Shown piece by piece: positions 1 through 64,000 of a stretch of DNA of 64,000 nucleotides (positions within the stretch are counted from its first letter, which is position 1; every line of letters begins with the position of its first letter). This DNA is from a virus: IMG/VR virus record IMGVR_UViG_3300025137_000017, positions 32,001 to 96,000 of that record; one strand, given 5' to 3'. The translations under genes and the position numbers were made by a program. Below the pieces are notes generated by a model that did not search any database, was not told where the DNA came from, and saw only the letters and a program-made list of their open reading frames with translations.

Positions 1-1451
1 GCAATAGCATAAGCATATGCAACACGTTCCATAAATCCCTGATGTGAGCCGTCTACCTCGCTTAATGAAGTGGCATATGCACCGCCGGCGGCCTTGGGGA
101 CTGTAATTGGTGTTGGGTTAGTGGGTACATGTGATTGTTTAATTTCTGGATACGCTGCCCCGTTGGCAGGATCTTTCGCCATAAAAAATGCATTATCAAT
201 CATCAAGTCAAAACTCATTATCTCTGTATTACTTCCGTTATACAAATAGTTATATTTTTTTGTAATAGGTAAACTTTCAAATAGGGTACGTTGAAATCCT
301 CTATCATTCTGTTTTTCTTTTTGTTTCTTAGGATCGTTTTGTGGTATACTATAAGTTATATCTAGATCAACTACTAATTCAATTTCCATTTCACTTGTGT
401 CAGTAAAATCATCTGTACCATCACCAAACGTAATGTTAGGAGTTACACTGATTACTGTTCTCTTAACACCATCTGTTCTTTCCAATGCATTTAGTTCTCC
501 TAGTGCAGGAACGTTTGAGGTTAAAAACTTTCTAAGATAACTTATTAAGTTTGTTTCACTATTAATATTTGCATTGATTGTATCTTTATCATCTGTATTC
601 CTATTCTGTCCACCAGCCGTTTCGGCATTACTTGTACCAGCAATAGGTTTTGAACCTAGATCGAAACTTTCTGTTACACTTGCTTTACCATATGAATTAG
701 GTCCTGGGCCATTACTTGGTACTGCTTTACCAACTGATGTTGTAGCATTGGGTCCTAGTGTTATCTTCCAGGTATGCTTACTAACAGGATCTTTATTTTC
801 CGGTGACTTTCTGTATTCTATTTCTGATTCATTTAATTTTGCTTCTAAAAGTTTTAGGTATTGTTTTACTGTACTTGCACCTTCCACAACAATATCTGTT
901 TTTACTTTGGATAAAGCAATTGCTGTCTTTGGAGAGTTATGTGCAATAATATTATGTTGTGTTCCACTCTCATTAATTGAACTTTGAATCTGCTTAAAAA
1001 TTAGACTGTAAAAGAATTGTCCACCATATTTTATATTCTCTTTTGTTTCTGTATCTACTCCTTGAAATTCTACTTTTAAAACATACTTGGCACTCTGAAG
1101 TGTTATAAAGTTAAAGGGTCTACTATATTGTAATACTCTGTTTAAAAGTTTAAATCCTAATATCTCATACAAGTTAAATTGAAATACACCACTGGTAGTG
1201 TTACCACTTGAATTACCAGGAGTAACATAACTTATAATACTTAGGTTGTCAATAGCATATGTAGATGTTCCTCCACTTTCTGCAATTACGACTGCAAGTG
1301 GTTGTCCTGTACCATCTCTAGGAACCTCAAGGCTTGCTAAGGTATTTGGATTATTCCAGACACTAGGATGTACCAAGTATAATGTTAACTTGTATGTTGG
1401 ACTGTCAACTGATGACATCCAATTGGGTGTGATTTTTACTTGTGTTGCCAT
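1..1451 (-). CDS. Baseplate/virion structural protein (partial, runs off the left edge); possible baseplate hub
   Basis: Not in the ORF track because it is truncated. The minus frame from ATG 1451 reads MATQVKITPNWMSSVDSPTYKLTLYLVHPSVWN... and starts 1 nt after the stop of the gp53-like gene. Function inferred from synteny only. Confidence 0.6.
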   Translation of the reverse strand, partial: MATQVKITPNWMSSVDSPTYKLTLYLVHPSVWNNPNTLASLEVPRDGTGQPLAVVIAESGGTSTYAIDNLSIISYVTPGNSSGNTTSGVFQFNLYEILGFKLLNRVLQYSRPFNFITLQSAKYVLKVEFQGVDTETKENIKYGGQFFYSLIFKQIQSSINESGTQHNIIAHNSPKTAIALSKVKTDIVVEGASTVKQYLKLLEAKLNESEIEYRKSPENKDPVSKHTWKITLGPNATTSVGKAVPSNGPGPNSYGKASVTESFDLGSKPIAGTSNAETAGGQNRNTDDKDTINANINSETNLISYLRKFLTSNVPALGELNALERTDGVKRTVISVTPNITFGDGTDDFTDTSEMEIELVVDLDITYSIPQNDPKKQKEKQNDRGFQRTLFESLPITKKYNYLYNGSNTEIMSFDLMIDNAFFMAKDPANGAAYPEIKQSHVPTNPTPITVPKAAGGAYATSLSEVDGSHQGFMERVAYAYAI

Positions 1452-1452
1452 A

Positions 1453-1740
1453 TTATGTAAAGTTCGTAGGTATTTGGATCTCTAAACCCGAAACAAAATC
1501 CACTATTGGATCTTTTAGTGTGTCAGGATTAAACTCTGCGAATACCCACCATAGCCTTGCGTTTCCATAAAGTTCATGAGCAAGTTTATCAGGTTTGTTC
1601 TCATATGCAGATGTAATAGTAAATGGCTCCAATAACATTTCAGTTTTATTTCCTATACTACTTTCCATAATATCTAAGTAGCCACCATTTACAAATTTTG
1701 TAGTTCTATACATACTGTCTGTTCTATATTTTGTAGACAT
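1453..1740 (-). CDS. Baseplate wedge protein, T4 gp53 / P2 gpX (LysM-like) family
   Basis: 95 aa with motif KPDKLAHELYGNARLWWVFAEFN...GLEIQIP, typical of LysM-like baseplate proteins. Confidence 0.75.
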   Translation of the reverse strand: MSTKYRTDSMYRTTKFVNGGYLDIMESSIGNKTEMLLEPFTITSAYENKPDKLAHELYGNARLWWVFAEFNPDTLKDPIVDFVSGLEIQIPTNFT

Positions 1741-2849
1741 TAGTTAAATCCTTTTGTCAATGCTTTGCCTGTTGCGTATTCTCTAACATTAAATGTGTTC
1801 TGTACTTTTGTAGGAGTCTGTTGTATTGCTAAATCAATTGACATCACAAACTGTACAGGAATACTTGTTGAGTAATCAACTTTCCATTTCTCACTTCTTG
1901 ATTCATTACTTGGGTCTTTCTTAGAAGGATCAACTGTTACAAAGTCAACGTCTTCTGCATAGGTATAGTTCACACTTCTAACCACTACAGGAATTTTCTC
2001 TGCGTTGCCTGATCCATACGCACTAAACAAGAGTACTGGAGGTGGGCTACCTGCAGTAGCATTTCTAGTCTTTGCATCACTTAGGAAAGCACCAAAGTCT
2101 CCTTTAGTTGCCCATCTTAAAAAGTGTAGGCTTGCTAGTGAATATTCTGACTCAGCAATCGTTGTCGCTGTGAATGTTGCTGTTATCTGGATAGTTGGAT
2201 TAGGAGTATTTTGCCAATACTGTTGTTGGTAAACACTATGCGTTGTATCATAAGTTCCATAGCTGGCACTATAATTCCACATGATAGTGGGCGTATATGG
2301 AAACTGTATTCCAAATCCTGTTTTAAGAAGTGGATCCATCAATCCACCACTCATTAATTCATTGTTCTTTGCGTTTGTTGAGAATAATCTTACTCTGTTT
2401 TCACTAGGTATACCGGCTACAATTTGTGGCTTTACAGGATCAACTGGTGCTGTGTATTCCTCAAAACTATCCGGTTCCACAAAGGCTGGTCCGGATGCAT
2501 CTTGTTTCTTTTCAACTACTGGTGTCACCTCGTCTGATTCAACTTCGCCCGTTGCTACTCCGCTCCAGTCTTGGCCTAATCCATCTAATCTTTTTTGTTC
2601 AGCAATGTTTGCCTTTAGTGCCTGAGCCTCTGATGGTTTAAGTCTTCCCTGATCAACTAAAAAATCTGCTTCTTTTTCACTAACAAGGGCATAACCCCCA
2701 CTGTCTGGATTCTCGCTACCATCTTCATTAACAAACGGTTTAATTTTTACTGGAGCCCTACTTGGATCTTTGTTATCACCAGCTTTTGTGTAACTGGTGT
2801 CTTCATTTAATAACAGTTGGTTTGGGCTTATTTTTTCTAGTTTTGCCAT
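1740..2849 (-). CDS. Baseplate tail-tube initiator-like protein (tube fold) with an acidic N-terminal extension
   Basis: FPYTPTI...SPPPVLLFSAYG...IPVVVRSVNYTY pattern of tube-initiator proteins; lies directly upstream of the LysM-like wedge gene. Confidence 0.55.
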   Translation of the reverse strand: MAKLEKISPNQLLLNEDTSYTKAGDNKDPSRAPVKIKPFVNEDGSENPDSGGYALVSEKEADFLVDQGRLKPSEAQALKANIAEQKRLDGLGQDWSGVATGEVESDEVTPVVEKKQDASGPAFVEPDSFEEYTAPVDPVKPQIVAGIPSENRVRLFSTNAKNNELMSGGLMDPLLKTGFGIQFPYTPTIMWNYSASYGTYDTTHSVYQQQYWQNTPNPTIQITATFTATTIAESEYSLASLHFLRWATKGDFGAFLSDAKTRNATAGSPPPVLLFSAYGSGNAEKIPVVVRSVNYTYAEDVDFVTVDPSKKDPSNESRSEKWKVDYSTSIPVQFVMSIDLAIQQTPTKVQNTFNVREYATGKALTKGFN

Positions 2850-3460
2850 TAGCCTTTTACACGCTCCTCAATAAAATTAAAGATATCAGTATCGAACTTA
2901 CCAAAGAACTGTGTAAATAATTTTTGCTTTTCTTCTACAGGCTGCTCGCTTGCCATTACTTGTCTAAAATCTGTTGCACTCATACCACCTTCGTTAACTG
3001 GCATTGTTACAAAATAAACACGATTTTCATCTTCGGTTTGTAAGTTTGCTCTGTCATCTGGTAACTCTTGCAGTACTCCACCACTGTTTAATCTACCTGC
3101 ATCTTTCTCACTAAACGCAAGAACTGTAGCAGTATTTGACTTAGTTCTACCAACAAGTGTAACATCTGGCCTGTATGGCTGTGTGTTTACAAACCTGTCT
3201 GTAGGTATATTAAACATTTGACTGGCTATTTTTGCCTTTTCTTCAAATGTAAATGGATCTGTGCTAAAGTCACCCTTGGAATGCATTGCTTGTTGTTTTG
3301 CTCCAAAAGTAGTAGCGATAAATACATTAGAAGCACCAAATTGTGATCCTAGTTGCTTATATAAAGCATAGTGTCCTTTATGCATAGGCTGAAAACGCCC
3401 TCCATAGAACACAGTTACCTGATCTGTTGTGGCTTCATTTAATAAATCTGTATAACGCAT
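2849..3460 (-). CDS. Cytidyltransferase-like nucleotidyltransferase (HIGH superfamily)
   Basis: GGRFQPMHKGH (HxGH) and C-terminal MSATDFR motifs. Likely start is ATG 3460, after AGGAG at 3468-3472, rather than 3487. Confidence 0.8.
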   Translation of the reverse strand: MRYTDLLNEATTDQVTVFYGGRFQPMHKGHYALYKQLGSQFGASNVFIATTFGAKQQAMHSKGDFSTDPFTFEEKAKIASQMFNIPTDRFVNTQPYRPDVTLVGRTKSNTATVLAFSEKDAGRLNSGGVLQELPDDRANLQTEDENRVYFVTMPVNEGGMSATDFRQVMASEQPVEEKQKLFTQFFGKFDTDIFNFIEERVKG

Positions 3461-3477
3461 TATAAATCTCCTACTGG

Positions 3478-3485
3478 TATTTAGC
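3478..3485 (-). promoter_or_regulatory. T4-late-like promoter GCTAAATA for the leftward nucleotidyltransferase/baseplate operon
   Basis: TAAATA core ~18 nt upstream of ATG 3460; the same motif recurs before most structural genes. Confidence 0.6.
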
Positions 3486-3499
3486 ATGGAAAAAACAGG

Positions 3500-3528
3500 T
3501 TGACATGATACCTAATAGGTGTTAGTAT
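3500..3528 (+). promoter_or_regulatory. Sigma70-like promoter for the gp55-gp47-gp46 operon
   Basis: TTGACA-17 nt-TAGTAT with TGn extension. Confidence 0.7.
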
Positions 3529-3550
3529 TAGTAATAACAAAGGAATAATT

Positions 3551-4420
3551 ATGGCTAGAAACCACTATCTATCAAACAAAGAATTACTAAAAGAGATACA
3601 TCGTTCAAAACTATCCTATAGTTGGGTAAGTGATGAGAAATATGAATGGAACGATCTAATTATTAATAGTCTGGATGAGATTAATCCAGAAACAATTGCT
3701 GAAGCAAAGCAGACAAGAGCTGCTAGGATGCAAAAAGAGGCACACGAGGCACAAGTAAAATTGTGGGAAAAAGGATTATTGGAAAGAAAAACAAAGCCCA
3801 GAGCTATTGACTTTGCAGTTGATCCTGATACTATTCCAGAAACAGATATTGTATTTCGTGTTATGACATTTGAGCATGTTCCAGAAGAGCCTGGAAGAAA
3901 GAGCAATCCTAAACAAGAAGCAGATTACCACACACGTTGTAACTTCCCTCCCTTTAAACATTTTGCACTAAAAGGTAAAAAATGGAGTGAGGTAGCTAGA
4001 AGTCACTGGGAGGGTGGTAAGGATAATGGACACTTTAGTATTACAAGTGGTAATACTACTGAAAGACTTGCTAAGATGTATATCATGCTATGTCATAGAT
4101 ATAGTATGCGAGGTAACTGGCGTGGATATACATATGTAGATGAAATGCGAGGACAAGCCTTGTTACAGTTAGCACAGATAGGTCTACAGTTTAATGAAGC
4201 AAAGAGCCAAAATCCATTTGCATATTATACTGCCGCCATTAATAATAGTTTCACAAGAGTATTGAACCTAGAAAAACGTAGTCAGAATATTAGAGATGAT
4301 ATTCTTGAGGAAGAGGGATTGAATCCAAGTTTTACTAGAACATTCAATGCAGAATGGGAACAGAAGATGGCCAATATTGCAGAAGCCAATCCACAAATAG
4401 AAGAAGAGACAAAGGAATAA
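3551..4420 (+). CDS. Late-transcription sigma factor, T4 gp55-like
   Basis: HYLSNKELL, NWRGYTYVDEM and KSQNPFAYYT motifs; directly precedes gp47/gp46 as in T4-like phages. Confidence 0.8.
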   Translation: MARNHYLSNKELLKEIHRSKLSYSWVSDEKYEWNDLIINSLDEINPETIAEAKQTRAARMQKEAHEAQVKLWEKGLLERKTKPRAIDFAVDPDTIPETDIVFRVMTFEHVPEEPGRKSNPKQEADYHTRCNFPPFKHFALKGKKWSEVARSHWEGGKDNGHFSITSGNTTERLAKMYIMLCHRYSMRGNWRGYTYVDEMRGQALLQLAQIGLQFNEAKSQNPFAYYTAAINNSFTRVLNLEKRSQNIRDDILEEEGLNPSFTRTFNAEWEQKMANIAEANPQIEEETKE

Positions 4421-4423
4421 ATT

Positions 4424-5452
4424 TTGTTATTTGATGAAGTAGTAGTCTTTACCGATATCCATTTCGGTATGAAGAATAATAGTCGCCACCATAACCAAGA
4501 TTGTGAAGACTTTATTATATGGATGATTGATCAAGCAAAGGCTCGTGGTATTACAAAATGTATTTTTATGGGAGACTGGCACCATCAACGTGCAAGTATT
4601 AACGTAAGTACACTCAACTATACTATTAGTAATTTAAGAAGAATCAATGATGCATTTGAAGAAGTGTATATGATTATGGGAAATCACGATCTCTATTATA
4701 GAGAAAAACGTGAGATCAATAGTATACCAATGGCAGAAGAATATACTAATATTACTGTTGTTAATGAACTATTAGTTAAGGATGATATTGCTATTGTTCC
4801 CTGGCTAGTTGATGATGAGCATAAAGCTCTTAGAGATCTAAATGTAAAGTATATGTTTGGACACTTTGAGTTACCTAGTTTCTATATGAATGCAATGGTA
4901 CAAATGCCTGATCATGGACATGGAGTTAAAGCTGAAGATTTAACAAAACCTGAGCTTGTGTTTAGTGGACACTTCCACAAACGCCAAAGAGTAGGCAATA
5001 TTATATATACAGGCAATGCTTTTCCACATAATTACTCAGATGCATGGGACGATGACAGAGGACTTATGTTCTTAAAATGGGGAGGACAGCCAGAGTATGT
5101 TGTTTGGCCTGATGCTCCTAAATATAGAACAATATCTTTAAGTAAACTTATTGACAAACCCGAAGAAGTGTTGTCTAATAAAGTACATTGTCGTATTGCA
5201 CTAGATGTTCCTATTACATATGAAGAAGCAAACTTTATTAAAGAAACATTTGCCGCCCAATACAATCTCCGTGAGATTGCTCTTATGCCTAGCAAGAAAG
5301 AGGAACACACAAATGATTGGAATACTGGGATAGATATCGAAGTTGAGAATGTGGATCAGATAGTCCTAAGTCAGCTGGAAACAATACAAAGTGATACTAT
5401 AAAAAACGAACTACTAATCAACATATATAACGGTTTATCAATAAATGCTTAG
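4424..5452 (+). CDS. Recombination endonuclease subunit, gp47 / Mre11-SbcD-like
   Basis: Metallophosphoesterase motifs DIHFG, GDWHH, GNHD, GHF, SGHFH. Confidence 0.92.
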   Translation: MLFDEVVVFTDIHFGMKNNSRHHNQDCEDFIIWMIDQAKARGITKCIFMGDWHHQRASINVSTLNYTISNLRRINDAFEEVYMIMGNHDLYYREKREINSIPMAEEYTNITVVNELLVKDDIAIVPWLVDDEHKALRDLNVKYMFGHFELPSFYMNAMVQMPDHGHGVKAEDLTKPELVFSGHFHKRQRVGNIIYTGNAFPHNYSDAWDDDRGLMFLKWGGQPEYVVWPDAPKYRTISLSKLIDKPEEVLSNKVHCRIALDVPITYEEANFIKETFAAQYNLREIALMPSKKEEHTNDWNTGIDIEVENVDQIVLSQLETIQSDTIKNELLINIYNGLSINA

Positions 5453-7214
5453 AATCAAGAATATTACAGTAAAAAACTTCATGAGTGTGGGTAATGTCAC
5501 CCAAGCGATACAATTTGATGATCAAGGACTAACACTAGTCCTAGGTAATAACGTAGACTTAGGTGGAGACGGTTCTCGTAACGGAACAGGCAAAACTACA
5601 ATAGTTAATGCCTTAAGTTATGCACTATATGGAAATGCTCTGTATAATATTAAGAAGGATAATCTAGTTAACAAGACCAATAACAAACAAATGTTAGTAA
5701 CTGTTGACTTTGAAATGAATGGACAGAGTTATCGTATTGAACGAGGTAGAAAACCAAACTTATTCAAGTATATAGTCAATGATGTGGACAATGCATCAAC
5801 AGATGAGATGCAGGGAGAAGGTCGTGAGAGTCAAGCAGTAATTGAACGTACATTAGGTATGAGTCATACAATGTTTAAACATGTTGTGGCACTTAATACA
5901 TATACAGAACCTTTCTTAAGTATGAGAGCTAATGATCAACGTGAACTTATTGAACAATTACTTGGTATTACTAAACTTAGTGAGAAAGCTGACTTACTAA
6001 AAGATCTTGTGAAGCAGAACAAAGATAGTATTCAAGAAGAAACATATAAAATTAGAGGTACTGAAGAAGCTAATGAACGTATTGGTAGCAGTATTAAAGA
6101 TCTAGAACGCAGGCAGTCAATATGGTTTACTAGACGAGATAAAGATGTTACAGATCTCCAACAGGAACTATCAGATCTTGAGAAAGTTAATATTGATGCT
6201 GAATTACAGGCACATATTAACTTTACAGAGTTTAATACTCGTAGAACACAGATAGATACAGTAAATGGCGAGATTGCACGTTTACAAACTACTATTGAAC
6301 GTGAGCAGAAGCGTATGGATAAGGCACAAAAGGACCTGGATCATACTCTAGATCATAAATGTTATGCATGTGGTCAGGATCTACATGATGAAGCACATGA
6401 AAAGATTGTAGCAACTAAGACAGAAGCGGTTGCAGATTCAGTAAGACACATTACTTCTGACAGCGAAAAGATAAATGATTATAAGAGTGCCTTAACGGAT
6501 ATTGGTGAACTAGGCAAAGCACCTGTACTGCATTATAACACAGTACAAGAAGCATATGAACACCAAAACAAGATGAGTGCCGCAGGTACAGAGATTAAAC
6601 GTAAGCAAGAAGAACTAGATCCATATGAGGAGCAAATTGATACACTTCGCAATACTGGTTTACAAGAAATAGACTGGAGCGAAGTCAATAGACTCACAGA
6701 GCTTAAAGATCACCAGGACTTCCTATTAAAGTTGCTTACAAACAAAGACAGTTTTATCCGTAAAAGGATTATTGAACAAAACCTACAGTTTATGAATAGT
6801 AGGTTAGAGTATTATATTACTCGTTTGGGATTACCACATGAAGTGCAGTTCCAATCGGATCTAACAGTTAGTATTATACAACTAGGACAGGATTTAGACT
6901 TTGACAATCTATCTCGTGGTGAACGTAACAGACTTATATTAGGTTTAAGTTGGGCGTTCAGAGATGTGTTTGAGAGTATGAATCATCCTATTAACCTAAT
7001 ATGTATTGATGAACTTGTTGATAGTGGTATGGATACTATTGGTGTTGAGAGTGCTCTAGGAGTACTTAAAAAGATGGAGCGTGAACGTAATAAAAATATT
7101 TTGCTTATTTCTCATAGGGACGAACTTGTTGGCCGTGTTAGTAGTGTACTACAAGTCACAAAGGAAAATGGATTTACAACGTTCAGTACAGAAGTGGAAA
7201 TAGTTGACGCATAA
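5445..7214 (+). CDS. Recombination ATPase subunit, gp46 / Rad50-SbcC-like
   Basis: Walker A NGTGKTT, zinc hook CYAC within a coiled coil, signature LSRGE, Walker B ICIDE, ISH. Confidence 0.93.
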   Translation: MLRIKNITVKNFMSVGNVTQAIQFDDQGLTLVLGNNVDLGGDGSRNGTGKTTIVNALSYALYGNALYNIKKDNLVNKTNNKQMLVTVDFEMNGQSYRIERGRKPNLFKYIVNDVDNASTDEMQGEGRESQAVIERTLGMSHTMFKHVVALNTYTEPFLSMRANDQRELIEQLLGITKLSEKADLLKDLVKQNKDSIQEETYKIRGTEEANERIGSSIKDLERRQSIWFTRRDKDVTDLQQELSDLEKVNIDAELQAHINFTEFNTRRTQIDTVNGEIARLQTTIEREQKRMDKAQKDLDHTLDHKCYACGQDLHDEAHEKIVATKTEAVADSVRHITSDSEKINDYKSALTDIGELGKAPVLHYNTVQEAYEHQNKMSAAGTEIKRKQEELDPYEEQIDTLRNTGLQEIDWSEVNRLTELKDHQDFLLKLLTNKDSFIRKRIIEQNLQFMNSRLEYYITRLGLPHEVQFQSDLTVSIIQLGQDLDFDNLSRGERNRLILGLSWAFRDVFESMNHPINLICIDELVDSGMDTIGVESALGVLKKMERERNKNILLISHRDELVGRVSSVLQVTKENGFTTFSTEVEIVDA

Positions 7215-7393
7215 TGATTGATGATGATGACGATGCTGAAGGTTTCATTAGTTTGGATGACTTCAGCAACAAAGGATACAAGCAAGACGAAGAAGTTTTC
7301 ACCACAACACCTGATTATGGAATACTAGAAGTTAAGAAAGAACTAGGTGTGGATATCATACAAGAGATAAAGAAGACGTTTGAAGATGAATGA
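7214..7393 (+). CDS. Small acidic hypothetical protein (59 aa)
   Basis: ATG overlaps the gp46 stop (TAATG); reads MIDDDDDAEGFISLDDF...KKTFEDE*; fills the gap; below the ORF-track cutoff. Confidence 0.6.
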   Translation: MIDDDDDAEGFISLDDFSNKGYKQDEEVFTTTPDYGILEVKKELGVDIIQEIKKTFEDE

Positions 7394-7880
7394 ATATGTT
7401 ATTCCTTTAACTGATTTCTTGTGGAATAGACAGGACGTATTTGATATACAGGATAACCATCCTGACTATAAAGCTAATCCTCTCTGGACTAAACTAGGAA
7501 TTGATACACCAACAGATGCATTGATGTGGGATCTAATGATATATCATTCGGACTTACGAAAATTAGAAGCACGGTTTAACTGTGTAACTGATAGTAAGTT
7601 CACTAAAATACTAGCTGGTGGACACATGCCAGCACATATTGATCCACGTAGGACTGCGGTAGTTATGTTTCCATTAACAGAATATCCTAGTCCTATAACA
7701 TATTATGAAAATGAGAAAGAAATCTTTACACATCAATATGAATGTGTTACTGTTATAAATGCAAAGATACAACATGCTGTACCAAACAACCACAGGGACA
7801 GAATTTTCTTCCAAGTTAAATTAGATTTGCCTTGGGAAGATGTTGTATCGATGCATAGTGAAGGAACATTATATGACTAA
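7386..7880 (+). CDS. Putative 2OG-Fe(II) oxygenase / cupin-fold protein
   Basis: GGHMPAHID (HxD), distal QHAV and DRIFFQ (candidate 2OG-binding Arg). ATG 7386 overlaps the previous gene. Confidence 0.6.
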   Translation: MNEYVIPLTDFLWNRQDVFDIQDNHPDYKANPLWTKLGIDTPTDALMWDLMIYHSDLRKLEARFNCVTDSKFTKILAGGHMPAHIDPRRTAVVMFPLTEYPSPITYYENEKEIFTHQYECVTVINAKIQHAVPNNHRDRIFFQVKLDLPWEDVVSMHSEGTLYD

Positions 7881-8460
7881 CTACCCGTTCTTTTACTTTT
7901 ACGATTTGGAATTTGACGCAGATAAAATTTTAGAATTCGTCAACACTATTCCACAAAACCAATGGATAGGCCCACATATTGGAAATTATGATCCTGATGT
8001 TAAGGTTGAACCACATAGAGCAGACAACAAATTATGGACTGCTAATAATAGAGATACAGACTTCACAGCATGTGAAGAAATAAACAAGATTGCGAAATAC
8101 TTCGATACTTACTATACGAGTATGATGATTAAGAAAAGTATAAATGGATTCAATGCTCCGTTTCATCCTCTGATGCAAAATGCAGACTACGATAAAAAAC
8201 ATAACATTGTCCGTACATTTGATATCATTGTTCCTATACAAGGTGGCTTTATGGAAAGCCCGCTCGAAGCTATTGATACAAAGACAGGTGAACATTATTC
8301 ATTAGTACCTAAGGGTTTAGCTTTTATGGTACCAAATGATCCTAGTTGGCATTATAGTTGGTTAGAAACTATATACGATTTTAGATATACTCTTCATCTT
8401 CGTGGTGTAATGCCACAAACATATGAGAAGATAAAGGAACTATATCTTAAAAATGGGTGA
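7873..8460 (+). CDS. Hypothetical protein, possibly a divergent cupin/2OG-oxygenase fold
   Basis: Start after AAGGA. PFHP...DIIVPI...WHYS...RYTLHL spacing parallels the upstream gene, but HxD is not intact. Confidence 0.4.
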   Translation: MTNYPFFYFYDLEFDADKILEFVNTIPQNQWIGPHIGNYDPDVKVEPHRADNKLWTANNRDTDFTACEEINKIAKYFDTYYTSMMIKKSINGFNAPFHPLMQNADYDKKHNIVRTFDIIVPIQGGFMESPLEAIDTKTGEHYSLVPKGLAFMVPNDPSWHYSWLETIYDFRYTLHLRGVMPQTYEKIKELYLKNG

Positions 8461-8917
8461 TTGGAAGTATAAAAGACAGATTGTCGAGAGTCTACCGGAA
8501 GACTGTGTCGGCTTTGTATACATCATCACTAATACTATTACAGGCAAAAAGTACATTGGCAAAAAACTGGCAAAATTCGCAAAAACAAAATATAAAATGC
8601 ACACACAAAAAAATGGCAAAAAAGTTAGAAAAAAGATAAGATCAAAAATAGACTCAGACTGGCAAGAATATTATGGCTCCTCAAAGGCACTAACAGCAGA
8701 TATAGAAAACTTAGGCAAAGACAAATTTAAAAGAGAGATATTGTTCTATTGTGCCTCAAAGGCAGAATGCTCATACGTTGAAGCAAGAGAACAATTCACA
8801 CACAGGGTACTTGAAAGTGATGATTACTATAATGGTCACATACAAGTTCGTGTTCATGGCTCACATATACTAACAGAACAACTCTTAAACAATCCCACAG
8901 ACACAAAGTCAAACTAA
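8453..8917 (+). CDS. Free-standing GIY-YIG family endonuclease
   Basis: GFVYIITN...KKYIGKK, YYGSS, Glu-bearing helix (YVEARE) and YYN motif. Confidence 0.8.
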   Translation: MGDWKYKRQIVESLPEDCVGFVYIITNTITGKKYIGKKLAKFAKTKYKMHTQKNGKKVRKKIRSKIDSDWQEYYGSSKALTADIENLGKDKFKREILFYCASKAECSYVEAREQFTHRVLESDDYYNGHIQVRVHGSHILTEQLLNNPTDTKSN

Positions 8918-8924
8918 TATAGGC

Positions 8925-9245
8925 AAAGAATGCTCCGATTGGTCGTGATAGCTCGACCCACCTTGAACGCATGGGAACGCATGTTTGGATCTGGTGTAGC
9001 AAAGTGTCACTGCGTTGGTTTGACAAACCGAAATGATCAAGCTCTTCTGACAATTGAAACTTGAGGGTAGCACAAAGTCGTTGATATGGCAATGTGTGTT
9101 CCTGCGTTATTAAGCAGTAAGTAAAAAGGTACCGCGTAACCGCCTTTTCCTAGCGTTAATTAGGTTTTACTATATCGATGTGTTGACTTTGACGGGAAAA
9201 GTCGATTTTGCATTTGGCCTTATCAGGCTAAGTGTGAATGACAGA
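8925..9245 (+). ncRNA. Candidate large structured non-coding RNA (family not recognised)
   Basis: Tract without a credible gene, visibly more GC-rich than its flanks, with at least 8 stems, many containing G-U pairs on the + strand (see findings). Confidence 0.55.
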
Positions 9246-9261
9246 TCAAGGAAAAGACGTA

Positions 9262-9269
9262 CATAAATA
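9262..9269 (+). promoter_or_regulatory. Late-promoter-like CATAAATA
   Basis: Matches the recurring nnTAAATA motif; upstream of ORF 9377. Confidence 0.45.
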
Positions 9270-9376
9270 CACTATAATATAAACCATATAGATATTAGTA
9301 ATATTAATCGAAATACCGTTAGGTATTGAAGATTAGATGCCGTATGGCATCACTAATATAACAGCAAAGATATATA

Positions 9377-9817
9377 ATGAACTTCGACATATTCAAAATG
9401 AAATTCCTTGAGTGGACAGAGAATGTAATTGAGCAGAAAAAAGAAGATGGTTTTTCTATCTGTCCGTTTGCCAAAAGGGCACGTCTAGACAATAAAATAC
9501 AGTTTATAGATTGTACAATAGCTACCAGTGAGTTGCTTACATTTAACAAAGAACGATACGAAATAGGTATTGCTTGGTTGGGTGATTCAGTAGACATGTC
9601 TATCATTGATGAAGTTCTAGAGCGTTATAAGGCAGAAAATCCTGACCTATTATACTTTACAAGTACAACAGATTCAGGATACTTTGCTAAGAACTTTACT
9701 AATTGTGTGTTTATTCAATTAAGAGGTGATATAGATATGCGGAGGGAACAGTTACACAAAACCAAGTACTATGACAGTTGGCCAGAGCATTACTATAAAA
9801 TAATAACCGGGCACTAG
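9377..9817 (+). CDS. Hypothetical protein with a DUF1415-like CPFA motif
   Basis: W-x-E-x-V...ICPFAK at the N-terminus and VFIQ near the C-terminus. Confidence 0.5.
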   Translation: MNFDIFKMKFLEWTENVIEQKKEDGFSICPFAKRARLDNKIQFIDCTIATSELLTFNKERYEIGIAWLGDSVDMSIIDEVLERYKAENPDLLYFTSTTDSGYFAKNFTNCVFIQLRGDIDMRREQLHKTKYYDSWPEHYYKIITGH

Positions 9818-9993
9818 CGTTTCGCCTTCATATCTTCTGAACGCTTATTCATTCTCTCGATTAACATCTGAACAGCCGGTAAAGGCATGGTCATAATCTC
9901 TTGATAACCAACAGCACCACCACTATATAATATTATGTCTATGTAGTTTTCTTCAACGGCTTTTCTTTGCTCATCATATCGTTCTACAATCAT
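9814..9993 (-). CDS. Tail-assembly chaperone C-terminal module (gp51 / lambda gpT-like); may be made by -1 frameshift from the upstream gene
   Basis: GAVGYQEIMTMP resembles short chaperone T-modules. The frame is open back through the slippery site at 10032-10038. It also has its own GGAG-ATG at 9993. Confidence 0.55.
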   Translation of the reverse strand: MIVERYDEQRKAVEENYIDIILYSGGAVGYQEIMTMPLPAVQMLIERMNKRSEDMKAKR

Positions 9994-10022
9994 TTGGATC
10001 TCCGACGGCTGACTAGTGGATA

Positions 10023-10859
10023 TCAACCTACGAAAAAATTTGATACATCCAGTTCTACTTCTTGTGACCATTCATTAGAACATTCAATACATTTGGCTTT
10101 GAAATTTGTATCCAAGCCATCATCACTTAATGCTTCAATTCTATCTTTGATTGCATCGTGATCTTTTTTACTAATATTTTGTAACCACTCCCGAATCATA
10201 TCTTTATCTACAATAACTTCTGAACTGTCGGGTGCCTGGACACTTGAGATACAACTTGTGATTACATCAATAGTTAGTGTAGCAAGTTCAACAAAAGTTT
10301 CTCCAAACATTTTAGATTTTGTATTATCATCTGCTTCACTGGCAATTAGATTATCTACCATCTTTTGTCGTTTGATATTTTGAATTTGCATGAGAGTCCT
10401 ATCATCAATTGTATAGGGTCTAACTATTATCTTAAAGTTACTTTCCAGTCTTACTTCTGTATCAAATTCAACTTCTTTAATTTGTGATAGTAGTTGAGCA
10501 CTATCAATGGTCAATTGATTAAGGTGTTTACATTTTGGGCATTCAAGATCTACGTCAAACTTGTTACCATAAGTTGCTTGTCTAATAGCAATTAGTAACA
10601 CAAGCAGATCGTTAACTGGAATCTGTCTGGGATTTTGTATATCCGGACAGCATGATTCAAGTAGTGCAATATTGGCTTCCCCATTAAACAACGCATCAGG
10701 CGTTTTTGTTAACAGTTCGTCTCTGGCACTCATAGGATACACGGCTAGTTCATTATCAACACTTAATTTTGGCTTTGGATCGTACCATTTTGCCCCTGAA
10801 GGCAACGATACAAACACAGCAGGCTTTTTATATGCCTGGATTAGAGGATTTTCTGACAT
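10023..10859 (-). CDS. Baseplate hub assembly / tail-assembly chaperone, T4 gp26-like
   Basis: NPL...LPSG, YPMSARDELL.KTPDALFNG, LLIAIRQATYG, two CxxC pairs and C-terminal NFF. Confidence 0.75.
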   Translation of the reverse strand: MSENPLIQAYKKPAVFVSLPSGAKWYDPKPKLSVDNELAVYPMSARDELLTKTPDALFNGEANIALLESCCPDIQNPRQIPVNDLLVLLIAIRQATYGNKFDVDLECPKCKHLNQLTIDSAQLLSQIKEVEFDTEVRLESNFKIIVRPYTIDDRTLMQIQNIKRQKMVDNLIASEADDNTKSKMFGETFVELATLTIDVITSCISSVQAPDSSEVIVDKDMIREWLQNISKKDHDAIKDRIEALSDDGLDTNFKAKCIECSNEWSQEVELDVSNFFVG

Positions 10860-10874
10860 CTGGTGTTTTCTCCG

Positions 10875-10912
10875 AATAAATACTTATGTATAAAGCGTCA
10901 ATAGTATTTATA
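10875..10912. promoter_or_regulatory. Pair of oppositely oriented late promoters
   Basis: AATAAATA (+) at 10875-10882 and exact T4 consensus TATAAATA (-) at 10905-10912. Confidence 0.6.
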
Positions 10913-10932
10913 CATTAAATAGGTAGTTAATT

Positions 10933-13044
10933 ATGGATATAGGACAAATTGCTAGTATTTTTTCTTCATTGCCCGAATGGGTATCAGAAGATACTATGCA
11001 AGGTATATTAAGATCACAGCGAAGTAATACTAATCAGAATATAGCTAAGATCAATAAGATTGCCTCAAAATGGGGTTTAGATCCTATCGAAGCTCAAATT
11101 GATGAAATAATTGACAACAAACAAAGAGGTATGCAGGATACTAAACGTATGTCTGCACAGACTAGATCAGCTATAAATGATTTACAGCGAGAAAACGATC
11201 CCATTCAGGGACTAGGTGCTGGTATTAGTTTGGTTGGTGGTGCTCTTGGTAATGTTGGAAAAGGAGTTGACTTCCTAACAGGTAACAAATTAAGTAGTCT
11301 TGCCAAGAAAAAAATAGGACCTAAACTATTAAAAGCAGGAAACAAAGGACTAGGCGCTCTGGCAGGAGTCGCCGGATTTACTGCTGGTACAAGTGCCTTC
11401 ATAATGAGTTTAGAACGAGATATCCGTGCAATGGTTGAAATGAGTGTGTTTACCAATCCATCAGAAATGCAATATATTAAAGAAGCTGCCAATGGTGTTG
11501 GTATGAGTATGGTGGAAGCTACAAAGATGCTGGGCGGTAGTCAGGCAATGATAGCCGCAGTCGGAGACGGTGATGTAGCAACAGGAACACTAAGGTTTTT
11601 AAAATTTGCAGAAAAATTAGAACATATGAATGCTAATGGCAAAGGTGGTATTAGTGATTTTGGTTTAGGCGTTGACCAAATGGCTCAAAGACTGGCACAA
11701 GAAGCATCATTGCTATATGATCTAAACGAATTAACAGAAACAAATTTAACACCAAAGGGACAAGCATATAAAAACTTTGAAACAATGGAAGGTATGATGA
11801 CCTATATGGCAGACTGGACCGGCGTTAGAAAGAGTGAATTACTTGACCAGGGTATGCAGGCTGATGCAATGATAGATTATAGAATGGCTCTCAAACAAAA
11901 CAAAGCACATTTAGAAGCGGCCTATGGTGAAGGAACTGTGGTGGCAGTAGCAAATGGCAGAAGAAGATTAGCAATGCAATTGGCTATGGTTCCAGAATTA
12001 CAAACAGAACTATTAGCTGGTCTTGATAAGACAATAAACGACATTCAATATAACGGAGGCGATTCAGTAATCTCCTTTAATCAAGAGTTTCTAGATAAGA
12101 TGAATGTCCTGGATCCAGATGCAGCGAATAGAATGACAAAACTTATTAAGGATATAGCAACAGGACAATTTAAAGACGATCCAATACAACAGGATATAGA
12201 AGTTAAGAAATTCTTACAGTCAGTTGCAAATGCAAAAACTAAAGATGGTCCACAAGAAATGTTCAAAGCAGTTAACACGTTAATTACCACGACTAACTTA
12301 ATTCCTAATCTTGATATGTCAGATAATGAGCAAAGAGAAAAAGCGGCAAATGTAAAAGCCAAAGCTGAAGAAGGCGACAACATGATTGATACAATAGACA
12401 ACACTAGAAAAACATTGAGATCAGGTATTACGGCACTAGCACCCACAACAAATACAGTAGTTGATTTATTTGGAACTCTTACTACGGGTATTGGAATTTT
12501 TGGTTCAGCGATATCTATGATTCCTGGATTTGAATCCATGCATAAAGTTTTGGGAAAAGATGCAATTGGAAAGTATCGTATTGATCCAAGTACAACATAT
12601 GGTCCGCAGATGTCTGATTTTGTTGAACCTACAGTACCAAAACTTTCAGATGAAGAAATTAGGAAACGAAATCACGAAGCTATGGTAAAAGGCCCACACT
12701 TGGATGGCACAAAGGTGGTTGTACCAGTTACAGTAACCGATCCAAATGAAAAATCTTTTCTAGGAAACATTTGGGATTCAATTACAGGAGCCGACGATGG
12801 TAAAAAAGAAAAAGAAAGAGTAGCAGGATTATCTACTCCAGAACTAACAGCAAGACTTGACGAAGTTAAAGACAAAATTAAACAACTAGAAATTAAAAAA
12901 GCAGAATCTAAAAACGGTTTTCATATAGATGGTATCAATAGAAGGATAGCTTCGGAAGAAAGAGCAATGGCTAGAATACTAGCTGACATAGTGGCAAAGA
13001 CAAATCAATCAACACTCTCGGAGACAGTAGACAATGGCAAGTAG
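10933..13044 (+). CDS. Tape-measure-like / ejected virion protein 1
   Basis: 703 aa, Ala/Gly/Met-rich and helical; next to the chaperone gene; preceded by a late promoter. Confidence 0.5.
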   Translation: MDIGQIASIFSSLPEWVSEDTMQGILRSQRSNTNQNIAKINKIASKWGLDPIEAQIDEIIDNKQRGMQDTKRMSAQTRSAINDLQRENDPIQGLGAGISLVGGALGNVGKGVDFLTGNKLSSLAKKKIGPKLLKAGNKGLGALAGVAGFTAGTSAFIMSLERDIRAMVEMSVFTNPSEMQYIKEAANGVGMSMVEATKMLGGSQAMIAAVGDGDVATGTLRFLKFAEKLEHMNANGKGGISDFGLGVDQMAQRLAQEASLLYDLNELTETNLTPKGQAYKNFETMEGMMTYMADWTGVRKSELLDQGMQADAMIDYRMALKQNKAHLEAAYGEGTVVAVANGRRRLAMQLAMVPELQTELLAGLDKTINDIQYNGGDSVISFNQEFLDKMNVLDPDAANRMTKLIKDIATGQFKDDPIQQDIEVKKFLQSVANAKTKDGPQEMFKAVNTLITTTNLIPNLDMSDNEQREKAANVKAKAEEGDNMIDTIDNTRKTLRSGITALAPTTNTVVDLFGTLTTGIGIFGSAISMIPGFESMHKVLGKDAIGKYRIDPSTTYGPQMSDFVEPTVPKLSDEEIRKRNHEAMVKGPHLDGTKVVVPVTVTDPNEKSFLGNIWDSITGADDGKKEKERVAGLSTPELTARLDEVKDKIKQLEIKKAESKNGFHIDGINRRIASEERAMARILADIVAKTNQSTLSETVDNGK

Positions 13045-15130
13045 TTATAATATAAATTTACCTGATGGATCAAGTTTACCAGTTCCAGCTTGGGCAACAG
13101 AACAAACTCTACAACAACTAGCACAAATGTTGAATAAGAATAACTTATCTGTAGATATTATTACTGATCTAATGCAAGAAAATAATATGGACGTAGGTGA
13201 TGTTGCAGCCAAAATGTCACAACTAGCTGATGTAGACAAGAAAGAACTGCAACAAAGACTTTCAGAAGCAAAGAAACAATCCAAGAGCTTTGGTGCTAAA
13301 CTAACAGGCATAATGGACAAGTATAACAATACAGATAAACCATTAAGTAGTTTAGTTGATTTGGCTACCAACTTGGGTCGGGATATGAAAGATAGTTCTG
13401 GTACTTTTGGTAAAGACAAACAAAAAACAGCCGCCGGTGCAACGGCATTGACTGGAGTTATGGGTAAGCTGGGCAAGGCTATGGGTGTAGCGGGTGATAT
13501 TGCTCTTGTATACGCTGGTTTTATGGCCGGTAAAGGTGAAGAGTTTGCCAAAGCACAACAAAATATGATTGATAGTGGTGCTATCTTCTTTGAAAATGCG
13601 GCGGCCTTTAATGCGTTACAGACACAGGCAAGAGATGCAGGCATTGGCTATGAGAAGTTCACAACTATTGTAGGTAACTTCGGAAGTGCGATGGTTGGAT
13701 TAGGTGGCAACGTTAGTAATGGTGCTGTTGAATTTGGCGTTCTAGCAGAAAAACTAAATGATTCAAGTGATAAGTTCGGAGACTTTGGTATGACAAGTGA
13801 AAACTTGGCTGAAGGTTTTGCAGAGTTTATTGAAACACAACGTATGGCTGGAAATATAGATAGAACTCAGGTAGGCTACGGAGACAAGTTAGTCAAAGCA
13901 TATCAGGAATTGTTAATTGAAACAGGTTCATATGCAAGTGCTACAGCATTCACAAGAAAGCAGATGTTGGAATCATACACAGAGGCTATGAGTGCTCCAG
14001 TATTTGCAGGTACAATGAAAATATTAGATAAACTTGGTGAAAATGCCACAAAAGAAGCGGCTCAGGCAATACAAGTACAGTTAAAGTTACTTGAAAAAGG
14101 TGGGGTTACAGATATAGCAACACCATTACTTGGTGCTTTTGAACAGGCGTTGAGTGCATCAACAGGCGACTTAAAGAGTTTTGATATTACTAGTTACCTA
14201 GCAGAAAATGGCGGTGAACAATTAATTGCAACACTCGATAATGTAAATTCTACCCTATTACAAGATATTAATAGATCAATCCGTAATGGTGAGAAGCTGT
14301 CTGGAGATATGATACAGCAGTTAATGGCGGCGTATGAGAGTGTTAAGCCAGGAATGGTTATTCCTGCTGGTGCAACAGATGGCTTAATGGGTTACATGAA
14401 GAGAACACAGAATCAAATGGAAGAATTCCGTTTAAAAACTAAAGCAGTTTCTGAAATGTCAGAAGAAGAACGTAAAGAACTTAAAAACAAACATAAGAAA
14501 GATCTAAAGGGTGCAGGACAGTTAACTAAAGTAATGAATGATGTTACAGAGGGATACCTAAACGCAATGGATGCCTTGACACTTCCAATGGATAAATTCG
14601 CTACAGTACTAAACACAGTAACAACTGGTTTGAGCAACGTGGCAGGTGGAGCCAAAAACAATGCTAGTGGTCAAAACTTTATGCCTGGGTATGAGGGATA
14701 TTACGACATGGGTAAAGAACATAGATCTCCAAACAGAACTCCAATGGCGGCTGGTGGGTATGCTACCCCAGGATCAATAGGCATTGTGGGAGAAGAAGGT
14801 CCGGAATTATTACAAATGGGTGCCATGGGCGGAACAGTAATGTCTAATATGGTATTAAATAATTTGGTTGACAGCTTCAAAGAAAGCATGTATAATGAAG
14901 ATAATAAAGCTATGGTATCTCCCAATAGTTCAATTGGCTCGTCATTAATTAGTGAATATGAACAGGCATTGGCAGGCGATACTTCGGAATCCGGTGAAAG
15001 TATGAAGGGTCTAGAAGAAATCTTAGAGATGAAAAAACAAACTGTTACATCTTTAAAAAATCTAGACAGCGTATTAACTGGTATGTTTGCTCTAAGCGAA
15101 CAGCGATCAATTGCTTCTGAGATGTCTTAA
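13034..15130 (+). CDS. Tape-measure-like protein 2
   Basis: 698 aa, helical; C-terminal MAAGG...GIVGEEGPEL motif common in tape-measure proteins. Confidence 0.6.
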   Translation: MASSYNINLPDGSSLPVPAWATEQTLQQLAQMLNKNNLSVDIITDLMQENNMDVGDVAAKMSQLADVDKKELQQRLSEAKKQSKSFGAKLTGIMDKYNNTDKPLSSLVDLATNLGRDMKDSSGTFGKDKQKTAAGATALTGVMGKLGKAMGVAGDIALVYAGFMAGKGEEFAKAQQNMIDSGAIFFENAAAFNALQTQARDAGIGYEKFTTIVGNFGSAMVGLGGNVSNGAVEFGVLAEKLNDSSDKFGDFGMTSENLAEGFAEFIETQRMAGNIDRTQVGYGDKLVKAYQELLIETGSYASATAFTRKQMLESYTEAMSAPVFAGTMKILDKLGENATKEAAQAIQVQLKLLEKGGVTDIATPLLGAFEQALSASTGDLKSFDITSYLAENGGEQLIATLDNVNSTLLQDINRSIRNGEKLSGDMIQQLMAAYESVKPGMVIPAGATDGLMGYMKRTQNQMEEFRLKTKAVSEMSEEERKELKNKHKKDLKGAGQLTKVMNDVTEGYLNAMDALTLPMDKFATVLNTVTTGLSNVAGGAKNNASGQNFMPGYEGYYDMGKEHRSPNRTPMAAGGYATPGSIGIVGEEGPELLQMGAMGGTVMSNMVLNNLVDSFKESMYNEDNKAMVSPNSSIGSSLISEYEQALAGDTSESGESMKGLEEILEMKKQTVTSLKNLDSVLTGMFALSEQRSIASEMS

Positions 15131-15140
15131 TTAAATTATA

Positions 15141-15148
15141 GCTAAATA
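15141..15148 (+). promoter_or_regulatory. Late promoter GCTAAATA (portal)
   Basis: Recurring motif 22 nt upstream of the portal ATG. Confidence 0.6.
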
Positions 15149-15170
15149 CATTAAATAAAAGGTTACAAAA

Positions 15171-16832
15171 ATGAGTTGGAAGAAACATTTTACGAGATAT
15201 GATGGTGACGCAAAAGCTGGCCAAACGAAGGCGAATCGTTGGCAGAGTTGGTTACCTGAAGTATACTCCGGCATGCCAAATCGTACAGAGCGTTATGTTC
15301 AGTATGATCAGATGGATCAAGACAGTGAAATTAATGCGGCATTGGATACTATTGCAGAATTTAGTACACAAAAAGAAATAAAGAACCTACTACCATTTGA
15401 GATCAACTATAAAGATGATGCAACTGAATCAGAAGTCAATGCATTGGAAACAGGATTAAAACAATGGTGTAATATTAATGATCTAGAAAGACGTGTATTC
15501 GGTATGTTTAGAGCATCAATTAAGTATGGCGACCAGTTCTTTATTCGTGATCCAGAAACATTTAAACTAATATGGGTTGATCCTAGTGATGTCAGTAAAG
15601 CGATTGTTAATGAAAGTAGTGGTAAAGAAATTGATCAGTATATCATTAAAAATGTTGCATTAAACTTACAAGACATGGTAGCAGTTGATACAAAAAAGAC
15701 TGCCAATGTTGCACAAAAAGGACAAACAACAAGTTATACAACTCCACCAAATACCAATGCAGGTGTTTATCATGGTAATTATAATAGTAGTAATACTGAA
15801 TATGCAATTGATGCCAGTAACGTTATCCATATTGCATTAACAGATGGTATGAGTGCAAACTGGCCTTTTGGAACAAGTATTCTTGAAAGTGTATTTAAAG
15901 TATATAAGCAAAAAGAATTACTAGAAGATTCAATTATTATTTACAGAGTACAACGTGCTCCTGAAAGACGTGTGTTTTATATTGATGTTGGTAATATGCC
16001 GGCCCATAAAGCAATGAGCTTTGTTGAGAGAGTTAAAAACGAAGTACACCAAACTCGTATACCTAATAAGACAGGTGGCGGAACAAATGTAATGGATGCG
16101 GCCTACAATCCACTATCAATTATGGAAGACTACTTCTTTGCTCAGACGGCAGAAGGTCGTGGTTCTAAAGTTGATGTGTTACAGGGTGGCGATAACTTAG
16201 GTGAGATTGATGACCTAAAATACTTTAATAACAAACTTATGCGAGGTTTAAGAGTACCAAGTAGTTACCTTCCAACAGGTGGCGAAGATGGAACAGCAAC
16301 GTATAATGATGGTAGAGTTGGAACAGCTCTAATCCAGGAATTTAGATTCAGCAAATACTGTGAAAGGATTCAAGCAATTCTACAAACTTCACTTGATACT
16401 GAATTTAAACTTTTCCTCAGACACAGAGGAATTGAAATACCAAGTAGTTTATTTGATCTACAATTTACTGAGCCACAGAGCTTTAGTCAATATAGAGACA
16501 TTGAACTAGAATCCCAACGAGCTACACTATTCTCACAGATTGAAGGTGTTGGTTACTTGAGTCGTAGATTCTTAATGAAGAAGTATCTAGGCCTAACTGA
16601 AGATGAGCTAGTTGAAAATGAACGTATGTGGAGAGACGAAAACGATATTAAGTCAGAAGCAGAAGTAGACTCTAAAGGAGATCTTGGAAGTCTAGGATTA
16701 CGTTCAGGTGATGTTGAAGGATTTGAACCTACTGATGTCGATGCAGAAGTAGATGATATTGATGGAGATGTACCCGGCATTGATGATGGTGGTGAATCTC
16801 CTATATCAGGAGACGCTCCGGAGGAGAACTAA
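15171..16832 (+). CDS. Portal protein, T4 gp20-like
   Basis: LLEDSIIIYRVQRAPERRVFYIDVGNMP, EDYFF and DDLKYFNNKL motifs. Confidence 0.95.
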   Translation: MSWKKHFTRYDGDAKAGQTKANRWQSWLPEVYSGMPNRTERYVQYDQMDQDSEINAALDTIAEFSTQKEIKNLLPFEINYKDDATESEVNALETGLKQWCNINDLERRVFGMFRASIKYGDQFFIRDPETFKLIWVDPSDVSKAIVNESSGKEIDQYIIKNVALNLQDMVAVDTKKTANVAQKGQTTSYTTPPNTNAGVYHGNYNSSNTEYAIDASNVIHIALTDGMSANWPFGTSILESVFKVYKQKELLEDSIIIYRVQRAPERRVFYIDVGNMPAHKAMSFVERVKNEVHQTRIPNKTGGGTNVMDAAYNPLSIMEDYFFAQTAEGRGSKVDVLQGGDNLGEIDDLKYFNNKLMRGLRVPSSYLPTGGEDGTATYNDGRVGTALIQEFRFSKYCERIQAILQTSLDTEFKLFLRHRGIEIPSSLFDLQFTEPQSFSQYRDIELESQRATLFSQIEGVGYLSRRFLMKKYLGLTEDELVENERMWRDENDIKSEAEVDSKGDLGSLGLRSGDVEGFEPTDVDAEVDDIDGDVPGIDDGGESPISGDAPEEN

Positions 16833-16833
16833 G

Positions 16834-17031
16834 ATGAGATTTGGTGAATTAGCACAATCGGCTGAGAATGATGAGTACAATAAATGGGATATCGATGATA
16901 CTCGACGCCCTAGACTTACATTAAGACAACTTAATAAGATGCGTGGCATGAGAGAAATCGCAAAGGCAGAGCATATTGAACAAGTTGATCAGTTTAAAAC
17001 AATGTACGGTGCAACTGCTCCTGCCGAGTAA
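16834..17031 (+). CDS. Small head-region protein (65 aa)
   Basis: ATG 16834 after GGAG; DTRRPRLTLRQLNKMR; sits between portal and core genes. Confidence 0.6.
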   Translation: MRFGELAQSAENDEYNKWDIDDTRRPRLTLRQLNKMRGMREIAKAEHIEQVDQFKTMYGATAPAE

Positions 17032-17058
17032 AACCCCTTAAAATTTATCTATAATCAC

Positions 17059-17085
17059 CGAAAGCACGGTTTTAACCGTGTTTCG
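17059..17085. other. Intergenic hairpin (terminator or processing site)
   Basis: CGAAA-G-CACGGTT / AACCGTG-TTTCG inverted repeat, just upstream of late-like CTTAAATA at 17107-17114. Confidence 0.45.
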
Positions 17086-17149
17086 CCTTAGTTTACACCA
17101 ATACGTCTTAAATATACATGTTATAACCTATCTATAGAAGGAGATTATT

Positions 17150-17962
17150 ATGAGTGCTCAAGATCGTTATAAAAAAATCGTAGAGTCCCTAGTAAATGAT
17201 GAGACAGATCAAGCGTCTGAACTTTTACATGAGGCTTTCGTAGAAAAAGCTCGCGAAATCTGGAATGATTTGCTAGAGCAAGACGAACTCATCGAAGATG
17301 AGATCGAAGAAGAAGATATCGAAGAAGCAATTGGTGATGAAAAATCTGGAGATTTTCTAGACGACATCGAAACTGATAAAGATGAGATTGAAAGTGAAGA
17401 AGCTTTTGGTGAAGCTGACGATGAAGAGGATGAAGGTGAACTTGATCCTGCTGATATGGAAGCCGAACTAGAATTAGCTGACCCAGACATGGGCGACATG
17501 GACGCTCCAGAAGGAGAAGAAGGTGTTGAAGCGGCTATGGATAATGTTGAAGATGCTCTAGCGGCATTGAAGGCAGAATTTGCATCTATTATGGGTGACG
17601 ATGACGGAGAAGTAGAAGGCGATCCAGAAATGGATATGCCGGAAATGGAGTCAGAGGAACTAGCTTTCGAAGAAACTGATGAAGTTGATGAAGAAGTAGA
17701 AGAACTAGATGAAGCAGCAGAACTTAAAGCCGTTAGTGCCCCAGCAAACACTGGTGGAGACGATGGTAAAAAGTCCCCTATTGCAGACTTGAATAAAGGA
17801 AAAGATCCTGCTAAAGGAACTGGAGAGAACAAAGAGGCTTCTGCAGTTAACTTTGCTGGTGGCAATGAAAAAGGCGGTAAAGCACCTGCACCGAAGGCAA
17901 TGAGCGTAACAACTCCTGCTGATGCTGGTAGTCCAAAGCCTGCTCCAAAGCCAAAAGGATAA
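17150..17962 (+). CDS. Highly acidic prohead core protein (gp67/gp68-position)
   Basis: Extremely Asp/Glu-rich with a Pro/Lys tail; lies between portal and protease; AAGGAG RBS. Confidence 0.65.
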   Translation: MSAQDRYKKIVESLVNDETDQASELLHEAFVEKAREIWNDLLEQDELIEDEIEEEDIEEAIGDEKSGDFLDDIETDKDEIESEEAFGEADDEEDEGELDPADMEAELELADPDMGDMDAPEGEEGVEAAMDNVEDALAALKAEFASIMGDDDGEVEGDPEMDMPEMESEELAFEETDEVDEEVEELDEAAELKAVSAPANTGGDDGKKSPIADLNKGKDPAKGTGENKEASAVNFAGGNEKGGKAPAPKAMSVTTPADAGSPKPAPKPKG

Positions 17963-17968
17963 TTGATA

Positions 17969-18610
17969 ATGCGTAATGTAACTCTAACTGAACGTCTATC
18001 TTTCGATAAGGCAAATATCATCGTTGAATCCAAAGAGGATGGCAACGGCGGTAAAAACCTATACATGGAAGGTATCTTCGTTCAGGGTGACAAACGCAAT
18101 CAAAACAAAAGAGTTTACCCTACAAGTGAGATCCAACGTGCTGTTAAGAATATACAGACAAAGATCGATGAAGGGTTTTCAGTATTAGGTGAAGCGGACC
18201 ATCCAGATGATTTACAAGTAAATCTAGACAGAGTGTCCCACATGATAGAAAAGATGTGGATGAACGGCGCTGATGGTTACGGAAGACTTAAACTATTGCC
18301 TACTCCAATGGGACAAATATGTATTACACTATTGGGGAACGGCGTAAAGCTAGGCGTGTCAAGTCGCGGCAGCGGTAACGTTACAGAATCAGGTAACGTA
18401 TCAGAATTTGAGATACAGACGGTGGACATTGTTGCCAACCCAAGTGCTCCTGATGCCTATCCAGATCCACTCTACGAAGCTATTATGAATGGTCCTCGTG
18501 GAAATATTTTATTGGACGTAGCAACTGCAACTAATCATGACACAAAGGCACAAAAGTACCTCCAGGAAGAGGTACTTAGATTGATAAACAACCTAGGTAT
18601 TAGGAGATAA
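17969..18610 (+). CDS. Prohead maturation protease, T4 gp21-like
   Basis: NQNKRVYP, LGEADHP, LGVSSRGSG and DIVANPSAPDAY motifs. Confidence 0.93.
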   Translation: MRNVTLTERLSFDKANIIVESKEDGNGGKNLYMEGIFVQGDKRNQNKRVYPTSEIQRAVKNIQTKIDEGFSVLGEADHPDDLQVNLDRVSHMIEKMWMNGADGYGRLKLLPTPMGQICITLLGNGVKLGVSSRGSGNVTESGNVSEFEIQTVDIVANPSAPDAYPDPLYEAIMNGPRGNILLDVATATNHDTKAQKYLQEEVLRLINNLGIRR

Positions 18611-18612
18611 GA

Positions 18613-19710
18613 ATGGCTCATGCAATCGAACAACTCCTAAGTTCAGAAGTACTTTCAGAAGAGGTCAAAACCACACTTTCAGAAGCGTGGGAATCCAAAC
18701 TTTCTGAAGCTCGCGAAGAAATCACTGTTGAATTACGTGAAGAATTTGCGAACCGTTATGAAGCAGATAAAGATCAAATGGTAGAGGCACTAGATGCCAT
18801 GCTAACTGATACTTTAAAAACAGAACTAACAGAATTTGCTCAAGATAAGAATGAGGCTGTAAAAGCTAAAGTTCTATATCAAAAGCAAATTTCAGAACAT
18901 GCAAAACTTCTAGATGGTTTCGTAATGGAAACCCTTAAAAAGGAAATCCAAGAATTACGTGACGATCGTAAATTACAAGAAGGTAACTTTGTAAAGTTAG
19001 AGGACTTCGTAATGGAGCAACTAACAACTGAACTTAATGAATTCCACCAAGATAAGAAAGACGTTCTCGCAGAGAAAGTCAAATTGGTGAAAGAAGGTAA
19101 GAAAATGATTGCCGAAGCAAAGGCGAAATTCATATCTAAAGCAAGTACTAAACTAGCTGGTATTGTAGAATCTACACTAACAGCAGAATTAGGACTACTT
19201 AAAGAAGACATTCAGAAAGCAAAAGAAAATAACTTTGGTCGTAAGATCTTTGAAACTTTTGCAGCTGAATTTATGAGTTCCAACTTAGCGGATGGTACAC
19301 AAGTTTCAAACTTAGCTCAGGAATTAGAAAATATGAAGAAGCAACTAGCTGAATCAGAAACACTAATGGCTGAGAAAGACGGTAAAATAGTTAAAGCAGA
19401 AAAGAAAGCAGATCGTATTGCGGAAGCAAACGAACGTGCTGGTGTTCTAGCAGAACTACTTGGCCCTCTTGCAAAAGACAAGCGTGAATTGATGGGTAAT
19501 TTACTTGAATCAGTAGCGACTACTAAATTAAAAGTGTCCTATAACAAGTATCTACCAACTGTTTTAAATGAAACAGTTAAAACAACAACAAAAGCGAAAA
19601 CACTAAATGAATCTCAGAAGACTGAGATTACAGGTAACAAGGCAAAGACACAGGATACTGATGTGGACGCTGAAATTATTAACCTAAGAAAATTAGCCGG
19701 TATTAATTAA
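18613..19710 (+). CDS. Prohead scaffolding protein, T4 gp22-like
   Basis: Long coiled coil, FGRKIFETF, C-terminal LRKLAGIN; between protease and capsid. Confidence 0.85.
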   Translation: MAHAIEQLLSSEVLSEEVKTTLSEAWESKLSEAREEITVELREEFANRYEADKDQMVEALDAMLTDTLKTELTEFAQDKNEAVKAKVLYQKQISEHAKLLDGFVMETLKKEIQELRDDRKLQEGNFVKLEDFVMEQLTTELNEFHQDKKDVLAEKVKLVKEGKKMIAEAKAKFISKASTKLAGIVESTLTAELGLLKEDIQKAKENNFGRKIFETFAAEFMSSNLADGTQVSNLAQELENMKKQLAESETLMAEKDGKIVKAEKKADRIAEANERAGVLAELLGPLAKDKRELMGNLLESVATTKLKVSYNKYLPTVLNETVKTTTKAKTLNESQKTEITGNKAKTQDTDVDAEIINLRKLAGIN

Positions 19711-19729
19711 CTTTAAAGGAGATACCAAA

Positions 19730-20893
19730 ATGTCACAAAACCTATTTGAAAACTGGAGTGTAACTAAAGACGCTCTAACTGACGGTTTGACAGGCAACAA
19801 GAAAGTCGTAATGGAAACAGTTCTTGAGAACGCAAAAATACAACTTTCAGAATCAGCCTTATCAGGCACAACAATGGCAGGTAACATTGCAACACTAAAC
19901 AAAGTTATCCTTCCAGTAATCCGTCGTGTCATGCCAACTGTCATCGCTAACGAACTAGTTGGCGTACAACCAATGACTGGTCCAGTAGGCCAGATCCATA
20001 CACTTCGTGTACGTTATTCACAAGCAGCTGCAGGCGTAGCCGCTGGTGATGAAGCACTATCACCATTTGCAATTGCAAAAGGTTATTCAGGTAATGCTAG
20101 TACAGGAAAAGCTGATTCAACATCAGCATACGAAGCCGAAGCTGGACGTAAGATGTCCATCCAGGTACTAAAACAAACTGTTGAAGCTAAAACACGCAAA
20201 CTATCAGCACGTTGGACTTTTGAAGCAGCACAAGATGCTCAATCAATGCACGGTCTAGACGTTGAAGCTGAAATTATGCAGGCTCTAGCTCAAGAGATCA
20301 CAGCTGAAATTGATCAAGAAGTTTTAACTTCACTTGATACATTAGCTGGTACGGCTGCAGATACTTACAACCAAGCTGGTGTAAGTGGTACTCCAACATT
20401 CGTTGGTGACCAACATGCTGCCCTAGCAGTTCTAATTAATAGATCAGCTAACCTAATCGCGGCAAGAACACGTCGTGGTGCAGGTAACTGGGTTGTGGTT
20501 TCACCAACAATCCTAACAGTACTACAATCAGCGACAACTTCAGCGTTTGCAAGAACAACTGAAGGTCCTTTTGAAGCACCTACAAACACAAAATTCGTTG
20601 GAACTCTAAACGGTACAATGAAAGTATTTGTAAACCAGTATGCGGCAGATTCTGCCAACGTACTAGTAGGCTACAAAGGCGAAGGCGAAATTGATGCGGC
20701 AGCTTTCTATTGCCCATACATTCCGTTGATGTCATCTGGTACAGTACTAGATCCAGCAACATTTGAGCCAGTAGTTTCATTCATGACCCGTTATGGTTAT
20801 GTAGAGCTAACTAACCAAGCTTCATCCCTTGGTAATGCAGCTGACTACCTAAGCAAAATTGCTGTTAACAGTGGTAACCTTAGCTTCCAGTAA
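19730..20893 (+). CDS. Major capsid protein, T4 gp23-like
   Basis: VGVQPMTGPVG, VEAKTRKLSARWT.E..QD, EITAEIDQE, AFYCPYIPL and MTRYG motifs. Confidence 0.95.
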   Translation: MSQNLFENWSVTKDALTDGLTGNKKVVMETVLENAKIQLSESALSGTTMAGNIATLNKVILPVIRRVMPTVIANELVGVQPMTGPVGQIHTLRVRYSQAAAGVAAGDEALSPFAIAKGYSGNASTGKADSTSAYEAEAGRKMSIQVLKQTVEAKTRKLSARWTFEAAQDAQSMHGLDVEAEIMQALAQEITAEIDQEVLTSLDTLAGTAADTYNQAGVSGTPTFVGDQHAALAVLINRSANLIAARTRRGAGNWVVVSPTILTVLQSATTSAFARTTEGPFEAPTNTKFVGTLNGTMKVFVNQYAADSANVLVGYKGEGEIDAAAFYCPYIPLMSSGTVLDPATFEPVVSFMTRYGYVELTNQASSLGNAADYLSKIAVNSGNLSFQ

Positions 20894-20915
20894 AATTTAT
20901 TTTACAAGGAAAACG

Positions 20916-20944
20916 AAAACAGCACCTTCGGGTGCTGTTTTTTT
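20916..20944 (+). terminator. Intrinsic terminator after the capsid gene
   Basis: AAAACAGCACC-TTCG-GGTGCTGTTTT followed by a U-run; cUUCGg tetraloop. Confidence 0.9.
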
Positions 20945-20995
20945 ATGACAAAAATAAACTAAATACATATATAGAACGAATTGGAGAGTTTTGAA

Positions 20996-21661
20996 ATGGC
21001 AACCATAATCAACCCTGATAACGGAGAGTTTATCGTAAAAGGAACTATAACGTCTAGTGCCTCAGGAGCGTCTAGTTCTGAAAAAATTAGAATTACAAGT
21101 ACTGATGATATAGACCTAAATAGCATTCCAGTAGATTTTGCGTCCGCCGATGTTGCACTAAACATTGCAGGCGGTGTTTATACTGCTGGAAATCATTATA
21201 TAGATGGAACATTTGTTGCTAACGGAGATATTGTATCTTTAGGTAACGTAGGTGGAAGCCTAAGTCTTGGAGCAAATATTAGTAGTAACCTCATACCTAG
21301 TACAAACAACAGTTTTAGTATAGGTAATGCTTCAAATAATTGGGCAAAAGTATATATGAGTCATTTAATCCTAGATGATGACGAACAAACAATTACATCT
21401 GGATGGACAGATGGAAATTCCACAAGTAAGATTACTTCAGGAACATCAAGCACTCTATCTTTAGGTGCTGGAACAGTAGGCGGAGTATATGTATTTTATG
21501 TTGATTCAACAGGTGCAGGTTCTGGAACAGTAACTATAACACCAGCCACAGCTAACGGTTTCTCTACTATGACATTTAGTAATGCCGGAGATAGTCTAAC
21601 TGCTACATATAGGGCAGACGGTTGGACAATTATCAACGCTTTTAGGACTGCGATAGCTTAA
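20996..21661 (+). CDS. Virion structural / fibre-like protein
   Basis: Late motif ACTAAATA at 20958-20965; GGAG RBS; Ser/Thr/Gly-rich; SNLIP...SIG...NW fibre motif. Confidence 0.55.
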   Translation: MATIINPDNGEFIVKGTITSSASGASSSEKIRITSTDDIDLNSIPVDFASADVALNIAGGVYTAGNHYIDGTFVANGDIVSLGNVGGSLSLGANISSNLIPSTNNSFSIGNASNNWAKVYMSHLILDDDEQTITSGWTDGNSTSKITSGTSSTLSLGAGTVGGVYVFYVDSTGAGSGTVTITPATANGFSTMTFSNAGDSLTATYRADGWTIINAFRTAIA

Positions 21662-21703
21662 TAATATCGTATAAATACATTAAGGAACCAGAGGAATTAT
21701 AAA

Positions 21704-24700
21704 TTGCCAATTAATATAAATCATGCACAAAATAAACTCTCAACAGACAGTACGTTAACGGTTGATTCAACTAGTAACGTTAGTCTAAGTGGAACTTCGC
21801 AAATTAAAGATGCCGTTGATCCAACTGATGCACAAGATTTAACAACAAAGGCATACGTCGACTCACAAGTAGCAGGCGGTGGTGGCGATCTTACGTTAGG
21901 TACACCAACAGATGGAACTTTCGGTGATGGTTCATATAAAGATTTAGATTCAACTGCAACAATTACAGATGCAATTGATGATATAAATGAAACAATGGAA
22001 AACATTCGCAACAATACGTTTGTTCGTGATGTTGATTTTACTGCTGACGTTGATACAGGCGGCGCAGGTTTATTAGTAACATTAACAACCACAGTAGATG
22101 GAAATGCAAACCAATTTGTAATCGATTGGGGAGATGGATCAGGTATTGACACAGTAGTTGATACAACACCTTCACATACATATAATACAAATGTTGGAAG
22201 TCCTTTTAATGTTTCAGTAACTGCAAAAAATACAAGCGGTAGTGGATCTGGATCCAATTCAGTAGAACAAAAGAATTCTTTTATTACAATTTTTACAGCA
22301 ACACCGGTTCTTAATTTAGCGGCCTATTCAGCTAGTGCAGGAGGTAGTCCTATAACACAATGGGACGACGGCGACACAGTATATTTTGAGAATACAACAA
22401 CTAATACATCAGGAGCATCACTACAATATACATATAATTGGGGAGATGGAACAAGTATTGATACAGTAAATGCAGACTCTGATCCAGGTGGAGTAGGAGG
22501 CGGACGCCTTGCTCACACGTTTGCAACAGCAGGATCAGAAACAGAAGTTACTAGATTAGTTACCTTAACTCTTGTATCACATTCAACAGCAACACCATCA
22601 GAAATTCCAATTGTTGAAACTGATAGTTTTAAAATATATGATGAACATACTCCTAGTTTGACAATATCTGCCACTACAGGAATTAATGAATTAGCATCTA
22701 GTGGTCTAGATGTAACAGTAACAAACACGACAGAAACAACAATAGGTAGTTATTCTACATATGGTATTCAATATTTATGGACATGGGGTGACGGCACAAC
22801 AGATTCTGTAAACACAGGATCTGGATTTTTTGGTGATACTGGAAATACTTTAGATCATACATATGTACTAAGCTCCAGTGACCAAGCAAATGGCGTTGCT
22901 CAAGATTACACAGGTAATCTACAAGTTATAAGTAATCATTCAAACAGTCCTTTCTCAAGTACTAACTTTACTGTTCACTTGGAACCAGATGTTAGAGCAA
23001 ACATTGCCGGTACAGCCGTATCAATAAGTGATAGAAATGGTGATAACCAATTTGATTTATATGATGGTGTTGATTATAACGGTGTGAATCGTGCTTTATT
23101 CCGTGCTACAAATACATCACAAAACGGAGATGCATATGTATACGATTGGGGTGACTCAAGTGCAGATGAAAATGTTACTGAAGATGGATCATCACCAGGA
23201 ACAATATTTGCCACAATAGATCATGACTATAGTGGTGAATCAACTGGTAATAAAACATTTAACTTTACAGCAAATGGTACACCTGATATCACAGCACAAA
23301 CAGATTCAGAATCATTAACAGTACAACTTAATAGTGTTCCGGTAGCACCAGATGGATTAAGTACGAAGAGCCTAACACTACAGGATAGTTACCAAGGAAT
23401 TTCACCAGCGTTAGCATATGGGTATACAGACAATAGTGCAACTAGTCCTCTATCAGTAGGAGAAAGTTTAACCTCAACAACAGCGAGACGTTATGCAACA
23501 GGAACAATTGATACCAATGTTGTTACCAATGTATATGATGCAACAACTGGTATAGTAAGTGCTAAGATTAACGGAGTAGATGTAGGTAATAGAACACTTT
23601 CAACAACTCTAAATGAAAATGGAACATATACTAAACTAATACTATCCAATAATGGAGATGCAAATACTACAATTAGTAGCACAACGTATCCAACTGGATT
23701 TTATCAAACATTCAATGCAAAGATAACACAAGCAATTGCAGATTATCCTGTAGGATTAAGTGATGAGAGAATTGAACACACAACAACTGGTAACACCAAT
23801 TATGTTTCTGTTCTTAAAGATGATGTAACAACAACACCTACAGTAGATTTATCAAACGCAACACTTGTAGAAGATGTTGCTGGCACTTTGAGACAAATAA
23901 GTGGCATTAGTTATTATAATACTGGTTCTCCTAGTTTAACATTATCAGGTGTAGAACTTTATAATTGGATTGGCCAGTCATTTAGAGATGAAACAAATAT
24001 ATTTGAGATCCGTAATGGTACAAACTATGAAAGCACAAGCGGAGCAACTATTAGTACACAGTATAAAACTTATGCAGACCTACAGGGTGGTATAAACTAT
24101 ATTACTGGCGGAGCACCACATGCCAATACAGGTAAAGATGTTTCAAACAGTTATGAAATTGGAGCTCAAACAATTAGTTTAACTACAAGTACTACATATG
24201 GGGTTGAAACAATTAAGTTTAGAGCGTATAATGTAAATGGTACTGGAAGTTTTTCCGAATTCACAAATAAGAAGATACAGTATCACAAGTCAAGTCCTTT
24301 TGGAATTGTTGAAGATGATATAGACGTTAATAGTAGCCTGGGTAACGGAGACTTTACTGATAATGGATTGCGTATAGCAGACTTCTTAAGTGAGACAACT
24401 GATAATCCAGCAATTAATGGATCAACTAATTATTACACAAACAACTTATTTACAGGTGCCGAGACAGTACAAGGAACAAAAGAAGCTACAATTAGATTTG
24501 GAGTATTAAAAAACTACATAGAAGATTTAAGCACTGATTATTTGCCAGCAGGTCCTGATAGAAGTGGTGATAATGGAAGACAGTATTTTACTTTTGCTTT
24601 CCGTAGAAAAGTTGTTGCTAACTTTGATATTTCTATTAATTCATCAACTGGTATTGCGGGCGTTTGGATTGCGGCACCGGGTACTGGCATAGATAGTTCA

Positions 24701-24970
24701 TCAGGATTAAATGGATGGCTAGATGCAACTGCACAATATTTAGGTGTTGGTGTGCCGGGTAGTAACACAGGAGCAGGCGGTAATGGTGGAAATGGGTGTG
24801 CTTTAACTGGTGGAGATGTTATTTCTACAGGAGTAAGCATAAACAATAGTTTTACACTTACATTAGGAAGTGAGAATATGAGTAATGCAACAGGAAATGT
24901 TGTGTTAGTTAGAATTGCATTAGATGGTAATGAAAGTATCTCAAGTCTAAGTATTGAGGAGGCGGCCTAA
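21704..24970 (+). CDS. Large virion protein with multiple PKD/Ig-like domains
   Basis: TATAAATA at 21670-21677; TTG start after GAGG; four WGDG/WGD + H-x-Y/F PKD-type motifs; DPTDAQDLTTKAYVD motif. Confidence 0.7.
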   Translation: MPININHAQNKLSTDSTLTVDSTSNVSLSGTSQIKDAVDPTDAQDLTTKAYVDSQVAGGGGDLTLGTPTDGTFGDGSYKDLDSTATITDAIDDINETMENIRNNTFVRDVDFTADVDTGGAGLLVTLTTTVDGNANQFVIDWGDGSGIDTVVDTTPSHTYNTNVGSPFNVSVTAKNTSGSGSGSNSVEQKNSFITIFTATPVLNLAAYSASAGGSPITQWDDGDTVYFENTTTNTSGASLQYTYNWGDGTSIDTVNADSDPGGVGGGRLAHTFATAGSETEVTRLVTLTLVSHSTATPSEIPIVETDSFKIYDEHTPSLTISATTGINELASSGLDVTVTNTTETTIGSYSTYGIQYLWTWGDGTTDSVNTGSGFFGDTGNTLDHTYVLSSSDQANGVAQDYTGNLQVISNHSNSPFSSTNFTVHLEPDVRANIAGTAVSISDRNGDNQFDLYDGVDYNGVNRALFRATNTSQNGDAYVYDWGDSSADENVTEDGSSPGTIFATIDHDYSGESTGNKTFNFTANGTPDITAQTDSESLTVQLNSVPVAPDGLSTKSLTLQDSYQGISPALAYGYTDNSATSPLSVGESLTSTTARRYATGTIDTNVVTNVYDATTGIVSAKINGVDVGNRTLSTTLNENGTYTKLILSNNGDANTTISSTTYPTGFYQTFNAKITQAIADYPVGLSDERIEHTTTGNTNYVSVLKDDVTTTPTVDLSNATLVEDVAGTLRQISGISYYNTGSPSLTLSGVELYNWIGQSFRDETNIFEIRNGTNYESTSGATISTQYKTYADLQGGINYITGGAPHANTGKDVSNSYEIGAQTISLTTSTTYGVETIKFRAYNVNGTGSFSEFTNKKIQYHKSSPFGIVEDDIDVNSSLGNGDFTDNGLRIADFLSETTDNPAINGSTNYYTNNLFTGAETVQGTKEATIRFGVLKNYIEDLSTDYLPAGPDRSGDNGRQYFTFAFRRKVVANFDISINSSTGIAGVWIAAPGTGIDSSSGLNGWLDATAQYLGVGVPGSNTGAGGNGGNGCALTGGDVISTGVSINNSFTLTLGSENMSNATGNVVLVRIALDGNESISSLSIEEAA

Positions 24971-26235
24971 TGGCAATTTCAGACGGCCAAAAACTTGACT
25001 TTGTATGGAAAAAATTAGGTTATGGTGCAGCCAAAACTGATTTAAACAGTAATAAACTAGCGGCCAACGAAGCCATTGTTAGTCCGCTATTACTCAGAGG
25101 AGATAAGATCCTAACAGATGCTGGCAGTATTCCAGCAGTTATTCCAGGATCAAGTACTAGTGCAGTTACAGTTTATTCTACTCCGGTTGAGTGTACAAAT
25201 GATGTAACAGCGTCAGCAAATAGAACATGGAAAACAGACCTAACAGATTGGATTACCCCAGAATTTGGTTCAACATATCTAGTTAAAGTATACATCCATA
25301 CGGCAGGAGATGCGGCCGGAGCCTCCGGTATTAGCAGACAGGTGTTTGTTACTGGTAGTGGTAATAATGACGAATGGTTCTTTGATTACCAAGCGGGTGT
25401 GTTAAACTTTATCGGTGATAATTTACCTAATGGAAAAACTTTTACTGGAAATAGCGTTTATATTTCAGGTGCTAGATATGTAGGAACATTTGGATTAAGT
25501 GCTTCTGCAAGTCAAGGTTTAACAATAGCAGAAGTAAATGACAGTCCAAACGTTAATGTTGGAAATGCTTCTCAAATTAGATTTAATACTACAAACGGTT
25601 TTGAATTAACGGACGAAGGATCAGGATCTGTACTAGTTGAATATACAGCAGGTGCAACTAGCCTTACTGATTTAAGTATCACAGACGGAACAGCAGGACA
25701 AGTACTTAGTACTGATGGTAATGAAAACTACTCATTCCAAGATTCTATTTTAACTGGAACTGTTCCAACAGGAGAGGTTTTTAATCCAGCCTCCAATCAA
25801 ACTGCATTTACACTTGCAACAACTCCTGCAAACGAAGAAGCTATTGATGTATATGTTGATGGTGTTATACAAGTACCTGGAGCAAGTGAAAACTTTTCAG
25901 TTTCAACTAATACATTAACATTCACTTCAGCAGTACAGTCAGGCAGTGAAGTATTTGTTAAACACAGAACACCACATGCAACTGTGGCGGCTGTCAACGC
26001 AAATTCAATTACAAACAATAATCTAAACTTAACTTATACAAGTCATGAATTTACTGGAGACGGCACAACAACTGACTATACAATACAAGCAGAACATTCA
26101 GTACATAGTGTCCTTGTTTTTGTTGCTGGACTTTTGGTATCAACTTCCACTTACACAATTTCAGGAAGTACATTAACATTTACTACTGCTCCAACTGTTG
26201 GACAGGACATATTCTTTAGGTATATGCCAGTATAA
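24970..26235 (+). CDS. Virion structural protein (fibre/baseplate associated)
   Basis: WFFDYQAGVLNF motif plus two C-terminal repeats of the F-x-GDG...V-x-V-x-G...Y...TLTF type. Confidence 0.6.
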   Translation: MAISDGQKLDFVWKKLGYGAAKTDLNSNKLAANEAIVSPLLLRGDKILTDAGSIPAVIPGSSTSAVTVYSTPVECTNDVTASANRTWKTDLTDWITPEFGSTYLVKVYIHTAGDAAGASGISRQVFVTGSGNNDEWFFDYQAGVLNFIGDNLPNGKTFTGNSVYISGARYVGTFGLSASASQGLTIAEVNDSPNVNVGNASQIRFNTTNGFELTDEGSGSVLVEYTAGATSLTDLSITDGTAGQVLSTDGNENYSFQDSILTGTVPTGEVFNPASNQTAFTLATTPANEEAIDVYVDGVIQVPGASENFSVSTNTLTFTSAVQSGSEVFVKHRTPHATVAAVNANSITNNNLNLTYTSHEFTGDGTTTDYTIQAEHSVHSVLVFVAGLLVSTSTYTISGSTLTFTTAPTVGQDIFFRYMPV

Positions 26236-26304
26236 AGTTACCCTAACAGTTATGTAGATCTCTATCTCATTTAAAAACAGACTACTTAACTCCTTTCACA
26301 ATTA

Positions 26305-26367
26305 TATAAATATTACTAGGAATAGCTCTAGCCAGCTATTACCTCGCCTTTGTCCTGAGGACAAAGG
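26305..26367 (+). promoter_or_regulatory. Late promoter TATAAATA with a two-hairpin 5' leader
   Basis: TATAAATA 26305-26312; AATAGCT/AGCTATT 26321-26340; CCTTTGTCC/GGACAAAGG 26347-26367. Confidence 0.6.
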
Positions 26368-26395
26368 ATCATTATAATGAATGGGGAATTTAAAC

Positions 26396-29300
26396 ATGGC
26401 TTTTAGACAAATTAAAACTCCCGCTCTCGCGAATCTGGCAGTAACAAATGTCAAGTTAGATGTAACGTCGATAACCGGTCAAACGGCGTTGAGTACAATA
26501 TCTAGCAAGGCAAACGATGTTATTATGATTTTCGATAGTGCGAATTCTGCCTTAAAGAAGATATCTATTACAGACTTGATTACAACAAGTTTGACAACAA
26601 CAGATCTTCCAGAAGGTTCTAACAAGTACTTTACAACAGGCAGAGTAGATACACAAATCGATGCATACCTTACAGGTGGCACAGGTGTTGGTGTATCTTC
26701 AGGCGAAATTAGTATTGGACAAGCAGTAGCAACAAGTGATTCAGTTGAATTTGCTGGTATTACAGGACCTTTAACAGGTAATGTAACTGGTAATATTGAC
26801 GGTATCGTTGGTGGTAACACACCGGCTGCTGGTACATTTACAACAATTAACACATCAAGTAATGTGGTAGTTGGCGGAAACTTGACAGTTTCAGGAACAA
26901 CAACAACTGTTAGCTCAAATGAAGTTAACATTGGTGATGCTATCCTACTACTGAATAGTGACGAAACAGGGTCAGCGTCAGAGAACGCTGGTATCGAAAT
27001 TGAGCGTGGAACAGATGTAAATAAGACTTTAATCTGGAACGAAACTACTGACAAATGGACAGTTGGTGCAGAAACTTTTGTAGCAGGTGCATTTGAAGGA
27101 GACCTTACAGGTGATGTAACAGGTGACGTAACTGGTGATTTAACTGGTGACGTAACAGGTAATATTACTTCAGCAGGTGCTTCAGTATTCAGTGGTACAA
27201 TCAACCTAAACGGTGCGGTTGTTTCTAATGCGGCATTTGATCTTACTGGTGATATCACTGGTAACATTGCTTCTGCAGGATCAAGTTCATTTGCAACTGT
27301 TGATATCAATGGCGGTGCTATTGACGGAACTACAATTGGATCCACCACACCTTCAACTGGTGCTTTCACTACAATAACTTCAACTCTTGGTTATACTGGT
27401 GCAGTAACTGGTGACTTAACTGGTGACATCTACTCAAATGATGGCGCAGTCAAGGTTCTTGACAACGGTACAGACGGTACTGATGCTACAGCGATTATGG
27501 ATGTTACAGGTGACCTAACAGGTAATGCCTCAACAGCCACAACATTGGCAACTGCAAGAAACTTTAGTGCTACAGGTGACATAACAGCCGCCGCAGTATC
27601 ATTTAACGGTTCTAGTAACGTTGCTCTATCAACTGCATTGGCAGCTTCTGGCGTAACAGCTGGTACTTATGGTAGTTCTTCAGAAATTCCTGTACTTACA
27701 GTGGATGCTAAAGGACGTATTACAGCGGCTACAGTAGCAGCTTCAGGTGCAACATTAACAATTGGTGATGGTGCGTCAACTGATGATGTTATCGTTGGTA
27801 CAGATACACTAGCTTTTGTTGGTAGTACAGGCGTAACTTCAGCAGTTACTAACAATACAGTAACACTAAGTATTGGACAAGATGTTGGTACTTCTTCAGA
27901 CGTAGAGTTTGGTGGAATTACTGGTTCATCTCTTACAGATGGTGTTGCTACACTTAATGGTAGTGGTGCTTTAGCTGGAGTAACAACATTTACTTCAACT
28001 GGTAACGTTAACATCAATAATACTTTTACTATAAACGCAACAACAGGTATGGCTTCCGGTAATTTAACTGGTGACGTAACTGGTAATGCAGATACGGCGA
28101 CTTCACTTGAAACAGCTCGTGCATTAAGTTTAACAGGTGACGCTACGGCTTCCCTAGCAGGCTTTGATGGTTCAGCTGATGTTTCTGCAACATTAACTCT
28201 TGCGGCTACAGGTGTGGCAGCAGGTTCAACTGGTAGTGCAACACAAATTCCAGTAGTTACTGTTGATTCAAAAGGTCGTGTAACAGGAATGAGTACAGCA
28301 TCTCCGGCAGTCAGTATTGACTATGCAGGTGATACAGGTACTGATGCCCTTATTACAAATACTGAAACACTAACATTTAGTGGTGGTACAGGTCTTACTT
28401 CAGCCGTAACGGCGAACCAAGTAGAATTTCTATTGGCAGATACAGCCGTTACAGCGGCAACTTACGGTACTTCAAGTGCAGTAGGAACATTTGCCGTTGA
28501 TGCTCAGGGTCGTATTACAGGTGCAAGTGAAACTGATATTGCTATTAGTACATCGATTGCTGGTGACTCTGGAACTGAGAGTATTGCTCTTGGAACAGAT
28601 ACCCTAACAATTGCTGGTGGAACAGGACTAACATCTACAGCGGCTAGTGACACAGTTACTATTGCTCTAGATAATACAGCCGTAACTCCAGGTACAGTTG
28701 GTAGTGCAACAGAGATTCCAGTTATTACAATTGACCAACAAGGTCGTATTACTGGTACAACTGTAGCGACAACAAGCACTTCACAGACAATTGCTGGTGA
28801 CTCAGGAACTGACCAAGTTGTTAGTTTCACAGACACACTAACATTTGAAGGTGGAACAGGTGTAACAACAACTGTAACAGATAACAAGGCAAGTTTTGCT
28901 ATTGGACAGGCTGTTGCAACTTCAGACAACGTAACATTTAACAATGTAAACGTTTCTGGTACACTAACATCAGATGACTTAACATCAACTGATATTACAG
29001 TGGCTGGTAACGCAACAGTTAGTGGAAACCTAACAGTTAACGGTACAACAACTTCTGTAAATTCAACAACAGTACAGATTGACGATCCAATCTTTACACT
29101 AGGTGATAGTGGAATTTCCGCAGACGACAACAAAGACCGCGGTATTGAATTCCATTGGCATAATGGTACAGCAGCGAAAACTGGATTCTTCGGATATGAT
29201 GATTCAGCTTCTAAGTTTGTATTCTACAATGACGCAACTAACACTGGCGAAACTTTTGCTGGTACGGCTGCTGATGCAGAATTTGGTGACTTAGTTGTAA

Positions 29301-32300
29301 CTAGTGTAACTTCAAGTAGTGACTTTGTCGGTGACTTAACAGGTAATGTAACTGGTAACGTAACTGGTGACTTAACTGGTGATGTGACTGGTGATGTGAC
29401 TGGTGATGTAACTGGTGATCTAACTGGTAATGCCGATACAGCAACAGCTCTAGCAACAGGTAGAACAATTGCAATTACTGGTGATGCAACATACACTTCA
29501 GGAGCATTTGATGGTTCTGCTGGCGTAACTGGTGCAATGACTTTATCAGCAAGTGGTGTAACTGCAAGTACATATGGTTCAGGAACAACAATTCCTGCTA
29601 TCACAGTAGATGCAAAAGGTCGCATTACAGCCGCAACTTCAGAAACATTTGCAGTAACACAAGCAATTGCTGGTGACTCTGGAAGTGATAATGTTGGACT
29701 AGGTAGTGATACCCTAACATTTGAAGGTGGAACTGGTGTTACAACAACAGTATCTGATAACAAGGCAAGTTTTGCTATTGGACAAGCAGTCGCAACTACA
29801 GACAGCGTAACATTTGGTGACGTAACAACAACTAACGGTATTGCCATTGGCGGTGCTCTAGGAGTAACTGGTGAATCAACATTAGCAAGTGCTATTATTA
29901 GTGATTTAACAGCAACTCGTGTTGTATTTGCTGGTACAGATGGTGCAATTGAAGATAGTGCAAACCTAACATTTAGTGGTTCTCTACTAGATATTACTGG
30001 TGATGCTACTGCTTCAGGAACTATCACAGGTGGAACACTAACTGACGGAGCGGCAAGCTTCACAAGTGGTGCTCTAACAGGTGCAACCACTGGTGCATTT
30101 AGTAGTAACGTAACAATCGGCGGAACAGCAGGTATTACAGGACTAACAACAATGTCAACAGCGGCAGTAACAAGTACAAGTACATTTACTGGTGCAATTA
30201 CAGCCAATGGTGGATTAGTTGGAGACGTAACTGGTGATATTACTGGTACAGTTTCAGACATTAGTAATCATAACTTAAACGGACTAGGCGATGTAACAAT
30301 TTCTAGTGCGGCAAACGGTCAAGTTCTACAATGGAACGGATCTGCTTGGGTTAATGCTACTAAGTTCTTTGCACTAACATCTTTAACAGATGTTGGCGAT
30401 AGTTCACTAACAGGTAAAGGCGATTATCTACTACAAGTTAAAGCAGATGCAAGTGGATTTGAATTAGTTGATCCATCAACTGTATCATTTAGTTCGCAAA
30501 ATCGTGTCACAATAAACGGTGATGGTGTTGCAACTACATTTAACTTAGGATTTACTCCAAACTCAGCAACAATGGTGTTTGTGGGCGGTGTTATCCAGGA
30601 TCCAAGTACACACTATACTATCGATACAGATAATGATCAGATTACTTTAGGCTCAGTAATGCCAACAGGTACATCAGCGGTTATTATGAGTACTGAAAGT
30701 AGTGCGGTACCATATGTTCCAACAAATGGTGTTGGTACAACTGAAATCCAGGACGATGCAATCACATCAGCAAAAATTGCCGATGGTAATGTTACTAGTG
30801 CTAAATTGGATACCAACATTGCTATTGCAGGTAACTTAACTGTTGCCGGTGATGCAACAATTAGTGGTAACCTAACATTTGGTGATGCGGCAACTGACAC
30901 AGTTAGTTTTGGAGCCGATATCGCAAGTGATATTCTTCCAAATGCAAACAACACACTTGATTTAGGTGCTAGTGGTATAGCGTTTGCTGAAGTACACGCT
31001 ACTAACTTTTACGGAATCCATAACGGTAACGTAACAGGTAATGTAACTGGTGATATTACAGGTGATGTAACTGGTAACGTAACTTCTGCAGGAACAAGTG
31101 ATTTCTCAGGAACTGTAGACTTTACAGGCGCAACTATTACTGGACTATCAACTACACTAACAGGTAACTTAACTGGTAACGTAACAGGTAATGTAACTGG
31201 TGATTTAACTGGTGATGTTACAGGTGATGTAACTGGTAACGTAACTGGTGATTTAACTGGTGCTTCAGCTGGTGCACATAACGGTACAATTGGTGCAACA
31301 ACTCCAACAACTATCGTTGGTACAACAATCGGTGGTACAGTTATTACAGCAAGTACAAACTTTGCAGGTGATATTACTGGTGATGTAACTGGTAACGTAA
31401 CTGGTAATGTAACTGGTAACGTAACAGGTAACTTAACTGGCGATGTAACTGGTGATGTAACTGGTGACTTGACAGGTAATAGTGCTGGTACACATACTGG
31501 TGCTTCTGTTGGTGCTCACACTGGTGCAGTAGACGGCATCTTGGGTGGTAACACTCCGGCGGCAGCTACAGTAACAACAATGACAGCAAGTAGTGACGTA
31601 ATTGTACAAGGTAACTTTACAGTTTCAGGAACTACAACCACAGTTAACTCAAATGATGTTAACATTGCAGACTCAACACTAACACTTAATAGTGATGAAG
31701 CTGGAACTCCTTCACAGGATGCGGGTATTGTTATTGAACGTGGTACAGCGGCAAATGTTAGTTTCTTATGGGACGAAACAGGTGACCAATGGACTACAGG
31801 TACAGAAGCAATTAAATCTGGACACCTATTACCAGCAGCAGATGATACTTATGACCTAGGTGCAGACGGAAACGTTTGGAGAGACTTATATCTAAGTGGA
31901 AGTACAATCAAACTTGGTGGTGCAACTCTTAGTGCTAGTGGATCTAACCTAAGTATGGGATCTGGATCCTTTGATCTAAGTAACAGTACAACTGCCAACT
32001 TAGCTGAACATACAGACTACAAGTATTATACTGATACAAGAGTTAGAACACACATCGAAGGTGCAGACCTGGCTATGGGTGCTAACAATATCACAACTAC
32101 TGGTAAGATGTTATACAGTAACGTTTATAGTGCAGAAGGCGATCTTCCAAGTGCAAGTACATATCACGGTATGTTTGCACACGTTCATGGAACAGGATTG
32201 GCTTACTATGCTCACGGTGGAAACTGGGTCAAACTAGCAAAGCATGATGATAGTATTAAGAGCAATGCTAATGATACTGCTTCTGGACAAATTACATTTA

Positions 32301-32683
32301 GTAACTCAACTAACTCAACATCCGCAACTACAGGTGCAGTAATTGTAACTGGTGGTGTTGGTGTAGGTGGTAACATTTATGCTAGTGGTGACGTAACTGC
32401 TTACTCAGATGAATCCCTAAAGACTAATATCCAAACTATTGATAATGGTCTAGATAAAGTGATGGCACTTCGTGGTATTACTTTCGATCGTATTGCAGAT
32501 GGATCTACATCAACTGGTGTATCCGCTCAAGACGTGAAGGCGGTTCTTCCGGAAGCTGTGGCAACTGATGACGAAGGTCTAATGGCTGTTAAATATGGTA
32601 ACCTAGTTGGTCTACTTATTGAAGCAATCAAAGATCTTAAGGAAGAAGTTAACGAGCTTAAGACATCTGGAACTGTACATTAA
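26396..32683 (+). CDS. Long tail fibre (~2095 aa) with a C-terminal peptidase S74 chaperone
   Basis: Gly/Thr-rich repeats (TGDV/TGNV; TVDAKGRIT); C-terminal YSDESLKTNI...GLLIEAIKDL. Confidence 0.85.
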   Translation: MAFRQIKTPALANLAVTNVKLDVTSITGQTALSTISSKANDVIMIFDSANSALKKISITDLITTSLTTTDLPEGSNKYFTTGRVDTQIDAYLTGGTGVGVSSGEISIGQAVATSDSVEFAGITGPLTGNVTGNIDGIVGGNTPAAGTFTTINTSSNVVVGGNLTVSGTTTTVSSNEVNIGDAILLLNSDETGSASENAGIEIERGTDVNKTLIWNETTDKWTVGAETFVAGAFEGDLTGDVTGDVTGDLTGDVTGNITSAGASVFSGTINLNGAVVSNAAFDLTGDITGNIASAGSSSFATVDINGGAIDGTTIGSTTPSTGAFTTITSTLGYTGAVTGDLTGDIYSNDGAVKVLDNGTDGTDATAIMDVTGDLTGNASTATTLATARNFSATGDITAAAVSFNGSSNVALSTALAASGVTAGTYGSSSEIPVLTVDAKGRITAATVAASGATLTIGDGASTDDVIVGTDTLAFVGSTGVTSAVTNNTVTLSIGQDVGTSSDVEFGGITGSSLTDGVATLNGSGALAGVTTFTSTGNVNINNTFTINATTGMASGNLTGDVTGNADTATSLETARALSLTGDATASLAGFDGSADVSATLTLAATGVAAGSTGSATQIPVVTVDSKGRVTGMSTASPAVSIDYAGDTGTDALITNTETLTFSGGTGLTSAVTANQVEFLLADTAVTAATYGTSSAVGTFAVDAQGRITGASETDIAISTSIAGDSGTESIALGTDTLTIAGGTGLTSTAASDTVTIALDNTAVTPGTVGSATEIPVITIDQQGRITGTTVATTSTSQTIAGDSGTDQVVSFTDTLTFEGGTGVTTTVTDNKASFAIGQAVATSDNVTFNNVNVSGTLTSDDLTSTDITVAGNATVSGNLTVNGTTTSVNSTTVQIDDPIFTLGDSGISADDNKDRGIEFHWHNGTAAKTGFFGYDDSASKFVFYNDATNTGETFAGTAADAEFGDLVVTSVTSSSDFVGDLTGNVTGNVTGDLTGDVTGDVTGDVTGDLTGNADTATALATGRTIAITGDATYTSGAFDGSAGVTGAMTLSASGVTASTYGSGTTIPAITVDAKGRITAATSETFAVTQAIAGDSGSDNVGLGSDTLTFEGGTGVTTTVSDNKASFAIGQAVATTDSVTFGDVTTTNGIAIGGALGVTGESTLASAIISDLTATRVVFAGTDGAIEDSANLTFSGSLLDITGDATASGTITGGTLTDGAASFTSGALTGATTGAFSSNVTIGGTAGITGLTTMSTAAVTSTSTFTGAITANGGLVGDVTGDITGTVSDISNHNLNGLGDVTISSAANGQVLQWNGSAWVNATKFFALTSLTDVGDSSLTGKGDYLLQVKADASGFELVDPSTVSFSSQNRVTINGDGVATTFNLGFTPNSATMVFVGGVIQDPSTHYTIDTDNDQITLGSVMPTGTSAVIMSTESSAVPYVPTNGVGTTEIQDDAITSAKIADGNVTSAKLDTNIAIAGNLTVAGDATISGNLTFGDAATDTVSFGADIASDILPNANNTLDLGASGIAFAEVHATNFYGIHNGNVTGNVTGDITGDVTGNVTSAGTSDFSGTVDFTGATITGLSTTLTGNLTGNVTGNVTGDLTGDVTGDVTGNVTGDLTGASAGAHNGTIGATTPTTIVGTTIGGTVITASTNFAGDITGDVTGNVTGNVTGNVTGNLTGDVTGDVTGDLTGNSAGTHTGASVGAHTGAVDGILGGNTPAAATVTTMTASSDVIVQGNFTVSGTTTTVNSNDVNIADSTLTLNSDEAGTPSQDAGIVIERGTAANVSFLWDETGDQWTTGTEAIKSGHLLPAADDTYDLGADGNVWRDLYLSGSTIKLGGATLSASGSNLSMGSGSFDLSNSTTANLAEHTDYKYYTDTRVRTHIEGADLAMGANNITTTGKMLYSNVYSAEGDLPSASTYHGMFAHVHGTGLAYYAHGGNWVKLAKHDDSIKSNANDTASGQITFSNSTNSTSATTGAVIVTGGVGVGGNIYASGDVTAYSDESLKTNIQTIDNGLDKVMALRGITFDRIADGSTSTGVSAQDVKAVLPEAVATDDEGLMAVKYGNLVGLLIEAIKDLKEEVNELKTSGTVH
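29330..29430 (+). repeat. 12-bp coding tandem repeat (ACTGGTGATGTA-like; T-G-D/N-V/L)
   Basis: About 8 imperfect units; similar arrays near 27100-27160, 31020-31085, 31155-31260 and 31365-31480. Confidence 0.85.
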
Positions 32684-32717
32684 TAGTAAAGTTTACAGAA
32701 TAAAAAACTAATACTGG

Positions 32718-32746
32718 AAACGGGCAGGAAACTGCCCGTTTTCTTT
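32718..32746 (+). terminator. Intrinsic terminator after the long fibre gene
   Basis: AAACGGGCAG-GAAA-CTGCCCGTTT followed by TCTTT. Confidence 0.88.
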
Positions 32747-32810
32747 CGTCTAAATTAATCAAGTATTATTGCTAAATACATACATACAAGCAACAGGAGA
32801 CTGAGTCAAG

Positions 32811-34757
32811 ATGACCTTCAGACAAATTAACTTATCGGCAGTCGAAACGACAATAACAGCCCTTGCTGATCCTCTAATAGCTCTTAACTCCTCCGCATCT
32901 GGTTCTAATTCCAAAGATCTTGGGATATTAATGAACAGAGGCTCGGATACAAACGTTGCTTTACTATGGGACGAATCAACAGATCAATTTGCTTTTGTTA
33001 GTACAAGTGAAACAGGTACAACAGCAGGCGATGTAACTATCACAGCTTATTCTGATCTTAGACTTAATGATCTAACAGCAGATGATATAACTAGTGCTAC
33101 AATTTCAGCAACTTCAGGGTTTACAGGAAACTTAGTAGGTAATGTGGTTGGATCCACAACAGGAATTAACTATGGAAATGTAACGGTTGCAGTTGGTACA
33201 AGTACATTTAATAATATAACAATGGCTGGTAACTTAATTGTTAACGGAAGTACAACAACAGTTTCTTCAACAAATACTACACTTGCAGATAACCTAATAG
33301 AATTAAACTCAGGAGCAGGCGATAATGATGCTGATGCTGGTATTGTTATTGAACGTGGTTCAACAGGCGACAATGCATTTATGGGTTGGGACGAAAGTTC
33401 AGATTCGTTTATTTTGGGAACAACTACAGCCACTGGTTCAAGTATAGGCAACTTAACAATTACACCAACTGCACTTCATCTTGGTAGTTTAGATATAACA
33501 AATACAACCGCTGGTAGTGATGCAGGACCAGTAATTACATTACACAGAGATATAACTGGTGCAGACGCAAATTACATTGGACAAATAAAATTTACTGCGG
33601 ATAATGATGCTGACCAAAGCACAGTATTTGCAAAGATTACTGGTAAGATTGACGATGCTAGTGATGGCACTGAAGATGGTATTATTGAAATTGCACATAA
33701 GAAAGCAGGATCAAATAATATTAGTGCAAGGTTTACAAGCGACAAACTTAAATTAATTAATGGAACAGGATTAGAAGTTGATGGTGACCTTAATATGGGT
33801 GACAATAATTATCTTAAAATGGGTGATGGTGAGGATTTTCAAATACACCATGATGGTACAAACAGTATAATAAGAAGTACTAACCACCGAACTTGGATAC
33901 AAACAAATAGTATATTAGAAATTAGTAAATTTGGTGGTGCTGAATACATGGCAAGATTTATTGCCGATGGAGCAGTAGAACTTCGTCATAATAATACGGC
34001 AAGACTTACAACAACCTCAACTGGTGCAACTATTAATGGAAGTCTATTAACCACTAACATTTATGGTGCTAGTGATACTAATACTGGTATTCAGTTTGAA
34101 GGTTCAGATGTGATAACTTTACATACTGGTGGAGCTGAACATATTCGTATTGATAGTTTAGGTCGTGCTGGATTCGGTATTTCAAGTCCATTAGCCAGAA
34201 TCCATGCAAAACAACATAGTGTATCTTATGGTATTGTTGTAGAAGCTAATGGAAACGACTCTTGGTTACGATTACATCATAACGATTCTTTAGGTATAAT
34301 TGAAACAACTTATAATAGTTCAGCAGGCTTTTCTCCATTAACATTTAAAGTAAGTAATGCAGAACGTATGCGTATTGATACGTCAGGTCGTGTTGGTATT
34401 GGTACTAGCAGTCCATCAGAAGTTCTACATGTAGTAGGCAACATACTTGCAAGTGGTGATGTTACAGCCTATTCAGATGAAAGATTAAAAGATAACATAC
34501 AAACAATTGACGGTGCTTTGGGCAAAGTCAATAGTATGCGAGGAGTAACATACACAAAAGATGGCTTAGAAAGCTCGGGTGTTATTGCACAAGAAATTGA
34601 AAAGATTGCTCCAGAACTTGTTAAAGATGGTGAATATAAATCCGTTGCATATGGCAACCTAGTTGGATATTTAATTGAAGCAATCAAAGAGCAACAAAAA
34701 CAGATTGATCAATCCAAAACAGAGATTGAGAATCTTAAAAAAGAGATAAGGGGATAA
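32811..34757 (+). CDS. Tail fibre protein with an S74 chaperone domain
   Basis: Late motif GCTAAATA at 32771-32778; ERMRIDTSGRVGIGT repeats; YSDERLKDNI...LIEAIKEQQ. Confidence 0.85.
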   Translation: MTFRQINLSAVETTITALADPLIALNSSASGSNSKDLGILMNRGSDTNVALLWDESTDQFAFVSTSETGTTAGDVTITAYSDLRLNDLTADDITSATISATSGFTGNLVGNVVGSTTGINYGNVTVAVGTSTFNNITMAGNLIVNGSTTTVSSTNTTLADNLIELNSGAGDNDADAGIVIERGSTGDNAFMGWDESSDSFILGTTTATGSSIGNLTITPTALHLGSLDITNTTAGSDAGPVITLHRDITGADANYIGQIKFTADNDADQSTVFAKITGKIDDASDGTEDGIIEIAHKKAGSNNISARFTSDKLKLINGTGLEVDGDLNMGDNNYLKMGDGEDFQIHHDGTNSIIRSTNHRTWIQTNSILEISKFGGAEYMARFIADGAVELRHNNTARLTTTSTGATINGSLLTTNIYGASDTNTGIQFEGSDVITLHTGGAEHIRIDSLGRAGFGISSPLARIHAKQHSVSYGIVVEANGNDSWLRLHHNDSLGIIETTYNSSAGFSPLTFKVSNAERMRIDTSGRVGIGTSSPSEVLHVVGNILASGDVTAYSDERLKDNIQTIDGALGKVNSMRGVTYTKDGLESSGVIAQEIEKIAPELVKDGEYKSVAYGNLVGYLIEAIKEQQKQIDQSKTEIENLKKEIRG

Positions 34758-34761
34758 TAAA

Positions 34762-36444
34762 ATGGCTTTTAAGTTAGGAAACCAAACAGTTTTAAATTTA
34801 GATGCGGCAGGTTCAACACAAGTTAGTAGTGCTTCTGGAAAAGATGTTGCATTGTATCCAGATCAGAATGTTTGGATAAAAGAAGGTACTAAATTAATTT
34901 TTGAAGGTACAACACCAGATGCTCATGAAGCTAAGTTACAGGCAACGACAGTAACAGCAGATAGAGATTTAATTTTACCAGATGAAAGTGGAACATTGGC
35001 TACCCAATCATATGTTAGCTCTGCAGTAGGTGGTTCAGGAGCGTTAGCAACAACCGGTGGTACAATGACTGGTGCTATAGAAATGGGCAGTAACAACATT
35101 ACTACTACTGGTAAAGTATTGTTTGCTAATATGTATGCAACTGAAGGTGATTTACCAAGTGCAACAACATATCACGGTATGTTCGCTCATGTACATGCCA
35201 CAGGCGCAGGTTACTTTGCACATGGTGGTGCTTGGAGAAAATTATTAGATGAAACATCATCAACAACTACAGATTTAACAGAAGGCACAAACTTATATTA
35301 TACAGATGTTAGAGCCGATGCAAGAGTAACAAACGCTCTTGGTGGAACAATTTCCTCTTTAACAACTAGCGGAAACGTGTTAGTTGGTGGAAACTTAACA
35401 GTCAATGGTACTACAAATACGGTTACCTCAAATGAAGTTAATATTGGTGATAATATTCTAAAACTTAATGCAGATGAAACTGGAGCACCTAGTCAAGATG
35501 CTGGATTAGAAATTGAACGTGGTACTAGCACAAATGTTACTTTCTTATGGGACGAAGCAAATGACAGATGGACAACAGGTGGTGAAACCATTAAAGCTGG
35601 ACACCTACTACCAGAGACAGATGTTACATATGATTTAGGTTCAAGTGCATTAAAATGGCGTGACTTATATCTGAGTGGTAGTACAATTAAATTGGGCGGA
35701 GCAACGCTTAGTGCTTCGGGTTCTAACCTAAGTATGGGATCCGGATCATTTGACTTATCCAATAGTACAACTGCTAATTTGCCGGAACATACTGATTACA
35801 AATATTATACAGATACAAGAGTGCGTACACATATGCAAGGTGCAGATTTAGATATGACTACAAATAAAATATTGTATTCAAATGTCTACGCCACAACTGG
35901 TGATTTACCAAGTGCGGCAAGTTACCATGGAATGTTTGCCCATGTACACGCAGAAGGTAAAGGTTATTTTGCACATGGTGGAGCATGGAAAGAATTAGTT
36001 GATACAACAACTAGTAGTACAATTAACTTACAGCTAAATAGTATTGGAGCAGGAACATCAGCCGGCGGTACAGCAGGTGATATTCGTGCAACAGCAGACA
36101 TTACAGCATATTACTCTTCAGATGCAACGCTAAAACAAAACGTTGTACAAATAGAAAATGCATTAGATAAAGTCAACAGAATTCGAGGTGTTGAATTTGA
36201 TTGGACACCTGAGTACTTGGGAGAAAAAGGCGGAGAAGATGGTTATTTTGTCCGCAAACACGATGTAGGTGTTATAGCACAAGAGGTAGAAGAAGTATTA
36301 CCTGAAGTAGTAGGCACCAGAGACAATGGGATAAAAGCAGTACGCTATGATAGGATTGTAGCCTTGCTAATTGAAGCCATAAAAGAACAACAAACACAGA
36401 TTGATGAGCTAAAAGAGTTAGTAAATCACAAAATGAATAAATAA
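34762..36444 (+). CDS. Tail fibre protein with an S74 chaperone domain
   Basis: Shares modules with the long fibre; YSSDATLKQN...GVIAQEVE...LLIEAIKEQQ. Confidence 0.85.
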   Translation: MAFKLGNQTVLNLDAAGSTQVSSASGKDVALYPDQNVWIKEGTKLIFEGTTPDAHEAKLQATTVTADRDLILPDESGTLATQSYVSSAVGGSGALATTGGTMTGAIEMGSNNITTTGKVLFANMYATEGDLPSATTYHGMFAHVHATGAGYFAHGGAWRKLLDETSSTTTDLTEGTNLYYTDVRADARVTNALGGTISSLTTSGNVLVGGNLTVNGTTNTVTSNEVNIGDNILKLNADETGAPSQDAGLEIERGTSTNVTFLWDEANDRWTTGGETIKAGHLLPETDVTYDLGSSALKWRDLYLSGSTIKLGGATLSASGSNLSMGSGSFDLSNSTTANLPEHTDYKYYTDTRVRTHMQGADLDMTTNKILYSNVYATTGDLPSAASYHGMFAHVHAEGKGYFAHGGAWKELVDTTTSSTINLQLNSIGAGTSAGGTAGDIRATADITAYYSSDATLKQNVVQIENALDKVNRIRGVEFDWTPEYLGEKGGEDGYFVRKHDVGVIAQEVEEVLPEVVGTRDNGIKAVRYDRIVALLIEAIKEQQTQIDELKELVNHKMNK

Positions 36445-36473
36445 GACTGTAATCAAATAAGGAGAGTATTACA

Positions 36474-36701
36474 ATGGCATTACCAGCAACTGGTGCCACA
36501 ATTAGCATTGGCACAATTAGAACATACTTCAGTTTATCAGGACAAAAATCCCTGCTAAACTTGGGAAATCATATTTCACCATCTGTAACAACTAATATCA
36601 GACTATCAGCTACATTTGGCGGATGGCAGAATCCAAATCAATGGGGTACAGATTCAGGTGTTGCACCGGACCAAGATGAATACGGTTCATCTAACTACTA
36701 A
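36474..36701 (+). CDS. Small fibre-associated protein
   Basis: AAGGAG RBS; MALPATGATISIGTIR N-terminus, of the kind that follows S74 fibres. Confidence 0.55.
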   Translation: MALPATGATISIGTIRTYFSLSGQKSLLNLGNHISPSVTTNIRLSATFGGWQNPNQWGTDSGVAPDQDEYGSSNY

Positions 36702-36734
36702 GATTTATATTAATCAGAGTCTGTTGTTTTTTAC

Positions 36735-36762
36735 TTGACAACAGACTCTATTAATGTATAAT
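36735..36762 (+). promoter_or_regulatory. Sigma70-like promoter embedded in an inverted repeat
   Basis: TTGACA-16 nt-TATAAT; overlaps the IR at 36716-36749. Confidence 0.7.
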
Positions 36763-36807
36763 ATAAGAAGAGAAACCTCACAGTAAATTCACACAGGAGA
36801 AAAATAA

Positions 36808-37227
36808 ATGAGTATTCGCACACGTTTCGAAATAGAAACATTTGTATTGGGATCACACCCCACACTAGAAAGAAAAGCACACGCCATTAAAGTTGAGTAT
36901 GAGGCTGCCAAAGCATCTGGTCATCCAGACTTGCCGGTTTTAGAAGCAGTATATAACAACTTTGCATTAACAAATGATATTGATGCATTGATTGCCAACA
37001 TTGAAACCACAGAAGAGACATATTGGGTAGAACGTTTAGCACGTTTGGCCGCAATTGATATCTTAACTATCGGTAAAGTACAACCTGAGACCATGCACCA
37101 CATGGCATCACTAAATGATGATGCATTCGCGGCCAGTGTAAAGAGTGCAACTGTACTAGCTAAAACACTTAATGAATCAGTACGTGAAATTGAAATTGAA
37201 TTAGGTACTGACTTAGTCCAAGACTAA
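36808..37227 (+). CDS. Hypothetical protein
   Basis: AGGAG RBS; 139 aa, helical; first gene of the glycosyltransferase operon. Confidence 0.7.
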   Translation: MSIRTRFEIETFVLGSHPTLERKAHAIKVEYEAAKASGHPDLPVLEAVYNNFALTNDIDALIANIETTEETYWVERLARLAAIDILTIGKVQPETMHHMASLNDDAFAASVKSATVLAKTLNESVREIEIELGTDLVQD

Positions 37228-37872
37228 ATGGTAAGTATACCTAAATTCCATTATTCAGTGGGTACAAACGCCAAGGTTGCAATTTGCGTGCCTGTGCGTG
37301 ATACGGTAACGGCAGTATTCACACAAAGTCTTGCCATGCTTACTAAAAAGTGTGGCGAGACTAAACAAAAGATATCACTACACATGGTAATGGGTAGTGA
37401 AGTTGCAATGCAACGACAACAACTAGTAGACGAAGCAATGGAAACTGATTGTACTCACATACTATGGTTAGATAGTGATATGTCATTTCCAACAAATACA
37501 TTACAGGCATTGTTATCACACGATAAAGATGTCATTGCATGTAATTATAGTACAAGAATAGCACCACATCGACCAGTGGCATTTAAAAGCGAAAATGATT
37601 TAGATGTAAGAGTTGAAAGTGGTATCGGAATACAAAAGATATTTGCAGTAGGTATGGGTTGTATGTTAGTAAAACGACAAGTATATGAAGTAGTGGTTAG
37701 ACCACATTTTAGTGTTACTTGGAATGATGATTATACTAACTTAGTCGGTGAAGATATATACCATTGTAATAAGGCAAAAGAAGCTGGGTTTGATATCTGG
37801 CTAGAGAATGATTTAAGCGAGAATATAGCCCATATTGGAACAAGGGCGTTTACTATTAAAGGTGATTGTTAA
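37228..37872 (+). CDS. Glycosyltransferase, GT-A fold (family 2-like)
   Basis: VAICVP, THILWLDSDM (DxD), GMGCMLV, GEDIYHC and HIG motifs. Confidence 0.8.
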   Translation: MVSIPKFHYSVGTNAKVAICVPVRDTVTAVFTQSLAMLTKKCGETKQKISLHMVMGSEVAMQRQQLVDEAMETDCTHILWLDSDMSFPTNTLQALLSHDKDVIACNYSTRIAPHRPVAFKSENDLDVRVESGIGIQKIFAVGMGCMLVKRQVYEVVVRPHFSVTWNDDYTNLVGEDIYHCNKAKEAGFDIWLENDLSENIAHIGTRAFTIKGDC

Positions 37873-38972
37873 TGTTAGAATTTAAAAATGTAAAGTCAGA
37901 TTTATTTGATTTTAAAGGACAGTCAGTTATTACTCCATGGGATAGACTAAAAAAGTTTATATTCCAAAGTTACCCAGTAGTTGAGATTACAGAAGATCTA
38001 GAAACACTAGACGAACAACTTGAGGTAGCACTAGCACACCAAGGTCAGAGTAATATGATATGGCTAAAGAATAAAAATACGGTGGTCAGAGAAGATTTCC
38101 CCTGGCATTATAGACCTAGTGATATGGGAAGACAGTTCGTACATAAATTTCCAAGAGTAGGTAAACGTAGTAAACGGGCAGTCAGGTGGGGAGAACTAAA
38201 ACTAGTTCCAACTACTGGTTTTGCTCACGGTACTTTTAAAAACAGAATTAATGCAAGTTATCACGATGCAGATTTTGAGATATTTATGATCAGCTTCCAT
38301 GAAGCAGAAGCAGACAGTAACTTTGCAAAACTAAAAGCACAGTATCCTGATGCAAAACATGTTAAAAATATTGAAGGTATTGGTAATGCACACAGAGAAG
38401 TTGGCGAACTATCAACTACAGAAATGGTTTATATTGTTGATGCAGATGCAGAACTACTTGAAAAGTTTGAATTTGATTTTGTTCCTCCAATGGCAAAACG
38501 ACACAACACAACATATGTGTGGAGTGCAAGAAATCCTATTAACGGATTAGAGTATGGCTATGGCGGAGTTAAATTATTTCCTCGTACACAGTTATTGGAA
38601 TTAGGACATGAACTACCTGATTATACAACAGGTGTTGCATTCTACCAACCAATTGGAGATGTATCAAACGTAACAAACTTTAATAAGGATCCATATAGAA
38701 CATGGCGTAGTGCATTCCGTGAGTGTGTTAAACTAGCATCACAGATTAATCCCAATGCTCCCAAACAAGAAACAGTTGACAGATTAGAAACATGGACTAC
38801 AGTTGACAACGGAGGACGTTTCGGACGTTATTGTATTAAAGGTGCATTAGAAGGAAAAGCATATGGTCTTGAACATAAAGATAATGTTGAAGAACTGAAT
38901 AAAATTAATGACTTTGATTGGCTACGTGAACAGTTTGTTGCTAGTATGAAGAAACGTATTACTGCAGATTAA
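37872..38972 (+). CDS. Glycosyltransferase-like protein (GT-A, DxD)
   Basis: IVDADA, NPINGLEYGYGGVKLF and WRSAFRECVKL motifs; ATG overlaps the upstream stop (TAATG). Confidence 0.6.
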   Translation: MLEFKNVKSDLFDFKGQSVITPWDRLKKFIFQSYPVVEITEDLETLDEQLEVALAHQGQSNMIWLKNKNTVVREDFPWHYRPSDMGRQFVHKFPRVGKRSKRAVRWGELKLVPTTGFAHGTFKNRINASYHDADFEIFMISFHEAEADSNFAKLKAQYPDAKHVKNIEGIGNAHREVGELSTTEMVYIVDADAELLEKFEFDFVPPMAKRHNTTYVWSARNPINGLEYGYGGVKLFPRTQLLELGHELPDYTTGVAFYQPIGDVSNVTNFNKDPYRTWRSAFRECVKLASQINPNAPKQETVDRLETWTTVDNGGRFGRYCIKGALEGKAYGLEHKDNVEELNKINDFDWLREQFVASMKKRITAD

Positions 38973-39424
38973 TCTACTAAAGTATCTAACCAATTAGAAC
39001 CATCTACGATACTAGTCTCGTGGATGGTTTTTATTTTCTTGATTATGTCTTTATTGTATAATTGTGCCTTAGCACCATTGTGTAATGGACGAGGCCAGTT
39101 ACCCATCTTAACCCAACAGAATCCATTGCTTTCATCATTTAGTTGTGGTACAAATTCATCATAAACTGTTACAACAAACGTATTGTATACAAAGTTTTTA
39201 TCTGGACTAGTGAATTTGTTTAGTGGATATACTTTCTGTATATCGGGTAATAGCCCAATCTCTTCTTCTAATTCTCTTAATAGTGTTTGTAAAGGTCGCT
39301 CATCTTTTTCAGCTTTGCCTCCAAAGAATCCCCAAGTACGTGGATGGCTTGTATCGCCACTTCTTTGTTGTAGCATAATTCTACCTGTATCCATAGCAAG
39401 TACTAAGCAACCACTAGCGTTCAT
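38969..39424 (-). CDS. NUDIX hydrolase
   Basis: Nudix box GGKAEKDERPLQTLLRELEEEIG. Confidence 0.9.
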   Translation of the reverse strand: MNASGCLVLAMDTGRIMLQQRSGDTSHPRTWGFFGGKAEKDERPLQTLLRELEEEIGLLPDIQKVYPLNKFTSPDKNFVYNTFVVTVYDEFVPQLNDESNGFCWVKMGNWPRPLHNGAKAQLYNKDIIKKIKTIHETSIVDGSNWLDTLVD

Positions 39425-40016
39425 AATCTAATTCCCTAATGACTGTGTCTTGAATTTTTGGATAGTCTACTAATTCCTTTGTCAACATATCGTGAAACTC
39501 ATCTACTCTGTATAACTTGTTGTAACTATGTAACACCTTAAACAGTTTATAATAAAAAGAAGGAGAGTCGTCATTTGTTTCAAAGTATAAATGTTCTTCG
39601 CCATTCCTACACCAAAACAGATTGCGTATATGATGGAATGCTAGACTCCATGCTATTCTAGACATTGTGGATTGTTTTTCTACATGCATATCCACAAACT
39701 CTACTTCAATTGGTAAATCCATAATATTCTGCTTCCATTCATTAAATAATCTAATAGTGTGTAATGATGAATAATTTGGATTTAGATATTCTTTTCTTGA
39801 TCTATATACTAATACATGCTTTATATTTGGGTGATCTCTATGTAGCTCTTGAATAAATCCAGATGACAGTACCTGTAGGTTTAAGAATGACGCTTCAAAG
39901 CATACACTATCAGCTAGTCTAAGTCGCGAGTTCACAACCCTTACAGTTTCTAGAGCACTACCTTTTTTATTATTTAAGAGTTCATGAATACATTCATGAC
40001 CGTCATACCTTATCAT
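39414..40016 (-). CDS. Hypothetical protein
   Basis: Fills the gap in the leftward operon; likely ATG 40016, just after the gp15-like stop. Confidence 0.6.
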   Translation of the reverse strand: MIRYDGHECIHELLNNKKGSALETVRVVNSRLRLADSVCFEASFLNLQVLSSGFIQELHRDHPNIKHVLVYRSRKEYLNPNYSSLHTIRLFNEWKQNIMDLPIEVEFVDMHVEKQSTMSRIAWSLAFHHIRNLFWCRNGEEHLYFETNDDSPSFYYKLFKVLHSYNKLYRVDEFHDMLTKELVDYPKIQDTVIRELDYER

Positions 40017-40017
40017 C

Positions 40018-41376
40018 TTAGATATAAATCCGCCAGAATCCTGCTTTATACATACCTTCATGGCTATTAAACCAATCAGTACCATTCCATTCCAATTGAT
40101 CAGTGGATGAAATATTTGTTACATATTTTTGATCACTTACATTACTACTATCAAAACTTACAACCCATGCAGTACCGTTATATTCAATAATATCATCTAT
40201 ACCTGCAACTGCATTAGTCCAGTTTGTTGATAAAGGTAAGTCCTGAGTCAGTAAGTATCTTTGCCCTATTGCGGCCGCCGATACAGTACCATCACCTGGA
40301 TAGTTTGACTGTGGGTCAATAACTGCATCGATTGCCGATAAGCTATTTGATGGCAATGTGCCAGCATCCACAGTAACAACTAAAGCATTTTTGTTAACTG
40401 AATCAAACTCAAGTCTTCCGATAATATCATTATCGCTATCGCTTGGATCACTTGACTTGCGTAGTCTAAGTTGACTGATACCTTCTCTTAAAGTACCAAA
40501 CGGTTTAAGTTCTGTTGCCCACTCTAATATGTTACCACTAGCATCTAAATTTGTCCCATCCTTATTATACAAGTAAGCCTTGCCATCTTCATATTTTAGC
40601 TTTCTATCTTCAAGAGTAATTACTGTATATTGTAATGTAGTTTTATCAAAACTTTCATTTGCCTGAAACTTATCTAAATTTTCATCATCTAAACTATATA
40701 GTTCGTTAATAATATTATATATAAGTTTTTGTTGTTTAACCTTAGCTGGTGGATTAATGAATACGGGCATGTTAAATGTTAAGGTAGCAACATCAACGAT
40801 ATCATCTACACTTGAACCTACACTACGGCTACTCCATATACTGTTTGTCATCTCAACATAACTTAATGCTGACCAATCAAAGGGATTGTTACTTGTTCTA
40901 ATATTAAGTGTGGGATTAAACAGTACCATAATCTGTTCCAACAACTGTAATTTTTGATCTGTGTTTGAAGTCCATATGTCACAGTTCATAACTAAGTTAT
41001 AAGGAACCGGTGCATGTCTTTCAATAGTATATCTATTACCCACTTCGTTTTTATACTTGCCAGTGGTATCATCCATTTTCTTCTCATATACTTGTACTTT
41101 TTCTTCATACTCTTGGTAAGTTCTGCGATCAGCGGCTAGGTTAAGTTCAGTAACATAACAACTAATAAACGGAACAGTATTAACAATATTCTCTGAGTTC
41201 TCACGAGTAATATGTGCGGCCATACGATTTACGTCACCATAACGAACAGGTGTTTTTTGGTATATAGGTAGCCTATCATCATTAAGGCCCATCTGTACAT
41301 TAAAGCCACTAAACAATCTTATAAATTGTTGAATGTATCTTCTTATTTGTTTATCATAAAAATATTGTTGTGGCAT
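40018..41376 (-). CDS. Tail completion / sheath stabiliser, T4 gp15-like, with a C-terminal extension
   Basis: YFYDKQIRRY, PVRYG, PVPYNL and QLLEQIMVLFNP motifs. Confidence 0.8.
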   Translation of the reverse strand: MPQQYFYDKQIRRYIQQFIRLFSGFNVQMGLNDDRLPIYQKTPVRYGDVNRMAAHITRENSENIVNTVPFISCYVTELNLAADRRTYQEYEEKVQVYEKKMDDTTGKYKNEVGNRYTIERHAPVPYNLVMNCDIWTSNTDQKLQLLEQIMVLFNPTLNIRTSNNPFDWSALSYVEMTNSIWSSRSVGSSVDDIVDVATLTFNMPVFINPPAKVKQQKLIYNIINELYSLDDENLDKFQANESFDKTTLQYTVITLEDRKLKYEDGKAYLYNKDGTNLDASGNILEWATELKPFGTLREGISQLRLRKSSDPSDSDNDIIGRLEFDSVNKNALVVTVDAGTLPSNSLSAIDAVIDPQSNYPGDGTVSAAAIGQRYLLTQDLPLSTNWTNAVAGIDDIIEYNGTAWVVSFDSSNVSDQKYVTNISSTDQLEWNGTDWFNSHEGMYKAGFWRIYI

Positions 41377-42443
41377 TATTCAAAATCACTCTTCGGTTTA
41401 ATAACGTTACTAAGTGGTTGTCTTTCATTAAATTCTTCATTATCAATAATTGTTGTTGCGTCATTGTTAATGTATGAACTTGCATTGTAAGTTTTATCAC
41501 TCCATGTGACATCAGTCACATTATCATATAATCTATTCCATCTGCTACCACGAAAAACAAATAGTCTGTTTGGTTTAAAGTCGTTACGGACAAAGTAATC
41601 GCCATCATTTGGTTCTGTTGGAAACTGGTCACCTGTTGATAATACTTCTCCATGTTCATATACTTCCGAAGTGTCAGGTTGTCCGAACAAGTGTTCAGTT
41701 AATGGTAAGCCTAATGGATCAGCCTCTTCGGCACTTTTTACAATAGCATTACTAATATTAAGTTCTGTTTTGTAAGCACTAAGATCGTTCTTGAGACTTC
41801 CTGGATCATTTGCAGTACCAAGTATATCTGAGTATTCTTGTGTATCTGTAAGTGGTGCAACTTTAACACGCCAAATATGACTATACCACGTTTGACTAAA
41901 ACCTTCACTTCCACGGTTAGCATCTTGTACTACATAAAATTTGTTGACAGCATCTCTGTCATGATCCAATAATAGATCATCTCTTAGGTGAGGCAACTCT
42001 AGAACATCGCCAGGCATAAGTTTACGACCTAGTTTCTCAACCATATCATTTGTATGGAATGTAATAAACAAAGTGTCATTAGTTAAAAACAATCCAAACT
42101 GACTTAGATCAAAGTCATTATCACTTACATTATATACGCCTCGTAATTCAAATATATCTGGATCATACTTACGATCTCTGTTTTCCATGAATAACAAGTC
42201 TTGTATCTTTGTTTCGTTAATGAAGCCTTCTGGATTTGTTTCATCACCAGTAATTAGATCCTTTTCTAAACCACTACCATAGTTAGGTTCACTAGGATCT
42301 TGTTGAGATAATTGTTGTTTAGGTCCCAAGTACTTGTGTACATGTACACCAGTTCCACCAATGTCAAACTGTTCACGGACATTCCAGTCCATAAATTTGT
42401 AATCGTTACCCTTATAATTTCTGTATAAACTTAGTCGTGGCAT
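41376..42443 (-). CDS. Neck protein, T4 gp14-like
   Basis: DLSQFGLFL...DTLFITFH...PGDVLELPHL; start 42443 after GAGGA; late motif CATAAATA (-) at 42463-42470. Confidence 0.75.
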   Translation of the reverse strand: MPRLSLYRNYKGNDYKFMDWNVREQFDIGGTGVHVHKYLGPKQQLSQQDPSEPNYGSGLEKDLITGDETNPEGFINETKIQDLLFMENRDRKYDPDIFELRGVYNVSDNDFDLSQFGLFLTNDTLFITFHTNDMVEKLGRKLMPGDVLELPHLRDDLLLDHDRDAVNKFYVVQDANRGSEGFSQTWYSHIWRVKVAPLTDTQEYSDILGTANDPGSLKNDLSAYKTELNISNAIVKSAEEADPLGLPLTEHLFGQPDTSEVYEHGEVLSTGDQFPTEPNDGDYFVRNDFKPNRLFVFRGSRWNRLYDNVTDVTWSDKTYNASSYINNDATTIIDNEEFNERQPLSNVIKPKSDFE

Positions 42444-42484
42444 ATCAGTTCCTCTTATAATGTATTTATGCAGAAAATAATAGG

Positions 42485-42512
42485 TTGACAATGTCGTAAA
42501 AGATGCTATACT
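42485..42512 (+). promoter_or_regulatory. Sigma70-like promoter
   Basis: TTGACA-16 nt-TATACT with TGn extension. Confidence 0.7.
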
Positions 42513-42543
42513 GAATAAGTATTAATTATTAGGAGTTATCTAA

Positions 42544-43821
42544 ATGGCTAAAATTTCAGTACCCAAGAAGTCTCGTAAAACAAAGAACCGTGCTGCCGTT
42601 AGGCGTAAGACTGGTGTCATTACCATTAATTGGGATGGTGCAATGGAAATGTCAGGGCAAGAGTTCGGTAAAAAGCGAAGAAATGCAACTGATGAACTGT
42701 ATCAAACAGTTAAGCATGTCGAGATAATTCCTTTCCTTCACACATGGATGAAGAAAGAAGAATATAGTAAAGACGACATTAAGGCAGTTAAGGCGGCTCC
42801 ACATGTGCCAATTAATGCGGCCATTAATGCTAAGTTACTATTAGATGGTATGCCAGACTTACATCAAGGACATGTAGACTATTGGACTGCATTACCAGGC
42901 ACTGGTGATGAACTAGCACCAGCAAGTGATTATATAAAAAGAACTATTGTTATTGCAATTAAAGAAGGTACTCCTTTAGTAGAAGCAAAGGCTGAAGCTG
43001 ATGCATTACAGAAAGAAAAGAATACAAAGTACTATAAACCTTCAATACAAGAAGTTATGAAAGAAGCAAGTGTTCGTATGACGGAAGAGATAGAGGAGTT
43101 TGTAGAACAATTTATTATTGACTGTGATCCTGCAACTGTTAAGAATTTTGAACCACATAAAGTATTAGTAAAAGTAGGAGCAAAGGCAAATCATGCTCGT
43201 ATTATTAGAACACTTTATGAGGGAGAGTTTAGTGAGTTTACAGAACTTATGAACTTACCTAATGCTACACAACGTAAGAAGTTAAGTGAGCATGACTTAG
43301 ATATGATTGAACAACTAGAAGAAGGATATGCTCATTTTAGTACTGCCCAAAAGAAAGCGGCACTAGAAATGTACAAGAAGATTCTTGATGCTTGTGATAT
43401 GATTATTACTACACAGAAAGCAACTAAGAAACCTCGTAAAGTAAAAGAGAAGTCAGCTGACCAATTGGTTGCTAAGATGAAGTATAAGAAGGTTGATAGT
43501 AATTATGGCATTGCTAGTGTAAGTCCTAGTGGTTTAATTGGTGCCGTATGTGCCGTAGTGTTTAATACTAAGAATCGTAAGTTAGGCGTATATGTTAGTG
43601 TAGATGAGGATGGATTTAAAGCAAGAGGTACAACTCTACTAAGGTATAATGAAGATACAAGTCTACAAAAGACACTTCGTAAACCACAAGAGCAACTAAA
43701 CATCTTTAAGAAAACGACAAAAGCTAGAACTATTAAAGAGTTTGAGTCTACTAAGACAACAGAAACAAAGCTCAATGGTAGGTTTAATGATGAAACTGTT
43801 ATTCTGGCTGTATTTAAATAA
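42544..43821 (+). CDS. Hypothetical protein (425 aa, basic termini)
   Basis: AGGAG RBS; C-terminal FNTKNRKLG..Y...GTTL...KTLRKP...NGRFN motif; function unknown. Confidence 0.7.
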   Translation: MAKISVPKKSRKTKNRAAVRRKTGVITINWDGAMEMSGQEFGKKRRNATDELYQTVKHVEIIPFLHTWMKKEEYSKDDIKAVKAAPHVPINAAINAKLLLDGMPDLHQGHVDYWTALPGTGDELAPASDYIKRTIVIAIKEGTPLVEAKAEADALQKEKNTKYYKPSIQEVMKEASVRMTEEIEEFVEQFIIDCDPATVKNFEPHKVLVKVGAKANHARIIRTLYEGEFSEFTELMNLPNATQRKKLSEHDLDMIEQLEEGYAHFSTAQKKAALEMYKKILDACDMIITTQKATKKPRKVKEKSADQLVAKMKYKKVDSNYGIASVSPSGLIGAVCAVVFNTKNRKLGVYVSVDEDGFKARGTTLLRYNEDTSLQKTLRKPQEQLNIFKKTTKARTIKEFESTKTTETKLNGRFNDETVILAVFK

Positions 43822-43841
43822 ATACAGTTAAGGAGAATAAC

Positions 43842-44579
43842 ATGAGTGCAAAATCAGATGTAATTAAAGAAATGGAACTACGCCTAGGTGGTGGCATGGT
43901 TGATGTAGAGTTGGACCCAGAGCATTATGAACTGGCAGTTAATAAAAGTCTACAAAAATACCGACAACGGGCAGAGAATTCTGTAGAGGAAAGTTATATA
44001 TTTCTGGACTTACAAGAAGATCAAAATGAATATACTCTTCCAGTAGAAATTGTTGAAGTTAGAGATATCTATCGTAGAACAACAGGTGTAAGTAGTGGAA
44101 CAGGTAATGATATAGAACCTTTCCAGGCCGCATTTATGAATACATATCTTTTAAATTCACAAGGTAGTGGTGGTCTTGCAATGTTTGATTTTATGCATCA
44201 GTATCGAGAATCAATGGGAAGACTATTTGGTGCTGAAATGATGTTTACATGGCGTCCTCAGGATCATAAACTTCTAGTACACCGCAAAATAAAATCTGCA
44301 GATACATGCATTTTGCATTGTTATAATCATCGTCCAGATCAAAACATTCTTGTTGATACATATGCAGGACCCTGGGTTAAGGATTATGCATTTGCTCACG
44401 TTAGACTAATGTTAGCAGAAGCACGTGGTAAATTTACACAGATTGCAGGTCCACAAGGTGGAACTACAATGAATGCAGATCAACTTCGTACAGACGCAAT
44501 GACTGAAATCGATAAACTTGAGCAAGAGCTAACACTATATAGTGAGGGCTCAACAGGTTTAAGTTTTGTGATTGGTTAA
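43842..44579 (+). CDS. Neck protein / head-tail adaptor, T4 gp13-like
   Basis: RLGGGMVDVEL and WVKDYA...ARGKF..IAGPQGG..MN motifs; late motif AATAAATA at 43817-43824. Confidence 0.82.
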   Translation: MSAKSDVIKEMELRLGGGMVDVELDPEHYELAVNKSLQKYRQRAENSVEESYIFLDLQEDQNEYTLPVEIVEVRDIYRRTTGVSSGTGNDIEPFQAAFMNTYLLNSQGSGGLAMFDFMHQYRESMGRLFGAEMMFTWRPQDHKLLVHRKIKSADTCILHCYNHRPDQNILVDTYAGPWVKDYAFAHVRLMLAEARGKFTQIAGPQGGTTMNADQLRTDAMTEIDKLEQELTLYSEGSTGLSFVIG

Positions 44580-44588
44580 ACATATACA

Positions 44589-44617
44589 TTGACAACTCAA
44601 AAATTAAAGCATATAAT
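44589..44617 (+). promoter_or_regulatory. Sigma70-like promoter (probably gives a leaderless mRNA)
   Basis: TTGACA-17 nt-TATAAT; ATG lies 6 nt downstream. Confidence 0.75.
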
Positions 44618-44623
44618 AATATT

Positions 44624-45253
44624 ATGAAAAAGGTAATTGGTATATGTGGCTTAATAGGCCACGGTAAAGATACTGCGGCAGGCTTTCTAATCTCAGAAGG
44701 CTTTCAACGTATCAGTTTCGCAGGTGTATTGAAAGATGCATGTGCTAACATATTCGGTTGGGATCGTATCCTACTGGAAGGTAACACACCTGAAAGCAGA
44801 GTGTTTAGAGAAACAGTAGATACTTGGTGGGCTAAACGTTTGGATATGCCAGACTTTACTCCAAGACTAGCATTACAAGTAGTTGGTACTGATGCTTTAA
44901 GAACACATTTTCATCCAGACATCTGGGTTGCGGCCTGTGAACGCCAAATTGAAATGACAGACAATAACGTTGTTATTAGTGACTGTAGATTCTTTAATGA
45001 ATTAGATGTTATTAGACGCTTGGGAGGATCAACTGCCGTTGTATGGAGAAATGAACGACCAATGTGGTGGGCTACTGCTACTAGTATCAATACATGTGGA
45101 CATAAAATTCCAGAGCATAACAGTATGTCAGTAGTATTTCCAGAAATACACAAAAGTGAATGGAGTTGGGCAGGGTGGAAATTTGATTATGTGATAAATA
45201 ACACCACTTCTCTTGAAGATTTAAAAACTCAAGTCCTAAATAGCCTCAATTAA
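44624..45253 (+). CDS. Deoxynucleoside monophosphate kinase, T4 gp1-like
   Basis: GLIGHGKDT P-loop, TPRLALQVVGTD, VISDCRFFNE and HKSE motifs. Confidence 0.9.
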   Translation: MKKVIGICGLIGHGKDTAAGFLISEGFQRISFAGVLKDACANIFGWDRILLEGNTPESRVFRETVDTWWAKRLDMPDFTPRLALQVVGTDALRTHFHPDIWVAACERQIEMTDNNVVISDCRFFNELDVIRRLGGSTAVVWRNERPMWWATATSINTCGHKIPEHNSMSVVFPEIHKSEWSWAGWKFDYVINNTTSLEDLKTQVLNSLN

Positions 45254-45355
45254 ATACATATATAACTCTATAATAAGCACTATTTTGGCTTATCCTATAA
45301 ATACGAGTAGAACAAAAATGTTTCTACAAACGTTATTTTTAAAGGAGAATTCCAA

Positions 45356-47812
45356 ATGGCAAATCTTGTTTCACCTGGCGTACAGGTTTCAGTAACAGAC
45401 GAGTCAGTATACGGTCCTGCAGGCGCTGGCACAGTCCCAATGTTGTTTATTGCAACAGGGCAAAATAAAACAGATCCTACGGGCACAGAGACTGACGGTA
45501 TTGCAAAATATACCAAAGCCGTTAATTGTGGTAAACCTATCCTAGTAACATCACAGAGAGAACTAACACAGTACTTCGGTAATATTGATTTCCGTACAGT
45601 AAGTGGTACAGTTCAACAAGGTGATGAAACTAATGATTATGGTCTACTAGCGGCATATAGTTTCTTGGGCCAAAGTGCGGCAGCTTACATTGTGAACGCA
45701 GACGTAAACGTCACACAACTTCGTCCAAGTTCAGCTGAACCAGTTGGTCCAGCGGCTAATCTAACTTATTGGGTAAACCCAACACTATCAAAATATGGCA
45801 TATATGAATATAGTGCCGCAAGTATTTGGGTAGCACAAACACCAACAGTTGAAATTGTAACAACTGCCGGAACTGCATCAGCAGCTGTTGTTAACGATAC
45901 TTACTTAGTAGAAGTTGTTAACGGTGCTTCTAATACACAAATTATATACTACAAAGGCACAGGCGGCAATTGGGTAGCAGTAACAACAGCCACCAATGCC
46001 ACATATGCTCCACACTATTCAGTTCCAACTTCACCAAGTACAGGTGATATATGGGTTAAGACAACAACTCCAGGCGCAGGCTTAGATGTTGATATTTCAC
46101 TTTACTTAACTTCAACTGCAACATTTGTAGCAAAAACACCAGTTTATGCTAATGATCATGCAACTGATCCAACAGGCGTTGTAGGAGACATTCAACAAGA
46201 TGGTACTGCAGGCGTAGCCAATAGTAACTTGTCTGACGGAGAGATTTGGCTATCAATTAACGATGGTACTGGCGTAGTTGAAATTAAACGTTGGGACGAT
46301 ACAGCGGCTCAAGAATGGGATGATATCTCAACTTCTTCAGCAACTGCAACTGGCGGATACATTATGAGTGTATCAACAACACAACCTTCAGGTTCACCAG
46401 TAAACGGTACACTATGGTTTGACCCAGACGTAAACGACTTAGACATTTATGAAGCTGCTCTAGACAGTGGTGTACAAAAATGGCTTAAAGTAAGTGACAT
46501 CCAGTATATTAGTACTGCTCCATTAACAAATAAAAGTGGCGGAGCTCTAGGAGACGGTGACTATTGGATTGATACTGATGCATCTGGTTATCCTGTAATT
46601 TACAGACATAACGGAACATCATGGATTGTTAAAGATAAAACAGACCAAAGCACAAGTGCAGGTGTTGTATTCGGTGATATTACTGATTTAGCAAGTGCAG
46701 GCGGCGCCTTTATTGCGGCTGCAGGCGTATTAGCAGGCGGACCTAATCCACTGGTATATCCAGTAGGTATGTCAGCAATTAACATGTGTCGTTCAGCAGC
46801 TACTGTTAAAAAATACAACAGTTCACTATCAACTACATGGAAATGGCGTAACTTTGCAGGCAACCAAGCAGATGGTTCAGGATCATTTGGTAGACTTGCA
46901 CAACGTAGAGTTATTACTAATGCACTTCAGTCGGCGGCTGGTGCAACAGAACTTCGTGAAGAAGCAGTACAATTCCGTTTAATCGCTGCTCCGGCATATC
47001 CGGAACTATTTGATGAAATGGTTACACTAAACAGTGATCGTAATGAAACAGCATTTATTATTGTTGATACACCATTCCGTATAAATGCCACAGAAGCAGT
47101 TACATGGATTGACGGTACTGCCGCAACAGAGAACGGCGAATCAGGACTAGTAGGAAAGAATACTTATTCAGCAGCTTATTACCCAAGTGTACTAACAACT
47201 GATCCAGTAAGTGGCAAGAGCGTTGTTGCTCCTGCATCACATTCAGTACTATACACATATGCATATAACGACAACGTTAGTTTCCAGTGGTTTGCTCCAG
47301 CAGGACTAACACGCGGTATTGTACAAAATGCAACAAACGTTGGTTTCCTAAATAGTGAGAACGAGTTTACTCCACTATCACTAACACAAGGTTCACGTGA
47401 TGCAATGTATGTTAAGAAACTTAACCCAATTGCAAGATTTCCTGCAGAAGGAATGGTTGTATTTGGACAGAAGTCATTACATTCAGGTGCAAGTGCATTA
47501 GATAGAGTTAACGTAGCACGTTTAACAGCATATCTAAGAGAACGATTTGCAGTTATTGGCAGACCTTACTTGTTTGAGCCAAATGATGCAAACACACGTT
47601 CTAATGCTAAAGGTACGTTTGAAGGATTTATGTCAAACATACTAGCACAAAGAGGTGTATTTGACTATGCAGTAGTTTGTGATACAACAAACAACACTCC
47701 TGCGAGAATCGATGCTAATGAATTATATATTGATGTAGCGATTGAGCCAACTAAAGCGGCTGAATTTATATACATTCCAATTCGTATCGTTAACACAGGC
47801 GAACTTAGTTAA
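45356..47812 (+). CDS. Tail sheath protein, T4 gp18-like
   Basis: LVSPGVQV, WFAPAGLTRG, FGQKSL, LDRVNVARL and FEPND motifs; TATAAATA at 45296-45303. Confidence 0.95.
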   Translation: MANLVSPGVQVSVTDESVYGPAGAGTVPMLFIATGQNKTDPTGTETDGIAKYTKAVNCGKPILVTSQRELTQYFGNIDFRTVSGTVQQGDETNDYGLLAAYSFLGQSAAAYIVNADVNVTQLRPSSAEPVGPAANLTYWVNPTLSKYGIYEYSAASIWVAQTPTVEIVTTAGTASAAVVNDTYLVEVVNGASNTQIIYYKGTGGNWVAVTTATNATYAPHYSVPTSPSTGDIWVKTTTPGAGLDVDISLYLTSTATFVAKTPVYANDHATDPTGVVGDIQQDGTAGVANSNLSDGEIWLSINDGTGVVEIKRWDDTAAQEWDDISTSSATATGGYIMSVSTTQPSGSPVNGTLWFDPDVNDLDIYEAALDSGVQKWLKVSDIQYISTAPLTNKSGGALGDGDYWIDTDASGYPVIYRHNGTSWIVKDKTDQSTSAGVVFGDITDLASAGGAFIAAAGVLAGGPNPLVYPVGMSAINMCRSAATVKKYNSSLSTTWKWRNFAGNQADGSGSFGRLAQRRVITNALQSAAGATELREEAVQFRLIAAPAYPELFDEMVTLNSDRNETAFIIVDTPFRINATEAVTWIDGTAATENGESGLVGKNTYSAAYYPSVLTTDPVSGKSVVAPASHSVLYTYAYNDNVSFQWFAPAGLTRGIVQNATNVGFLNSENEFTPLSLTQGSRDAMYVKKLNPIARFPAEGMVVFGQKSLHSGASALDRVNVARLTAYLRERFAVIGRPYLFEPNDANTRSNAKGTFEGFMSNILAQRGVFDYAVVCDTTNNTPARIDANELYIDVAIEPTKAAEFIYIPIRIVNTGELS

Positions 47813-47831
47813 TAAACATATACTTAACTAC

Positions 47832-47867
47832 AAGAACGGTGTCCAGAAATAGGCGCCGTTCTTTTTT
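47832..47867 (+). terminator. Intrinsic terminator after the sheath gene
   Basis: AAGAACGGTGTC...GGCGCCGTTCTT followed by TTTT. Confidence 0.8.
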
Positions 47868-47921
47868 GACTGTTTTGCATAAATAATACTATAGACAAAC
47901 ACTTTTAAAAGGAGATTTAAG

Positions 47922-48539
47922 ATGGCTGTAATTGCAAATTTTGGTGTACCGGTATCCGGAGGTGGTGATGCCACTCTAATGCCGAAACTACAATATCGTT
48001 TCCGTGTCAAGTTTACAAACTTGGGAAACAGTAACAACGGAGCTCTAGTAACTAAGAATGTTATTAGTGTAACCCGTCCAGCACTAGACCATGAAGATGT
48101 TACAATTGATGTATACAACTCAAAGATTCGTTTAGCTGGAAAACATACATGGCAGGACATTACACTCGTTATTCGTGACGATGTAAACAGTGATGTTATT
48201 ACACAATTAGGAAATCAAATTTCCGCACAAGTTAACCATGCTGGTCAGAGTTCACAAAAAAGTGGCTCAGCTTATAAGTTTGGAATGACAATTGAAACAC
48301 TAGACGGAGCCCACGATGAAGGCGATGCTGGTGTATTAGATAGTTGGGATATTGCAGGTGCATTTATTCCTAGTATCCAATATGGAGATCTAAACTACAG
48401 TTCAAGTGAGTTTGTTCAGTGTACTATAACTATTCGTTATGATAACGCAGCTCATAACATTGGTACAGCAGACGTACTAAGTGGTAGCACAATTACAGCT
48501 GGAGCCGGAGATAGTTCAGCAGTAACAACTACAACATAA
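47922..48539 (+). CDS. Tail tube protein, gp19-like
   Basis: PKLQYRFRV, AGKHTWQDI and LNY..SE...TIRYDNA motifs; follows the sheath; CATAAATA at 47878-47885. Confidence 0.85.
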   Translation: MAVIANFGVPVSGGGDATLMPKLQYRFRVKFTNLGNSNNGALVTKNVISVTRPALDHEDVTIDVYNSKIRLAGKHTWQDITLVIRDDVNSDVITQLGNQISAQVNHAGQSSQKSGSAYKFGMTIETLDGAHDEGDAGVLDSWDIAGAFIPSIQYGDLNYSSSEFVQCTITIRYDNAAHNIGTADVLSGSTITAGAGDSSAVTTTT

Positions 48540-48550
48540 GAAGATAGAGA

Positions 48551-49225
48551 ATGGGATACAGTAAATATCTAGGTGATGCCGCATCAGTATTATACAATAC
48601 TGAAGGCAACCAAATACAGTCATTTATACCCAGAACTAGATTTAATTTCTGTGTCATTTTAACTCTTGTTGGTACTGATGGTGCTGACAAGAGTCTTTCT
48701 TTAAAGAAAATTTCAGGCGTAACAATGCCTAGTTATTCAACTAGGACACAAACACTAAATCAATATAATAAGAAACGTGTAGTACAAACTGGTGTAGACT
48801 ATCAACCAGTTCAACTTACTGCATATGATGATTCCAGTGGCCAATTTGAAGAGTTCCTTAAAAGCTATAGTAGATATTATTTCGGACAAACACTTACAGT
48901 AGATGATGCAAGTTCATTTGATTATGATTTACTTAATGATTCATTTTCTAGTACTAGTGGGTACAGCCAAGCAGGTCTAAAAATAAGAGATACTAAAAAC
49001 TTTATTAAAAATATGAGAATCATTAGAACGTCTAGTCCAGAAGACGTTAATGTTATTACAATATATAATCCTTTTATACAGAGCATTACACCAGATGCAC
49101 TAAGTTACACAGAAAGTACACCAGTTAGTTATAGCCTAAGTTTCATGTATGAAGGTTTTGATATAAGATCTGGAACCCAATCCCAAGATTTCTTTAACGA
49201 ATTTTACCAACTAGCTAACGACTAA
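48551..49225 (+). CDS. Tail-tube-fold baseplate/tube junction protein (gp48/gp54-like)
   Basis: MPSY..T.TLNQYNKKRVVQT.V.Y.P...DD motif, typical of tube paralogues. Confidence 0.6.
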   Translation: MGYSKYLGDAASVLYNTEGNQIQSFIPRTRFNFCVILTLVGTDGADKSLSLKKISGVTMPSYSTRTQTLNQYNKKRVVQTGVDYQPVQLTAYDDSSGQFEEFLKSYSRYYFGQTLTVDDASSFDYDLLNDSFSSTSGYSQAGLKIRDTKNFIKNMRIIRTSSPEDVNVITIYNPFIQSITPDALSYTESTPVSYSLSFMYEGFDIRSGTQSQDFFNEFYQLAND

Positions 49226-49233
49226 ATAATGTT

Positions 49234-49686
49234 ATGGTTGCAAAGTTTAATCAAGGAGTTTATACTCTCACTAACCCTAAAAAGTATATAGGTAAAAGTC
49301 AGCCTAGATATCGTAGTGGTTGGGAATTAGCAGTATTTAGAATGTGTGATGCACACCCAAGTATAGTAGCCTGGGGTAGCGAGACACATAGGATACCCTA
49401 TAAGAATCCGTTAACAGGAAAGAATACAAACTATGTTCCTGATCTATTGTTGGTATATAATGATAGAAAAAACGAACGCCATGCAGAGATTGTTGAGATT
49501 AAACCAAGTAAACAAATATTAGGTGAAGCAAAGACACAGGATCAAATGGCGGCGGCTGTTGTTAATCATGCTAAATGGGAGGCCGCTAGAGCTTGGTGTA
49601 AAAGCCAAGGATTAGGCTTTAGAGTTATTACTGAAAATGAGATTTTTAATAAACCTCAAACCTCGAAACGAAGGAAGAAGAAATGA
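49234..49686 (+). CDS. Head completion nuclease, T4 gp4-like (TnsA-type PD-(D/E)xK)
   Basis: NPKKYIG, YRSGWE, WGSE, YVPD, EIKP, N.AKWEAA and F.VITE motifs. Confidence 0.9.
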   Translation: MVAKFNQGVYTLTNPKKYIGKSQPRYRSGWELAVFRMCDAHPSIVAWGSETHRIPYKNPLTGKNTNYVPDLLLVYNDRKNERHAEIVEIKPSKQILGEAKTQDQMAAAVVNHAKWEAARAWCKSQGLGFRVITENEIFNKPQTSKRRKKK

Positions 49687-50225
49687 CAAAAAAATTAGAA
49701 GAAGAATTTAACTTACCACCTATTGAAGATATTTCATTATTTGGTGAAGAGTCTATACCTATTGAATCTGGTGAACCAACCATTGAAGCTTCAAAGCAAG
49801 ACATAGCATTAACACAAGGTACATTAGAAGTAACCCAACGTATAGATAGTGCTTTACCAATAGTACAGGGTTTAGAACAATTAGATAGAGAAATGGACGA
49901 GTATGCTGTAAAGGCAATGAGTACATTTGAGGACTTGGTTGATCTAGGTAAAAATGTTGAGGATAGACATGCGGCTCCTATATTTGATAGTGCAGCCAAA
50001 ATGATAACGGCGGCTTTACAGGCAAAACAGGCTAAAATGGATAAAAAGATGAAGATGATAGAATTACAAATGCGTAAAGCAAAGTTAGATCTTGATACCC
50101 GTAAGGTAGATGCTAGTCTAGAAGGCAAAGAAGATGCTCCCGAAGAGATTGAGGGCAAGTTTATTGGAGATCGTAGCAGTATGTTAGCCGAGATCATGAA
50201 TAAATTGAATGAAAACGATAAATAA
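49683..50225 (+). CDS. Hypothetical helical protein; possible terminase small subunit
   Basis: 180 aa, helical and coupled to gp4; no other small-terminase candidate was seen in the window. Function is an inference. Confidence 0.4.
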   Translation: MTKKLEEEFNLPPIEDISLFGEESIPIESGEPTIEASKQDIALTQGTLEVTQRIDSALPIVQGLEQLDREMDEYAVKAMSTFEDLVDLGKNVEDRHAAPIFDSAAKMITAALQAKQAKMDKKMKMIELQMRKAKLDLDTRKVDASLEGKEDAPEEIEGKFIGDRSSMLAEIMNKLNENDK

Positions 50226-50243
50226 TAGTAGCGGAGAAATGTT

Positions 50244-50750
50244 ATGAAATCTTATAAAGAATATCTAAAAGAATCAAAACAATCTTATAAGTTTCGTGTG
50301 AAATTAGCTCAAGAGCTTTCGGATGAACAAATAGATAAGATTGAACGTCATCTTGGAAAGTATGATGTAAAGAGCGTAAGTGCTCCTAAAAAATTAATGC
50401 TACAAAGCACACCCTATGATTTTCCTACCCTACGTGGATATGAAATTATTGTTATGGAATTTGAAACAGACAGAGTTGCAAGTGCCTATCAAATACAGGT
50501 GGAGCTCAGTAATTTGTTGGGTCTGGGAGAGGGTCTAATGAAAGTTCGCAGTGAGCATGAACCATTAGAAAAGCAAGAACAATCAGCATTGGAAGGTTCG
50601 GATAAAGATGCCGAAGCCCTACTTGCAGATGGTAACTATAGTGAAGCTGAAAAAATTGACGGCAAAGATTACTATGGTGACAAGTACAACACTAAGTTCG
50701 TACAGGAATTACTAGCTCTCCGAAAAACTAAAGAGAAGGAAAGCAAATGA
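50244..50750 (+). CDS. Putative internal head protein with a T4-type capsid-targeting N-terminus
   Basis: MKSYKEYLKE resembles the T4 internal-protein signal MKTYQEFIAE; late motif GATAAATA at 50217-50224. Confidence 0.6.
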   Translation: MKSYKEYLKESKQSYKFRVKLAQELSDEQIDKIERHLGKYDVKSVSAPKKLMLQSTPYDFPTLRGYEIIVMEFETDRVASAYQIQVELSNLLGLGEGLMKVRSEHEPLEKQEQSALEGSDKDAEALLADGNYSEAEKIDGKDYYGDKYNTKFVQELLALRKTKEKESK

Positions 50751-51853
50751 GCGACTTAGACAGAATTTTAAAACTATCTGGTTTAGTACAAGGCAATGGC
50801 TTTGAAGCACCAGTACAAGAGGGCAAGATGTCCGATTTAGATATTGATGCACAAGACAATAGCAGAGAAGCCTTTATTGAAATGCATTCAAGTACATTAG
50901 GCGGCGCAGAAGCAGCCGGAAAATTTTGGGACGATTCTAAAGAATCAAGAGAAGTAAATGAAGGACCAAGTGTACCATTAAAGAAGTATAGTAATAGTGG
51001 TGACTCACAAGGCAAACATGATATGAAAAAACCAAAACATGATGGTTCACCTGATGATACTTACAGTTCAGCACCAATACAGGATCGAAGACGAGATGCA
51101 TCAAAGGATAGACCAGGTCCTAAATCCACACCAACATATCCAAATAGTGGCGACTCACAGGGCAAACATGATATGAAGGTACCAACAGATTACGGTAGTG
51201 ATACTTATAGTTCAGCACCAATACAGAAACGAAGACGCGATAAATCAAAAGATAGAACAACAGAAGCAGTAGGTTCCTTTGCAGAACCAATGTATGATTT
51301 ATGTGATGAAGTAGGTTGTGATCCAGATCATCCAATATTTGCAGAACTAATTAGATATTTAGATGGTGATACTATTAAAGACTTTGTAGACGAATATCGT
51401 AGAGTTAATGACTATGGCAATGGACTAGAGCCTGATAACATTAATGCTGGTGCATATGAGTCAGAGGTTACTGAAGAGCCAGTACAAGAAGCTGAAGGCA
51501 ATAGAACAATAGAAGTCAACAAAGACATTCAACTAGCAGGCGATAGCATCTGGGATAAACGCAATGAAAACATGACACAAATGGTTCATGTTAAAGAAAT
51601 TGAAATTTATGAAGATGAAGATGGTTATCTAAGTGTTACAGTTGAACATGATGGACCTTGGGAAATTTATACTGACACAGCATTTCCAGAAGCAATTAGT
51701 GAATTATGTGATTGTGATCTTGACTGGTCAGAACAAGGAATGCAAGACGAAGGAATGGCACACCTTGAAGGCGAATTAATGGAAGCATACGAAAGTAAGG
51801 GTTCTATTAGCGAAACATTTCATACAGAACTTATGAGAGAACTAAAAGACTAA
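50747..51853 (+). CDS. Acidic putative prohead/internal protein with an internal duplication
   Basis: N-terminal MSDLDRILKLSG; two ~45-50 aa repeats. Confidence 0.55.
   Translation: MSDLDRILKLSGLVQGNGFEAPVQEGKMSDLDIDAQDNSREAFIEMHSSTLGGAEAAGKFWDDSKESREVNEGPSVPLKKYSNSGDSQGKHDMKKPKHDGSPDDTYSSAPIQDRRRDASKDRPGPKSTPTYPNSGDSQGKHDMKVPTDYGSDTYSSAPIQKRRRDKSKDRTTEAVGSFAEPMYDLCDEVGCDPDHPIFAELIRYLDGDTIKDFVDEYRRVNDYGNGLEPDNINAGAYESEVTEEPVQEAEGNRTIEVNKDIQLAGDSIWDKRNENMTQMVHVKEIEIYEDEDGYLSVTVEHDGPWEIYTDTAFPEAISELCDCDLDWSEQGMQDEGMAHLEGELMEAYESKGSISETFHTELMRELKD
50990..51255 (+). repeat. Direct repeat (2 copies, ~150 bp period) within a CDS
   Basis: NSGDSQGKHDMK...DTYSSAPIQ.RRRD.SKDR twice, with near-identical DNA. 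Confidence 0.85.
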
Positions 51854-51899
51854 CTGTCCACGAGGGTGGTTTTATTGATTTTTAAAGGAGATCAAACAA

Positions 51900-52919
51900 A
51901 TGAATGAACTAGAAAGAATTCTTAATCTAGCAGGAGTAAGTTATGAGGCTCCAAAGAAGATTGAAGAAACAACAGAAATTGCTGAAGATAATCCAAATTA
52001 TGATTCAGCACCGGGTGAAGAAGCTGCGAAGGCGGCAAGAAATAGACGAGATGATGACCAACTAGAACAAGACTACCAGGCTAATAGACAACGTAAAAAA
52101 CGTAGAATCAAAGATCTAATATCCAACAATCCAGCAAGTGAATTTAGTCACATGTATAAAGAAGATGATCTTGATGAAGCACCAAACGAAGGTAACGAAT
52201 TTTCAGGCAATCGTAAGGCGGCTATTGATGCTGGCGAAGACGAGTTTGAAGTAGACGGAAAGAAATATAAAGTCTCCGGAAACAAAAACGAGTCAATCGA
52301 AGAAGACGAAGAGCAACTAGACGAAGAGCAAAGCCAAGCACAAAAAGACGCATTTGCAAAAATGTTAGCTAAGAAAAAAGGCGACAAAAAAGACACAATA
52401 GACCATGAAAAGCAACATGTTAAAGAAGACGATGTTGAAGAAATTGTAGAAGCAGAAGAAGGCAAAATGCCATCCAAAGCAGAAGTAATGAAATGTTGTG
52501 AAGACGGAATGAGTGAAGCAGAGATTTGTAAAAAGTATCCAGATTGTGATCAAGAAAAACTTAAAGAGATGTGTAAAGATTGCAAAGCGGAAATGAACGA
52601 TGTAAAAGAATCATTAGAGGTTGTTGAAGAATCACCTACAATGGACACTACACAGTTAATTACATTACTTAAAAACTCAGGTATTAGTGAAGATCAGATT
52701 GCTAATCGTTTAAAAATAATTGAGGAAGAGTTCGGAAACACTCCAGAAGGCGTTGGTGAAACAGAGCCTACAGTACATGGTAGTGATGACAACTATAACT
52801 TTGCACAAGCAGTAAACCTAAGTCTAAAAAGATATTTGGATGCACATGATATGAAAGTTTCAGTAACAGAGCATACAAAAGAAGATTTAACAGCAAAGTA
52901 TCTAGCTTCTAAGAAGTAA
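51900..52919 (+). CDS. Acidic putative prohead/internal protein
   Basis: AAGGAG RBS; MNELERILNLAG; EAPNEGNEFSG...FEVDGKKY module; Cys cluster. Confidence 0.55.
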   Translation: MNELERILNLAGVSYEAPKKIEETTEIAEDNPNYDSAPGEEAAKAARNRRDDDQLEQDYQANRQRKKRRIKDLISNNPASEFSHMYKEDDLDEAPNEGNEFSGNRKAAIDAGEDEFEVDGKKYKVSGNKNESIEEDEEQLDEEQSQAQKDAFAKMLAKKKGDKKDTIDHEKQHVKEDDVEEIVEAEEGKMPSKAEVMKCCEDGMSEAEICKKYPDCDQEKLKEMCKDCKAEMNDVKESLEVVEESPTMDTTQLITLLKNSGISEDQIANRLKIIEEEFGNTPEGVGETEPTVHGSDDNYNFAQAVNLSLKRYLDAHDMKVSVTEHTKEDLTAKYLASKK

Positions 52920-52920
52920 A

Positions 52921-53589
52921 ATGCACGGATTAAACTATTCATTGAATGGTGATATACGAAGATTGAACATTGATTCCAGTAGCAGATGTAATCTATCATG
53001 TCCAGGATGTGGCAGGACAAGAGACATTGCTAATGGAACTAATGGTTCAATTGAAGACATGCCAATGGAATACTTCAAAGCACTGGTACGTCCAGAAAAT
53101 AGAATTACCCAACTAACATATAATTTTGCACTAAGTGATCCTATCTACAGTGGTGTAGTTCTAGATCAACTAGCACATATAAACACATTAGACAATAGAC
53201 CTATTGTCAATTTTAGTACCAATGCGAGTGGTCGTAAACCCAAATGGTGGATTAAATTTGCAGGTCTATTGCGAGAACGAGATAAAGTAGAGTTTGCAAT
53301 TGACGGACTGGAAGATACTAATCACTTATACAGAGTTAATTCAAAATGGGATAGTATTATGTTGGGTGCTAAAACCCTAAGAAAACATTGGAATCCACCG
53401 CCTGGTGGGGGAATGATGTGGCGTTATGTTATATTTGAACATAACTATCATCAAGTAGCTGAAGCAAAAAAACTAGCAATTGAACTAGGCTTTAATAGAT
53501 TTAGGCCTGTTGTAGGGGATAAAAGAACACCCCAACATATGCGATTAAAAAGTAGAACTTGGGAAGAGATAGAACATGATCTATCCTAA
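52921..53589 (+). CDS. Radical SAM protein (core domain only)
   Basis: CNLSCPGC (CxxxCxxC), STNAS, FAIDGLEDTNHLYR and IFEHNYHQV motifs. Confidence 0.88.
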   Translation: MHGLNYSLNGDIRRLNIDSSSRCNLSCPGCGRTRDIANGTNGSIEDMPMEYFKALVRPENRITQLTYNFALSDPIYSGVVLDQLAHINTLDNRPIVNFSTNASGRKPKWWIKFAGLLRERDKVEFAIDGLEDTNHLYRVNSKWDSIMLGAKTLRKHWNPPPGGGMMWRYVIFEHNYHQVAEAKKLAIELGFNRFRPVVGDKRTPQHMRLKSRTWEEIEHDLS

Positions 53590-53896
53590 ATGCAAACATA
53601 AAGAAAAACAAGTACCTGCTGTTAGATATGATGGCTATGTGGTTCCTTGTTGTCACTTCGGAAACTGGAATGATATTGAAGTATTCAGAGAACGCATGGG
53701 AGATCTTGTGGAAACAATGCATATAACTAATGGTACTCTAGATGAAATTAATAATAGTCTAGCTTGGAAGTTTATTGAAGATAGTTTTGATAATGAACCA
53801 TTTGCTAGATGTGTTCAACATTGTAGTGATCCAGAAAACTACAAAAAAACTAAAAGTAATGTAGGAGCAGACTTTAAAGTAATAAGTTTAGAATAA
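53576..53896 (+). CDS. Stand-alone SPASM/twitch-type Fe-S domain protein
   Basis: PKC...VRYDGYVVPCC...CVQHC cysteine pattern. Confidence 0.7.
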   Translation: MIYPKCKHKEKQVPAVRYDGYVVPCCHFGNWNDIEVFRERMGDLVETMHITNGTLDEINNSLAWKFIEDSFDNEPFARCVQHCSDPENYKKTKSNVGADFKVISLE

Positions 53897-54144
53897 TGAT
53901 GGTTTGGGAGACATTTATAATATGCTTGGTATTCTTATTAGTTATCATGGCGGCCATGAGTATAGGCCTCCTGAGAGGCCGACGTGTAAAAGGGAGTTGC
54001 GGTGGTGCTACCGGCGTTTGCTCTGTATGTGGCGAAGACAATGCAAAAGAAAAGATAGTTATCAAAGGTGAAGAACATTTAAAACGTCCTGAGCCAACAC
54101 GTTACGGAACGTGGGAAAGTAAAGGCACAGATGTCGACTTTTGA
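53896..54144 (+). CDS. nqrM: NqrM-like (DUF539) small membrane protein, Na+-NQR maturation family
   Basis: N-terminal TM helix ending MAAMSIG, followed by RRVKGSCGG...CSVC. Confidence 0.7.
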   Translation: MMVWETFIICLVFLLVIMAAMSIGLLRGRRVKGSCGGATGVCSVCGEDNAKEKIVIKGEEHLKRPEPTRYGTWESKGTDVDF

Positions 54145-54151
54145 TAAATAT

Positions 54152-54246
54152 GTAGGTAACGCTTAGGACCCGCTGTTACAGGCGTCAAGGTTACTGTTTA
54201 TCCTTAAGGACATGGTTCGCTACTCTTGTCTTTTAAAAAACAGACT
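54152..54246 (+). ncRNA. Candidate small structured late RNA (family not recognised)
   Basis: Non-coding; bracketed by GATAAATA at 54143-54150 and 54254-54261; several stems plus pseudoknot complementarities. Confidence 0.5.
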
Positions 54247-54266
54247 TTTAACAGATAAATATTAAT

Positions 54267-54950
54267 ATGAATAAATTATTTGCATTTGGTTGTAGTATGA
54301 CAAGAGGAGATGCATTAGATGATATATGGGATTTCGAACTCAAGCAGACAGATCCAGATGCAGGTCCAAGTAAATATTCCTGGCCACAAATCCTAGCAAA
54401 CAATATGAATTTAGATTGTGTTAACTTAGGAGAAAGTGGTGCTAGTAATAAACAGATTTGGTATAGATTGGTAACTACACATATGACAGAAGTCGATATA
54501 GCATTTGTACAATGGACATCAGTAAATAGATGGTGTGTACTAAATGATGACAAAATACAACAGATTAATTCATTTCGTACAAGCAAACAATCCCTAGCAT
54601 ATTATGGGAATCTACACACTGATATTGATTCAGACTATGATGCAAATTTAAGAATGAGTCATGCAGATTATCATGCTAAAAGTATTGGGGTTAAGTTATA
54701 TCATCTAACATTTGATAAATCAAGTCTATCCGATAACTTACCTTTTAATACAACAGAAACACTTAATAGTGATTTACATGAACTTCAAAGAGATATCCAT
54801 AAAGAATATACAACAGATACACAGGATTTTAATACTGGACACAGCATGACAAGAGGATCTGCCAATGATAAAACTGATAAAAAATTGGGACATCCTTGTG
54901 CTATCACACATAAATTACATGCATACAATCTATACGAGGAGATTTCCTAA
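54267..54950 (+). CDS. SGNH/GDSL-hydrolase-like protein
   Basis: FGCSMT.G (block I), SWP...NLGESGASN (block II) and C-terminal GHP. Confidence 0.6.
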   Translation: MNKLFAFGCSMTRGDALDDIWDFELKQTDPDAGPSKYSWPQILANNMNLDCVNLGESGASNKQIWYRLVTTHMTEVDIAFVQWTSVNRWCVLNDDKIQQINSFRTSKQSLAYYGNLHTDIDSDYDANLRMSHADYHAKSIGVKLYHLTFDKSSLSDNLPFNTTETLNSDLHELQRDIHKEYTTDTQDFNTGHSMTRGSANDKTDKKLGHPCAITHKLHAYNLYEEIS

Positions 54951-56500
54951 TGGCAGTAGATACCAAACTAACTAAAACTCCCTATAAGAGAGAAGAATAC
55001 ACAAGTGATCAACTGGTTGAACTTGCCAGGTGTGCGGCTGACCCCAAACACTTTATGCTAAAGTATTGTTATATTCAGCATCCTGTTAAAGGAAGAATGT
55101 TATTTACATTATATGATTATCAAGTTGGACTGGTAGATGTATATCACAATAATAGATACAGTATCAGTATGTTAGCACGACAAACAGGTAAGTCAACCTG
55201 TGCGGCAGGATATCTGTTATGGTATGCTATGTTTAATCCTGATCAAACTATTCTAATCGCGGCTCACAAATACAGTGGTGCCCAAGAGATTATGCAACGT
55301 ATACGATTTGCATACGAACTATTACCTGACTTTATTAGAGCTGGTGTAACTGCTTATAACAAAGGTAGTTTAGAGTTTGATAATGGAAGTCGTATTATTG
55401 CACAAGCAACAACAGACAATACAGGACGTGGTTTGTCTATATCACTAGTATACTTAGACGAGTTTGCATTTGTTAGACCAACTATAGCCCGTGAGTTCTG
55501 GACCTCACTATCGCCTACACTAGCAACAGGTGGTAAATGTATCATTACAAGCACTCCTAATCAGGACGATGATCAATTTGCACAAATATGGAATGAAGCC
55601 CTAAAAAATATTGATGAATTTGGTAATGAAACTACAACAGGCAGGAATGGATTCGCACACTTTTTAGCTAATTGGGAAGTACATCCTGATAGAGATCAAA
55701 AATGGGCAGAATTAGAAGAAGCTAAAATTGGTGAAGAACGATTTAGACGTGAACACAACTGTGAATTTATTGCATTTGATGAAACACTTGTAGACAGTAT
55801 AAGACTAGCAATGATGGAAGGTAAAAACCCATATGCTAAACAAGGACAAGTACGTTGGTATAAGCCTGTAGTTAAAGAAGCAATATACATGATTGGATTA
55901 GATCCTAGTTTAGGTACTGGTGGAGATAATGCGGCTATACAGGTATATGAACTTCCGGGTATGAAACAAGTAGCAGAATGGCAACACAATAAAACACCCG
56001 TTCAACAACAGATTCGTATACTACAACAGATAGGCAATTACCTAGCAGAAGAAGGTGTTAATAAAGATAATGTATACTATAGCATAGAAAATAATACTCT
56101 TGGCGAAGCTGCTCTTGTAATGCTGGAAGAGATTGGTGAAGAGCATTTAGTAGGTACAATGCTAACAGAACCTAAACGTAGAGGAATGGGTAGAATTCGT
56201 AAAGGTTTTACTACAACACACAAAAGTAAAATTGCCGCCTGTGCCAAACTAAAGCATTGGATAGAAAGCGATAGAGTGGAGATTGCTAGTAAGAATCTAC
56301 TTCGTGAGTTAAAGACGTTTGTAGCCAGAGGACAAAGTTTCTCAGCAAAAGAAGGTGAATCTGATGATCTAGTAATGGCACTTATACTTGTTGTTAGAAT
56401 GGCACAAGAAATTACAAAATATGATGACAATGCCTTTGATGCATTAACAGAAATGAATGAAGATGATTACGAAGAACCTATGCCAATGAGCTTTTTATAA
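54950..56500 (+). CDS. Terminase large subunit, T4 gp17-like
   Basis: LYDYQ, ARQTGKST, YLDEFAF, ITSTPN, FRREH, GLDPS and DDLVMA motifs. Confidence 0.95.
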   Translation: MAVDTKLTKTPYKREEYTSDQLVELARCAADPKHFMLKYCYIQHPVKGRMLFTLYDYQVGLVDVYHNNRYSISMLARQTGKSTCAAGYLLWYAMFNPDQTILIAAHKYSGAQEIMQRIRFAYELLPDFIRAGVTAYNKGSLEFDNGSRIIAQATTDNTGRGLSISLVYLDEFAFVRPTIAREFWTSLSPTLATGGKCIITSTPNQDDDQFAQIWNEALKNIDEFGNETTTGRNGFAHFLANWEVHPDRDQKWAELEEAKIGEERFRREHNCEFIAFDETLVDSIRLAMMEGKNPYAKQGQVRWYKPVVKEAIYMIGLDPSLGTGGDNAAIQVYELPGMKQVAEWQHNKTPVQQQIRILQQIGNYLAEEGVNKDNVYYSIENNTLGEAALVMLEEIGEEHLVGTMLTEPKRRGMGRIRKGFTTTHKSKIAACAKLKHWIESDRVEIASKNLLRELKTFVARGQSFSAKEGESDDLVMALILVVRMAQEITKYDDNAFDALTEMNEDDYEEPMPMSFL

Positions 56501-56539
56501 CTCTAAAGGCATAAATACTATTATAGGAGAACACTACAC

Positions 56540-57808
56540 GTGACTAACATAGCAGATGAAATATTTAATATACTAAAAGGATCAAACTATAAGGTGAGAC
56601 TTTTTACATCTGAAGGGATTAAAACACTTAATCCAGAAGAAGCCACACGTTTTTATGCTTACGATCAAGACTTAATGATCACCCTCAGACAGGATGAAGC
56701 AAAAAACGAAATAGTTGTTCAAGCTGGAGCCGGATACGATATTCCAGGCAACAAGAAATTATTAGATAGTGTCAAATCAGTGGCACACAAAAATCTAGGA
56801 GAGTATACTGTGAGAAAATTCGATAAAGAAATTGCACCAAAAGACTTTGCACACCAGAGTGTTAAAGAAGGATTTAGCAAACCATTTGGTAGCGTAAAAA
56901 CAAGTTATATCCAAAGCCCTAATGCAAAATTAGTTATTAAGCATAAGCAAGGAATTGATGAAGAAAGACGTGGCGCCCGTAGTAGAAACATTCAAGCACT
57001 CTTTATTGAGAACTCACAAGGTGAAAGATTTTCGTTCCCCCATAGATATATGGCAGGAGCAAAAGCGATGGCGATGCACGTCAATGAAGGCGGTACTCCG
57101 TATGACGACAAAGGGGCAGCAATCCTCAGTCTATGTGAAGAGATCGCAGAACTTAACAAATTTGTAAGGCACGTTAAGTCAAATAATCTAGTTAACGAAG
57201 ATAACAGTGATATTGTAGAAACAATTAGTAATAAATTGGGTGAGTACAAAAACACAGTTAAAAGTTTGTCAACCCTCAGAGGTTATAACAACTTTCAAGT
57301 TCAAGAGAATAAAGAAGAAATTAATGAGGTTGACGTTACAGAAAAATTCCTCTACAATACGTTCAAAACTGAAGAGCTAAATTCAATACTCTCAAAAGTT
57401 GGACGTATTGTAGCAGAAAACACAAGAAAAGAAAATGAAACAAAGGCAGCTATTAAACGTGTTGTAGACATTATTAATAGCGGAGCAGATTTAAAGATCA
57501 CCTATAGTGAAGATGATCCAGAGCATCCAGATAATGAAGATCCTAAAAAGTATGCAGGACAATCTGGAGAGATGGCAAAAATGGCTTCACTACTATCATT
57601 CTTAGGACAGCGATCCAAGAACGATGATTTGTGGAACGCCATTACTGATCTAACAGGTGATGGACAACATATAAATAGTTTTAGCAGTAGAATAATTCAA
57701 AAGATTACTAATTATATTGCTGCCAAAGCACAGGCAACTCCAGCAGTTGAAAGTATTATTGGATTAGACGAAGAAGCAATTCTTGAACTAAGAAAGAAAA
57801 TATCTTAA
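56540..57808 (+). CDS. Hypothetical late/virion protein
   Basis: CATAAATA at 56510-56517; AGGAG then GTG start; RSRNIQALFIENSQGERF..P...AGAKAMA.HV..GG.PYD motif. Confidence 0.65.
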   Translation: MTNIADEIFNILKGSNYKVRLFTSEGIKTLNPEEATRFYAYDQDLMITLRQDEAKNEIVVQAGAGYDIPGNKKLLDSVKSVAHKNLGEYTVRKFDKEIAPKDFAHQSVKEGFSKPFGSVKTSYIQSPNAKLVIKHKQGIDEERRGARSRNIQALFIENSQGERFSFPHRYMAGAKAMAMHVNEGGTPYDDKGAAILSLCEEIAELNKFVRHVKSNNLVNEDNSDIVETISNKLGEYKNTVKSLSTLRGYNNFQVQENKEEINEVDVTEKFLYNTFKTEELNSILSKVGRIVAENTRKENETKAAIKRVVDIINSGADLKITYSEDDPEHPDNEDPKKYAGQSGEMAKMASLLSFLGQRSKNDDLWNAITDLTGDGQHINSFSSRIIQKITNYIAAKAQATPAVESIIGLDEEAILELRKKIS

Positions 57809-57826
57809 AATAGTTCAAAAAAGTAC

Positions 57827-57855
57827 TTGACAGTAAGTACTATAAACGCTATACT
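57827..57855 (+). promoter_or_regulatory. Sigma70-like promoter for the gp32-uvsX-uvsY operon
   Basis: TTGACA-17 nt-TATACT. Confidence 0.8.
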
Positions 57856-57951
57856 GTAAAGGCTAATAAAGGCAAACGTAGTTAAGAGCTACATTAACAA
57901 AGTGATACACAATAGTATCGCTACTAACAAAGGCTAATATAGGAGAATATC

Positions 57952-58989
57952 ATGGCATCTTTGGCAGAAATTCGTGCGAAATTACTTGCACAAGAAACAA
58001 AATCCTCAGGAACACGTTCCTCAGGTGGTGGCGATAACGCCATTTTCGCTCACTGGAATATTCCAGAAGGCACTTCCGCAACATTGCGTTTCCTCCCAGA
58101 CTTAGACGAAACTAATACGTTCTTTTGGAAAGAACGTCAAATGATTCGTATGGAATTCCCTGGTGTAGTAGGTGGTGATGAACACAAACCTGTTACAGTA
58201 CAAGTTCCTTGTGTTGAAATGTGGGGAGATAGTTGCCCAGTACATGCAGAAATACGTCCTTGGTTTAAGGATGGTACAATGGAAGACATGGCTAGGAAGT
58301 ATTGGAAGAAGAGAAGTTATATCTTCCAAGGCTTTGTAACACAGAGCGAACTACAGGAAGATACGGTTCCTGAAAATCCAATCCGTAGATTCGTTATAAG
58401 CCCACAAATCTTTAAGATTATAAGTCAGGCTTTGATGGATCCAGACTTCCCAGAAATTCCAACTGATTATGAGGCAGGCACAGACTTTAGAGTACAGAAG
58501 TCTACTAAAGGCCAGTATGCTGATTACTCAACATCTAATTGGGCTCGTAGAGAGCGTTCATTAGATCAAGTGGAACGTGATGCAATTGCAAATAATGGGT
58601 TGTTTAATCTCAATGACTTCCTTCCTAAGAAGCCAAGTCCAGAAGAGGTTGGTATTATATTTGAGATGTTTGAAGCAAGTGTAGATGGTCAGTTATATGA
58701 TCCTGCTAGATTTGCCGATTATTATCGTCCATATGGTGTAGAGGCGCCAGGCAATCGTAATGCAAATACTTCCTCAACTCCGGCACCTGCAATAGCACCG
58801 GCTCCAGTAGTACCTCCAGTGGCACCGGCTCCAGTAGCACCTGTTCAAGAAGCAGTAATGCAACCAGCGCCTGTGGCAACACCTGAAGAGATGGGTGCAA
58901 CTGTAACGACAGCACCTGCAAAGACTGACGATGCATCAACTAGTGCGGCGGACATCTTAGCAATGATTCGTCAACGTAAAGAAAATTAG
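57952..58989 (+). CDS. Single-stranded DNA-binding protein, T4 gp32-like
   Basis: LRFLPD, PC.EMWG..CPV, YWKKRSY, G.DF...K...YADY..S motifs. Confidence 0.88.
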   Translation: MASLAEIRAKLLAQETKSSGTRSSGGGDNAIFAHWNIPEGTSATLRFLPDLDETNTFFWKERQMIRMEFPGVVGGDEHKPVTVQVPCVEMWGDSCPVHAEIRPWFKDGTMEDMARKYWKKRSYIFQGFVTQSELQEDTVPENPIRRFVISPQIFKIISQALMDPDFPEIPTDYEAGTDFRVQKSTKGQYADYSTSNWARRERSLDQVERDAIANNGLFNLNDFLPKKPSPEEVGIIFEMFEASVDGQLYDPARFADYYRPYGVEAPGNRNANTSSTPAPAIAPAPVVPPVAPAPVAPVQEAVMQPAPVATPEEMGATVTTAPAKTDDASTSAADILAMIRQRKEN

Positions 58990-59000
58990 GAGCAGTAAAA

Positions 59001-60110
59001 ATGGCTAGACCTTTTGACGTAAGTAAATTCCGCAAAAGTATCACCAAGGCAGTTCCAGGTTTGAGTGTTGGGTTTAACGATCCCGACACTTGGATCTCTA
59101 CAGGAAATTTTACCCTTAATAAATTAATTAGTGGAGACTTTGAAAAAGGTATTCCACTAGGTAAAGTTACTGTACTGGCTGGTGAATCAGGAGCAGGAAA
59201 AAGCTACATAGCCGCAGGCAATATTGTTAAAGCGGCACAAGAACAAGGCATATTTGTTATCTTAATTGATAGTGAGAATGCACTCGACGAAGCATGGTTA
59301 CATGCATTAGACGTCGACACAGGAGAAGATAAACTTCTCAAACTAAACATGAGTATGATTGATGATGTTGCTAAGACAGTATCAGACTTTATGAAGGACT
59401 ATAAGCTGGAATATGCAGATAAAGAAAGCGAAGAACGTCCTAAAGTATTGTTTGTAGTGGATTCCCTTGGTATGCTATTGACACCTACAGATGTTGATCA
59501 GTTCCAAAAGGGTGATATGAAAGGTGATATGGGTAGAAAACCTAAAGCACTAACATCATTAGTTCGTAACACAGTTAATATGTTTGGCGAATATAACGTT
59601 GGGCTATTAGCAACTAACCACACTTATGCATCACAGGACATGTTTGATCCAGATGATAAGATTAGTGGTGGACAAGGCTTTATCTATGCAAGTAGTATCG
59701 TTATTGCAATGCGAAAACTTAAATTAAAAGTAGACGCAGATGGTAATAAGACTACTACAGTAAATGGTATTAGAGCTGCATGTAAGGTAATGAAGACTCG
59801 TTATGCTAAACCTTTTGAAAGTGTACAAGTTGAAATACCTTATGAAACTGGTATGAGCCCATATAGTGGACTAACTGAATTCTTTGAAGCAAAAGATATT
59901 CTAAAGAAAAGTGGTAATAGTCTAGAATATATTAGTCCAGTTACTGGTGAAGTAGTTAAAATGTTCCGTAAACCTTGGAATGCAAACAAAGATGGTGCAT
60001 TAGATAAGGTTATGATGGAGTTTGGTTCATTACCAGAAGAAGTGCAGGATGCAAATCCTGATGAGGTTCCTGATATAATGGTTGAAGAGGTAGAAGTAGA
60101 TGAATCTTAA
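59001..60110 (+). CDS. uvsX: RecA-like recombinase UvsX
   Basis: AGESGAGKS, DSENA, VVDSLG, NHTY and SGGQG..YASS motifs. Confidence 0.92.
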   Translation: MARPFDVSKFRKSITKAVPGLSVGFNDPDTWISTGNFTLNKLISGDFEKGIPLGKVTVLAGESGAGKSYIAAGNIVKAAQEQGIFVILIDSENALDEAWLHALDVDTGEDKLLKLNMSMIDDVAKTVSDFMKDYKLEYADKESEERPKVLFVVDSLGMLLTPTDVDQFQKGDMKGDMGRKPKALTSLVRNTVNMFGEYNVGLLATNHTYASQDMFDPDDKISGGQGFIYASSIVIAMRKLKLKVDADGNKTTTVNGIRAACKVMKTRYAKPFESVQVEIPYETGMSPYSGLTEFFEAKDILKKSGNSLEYISPVTGEVVKMFRKPWNANKDGALDKVMMEFGSLPEEVQDANPDEVPDIMVEEVEVDES

Positions 60111-60369
60111 TGACAGTGACCTAGAGTTTATTTTACAACTATATGACGTAGGATATTCGTTTATGGCTGATAAGGCTAAAATGGATTATGCAGAAACCTT
60201 TGTATATAAACTTGTAGATTATGGATTCGACGTAAAGTCTAATGCAGTTGAAATAGGAGAACATGATGAATACTTGGATAAAGCAGTTGATACTGTTTTG
60301 GAAGAGGATGAAAGTGAACCTGAAGACGAATGGCTGGATGAAGAATTCGATACAGAATGGGATGAATAA
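60100..60369 (+). CDS. Small acidic hypothetical protein
   Basis: 89 aa with a D/E-rich tail; coupled between uvsX and uvsY. Confidence 0.65.
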   Translation: MNLNDSDLEFILQLYDVGYSFMADKAKMDYAETFVYKLVDYGFDVKSNAVEIGEHDEYLDKAVDTVLEEDESEPEDEWLDEEFDTEWDE

Positions 60370-60374
60370 ATCTC

Positions 60375-60833
60375 ATGAGTAAATGGTATAGACGAGTAAC
60401 GTCAAATATGAGTGATATCGTGGAAGCGATATCACATTTTGAGAAAGAAATAGATGAAGCGAAGTATGAATGTGGAATGAAAGGTAACCTCGAAAAACAG
60501 AGCCGTGACATGCCTGGTATCGTTGAGCACCGTTTTAACCAACTTCAAGAAGTAGAAGCTATACTCGAATACCTCAATACTGAAATGCGAAAAACTCGCA
60601 GTAAAATTTTCCGTAAGTTTCTAGAGTCTTATAATAGGGCACTCAGTTCTAGAGACGCAGAAAAATTCGTTGATGGAGAAGAGGACGTAATATCGCTTCA
60701 ATACCTCATCAACGATTTCAGTCTAGTTCGCAATAGGTTTATCGGTGTTATTAAAGCTCTGGAGGCAAAACAGTTCCAGATTAATAATATCGTTAAACTT
60801 AGGGCGGCGGGACTAGAGGATATTTCTTTATAA
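60375..60833 (+). CDS. uvsY: Recombination mediator, UvsY-like
   Basis: 152 aa, helical, ending KQFQINNIVKLRAAG; synteny with uvsX. Confidence 0.75.
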   Translation: MSKWYRRVTSNMSDIVEAISHFEKEIDEAKYECGMKGNLEKQSRDMPGIVEHRFNQLQEVEAILEYLNTEMRKTRSKIFRKFLESYNRALSSRDAEKFVDGEEDVISLQYLINDFSLVRNRFIGVIKALEAKQFQINNIVKLRAAGLEDISL

Positions 60834-60841
60834 AAAAACAC

Positions 60842-60869
60842 TTGACACACTGGCTAATTGTGCTATTAT
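60842..60869 (+). promoter_or_regulatory. Sigma70-like promoter
   Basis: TTGACA-16 nt-TATTAT with TGn extension. Confidence 0.65.
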
Positions 60870-60906
60870 AGTAATATAGGACAAACAAGCTAATAGGACA
60901 GTGAAA

Positions 60907-61617
60907 ATGGCTAAAAAATCTAAAATTATCAGCGGATACAATCCACAAGAAGTACTTGCTCTAGGAGTACAAACCTACAATGCACAGGGCTTCGTTCGTA
61001 GTGGCGATGGGTATATTAAAGTAGACCCAAATACAGGTGAGAAATCAACCGAAGTCAAGGATAACAAATCGCTTATTCTTGATCTAATCGCTGATAACAC
61101 CCGCCCTTCCCCAGAAGATATGCAAGAAGCACAAGTTATCATGGACAAGTTCAGTGGTAAATTTATGTTGAAAAAACTACAAGGTAGTTTAACTCGCTTT
61201 GAAACCAGTGTAAGTGAGGCGTTCACTAATGATCTTACTAACTTTACTGTTGCAGTTATTGCCAGTATTCCTCATATGAATGTTATTGACAAAGTAAGAC
61301 AAACTATTACAGATAAAATTGAAGAGTTACGTTTTAAAAGTGATTACTTTGGTGATGTCCGTACACGTTATGATCTTTCAGTAGAGATTATTGATGTAAA
61401 GTTTATTCAAACATCAGGTGTATACATGATCACTAGTGTATATAATGACACAGATATTATTAAGTTTTGGTGGAGAGATCAGCCAGATATCAGTGATATT
61501 ATTAACGGTAAAACTGTTACTATTCGTGGAACAGTTCTCAAACATGAGAATAGTAAGTATTCCAAAGCAAAAGAAACAATGTTAAATCGTGTTAAAATTA
61601 TGGGAGAGCTAAAATAA
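60907..61617 (+). CDS. Hypothetical protein with a probable C-terminal OB-fold
   Basis: C-terminal GKTVTIRGTVLKH...ETMLNRVK beta pattern. Confidence 0.55.
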   Translation: MAKKSKIISGYNPQEVLALGVQTYNAQGFVRSGDGYIKVDPNTGEKSTEVKDNKSLILDLIADNTRPSPEDMQEAQVIMDKFSGKFMLKKLQGSLTRFETSVSEAFTNDLTNFTVAVIASIPHMNVIDKVRQTITDKIEELRFKSDYFGDVRTRYDLSVEIIDVKFIQTSGVYMITSVYNDTDIIKFWWRDQPDISDIINGKTVTIRGTVLKHENSKYSKAKETMLNRVKIMGELK

Positions 61618-61814
61618 TGAAATGGGACGAACCAGAGGTTATGACTGTAACATGTACAGATAACGATAAGACTGCTGAAGTTACTATTATCCGTAAATCA
61701 CACGATATCATTCGTGCAGAACTACAAGGCATACCATTAAACTTTAAGAAATATAAGCCAGGCGTATATATTGCTAATATGAGTGGTATGGAATTTGTCC
61801 TTAAAACAAAATAA
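61617..61814 (+). CDS. Small hypothetical protein
   Basis: 65 aa; TAATG coupling; GGAG RBS. Confidence 0.65.
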   Translation: MKWDEPEVMTVTCTDNDKTAEVTIIRKSHDIIRAELQGIPLNFKKYKPGVYIANMSGMEFVLKTK

Positions 61815-61870
61815 ATTTCAAAAGATTTATAAGCATTTGATATTGCTGAATAAAAGAGTCAACTCTTTTC

Positions 61871-61899
61871 TTGACAGTAAGGCATATCGGTGTTATAAT
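61871..61899 (+). promoter_or_regulatory. Sigma70-like promoter
   Basis: TTGACA-17 nt-TATAAT with TGn extension; preceded by the hairpin AAAAGAG/CTCTTTT at 61852-61869. Confidence 0.8.
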
Positions 61900-61948
61900 C
61901 TTTATATAATTAGATATTAAACACAAACAGGAGTTTGAATTGAGAACA

Positions 61949-62800
61949 ATGGCACTTAAGACTAACCGCAAGTCTAAAAAAGCGGACTCTATTATTAGTG
62001 TAGTTAACGATGCAGTTGATAATCCTAACGAAACAGATGACCAGATTATTGAAAGACTTCGTACAAGATTTGAGATACTTGATGATATGACACAGGCCTC
62101 AATAGATGGTGTTGTTAGAGGTATGGTAGTAACAGGCCCTCCAGGCGTAGGTAAATCATTTGGTGTAGAAGCACAATTAGAAAAGAACAGTTTGTTCGAT
62201 AAGATTGCAGGCAACAAGTTACGTTTTGAAGTTGTTAAAGGCGCCAGTAGTGCAATTGGCTTGTATAAGACACTATACCAAAATGCAGACAAGAACAATG
62301 TACTAGTATTAGATGATTGTGATACAGTATTGTATGACGAGACAAGTCTTAACCTACTTAAGGCGGCACTAGATTCCAGTAAGAAACGTAAACTTAATTG
62401 GAATACAGATAGTTCATTGTTAAGACGTGAAGGTATTCCAGACTGTTTTGAATTTAAGGGTTCAGTTATTTTTATTACTAACCTAAAGTTTGATAAGGTA
62501 CGTGGTAAAATTAAAGACCACTTGGATGCTATTATGTCACGTTGTCACTACTTAGACTTAACTATGGATACAACTCGTGAAAAGGTTCTACGTTGTAAGC
62601 AGATTGTTAAAGATGGTATGCTTAATGAATACGAATTTGACAAGGCAACTGAGGATCAAGTTGTAAACTTTATGATTGACCAGAAGGATAAAATGAGAGA
62701 GATCTCACTCCGTATGGTAACCAAGATTGCAGACCTTCGTAAAGCAATGCCAGAGAAATGGCAAGCAGTAGCTGAAGTTACTTGTATGCGAAGGATGTGA
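61949..62800 (+). CDS. AAA+/P-loop ATPase
   Basis: GPPGVGKS Walker A, VLDDCD Walker B, IFITN sensor and SRC arginine finger. Confidence 0.85.
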   Translation: MALKTNRKSKKADSIISVVNDAVDNPNETDDQIIERLRTRFEILDDMTQASIDGVVRGMVVTGPPGVGKSFGVEAQLEKNSLFDKIAGNKLRFEVVKGASSAIGLYKTLYQNADKNNVLVLDDCDTVLYDETSLNLLKAALDSSKKRKLNWNTDSSLLRREGIPDCFEFKGSVIFITNLKFDKVRGKIKDHLDAIMSRCHYLDLTMDTTREKVLRCKQIVKDGMLNEYEFDKATEDQVVNFMIDQKDKMREISLRMVTKIADLRKAMPEKWQAVAEVTCMRRM

Positions 62801-62816
62801 TAAACCCCCCAACTAT

Positions 62817-62847
62817 GAGCCTGGCATTCATTTGCCAGGCTCTTTTT
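62817..62847 (+). terminator. Intrinsic terminator
   Basis: GAGCCTGGCA-TTCATT-TGCCAGGCTC followed by TTTTT. Confidence 0.88.
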
Positions 62848-62852
62848 ATATC

Positions 62853-62880
62853 TTGACAAACAAACTAGATCGTGTATAAT
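62853..62880 (+). promoter_or_regulatory. Sigma70-like promoter (probably gives a leaderless mRNA)
   Basis: TTGACA-16 nt-TATAAT; ATG lies 6 nt downstream. Confidence 0.75.
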
Positions 62881-62886
62881 AGTATT

Positions 62887-64000
62887 ATGAGTTGTAAAAT
62901 AATCCTAAAAGATGAGGTAAATTGTAAGATCGAAGGCTTAGATCTCGATACTCGAAAGAAGATTGAGAAGAAGCTGAAGTTCTTTATGCCCTATGCATAC
63001 CATGTACCAGCATATAAGTTGGGCAGATGGGATGGTTGTATTAGTTTCTTTACTATTGGTGGAGTAACATACAGTAATCTGTTGGATGATATACTTCCAA
63101 TTATCATTGCAGATGGTTATGAAGTAAATGTAGAAGATCACAGATCACAAATAAAGTTAGAGTTTGATATTGTTGATGAGACTACATTCCAACATAAGAG
63201 CTGGCCTGAAGGTCATGTCATGGAAGGGCAACCAGTAACACTTCGTGATTATCAGATTGAGATTGTAAACAAGTTCTTAGAAACTCCACAATGTCTACAG
63301 GAGATTGCCACAGGAGCAGGTAAAACACTTATCACAGCCGCTCTTAGTTCAAAGGTAGAAGAGTATGGGCGTTCAATTGTTATTGTGCCTAACAAAGACC
63401 TAGTAACACAGACGTATGCAGACTATAAAAACTTAGGTTTAGATGTTGGAGTATACTATGGTGATAAGAAAGAATATGGTAAAACACATACTATCTGTAC
63501 ATGGCAGAGTTTAAATAGTATTAAGAAGCAATTTCGTGATGCAAAGACAGACTTTAGTCTACAGGACTTTAGTGAAGATGTAACATGTGTTATAGTAGAT
63601 GAGGTTCATCAGGCTAAAGCAGAAGTACTTAAAGAGCTACTAACAAAAGATTTTGCACATATTCCTATGAGATGGGGATTAACTGGTACTATTCCAAAAG
63701 CAGATCATGAAAAGATTGCACTAAAAGCCTGTCTAGGTGAGGTAGTTAATAAACTTGCTACTGAAACACTACAAGAAGCTGGCGTACTTAGTAACTGTCA
63801 TGTGAACGTAATGCAGTTAGAAGAAACTGTTGAATACAATAACTATCAAAGCGAACTAACATATTTAACCAGCGATAAAAAACGTATGGAATATATAAGT
63901 AAGTTGCTGGAATCTATAGGAGAGAGTGGTAACACACTTATATTAGTTGATAGAATTAAAGCAGGTAACCTAATAGTGGATAATATCCCAGGTGCTAGTT
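62887..64000 (+). CDS. uvsW: SF2 DNA helicase, UvsW-like (partial, runs off the right edge)
   Basis: Read by hand from ATG 62887: MSCKIILKDEVN...GRWDG...LRDYQ...ATGAGKT...TWQS...VDEVH...GLTGT. Confidence 0.9.
   Translation, partial: MSCKIILKDEVNCKIEGLDLDTRKKIEKKLKFFMPYAYHVPAYKLGRWDGCISFFTIGGVTYSNLLDDILPIIIADGYEVNVEDHRSQIKLEFDIVDETTFQHKSWPEGHVMEGQPVTLRDYQIEIVNKFLETPQCLQEIATGAGKTLITAALSSKVEEYGRSIVIVPNKDLVTQTYADYKNLGLDVGVYYGDKKEYGKTHTICTWQSLNSIKKQFRDAKTDFSLQDFSEDVTCVIVDEVHQAKAEVLKELLTKDFAHIPMRWGLTGTIPKADHEKIALKACLGEVVNKLATETLQEAGVLSNCHVNVMQLEETVEYNNYQSELTYLTSDKKRMEYISKLLESIGESGNTLILVDRIKAGNLIVDNIPGAS

What the first reader, a model, noticed from the sequence alone, without database searches (positions are those of the whole stretch)
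8453..9245. GIY-YIG nuclease gene followed immediately by a ~320-nt elaborately folded non-coding RNA candidate
Seen: in an otherwise nearly gapless genome, the 460 nt after the nuclease stop hold no credible gene and begin with a GC-enriched tract full of stems. These are GGTCG/CGACC (8941-8958), TTGGTTT/AAACCGA (9015-9031), TCAAG/CTTGA (9037-9064), a G-U-rich stem at 9070-9098 and CTGC/GCAG (9102-9117). AGTAA/TTACT (9120-9171) closes a junction holding AAGG..GCG-TAAC-CGC-CTT and CCTAG/TTAGG. Further stems are TTGACTTT/AAAGTCGA (9183-9205), the 11-bp GCATTTGGCCT/AGGCTAAGTGT (9210-9235) and a possible long-range TGTCA/TGACA (9005/9239). Mismatches are mostly G-U on the + strand, which suggests selection on an RNA of that strand. 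Known: some nucleases work with an adjacent structured RNA (IscB-omegaRNA/HEARO, TnpB-reRNA), and GIY-YIG genes often sit in group I introns, but no group I core and no interrupted gene are visible here. Inference: either an undescribed nuclease-RNA module (a possible RNP), or an independent large phage ncRNA.
Basis: partly seen in the sequence, partly recalled or inferred. Interest (0 to 1): 0.82.

Follow-up and report, generated by a model that had tools for sequence, protein, structure and literature searches.

The report
Twin-box phage RNA behind nuclease slot
The gene-free stretch behind a small nuclease gene of this uncultured marine T4-like phage encodes a real, knotted non-coding RNA of about 345 bases that belongs to a widespread but only partly catalogued phage RNA family whose job is still unknown.

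Summary
Window 8911-9256 (+ strand) is a structured non-coding RNA. On 30 distinct homologues, 97.4% of cells in 66 proposed pairs are paired, 29 pairs show compensatory changes, and 0 of 500 shuffles reach this. Rfam has no match in the window or the whole 135.6-kb record. The middle and 3' domains are homologous to RNAs in related phages whose first third is the orphan Rfam motif Polynucleobacter-1, RF01718.

The RNA shows the word GGAAAAG twice (9195-9201, 9250-9256), flanking the last hairpin. Other clades carry other words, usually the same in both places.

A small nuclease gene almost always lies directly upstream. It is GIY-YIG, or in some clades an unrelated PD-(D/E)XK nuclease. The nuclease has been exchanged independently of the RNA, so I read it as a swappable, homing-type neighbour rather than an RNP partner. 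Function is unknown.

This scan has found the same family repeatedly on other DNA. Verdict: a new marine variant of a partly known orphan RNA family.

The parts
8453..8917 (+). Small (154 aa) GIY-YIG nuclease gene. It occupies the exchangeable nuclease slot directly upstream of the RNA.
   Evidence: Pfam SegE_GIY-YIG, E 1.6e-32. AlphaFold model with mean pLDDT 78.4. Best PDB fold match is the I-TevI catalytic domain, Foldseek E 0.033, below the tool's 0.001 line. No PDB match by sequence.
8911..9256 (+). Structured non-coding RNA: the marine variant of the twin-box / extended Polynucleobacter-1 phage RNA family.
   Evidence: nhmmer profile limits. 66 pairs, 97.4% of cells paired, 29 compensatory pairs, 0 of 500 shuffles. 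No Rfam match. Parts of it stand in contigs of 4 metatranscriptome studies.
8914..8924 (+). Conserved 5' boundary word CTAATATAGGC. It contains the nuclease stop codon in the window.
   Evidence: Conserved in GIY-linked clades and also in PD-(D/E)XK-linked clades, where it lies about 35 nt after the stop codon. Its role as a promoter -10 element or a 5' end was not tested.
8941..8958 (+). Hairpin H1, GGTCG/CGACC.
   Evidence: 98.7% paired, 1 compensatory pair.
8959..8996 (+). Helix H2, CACC/GGTG, enclosing a variable hairpin.
   Evidence: 98.3% paired, 1 compensatory pair. The inner hairpin differs in sequence between clades.
9015..9031 (+). Clade-specific inserted hairpin, GGTTT/AAACC.
   Evidence: Absent in 8 of 30 sequences. 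92.7% paired where present. A weak, sub-threshold Rfam tRNA match (21.6 bits against a cut-off of 29) overlaps it; ARAGORN finds nothing.
9037..9064 (+). Hairpin H4, TCAAG/CTTGA plus an inner TTC/GAA, with the conserved loop GCTCT..CTGACAA.
   Evidence: 100% paired; 4 of 5 and 2 of 3 pairs are compensatory.
9066..9102 (+). Hairpin H5 (GG/CC, GCAC/GTGT, GTC/GGC). Its loop forms the pseudoknot.
   Evidence: Helices 6-8; 4 compensatory pairs.
9081..9086 (+). Pseudoknot 5' strand, TTGATA, in the loop of H5.
   Evidence: Pairs with 9173-9178. 6 of 6 pairs compensatory, 99.4% paired. The equivalent helix in the distant type also shows 6 of 6.
9173..9178 (+). Pseudoknot 3' strand, TATCGA.
   Evidence: See the 5' strand.
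9116..9171 (+). Three-way junction closed by AGTAAG/TTTACT, holding H8 and H9.
   Evidence: Helix 11: 3 of 6 pairs compensatory, 90% paired.
9125..9147 (+). Hairpin H8 with the family-wide loop GTACCGCGTAACCGCC (GGTAC..AACCGCC).
   Evidence: 4 of 6 pairs compensatory. The loop word is conserved in distant loci (L012, L020, L053, L055, L079).
9149..9164 (+). Hairpin H9, CCT/AGG.
   Evidence: 100% paired, 2 of 3 pairs compensatory.
9195..9201 (+). Box 1, GGAAAAG, in the loop and 3' strand of the local hairpin 9183-9205.
   Evidence: Identical to box 2. 15 of 23 marine variants share a word of 7 nt or more at these two places, against 6 of 404 cross-clade pairs. RNA-library contigs of two studies stop at 9193, just before it (a weak hint).
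9208..9237 (+). Terminal 12-bp hairpin, followed by the invariant shoulder AGTGTGAATGA.
   Evidence: 98.3% paired. The motif GGCTWAGTGTGAATGA retrieved the homologues.
9250..9256 (+). Box 2, GGAAAAG, in the single-stranded 3' tail.
   Evidence: The spacing between box 1 and box 2 is 55-65 nt in 12 of 12 loci tested.

Best explanation
Window 8911-9256 (+ strand) is the gene of a stand-alone, roughly 345-nt pseudoknotted non-coding RNA. It is resident in a fixed locus of marine T4-like phages, between the gp46-type recombination nuclease block and a 146-aa gene plus the baseplate-hub genes.

Shown:
- It belongs to a large family. More distant members begin with the orphan Rfam motif Polynucleobacter-1 and share the same core. 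That core is a hairpin whose loop pairs with the strand behind a three-way junction, a GGUAC..AACCGCC hairpin, and two tandem 3' modules. Each module is a helix end, a GUG..UGA shoulder, a 6-8 nt spacer and a short word. The word is usually identical in both modules but differs between clades.
- RNA-library contigs join the nuclease ORF to the RNA.
- The nuclease gene is an exchangeable cassette, either GIY-YIG or PD-(D/E)XK.

Inferred:
- The RNA is read through from the upstream nuclease gene and acts in trans.
- It offers the two identical single-stranded words to a reader whose specificity changes fast.
- The cassette is most simply a free-standing homing-type endonuclease gene that parks beside the highly conserved RNA gene and probably cuts in or near it.
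For: Reality and strand of the RNA:
- RNAalifold on 18 sequences gives 54 pairs, 20 of them compensatory.
- On 30 distinct sequences, 66 pairs are 97.4% paired, 29 are compensatory, 0 of 500 shuffles reach this, and slid controls give 33-41% paired.
- Conserved G-U pairs mark the + strand.

Family link:
- L055 carries RF01718 at 3440-3581 (90.6 bits).
- Directly behind it, my window-clade profile matches at 3591-3805 (E 4.6e-16).
- My core covariance model also matches there (49.2 bits).
- In 87 distinct distant-type RNAs the same pseudoknot helix covaries in 6 of 6 pairs.

Twin words:
- 15 of 23 marine variants share a word of 7 nt or more, against 6 of 404 cross-clade pairs.
- 81 of 87 distant-type RNAs do so, with AGATAAT, GGATAAT, GCATAAT and GGATGAT changing in both copies together.
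- No complementary partner exists inside the RNA or within 6 kb, so a reader in trans is inferred.

RNA resident, nuclease exchanged:
- The RNA follows the flanking genes. It is 81% identical over 240 nt where the neighbouring 146-aa protein is about 63% identical.
- The window's GIY-YIG is 54-59% identical to those of sister marine clades, whose gp46 is 72-84% identical.
- It is 70-80% identical to those of distant phages, whose gp46 is 48-57% identical.
- Other sister clades carry a PDDEXK_15 nuclease in the same slot. 25 of 26 such loci have the RNA directly behind it; the 26th is cut off.

Transcription:
- Contigs of RNA libraries from 4 studies cover 8452-9193, 8666-9014, 8933-9193, and 8908-9058 with 9030-9180.
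- One of these contigs joins the nuclease ORF to the RNA.
Against: - No function is shown, and no reader of the boxes was found.
- The slot is filled in 16 of 16 marine RNA-first loci and 93 of 97 distant-type loci. No decayed nuclease copies were noticed, though none were looked for systematically. This is unusual for selfish homing genes, which are normally sporadic, and fits a functional need for a nuclease next to the RNA.
- The 154-aa protein has no DNA-binding domain of the kind known homing endonucleases use (the Pfam match covers residues 4-130). How it would find a target is open.
- Homologues annotated 'NAD synthetase' are common in cyanophages: 500 phage records match, 339 of them Synechococcus phages. 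That looks more like a housekeeping gene than a parasite.
- The RNA-library contigs cannot prove transcription, since DNA carry-over is possible, and they give no ends.
- The twin words are not identical in 8 of 23 marine variants, which share only 5-6 nt.
Confidence: 0.55

Rival explanations
1. Nuclease and RNA form one functional module. The RNA guides, inhibits, activates or is processed by whichever small nuclease is encoded upstream. The fast-changing twin words are its programmable specificity element or its processing sites.
For: - Adjacency is near-universal in samples chosen by the RNA alone: 16 of 16 marine loci and 93 of 97 distant-type loci.
- In the sample chosen by the second nuclease, 25 of 26 loci have the RNA.
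- One nuclease fold is replaced by another at the same place. That is the pattern of non-orthologous displacement within a functional unit.
- The nuclease has no visible targeting domain.
- RNA-library contigs of two studies stop at 9193, directly before box 1. This is a weak hint of processing there.
Against: - Two unrelated folds would have to recognise the same RNA scaffold.
- The GIY-YIG gene was exchanged independently of the RNA type, so there is no co-inheritance.
- 4 of 97 genuine RNAs have no such nuclease within 1 kb upstream.
- The GIY-YIG family occurs without an annotated RNA of this kind behind it in Melnitz, S-SSM5 (a tRNA follows there) and phiM19. It also occurs without any gap in L004.
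- Seven nucleotides is very short for a guide.
- GIY-YIG and PD-(D/E)XK enzymes are known as protein-guided DNases (recalled knowledge).
Confidence: 0.12
2. A cis-acting element of the surrounding messages. It would be either a 3' UTR that stabilises, terminates or processes the early nuclease transcript, or a long leader that regulates the downstream gene.
For: - The RNA starts within a few bases of the nuclease stop codon in the window, and within about 35 nt in PD-(D/E)XK loci.
- An RNA-library contig runs from the ORF into it.
- Weinberg et al. 2010 marked Polynucleobacter-1 as a possible cis-regulator ('y' in the table of PMC2864571; passage seen).
- No intrinsic terminator is predicted at 8300-9600.
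Against: - 345 nt with a pseudoknot and invariant loops is far more than a stabiliser needs.
- The downstream gene differs between clades: a 146-aa gene here, 300-517-aa genes elsewhere, and a convergent minus-strand gene in L020 and L073.
- A late-promoter-like word (CATAAATA at 9262-9269; TATAAATA in L083, L002 and L146) separates the RNA from the 146-aa gene.
- No known riboswitch class matches.
Confidence: 0.13
3. A DNA-level element, such as a replication origin, R-loop site or nicking site. The two words would be protein-binding iterons, and the nuclease would act on them.
For: - Two direct repeats 55-65 bp apart.
- AT-rich DNA with further hairpins follows at 9260-9376.
- A nuclease gene lies next door.
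- A first-stage note (e1-6146923) raised an origin or nicking site for 9262-9360.
Against: - Conserved G-U pairs would be A-C mismatches on the other strand, so selection acts on a single-stranded + strand molecule.
- The pseudoknot and three-way junction have no DNA-level rationale.
- The sequence stands in RNA-library contigs.
Confidence: 0.04

Closest known systems
Polynucleobacter-1 RNA motif (Rfam RF01718; Weinberg et al. 2010, Genome Biol 11:R31, PMC2864571; I saw the table passage only)
   Same: In related phage loci the motif lies at the same place, directly behind the homologous GIY-YIG gene (8 loci, 74-115 bits). It is followed by middle and 3' domains homologous to the window's. It is also an orphan of unknown function.
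   Different: - The window's own 5' domain does not match the model at all: no hit at E up to 10 in 801 nt, and none in the whole record at E up to 1.
- The Rfam model covers only 141 nt. The pseudoknotted core and the twin-box 3' modules are not catalogued.
- The paper lists the motif's range as Burkholderiales and fresh water/estuary, whereas the runs that hold this window's RNA are labelled marine or seawater.
Free-standing homing endonuclease genes beside structured RNA genes in T-even phages, such as segB in the T4 tRNA cluster (recalled knowledge; no paper read)
   Same: A small GIY-YIG (Seg-type) gene sits next to a highly conserved RNA gene. The nuclease gene is exchanged between phages independently of its neighbours. 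Different nuclease families use the same intergenic slot.
   Different: - The slot is almost never empty.
- The protein lacks the C-terminal DNA-binding half of Seg proteins (154 aa; the Pfam domain covers residues 4-130).
- No cleavage site is known.
IscB/TnpB with omega/reRNA and HEARO RNA
   Same: A nuclease gene is followed directly by a large structured RNA with a short variable segment beside a conserved scaffold.
   Different: - The nuclease folds are different: GIY-YIG or PD-(D/E)XK, not RuvC/HNH.
- There is no transposon context.
- The variable word is 7-9 nt and is present twice.
- The same RNA is coupled to two unrelated nucleases.
- No Rfam HEARO match.
Type III toxin-antitoxin RNAs and phage pseudo-ToxI decoys (PMC5449768 and PMC13682666; search listing and abstracts only)
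   Same: A pseudoknotted RNA with tandem repeated units is encoded next to a nuclease gene, and T4-family phages can carry such RNAs.
   Different: - Only a short word plus its shoulder is repeated here, not whole 34-37-nt units (the unit length is recalled).
- The neighbouring nucleases are DNase-type folds, not ToxN-type endoribonucleases.
- The RNA lies downstream of the nuclease gene, not upstream.
Other large phage-associated orphan RNAs such as GOLLD and ROOL (recalled; both are in Rfam)
   Same: Large, ornate, phage-borne RNAs of unknown function found by comparative genomics.
   Different: No match to any of the 4227 Rfam families. This RNA is smaller, and it has the nuclease-slot linkage and the twin words.

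Membership tests
Polynucleobacter-1 RNA (Rfam RF01718) | Covariance-model score at or above the gathering cut-off of 37 bits. | tested here: not met
   No RF01718 match in the window at gathering, none at E up to 10 in 8700-9500, and none in the 135.6-kb record at E up to 1. Positive control: 8 related loci score 74-115 bits.
Polynucleobacter-1 RNA (Rfam RF01718) | Same genomic position and homologous continuation as RNAs that carry the motif. | tested here: met
   L055 has RF01718 at 3440-3581. Directly behind it, the window-clade profile matches at 3591-3805 (E 4.6e-16) and core model R1 scores 49.2 bits at 3630-3742. Both RNAs lie directly behind a homologous GIY-YIG gene.
Twin-box phage RNA (informal name from earlier reports of this scan) | A pseudoknot between the loop of the central hairpin and the strand behind the three-way junction. 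| tested here: met
   9081-9086 with 9173-9178: 6 of 6 pairs compensatory, 99.4% paired. The equivalent helix covaries in 6 of 6 pairs in 87 distant-type RNAs.
Twin-box phage RNA (informal name from earlier reports of this scan) | The same short word on both sides of the terminal hairpin, differing between clades. | tested here: met
   GGAAAAG at 9195-9201 and 9250-9256. 15 of 23 marine variants share 7 nt or more, against 6 of 404 cross-clade pairs. 81 of 87 distant-type RNAs do so. The words are not always identical: 8 of 23 marine variants share only 5-6 nt.
Twin-box phage RNA (informal name from earlier reports of this scan) | The hairpin with the GGUAC..AACCGCC loop, and the GUGUGA shoulder after the terminal hairpin. 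| tested here: met
   9125-9147 and 9231-9241. Both are conserved in all 30 marine sequences and in the distant loci printed.
RNA-guided nuclease with adjacent guide RNA (IscB/TnpB-omegaRNA type) | A RuvC- or HNH-type nuclease with a cognate RNA that is co-inherited with it. | tested here: not met
   The nuclease is GIY-YIG or PDDEXK_15. It was exchanged independently of the RNA.
RNA-guided nuclease with adjacent guide RNA (IscB/TnpB-omegaRNA type) | The protein binds the RNA, and the RNA directs cleavage. | not testable with these tools
   This needs biochemistry. I did not run complex prediction, which takes proteins only.
Group I intron with an inserted GIY-YIG ORF | An interrupted host gene and a group I core. 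| tested here: not met
   No Rfam intron match. The nuclease ORF start overlaps the end of the preceding ORF (8453 against 8460), so there is no room for a 5' intron half. The complete RNA exists without the GIY-YIG ORF in PD-(D/E)XK clades.
tRNA / tmRNA | Detection by ARAGORN or by the Rfam tRNA or tmRNA models. | tested here: not met
   ARAGORN finds 0 genes in the window. The Rfam tRNA match scores 21.6 bits against a cut-off of 29, and it lies in a clade-specific insertion. No tmRNA match.
Free-standing homing endonuclease (Seg type) | A GIY-YIG catalytic domain. | tested here: met
   Pfam SegE_GIY-YIG, E 1.6e-32. The best fold match is the I-TevI catalytic domain, which is weak (E 0.033).
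Free-standing homing endonuclease (Seg type) | Sporadic distribution, horizontal spread, and cleavage of nuclease-less alleles. | tested here: inconclusive
   Horizontal exchange is supported by the identity inversion against gp46. The distribution is not sporadic: the slot is filled in 16 of 16 and 93 of 97 loci. Cleavage cannot be tested here.

The most novel reading that the evidence does not exclude
The RNA and the upstream nuclease slot are one functional system of a kind not yet described. A conserved pseudoknotted scaffold presents two copies of a freely reprogrammable 7-9-nt word. That word reads a nucleic-acid partner by base pairing (a seed, a decoy or a target selector). It works together with whichever small DNase (GIY-YIG or PD-(D/E)XK) is encoded beside it.
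Probability: 0.08. Interest if true: 0.9.

Novelty: new variant of a known kind. Interest (0 to 1): 0.6.

Why it matters
T4-like phages are among the most abundant viruses in water, and this RNA is common in them. Only a 141-nt piece of some members is catalogued, without a function.

A 345-nt RNA with a covarying pseudoknot is a well-defined open problem, because it combines three unusual features:
- invariant loops;
- a duplicated word that changes in both copies together;
- a nearly obligatory small nuclease gene next door, whose fold can be swapped.

Either it reveals how homing-type nucleases choose RNA genes as landing sites, or it is a new kind of RNA-nuclease partnership. The marine variant described here shows two further things: the Polynucleobacter-1 domain is dispensable, and the conserved unit is the core plus the twin-box modules.

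Tried and rejected
- Thermodynamic test. The MFE z-scores are -0.36 and -0.35, which do not distinguish the RNA from shuffles. This is uninformative.

- Phage database. Neither 'distant' search found relatives of the RNA. The 459-nt gap gave no match. The 7.9-kb neighbourhood gave only short matches in the first 2.1 kb of the query, none over the RNA.

- tRNA or tmRNA reading. I recalled the abstract of the Melnitz paper, which reports a two-piece tmRNA, and considered this reading. I rejected it: ARAGORN finds nothing, there are no Rfam tmRNA hits, and there is no T-arm or 7-bp acceptor stem by eye. In Melnitz the GIY-YIG homologue lies in another context, with only about 150 nt behind it.

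- Coding reading. Rejected: there is no conserved ORF, and the indels are not multiples of three. An AUG at 9238 is absent in several clades.

- Alternative-pairing switch. The idea was that the strand before box 1 pairs with either box 1 or box 2. RNAfold often draws it. However, duplex energies between the two flanks are no better within an RNA (mean -9.4) than between clades (mean -9.3, 434 pairs). Not supported.

- Intramolecular partner of the boxes. No column is consistently complementary.

- Further copies or complements of the word within 6 kb. None lies at a shared position.

- Core covariance model R1. With default filters it found only 7 of the 88 sources searched, so it is too insensitive for the distant type. 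I therefore aligned the distant type separately. Its finding nothing in Melnitz, S-SSM5 and phiM19 (L147-L149) is for the same reason no evidence of absence.

- Nuclease elsewhere in PD-(D/E)XK-clade records. No GIY-YIG homologue was found in a 95.8-kb and a 54.1-kb record. These fragments are 27% and 15% complete, so this says little.

- Parts of the stretch without cover in the RNA-library contigs (after 9217, the 146-aa gene, and before 8452). I draw no conclusion from them.

- Two of the 99 motif loci (L193, L210) were chance matches in GC-rich coding DNA. I dropped them before the 97-locus count.

- Literature. 'Polynucleobacter-1' found only the 2010 paper. A search requiring 3 of the 4 terms GIY-YIG, T4-like, noncoding RNA and pseudoknot listed 13 papers, none on this RNA by title or abstract. 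I read passages of PMC9602691; it lists other cyanophage RNAs only. Additional file 3 of PMC2864571, which holds gene contexts of the motifs, may bear on the nuclease linkage, and I could not see it.


Full report
**What is there**

The window lies in a 135.6-kb IMG/VR virus record that CheckV estimates to be 37% complete. The genes around the finding are those of a T4-like phage:
- a gp46/SbcC-type recombination nuclease (5445-7214);
- three small genes;
- the 154-aa GIY-YIG gene (8453-8917; Pfam SegE_GIY-YIG, E 1.6e-32);
- a 460-nt gap;
- a 146-aa gene of unknown function (9377-9817; PHROG 10325);
- on the other strand, an 85-aa ORF without a family match (an earlier first-stage note calls it gp51-like) and a baseplate-hub gene (PHROG 150).

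The gap has raised GC: 0.42-0.445 against about 0.31-0.36. It has no conserved ORF. It has no Rfam match at gathering thresholds in the whole window. At E up to 10 it has only a sub-threshold tRNA-like match (21.6 bits against a cut-off of 29). ARAGORN finds nothing. The minimum free energy is no better than that of shuffles (z -0.36 and -0.35).

**Homologues**

Relatives of the downstream 146-aa gene (13 loci) carry the gap sequence. Identity is 96% in the closest loci. It is 81% over 240 nt in loci whose 146-aa protein is only about 63% identical. Weaker similarity remains in a further clade.

An invariant 16-nt motif from the 3' hairpin retrieved 30 viral stretches and 22 metagenome stretches. 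Ten of the 30 viral stretches were chance matches and were dropped after alignment. Sampling by the PD-(D/E)XK gene added further clades.

In all I obtained 30 distinct full-length sequences in roughly a dozen clades.

**Structure**

RNAalifold on the first 18 sequences gave 54 pairs, 20 of them with compensatory changes.

I then scanned all column pairs for stacked covarying pairs and tested the resulting structure on alignment A4. The structure has 14 helices, 66 pairs and one pseudoknot. Results:
- 97.4% of 1939 cells form standard pairs; the shuffled mean is 86.3%.
- 29 pairs have changes on both sides; the shuffled mean is 20.4.
- The covariation score is 0.376 against 0.172.
- 0 of 500 shuffles reach the observed value on these three measures. 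The count of further pair types, 64 against a shuffled mean of 69.2, was reached or exceeded by 499 of the 500 shuffles.
- With the 3' partners slid by 1-3 columns, only 33-41% of cells pair and 3-8 pairs covary.

Because the structure was derived from these same sequences, the slid control is favourable by construction. The shuffle control and the number of double changes are the stronger evidence.

The inner GCG/CGC pairing and the long-range TGTCA/TGACA pairing are not. All six of its pairs are compensatory and 99.4% of cells are paired.

Many positions are conserved G-U pairs, which would be A-C on the opposite strand. The molecule is therefore a + strand RNA.

**Relation to known families**

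A gathering-threshold Rfam scan of 19 related loci found RF01718, Polynucleobacter-1. It scores 74-115 bits and lies directly behind the GIY-YIG gene in 8 of the 12 distant GIY-first loci scanned. It was found in none of the 7 marine-type loci.

In those distant loci the 141-nt motif is followed by sequence that my window-clade profile recognises. For L055 the E-value is 4.6e-16, and about 30 further loci match weakly at a constant distance behind the nuclease gene. My core covariance model R1 scores 49-52 bits on L055 and L066.

An independent sample of the distant type was taken by an exact 17-nt word of the GGUAC..AACCGCC hairpin. It gave 87 distinct sequences with these features:
- a hairpin-loop pseudoknot in which 6 of 6 pairs covary;
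- a junction-closing helix in which 4 of 4 pairs covary;
- a terminal hairpin in which 4 of 8 pairs covary;
- a GUGUGA shoulder after the terminal hairpin.

The window's RNA is thus a member of one large family. In that family Polynucleobacter-1 is an optional 5' domain. The window has a different 5' domain (H1, H2 and an inserted hairpin). A related 5' domain is also seen in L005.

RF01718 itself is not met in the window or anywhere in the record. The 2010 paper lists the motif only as a possible RNA and possible cis-regulator from Burkholderiales and fresh water/estuary (table passage). A full-text search for the name found no other paper.

**Twin words**

Two short regions carry the same word. 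One begins 15-17 nt after the pseudoknot strand. The other begins 10-13 nt after the terminal hairpin.

In the window the word is GGAAAAG (9195-9201 and 9250-9256). Other marine clades have (A)TGTCAAG, TTGTAAA, GGCGAAAAA or GG(G)AAATAG.
- 15 of 23 distinct marine variants share a word of 7 nt or more.
- The other 8 share 5-6 nt.
- Only 6 of 404 cross-clade pairings reach 7 nt.

In the distant type, 81 of 87 RNAs share 7 nt or more. AGATAAT, GGATAAT, GCATAAT and GGATGAT change in both copies together. In that set's cross-control, 217 of 2278 pairs reach 7 nt.

Each word follows a helix end, a GUG..UGA shoulder and a 6-8 nt spacer. The 3' domain therefore consists of two tandem modules.

I found no complementary partner inside the RNA. 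No further copy or complement lies at a shared place within 6 kb. A conformational switch that uses either word is not supported. What reads the words is unknown. I infer a reader in trans.

**The nuclease slot**

In the marine RNA-first sample, 15 of the 18 distinct non-window elements have a GIY-YIG gene directly upstream. One has another gene there, and 2 lack upstream DNA.

The exception is a 158-177-aa protein of Pfam PDDEXK_15 (E 9e-26 and 3e-25). Sampling by that protein gave 26 loci. 25 of them have the RNA starting within some tens of bases behind it, and the 26th is cut off.

In the distant-type RNA-first sample there are 97 genuine loci with 1 kb of upstream DNA. 92 have a GIY-YIG gene, 1 has a PD-(D/E)XK gene and 4 have neither.

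The nuclease is not inherited with the RNA. Compared with sister marine clades, the window's GIY-YIG is 54-59% identical while gp46 is 72-84% identical. Compared with distant phages, it is 70-80% identical while gp46 is 48-57% identical. The RNAs of those distant phages are of the other type.

The protein family is also common without this RNA. 500 phage records match it, mostly cyanophages, where it is annotated 'NAD synthetase'. In S-SSM5 a tRNA gene follows it. In phiM19 the next gene starts 29 nt later. In Melnitz about 150 nt follow.

The predicted fold (mean pLDDT 78.4) is closest to the I-TevI catalytic domain. The score is weak (Foldseek E 0.033). No PDB sequence matches.

**Expression**

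Fourteen RNA libraries from marine or seawater metatranscriptomes hold parts of the stretch. I laid contigs from four studies:
- 8452-9193: one contig that joins the nuclease ORF and the RNA;
- 8666-9014;
- 8933-9193;
- 8908-9058 and 9030-9180.

Contigs from two studies stop at 9193, one base before GGGAAAAG, without loose ends. Contigs cannot prove transcription or give ends.

**Interpretation**

Shown:
- a real + strand structured RNA of a large phage family;
- a conserved pseudoknotted core;
- duplicated covarying words;
- a nearly obligatory but exchangeable nuclease gene upstream.

Inferred:
- The RNA is resident and the nuclease is the mobile part.
- The simplest reading is that homing-type endonuclease genes of two families park beside a very conserved RNA gene, as Seg genes do beside conserved T4 genes (recalled knowledge).
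- The RNA itself acts in trans through its two identical words.

The main rival is a true functional coupling of RNA and nuclease. The near-absence of empty slots and the swap of nuclease folds fit it well. The independent exchange of the nuclease, the two unrelated folds, the 4 RNAs without a nuclease, and the many nuclease genes without the RNA speak against a specific RNP. I give this rival 0.12. I give its boldest form, a programmable RNA-nuclease system, 0.08.

**Earlier reports and score**

This scan has reported the family several times on other DNA, as 'twin-box phage RNA', with Polynucleobacter-1 as the closest known family. I tested those leads here independently. I add three things:
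- a marine variant without the Polynucleobacter-1 domain;
- the PD-(D/E)XK replacement, supported by sampling from both sides;
- the RNA-library contigs.

I score interest at 0.6. The object is real, widespread and strange, and its function is open. But part of the family has been in Rfam since 2010, and no mechanism could be established.

Noticed in passing
window 9262-9269: CATAAATA lies directly behind box 2. The closest relatives (L083, L002, L146) have the exact word TATAAATA there. I recall TATAAATA as the T4 late-promoter consensus. It would give the 146-aa gene its own late promoter and mark the 3' limit of the RNA.
   Followed up: partly
window 9313-9326 and 9336-9351: Two small hairpins (ATACC/GGTAT and GATGCC/GGCATC) lie in the AT-rich spacer before the 146-aa gene. 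The second keeps its pairing through compensatory changes in other clades (GATGTC/GACATC, ATTGCTC/GAGCAAT). It may be a leader or processing hairpin of the late message. A first-stage note (e1-6146923) read the region as a DNA palindrome.
   Followed up: partly
window 7380-8460 compared with L082-L092: The genes between gp46 and the nuclease slot vary between close relatives. The 206-aa gene at 7840-8460 found no tblastn match in the 13 loci sampled by the 146-aa gene, nor in the further loci. The 166-aa gene is only 62-64% identical in loci whose gp46 is 99% identical. The whole stretch behind gp46 looks like a region of gene exchange.
   Followed up: no
L148 (Synechococcus phage S-SSM5) 2881-3594: In this cyanophage the homologous small GIY-YIG gene (annotated 'NAD synthetase', T4-like gene cluster 213) is followed after about 160 nt by a tRNA-Arg gene. 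The place behind this nuclease gene may hold RNA genes of different kinds in different T4-like phages.
   Followed up: no
L088 2330-2465, L053 3490-3560, L048 3455-3510: Some marine-type RNAs (the L088 and L053 clades) extend further 5'. They carry a segment (GGTTGGCACGCCAG .. GAATCCGTTC..GACGG) that resembles part of the Polynucleobacter-1 region of L048, yet they do not reach the Rfam cut-off. The 5' domain of the family is a mosaic.
   Followed up: partly
window 9814-10859 (minus strand): First-stage notes propose a -1 frameshift joining the baseplate-hub-like gene and the next ORF. I did not examine it.
   Followed up: no

Follow-up and report, generated by a model that had tools for sequence, protein, structure and literature searches.

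The DNA analysed here, called the window below, is a stretch of 64,000 nucleotides from the 135.6-kb record of a marine jumbo phage. One gene 5' of its terminase gene lies a spacer for which a reading made from the letters alone had proposed a separate, compact and functional RNA with a possible double pseudoknot. The locus thus raises the question of whether such an RNA is encoded there and, if so, on what it would act. Judged by its relatives, the spacer holds a divergent copy of an RNA that is widespread in phages but uncatalogued; positions 54156-54249 of the plus strand are, on the same comparison, a rearranged long form of a large RNA family confined to phages. The main thing that had been overlooked is that the conserved boxes of this family are, by their base sequence, antisense to 23S rRNA. 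The tract occurs once in the phage's record, and its parts are as follows.

54144..54150, plus strand: ATAAATA, a T4-type late-promoter-like core, overlapping the TGA stop of the upstream ORF
54155..54195, plus strand: helix H1, GGTAAC (54155-60) with GTTACT (54190-95), closing the 5' domain that displays box 1
54156..54249, plus strand: predicted transcript of about 94 nt or, alternatively, the 3' end of the upstream mRNA, its ends placed by the promoter-like motif and the T-run
54162..54170, plus strand: box 1, CTTAGGACC, exact complement of E. coli 23S 1921-1929
54171..54184, plus strand: hairpin P2, CGCTG-TTA-CAG(G)CG, directly 3' of box 1
54179..54187, plus strand: box 3, CAGGCGTCA, exact complement of 23S 1827-1835
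54194..54243, plus strand: outer stem, CTGTTT (54194-99) with AAACAG (54238-43), enclosing P3; compensatory changes
54206..54233, plus strand: hairpin P3, AAGGACA (54206-12) with TGTCTTT (54227-33) and apical pairs GG/CT; family-model match and compensatory changes
54216..54223, plus strand: box 2, TTCGCTAC, in the loop of P3 (the terminator loop), exact complement of 23S 1930-1937
54246..54249, plus strand: T-run TTTT after the outer stem, a weak intrinsic-terminator-like end
54255..54261, plus strand: second ATAAATA, 5 nt 5' of the ATG (54267) of an SGNH-like gene

Fold and transcription signals of the element

The local pairings proposed earlier are all present in the window: GTAAC (54156-60) with GTTAC (54190-94), the inner CGC..GCG hairpin (54171-84), TGTTT (54195-99) with AAACA (54238-42), which belongs to the longer outer stem, and the two arms of P3. 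The comparison of relatives for covariation, which the sequence-only reading had recommended, showed compensatory changes that back two helices, P3 and the outer stem. The arms of P3 read AAAGACA/TGTCTTT in L002, AAGGACA/TGTTCTT in L143, AATAACA/TGTTATT in L006 and ATGTAA/TTACAT in L065. For the outer stem, CTGTTT/AAACAG of the window corresponds to GCCGTT/AACGGC in L006 (a compensatory change shared by L147), GGCCGCT/AGCGGCC in L065 and TGCCGTT/AACGGCA in L112. Comparative support for H1 is weak: one side is changed with pairing kept in L147 (GGTAAC/GTTGCC), its counterpart in L065 is AACCT/AGGTT, and a helix of the same topology, ACACC/GGTGT, is found in the large type-B subgroup. P2 is a perfect CGCTG/CAGCG in L006.

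The double pseudoknot fared differently. Both of its cross-pairings can be drawn in the window, but neither is conserved. The pairing of CTTAGGA with TCCTTAAG is disrupted in L002-type relatives by a G-to-A change at 54208, which improves a pair of P3, and is missing in L006; that of GTAG with CTAC is gone in L143 (AACAG) and in L006. Similarly, the palindrome TCCTTAAGGA, put forward as a dimerisation site, reads TCCTTAAAGA in L002 and TCCCAAATAA in L006 and is therefore not conserved. What survives of the proposal is an RNA-like element that is compact, structured and conserved; as described below, a ribozyme, riboswitch or packaging role is not indicated for it.

The predicted folding energy of the plus strand of the tract (-22.2 kcal/mol, z = -0.38) is not unusually low compared with shuffled sequences, and that of the minus strand (z = -1.28) is not significant either. 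The two-domain structure proposed here has an energy of -10.1 kcal/mol against -19.5 for the minimum-energy fold, which partly pairs box 1; the unpaired probability is 0.42-0.51 for box 1 and 0.42-0.69 for the boxes of the window overall. Every relative has 8 extra bases after 54177, and the window's copy, which lacks them, may be impaired. The GGUUC of the P3 loop could also pair with the GGACC of box 1. No tRNA or tmRNA was found in the window by ARAGORN, and a tRNA-like T-arm reading of the P3 loop was dropped since position 58 is C, where the T-arm rule calls for A. Analogies with EBS1/EBS2 of group II introns and with the guide sequence of group I introns were dropped because neither an intron core nor an intron protein lies nearby.

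The earlier proposal of a separate late transcript was built on the repeat GATAAATA, which is indeed present at 54143-54150 and 54254-54261. As an 8-mer it is not enriched in the window (5 matches, 4.56 expected). Its core ATAAATA, on the other hand, is a true intergenic signal: 11 of the 15 plus-strand copies lie outside called ORFs, although non-ORF sequence makes up 10% of the window. Like the TATAAATA-like core of T4-type late promoters, it stands 5' of genes on the coding strand. Presumably, if the start-site spacing of T4 applies, transcription would start at 54156. The spacing between ATAAATA and the element is the same in L001-L004, L143 and L147. The motif lies 21 nt 5' of AGGACC in the window's lineage, where L143 keeps it despite changes at 4 neighbouring bases, and 24-25 nt 5' of AGGACC in six distinct members of another subgroup. 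This fixed distance in two sublineages makes a stand-alone RNA of about 94 nt plausible. No ATAAATA precedes the element in L006 and L065; thus a promoter of its own is not general. The arrangement ATAAATA-N5-ATG also occurs 5' of the gene for the large terminase subunit (TerL) in L006 and L068, and with N4 in L070, and in L065 and L084 the motif at the N5 spacing 5' of TerL is GTAAATA, which contains TAAATA and not ATAAATA. A consensus terminator scan did not flag the end of the window's element, whose P3 has 2 G-C pairs only. The T-run is TTTTTT in L006 and L065, and there the outer stem and T-run are better than in the window.

A widespread phage RNA family

The pattern TTAGGACC-N25-55-GGTTCGCTACT was found in 55 IMG/VR stretches and the pattern TAGGACCG-N35-65-AATTCGCTAC in at least 120; combined, they gave 94 distinct cores. 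A scan of 185,579 prokaryotic species genomes with the patterns gave no real copy. The sole match (L150) was rejected; it resembles coding sequence, has no hairpins or other structure and is not matched by the family model. The arrangement called here the common form consists of a local hairpin P1, box 1, P2 and the terminator hairpin P3. Across 28 common-form sequences TTAGGACCG (box 1) and GGTTCGCTAC (box 2) are invariant, and the window carries both. In 13 of the 94 distinct cores CAGGCGTC (box 3) is also present. These long forms comprise the window type, L006, L173/L176/L212 and the L157 group; in the window CAGGCGTC lies between box 1 and P3, and a helix encloses box 1.

When the 28 sequences were aligned with MAFFT and folded with RNAalifold, P3 alone was recovered, because P1 and P2 were misaligned; a seed model was therefore made from 6 sequences and used to realign the rest. 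The resulting model, R2, contains 27 sequences, and the alignment A6 contains 25 distinct common-form rows fitted to the model. In A6, in which the fitting itself favours pairing at all helices, 95.6% of the cells pair and both sides are changed in 17 of the 22 pairs. The covariation score was 0.602, compared with 0.183 in shuffles (none of 500 reached 0.602) and 0.10-0.18 when the partners were slid. The stems of the common form thus drift with covariation, and the exposed bases stay fixed. The apex of P3 is also invariant, with its G-U pair, G-C pair, 7-nt loop and 3' bulge, and an invariant G-U pair fits the plus strand as the RNA.

Applied to the window, model R1 gave a local match to P3 (54206-54233, 7.9 bits). 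With R2, local P3 matches of 14.4-17.7 bits were obtained in L001, L002, L006, L143 and L147; the whole-model alignment in the window (54167-54239, 15.9 bits) covers little more than P3 and was not significant (E 0.17 over 103 kb). In the 135.6-kb record this match has an E of 0.22 and is the sole one at E up to 1. The window shares with the common form the invariant box yTTAGGACC with a hairpin immediately 3' of it, the terminator hairpin with the loop GGTTCGCTACT, apical G-U and G-C pairs, 3' bulge and T-run, and the complementarity to 23S 1912-1937. It differs in that the local hairpin P1 is absent (none in 54143-54161), its place being taken by the long-range helix around the box and P2; in a 25-35-nt insert with the third box CAGGCGTCA; in the extra outer stem; in having its own ATAAATA; and in lying near a terminase gene and not after nrdA.

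The sequence-only reading had listed a lack of conservation in relatives among the grounds against it. Where the identity of TerL is about 90%, that of the core is 98-100%, and where TerL falls to 82.5% the core stands at 87.5%. Among the substitutions listed for DNA contigs from three runs, none falls at 54154-54248 and many fall in the SGNH-like gene. The element is kept while the adjoining NqrM-like and SGNH-like genes are gained or lost between relatives. We concluded that the element is conserved above its coding flanks. A blastn search of 53500-55500 against 50,697 phage records gave matches inside TerL only (65-70% identity). The locus recalls the PeSL-type mobile regulatory cassettes of T4-type phages reportedly described by Arbiol et al. 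in 2010, in that a unit of stem-loop and promoter bounds small accessory genes gained and lost between near relatives. Unlike those, it has late-promoter-like signals, and its stem-loop carries invariant rRNA-antisense boxes shared far beyond one phage group.

Complementarity to 23S rRNA and how it may be explained

With E. coli rrlH as the reference, boxes 1 and 2 match abutting stretches of 23S rRNA exactly, and GTTAC of P2 (54175-79) is complementary to 23S 1910-1914. For the window alone, two abutting 8-mers would not be overwhelming: 32 of 5000 dinucleotide shuffles of the tract had some abutting 8+8 match to 23S, and by calculation chance alone would give about 1.3 complementary 9-mers in the tract and 23S. 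In the family as a whole, 23S 1912-1937 is the single region covered in all 94 cores. A 7-nt match to the P3 loop gives 23S 238-247 a coverage of 0.98 across cores, and in the window this second complement of the loop lies at 241-247. The match is extended along the rRNA in some members, to 20 nt in L019 (1911-1930), 17 nt in L112 and 15 nt in L029; for box 3 it reaches 11 nt in L173 (1825-1835) and is shifted to 1828-1836 in L157. When the third box is included and helix 68 passed over, the 5' domain follows the antisense of 1827-1929 colinearly. The complementarity is thus conserved, exposed and directed to one rRNA region.

Helix 69 contacts tRNA in the A and P sites as well as the recycling factor. 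In the mature 50S subunit, 1921-1937 is either base-paired or buried, and the nucleotide at position 1915 carries a modification. The target would therefore be immature rRNA or the loop of helix 69 alone. Helix 69 (1906-1924) is described in PMC2602781 as universally conserved and as forming bridge B2a.

Since the bases that the family conserves and exposes are exactly complementary to 23S rRNA in the region of helix 69, the element probably acts on rRNA and not in DNA packaging, and we incline to the view that it belongs to a phage RNA family that base-pairs with host 23S rRNA. As proposed here, the 5' domain, closed by GGUAAC/GUUACU, would display CUUAGGACC, a small hairpin and CAGGCGUCA; in the 3' domain the outer stem CUGUUU/AAACAG would enclose P3, whose loop displays UUCGCUAC, with UUUU after it. 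The element, which occupies the place of a plain terminator in related phages, would terminate the upstream late transcript; in the window's lineage, the ATAAATA promoter at 54144-50 would also drive a separate RNA of about 94 nt. The RNA would pair with host 23S rRNA in the area of helices 67, 69 and 70, most likely while the rRNA is nascent or immature, or on free 50S subunits at the exposed loop of helix 69. Such pairing would disturb 50S maturation or the joining of subunits, or would tag the rRNA for cleavage. Should it prove real, phages possess a protein-free tool acting on ribosome assembly or subunit joining, and the universal conservation of the target would open this tool to direct tests in laboratory bacteria. 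A bolder form of the proposal, which we advance only tentatively, is that large aquatic phages carry a dedicated anti-ribosomal RNA whose boxes clamp three strands of 23S (1827-1835, 1910-1929 and 1930-1937) where these come together at the foot of helices 68 and 69, so that helix 69 is blocked and fails to form or to dock. The window, in its late head and packaging module, would then hold a free-standing, promoter-driven version of it. This would be an RNA-only way of stopping new 50S assembly or subunit joining.

The alternative that deserves most weight, although we think it unlikely, is a conserved, structured RNA whose boxes are bound by a partner protein or take part in a tertiary fold of the RNA itself, the likeness to antisense 23S reflecting origin only, for example from a captured rDNA fragment. 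The boxes never vary, and for that reason pairing with rRNA is indistinguishable from recognition by a protein; the P3 apex shows the invariance to be expected of a hairpin bound by protein, its loop could bind box 1 instead, and the rRNA target is buried in mature ribosomes. Against this, the complementarity is extended in differing directions and always along the rRNA (as in L019 and L173, and with shifts in L157 and L236), which is not expected of a decaying relic or a fixed protein site; the combination of covarying stems and fixed exposed bases also speaks against it.

It is improbable that the tract is an ordinary spacer, in which a weak intrinsic terminator of the upstream genes is joined to the late promoter of the following gene and the RNA does nothing more. 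Such a spacer would accord with the fold z-score, with the stem and T-run at the end of the element, and with related phages in which a plain GC hairpin with a T-run, together with ATAAATA, occupies the same spot 5' of TerL. Terminators, however, need neither an invariant loop of 8-11 nt nor an invariant 9-mer upstream, and these are common to 94 distinct cores in unrelated contexts and belong to a core more conserved than the flanking genes.

The compactness of the element and its invariant unpaired bases would suit a self-cleaving ribozyme or a riboswitch for the downstream gene, a reading that we consider very improbable. In Rfam there was no match at the gathering score in the window or in 19 loci, and at E up to 10 no ribozyme or riboswitch of Rfam 15 matched the window or a common-form copy; only lncRNA or miRNA models appeared, by chance and far below their cut-offs (HOTAIR_3 at 13.6 bits in the window, mir-7558 at 13.2 bits in L017). 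Moreover, the family is mostly found at the 3' ends of genes, where the conserved hairpin is itself the terminator, and what lies downstream differs (TerL, an SGNH-like gene or unnamed ORFs, or no ORF that could be called). In the common form, the gene for the large subunit of ribonucleotide reductase (RNR) precedes the element in 33 of 50 stretches, two of these calls being checked by Pfam and the others read from the C-terminal sequence. Pfam matched none of the downstream ORFs of L019 and L062, and nrdB was identified downstream of no family copy. In the window phage, nrdA is present, but 15 nt separate it from the gene that follows and the element is absent there. Titles and abstracts on RNA motifs at nrdA held no description of the present RNA; a literature search for the box strings gave, among the matches listed, only unrelated 8-mers and neither 10-mer.

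A packaging RNA acting with the terminase, as pRNA does in phi29, is a tempting misreading that we correct here and consider hardly credible. Inspection of terminase loci in related phages, which had been advised, did reveal the element directly or one gene 5' of TerL in three sublineages (the window type, L065 and L112-L117), but it was found within 3.5 kb of TerL at only 9 of 80 loci, and the common form mostly follows the RNR gene. Like phi29 pRNA, the window's element is a small phage RNA, here near packaging genes; unlike it, it has no likeness to it in sequence or Rfam, no conserved intermolecular loop pairing such as the palindrome might have offered, and no general link to terminase. 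Equally slight are the chances that the minus strand, which bears sense 23S words, is the functional one as a decoy mimicking helices 69-70, given that at 58 of 62 loci the element has the orientation of the upstream gene with its stop no more than 43 nt 5' of the box, that the T-run is 3' of the hairpin on the plus strand, and that the invariant G-U and several other G-U pairs would become A-C mismatches.

Literature searches brought up no natural RNA that acts in trans on the helix 69 core of bacterial large-subunit rRNA. The family resembles two kinds of known RNA in part. CpxQ and SroC are small RNAs derived from 3' UTRs and share the terminator of their mRNA. The present family likewise lies directly after a stop codon, ends in the operon terminator and has conserved, unpaired, seed-like bases; it differs in being phage-encoded, in its presumed target (rRNA and not mRNA) and in having its own promoter in some sublineages. 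CopA/CopT and RNA I/RNA II are loop-presenting antisense RNAs. As in these, P2 of the common form is an antisense copy of the target hairpin, helix 69; its loop is kept complementary (UAGUU to 1912-1916) and the adjoining single strand could extend the pairing. In contrast to them, the family would act in trans on an unlinked host rRNA, and half of its complementarity is permuted into the loop of a second hairpin. What the window contributes to this picture is a second arrangement of the RNA, one more complementary box (the third), and comparative evidence that some copies are free-standing late-promoter genes and not only 3' UTRs.

Setting and conservation of the element

The element lies in a 122-nt spacer between two genes of an uncultured marine virus, which is represented by a 135.6-kb fragment with an estimated completeness of 37%. 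The features concerned are as follows.

53896-54144: NqrM-like ORF with a DUF1674-like tail, 82 aa, upstream of the spacer
54156-54249, + strand: predicted RNA (core)
54267-54950: gene with an SGNH-like N-terminus, 227 aa, downstream of the spacer and overlapping the start of TerL
54950-56500: large terminase gene TerL (Pfam Terminase_6N, 1e-20)

The TerL gene shows 65-70% DNA identity to its counterparts in jumbo phages of the Rak2 and PA5oct types. The tract occurs once in the phage's own record, contains no tRNA, has an ordinary fold stability (z = -0.38) and, in the comparison with Rfam suggested by the sequence-only reading, matched no family. The NqrM-like ORF begins with a transmembrane segment, is rich in CxxC in its middle part and ends in the DUF1674-like tail (Pfam 6.9e-5). 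Two ORFs that share 14 nt occupy 52921-53896: one of 222 aa has a weak radical-SAM match that stays below the cut-off, and the other, of 106 aa, has a SPASM domain; this pair is missing from L006 (L numbers denote fetched loci).

Near relatives came from four sources: four IMG/VR loci obtained by a search with the SGNH-like protein, two further loci obtained by DNA pattern, six metagenome contigs, and three DNA runs compared with the window. In all of them the tract is nearly unaltered, despite very plastic surroundings. L001, L003 and L004 have lost the DUF1674 tail, and both the entire NqrM-like gene and the SGNH-like gene are absent from L143, L147 and L006; L006 has no accessory island at all, the element standing directly between a head-protein gene and TerL. 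The conservation on which the sequence-only reading depended was indeed observed, the core being 98-100% identical where TerL DNA is about 90% identical, and 87.5-88% identical where TerL is at 82.5-84%. In all fetched relatives and the three DNA runs, 54177 is followed by 8 additional bases that repeat ACAGGCGA in tandem; as the window lacks them, its copy is a deletion variant. The loss of 8 nt at 54177/54178 merges the 3' strand of hairpin P2 (54171-84) with a strand able to pair with ACGCTT.

Two helices are supported by compensatory changes among the relatives. Hairpin P3 (54206-33) is formed by AAGGACA/TGTCTTT in the window, AATAACA/TGTTATT in L006, ATGTAA/TTACAT in L065 and TATATGTA/TATATATA in L112, and the outer stem around it by CTGTTT/AAACAG, GCCGTT/AACGGC, GGCCGCT/AGCGGCC and TGCCGTT/AACGGCA, respectively. 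All strings listed by the sequence-only reading are present where it placed them; its two cross-pairings, which would make a double pseudoknot, and its self-complementary palindrome are broken in L002, L143 or L006 and were dropped.

Promoter motif and predicted ends of the RNA

The motif ATAAATA has 15 copies on the + strand, 11 of which lie outside called ORFs (the non-ORF share of the window is 10%), and it stands 12-123 nt upstream of 11 genes or features. A fuller late-promoter-like word, yTAAATAC, is seen at many + strand gene starts (e.g. 15171, 20981, 21704, 32811, 45356 and 56540), and 10 of the 11 + strand copies of TAAATAC are outside called ORFs. The ATAAATA at 54144-50 is retained in all window-type relatives, including L143, in which four neighbouring bases differ. 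If the spacing is that of T4 promoters, as we assume, transcription starts at 54156, the first base of GTAAC; with an end at the T-run 54246-49, the RNA would be about 94 nt long. The proposal of a stand-alone late-promoter RNA of about 95 nt is plausible for the window type and does not extend to L006 and L065, which have no ATAAATA before the element and carry it directly after a stop codon, as in the common form of the family described below. All six copies of the L157 group, another subgroup, have GATAAATA 24-25 nt upstream of AGGACC, and each ends in a plain P3 terminator.

Downstream, at 54255-54269, the ATG of the SGNH-like gene follows ATAAATA after exactly 5 nt and is preceded by no Shine-Dalgarno sequence. 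Before TerL in L006, L065, L068, L070 and L084, ATAAATA (TAAATA in L065 and L084) is 4-5 nt from the ATG. Assuming T4-type spacing, the SGNH-like gene would have a leaderless late mRNA whose first base is the A of the ATG.

In relatives that lack the element (L068, L070, L084, L121, L132, L134 and L141), a plain hairpin, a T-run and ATAAATA are found at the corresponding place before TerL; the element therefore also occupies a terminator position.

A wider phage RNA family

Two strings never change: CTTAGGACC, which is the box, and GGTTCGCTACT, the loop of P3. Together they proved to mark a large family of phage RNAs. The pattern TTAGGACC-N25-55-GGTTCGCTACT matched 55 IMG/VR stretches and TAGGACCG-N35-65-AATTCGCTAC at least 120, giving 94 distinct cores when combined. 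As a similar pattern had a single match, without hairpins and without a model match, among 185,579 prokaryote species (one genome each), the family looks phage-only. Neither in Rfam nor, supplements aside, in the literature searched did a description of this RNA turn up.

Read from 5' to 3', the common form opens with hairpin P1, which is variable; the box comes next, then hairpin P2, and a short linker leads to P3, which is G+C-rich, bears the invariant loop and is followed by a T-run. A seed covariance model built from 6 sequences, which was then used to realign the rest, detected 27 copies at E <= 0.01 in 28 loci, missing L062 alone. In the realigned common-form alignment, which was fitted to the proposed structure and whose figures should be read accordingly, 95.6% of cells pair, both sides change in 17 of 22 pairs, and the covariation score is 0.602, compared with 0.183 in shuffles (0/500 reach 0.602) and 0.10-0.18 with partners slid. 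Of 50 common-form stretches, 33 lie 25-43 nt downstream of an ORF ending in CxxC-D/E-G, two of these ORFs being ribonucleotide reductase large subunits by Pfam; the remainder follow other genes, including those of tail lysozyme and unnamed proteins. On one viral contig (L009) a gene at 3174-4403 on the minus strand, whose product is DnaK/Hsp70-like as read from the translation, is convergent with a common-form copy.

The model rebuilt from 27 sequences scored the window at 15.9 bits (E 0.17-0.22), which is not significant, and aligned little beyond P3; the record of the phage itself has no other match at E <= 1. Unlike the common form, the window type has no P1, and it has a long-range helix GGTAAC/GTTACT closing the box and P2, a longer linker, a third conserved string CAGGCGTC and the outer stem around P3. 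The large type-B subgroup as a rule has this topology too, with ACACC/GGTGT as the closing helix around the box and P2, and CAGGCGTC is common to 13 of the 94 cores, including L173, L176 and L212 in another context and six distinct L157-group copies. The window copy thus belongs to the family only in part, and we classed it as a long-form variant of the superfamily and not with the common form.

Complementarity to 23S rRNA and readings of the element

Alignment with the 23S rRNA of E. coli (rrlH, from the annotated record) revealed three exact complements: 54162-54170 to 1921-1929, 54216-54223 to the abutting 1930-1937, and 54179-54187 to 1827-1835; GTTAC at 54175-79 is further complementary to 1910-1914. 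About one 9-mer match between tract and 23S is expected by chance, by calculation, and some abutting 8+8 match arose in 32 of 5000 dinucleotide shuffles. In the window alone the complementarity is only modest evidence and takes its weight from the family, whose invariant bases are exactly the 23S-complementary ones. The match is lengthened along the rRNA in differing directions in L019 (20 nt, 1911-1930), L112 (17 nt), L029 (15 nt), L173 (11 nt, 1825-1835), L157 (1828-1836) and L236 (1831-1838), and 1912-1937 is the sole 23S region to which every one of the 94 cores is complementary. A short match between the loop and 238-247 is seen in a fraction 0.98 of the 94 cores, and in type-B copies (L156, L162, L164 and others) the loop and 3' flank CGCTACTGG/G extend it to up to 10 nt; it is probably incidental, because the added bases are part of a stem that covaries.

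The common-form P2 copies the helix 69 hairpin in antisense; its stem has drifted and its loop is kept (UAGUU versus 1912-1916). In the 5' domain of the window copy the boxes follow the order of an antisense of 1827-1929 with helix 68 omitted, and the complement of 1930-1937 is displaced into the terminator loop. Helix 69 (1906-1924) forms bridge B2a, touches tRNAs and the recycling factor, and is universally conserved (PMC2602781).

The most likely reading, at slightly better than even odds, is late production of the RNA, whether it forms the end of the upstream message or is transcribed from its own promoter; its displayed boxes would then base-pair with the host's 23S rRNA in the region of helices 67, 69 and 70. 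In the mature 50S subunit the targeted bases are either paired or buried, so likely substrates would be 23S rRNA that is still nascent or immature, or else the exposed helix 69 loop alone in free 50S. The nearest rival, distinctly less probable, is a protein-binding or self-folding RNA, the antisense likeness being historical. Other readings fit worse than these two.

A plain terminator-promoter spacer is improbable. A ribozyme or riboswitch, as suggested for the compact fold by the sequence-only reading, is very unlikely.

A packaging RNA, another of its suggestions, has hardly any probability left: of 80 surveyed loci, each reaching 3.5 kb to either side of a related TerL gene (67-95% identity), only 9 have the element (L063, L064, L065 and L112-L117, three sublineages), 2 of which the model detects. 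The phage's own nrdA-nrdB pair lacks the family element that many other phages have after nrdA, so the location varies between phages, and adjacency to terminase appears to be a lineage habit with no visible functional link. That pair (L152, the phage's own record, 111341-115867) comprises a ribonucleotide reductase large-subunit gene (762 aa), 15 nt, and a 375-aa ORF (putative small subunit by position), after which comes a small ORF (putative glutaredoxin-like by reading).

Equally slight is the chance of a minus-strand mimic. The functional strand is the + strand, because the element shares the orientation of the upstream gene, a T-run lies 3' of P3, and one G-U pair is invariant, which on the opposite strand would become an A-C mismatch.
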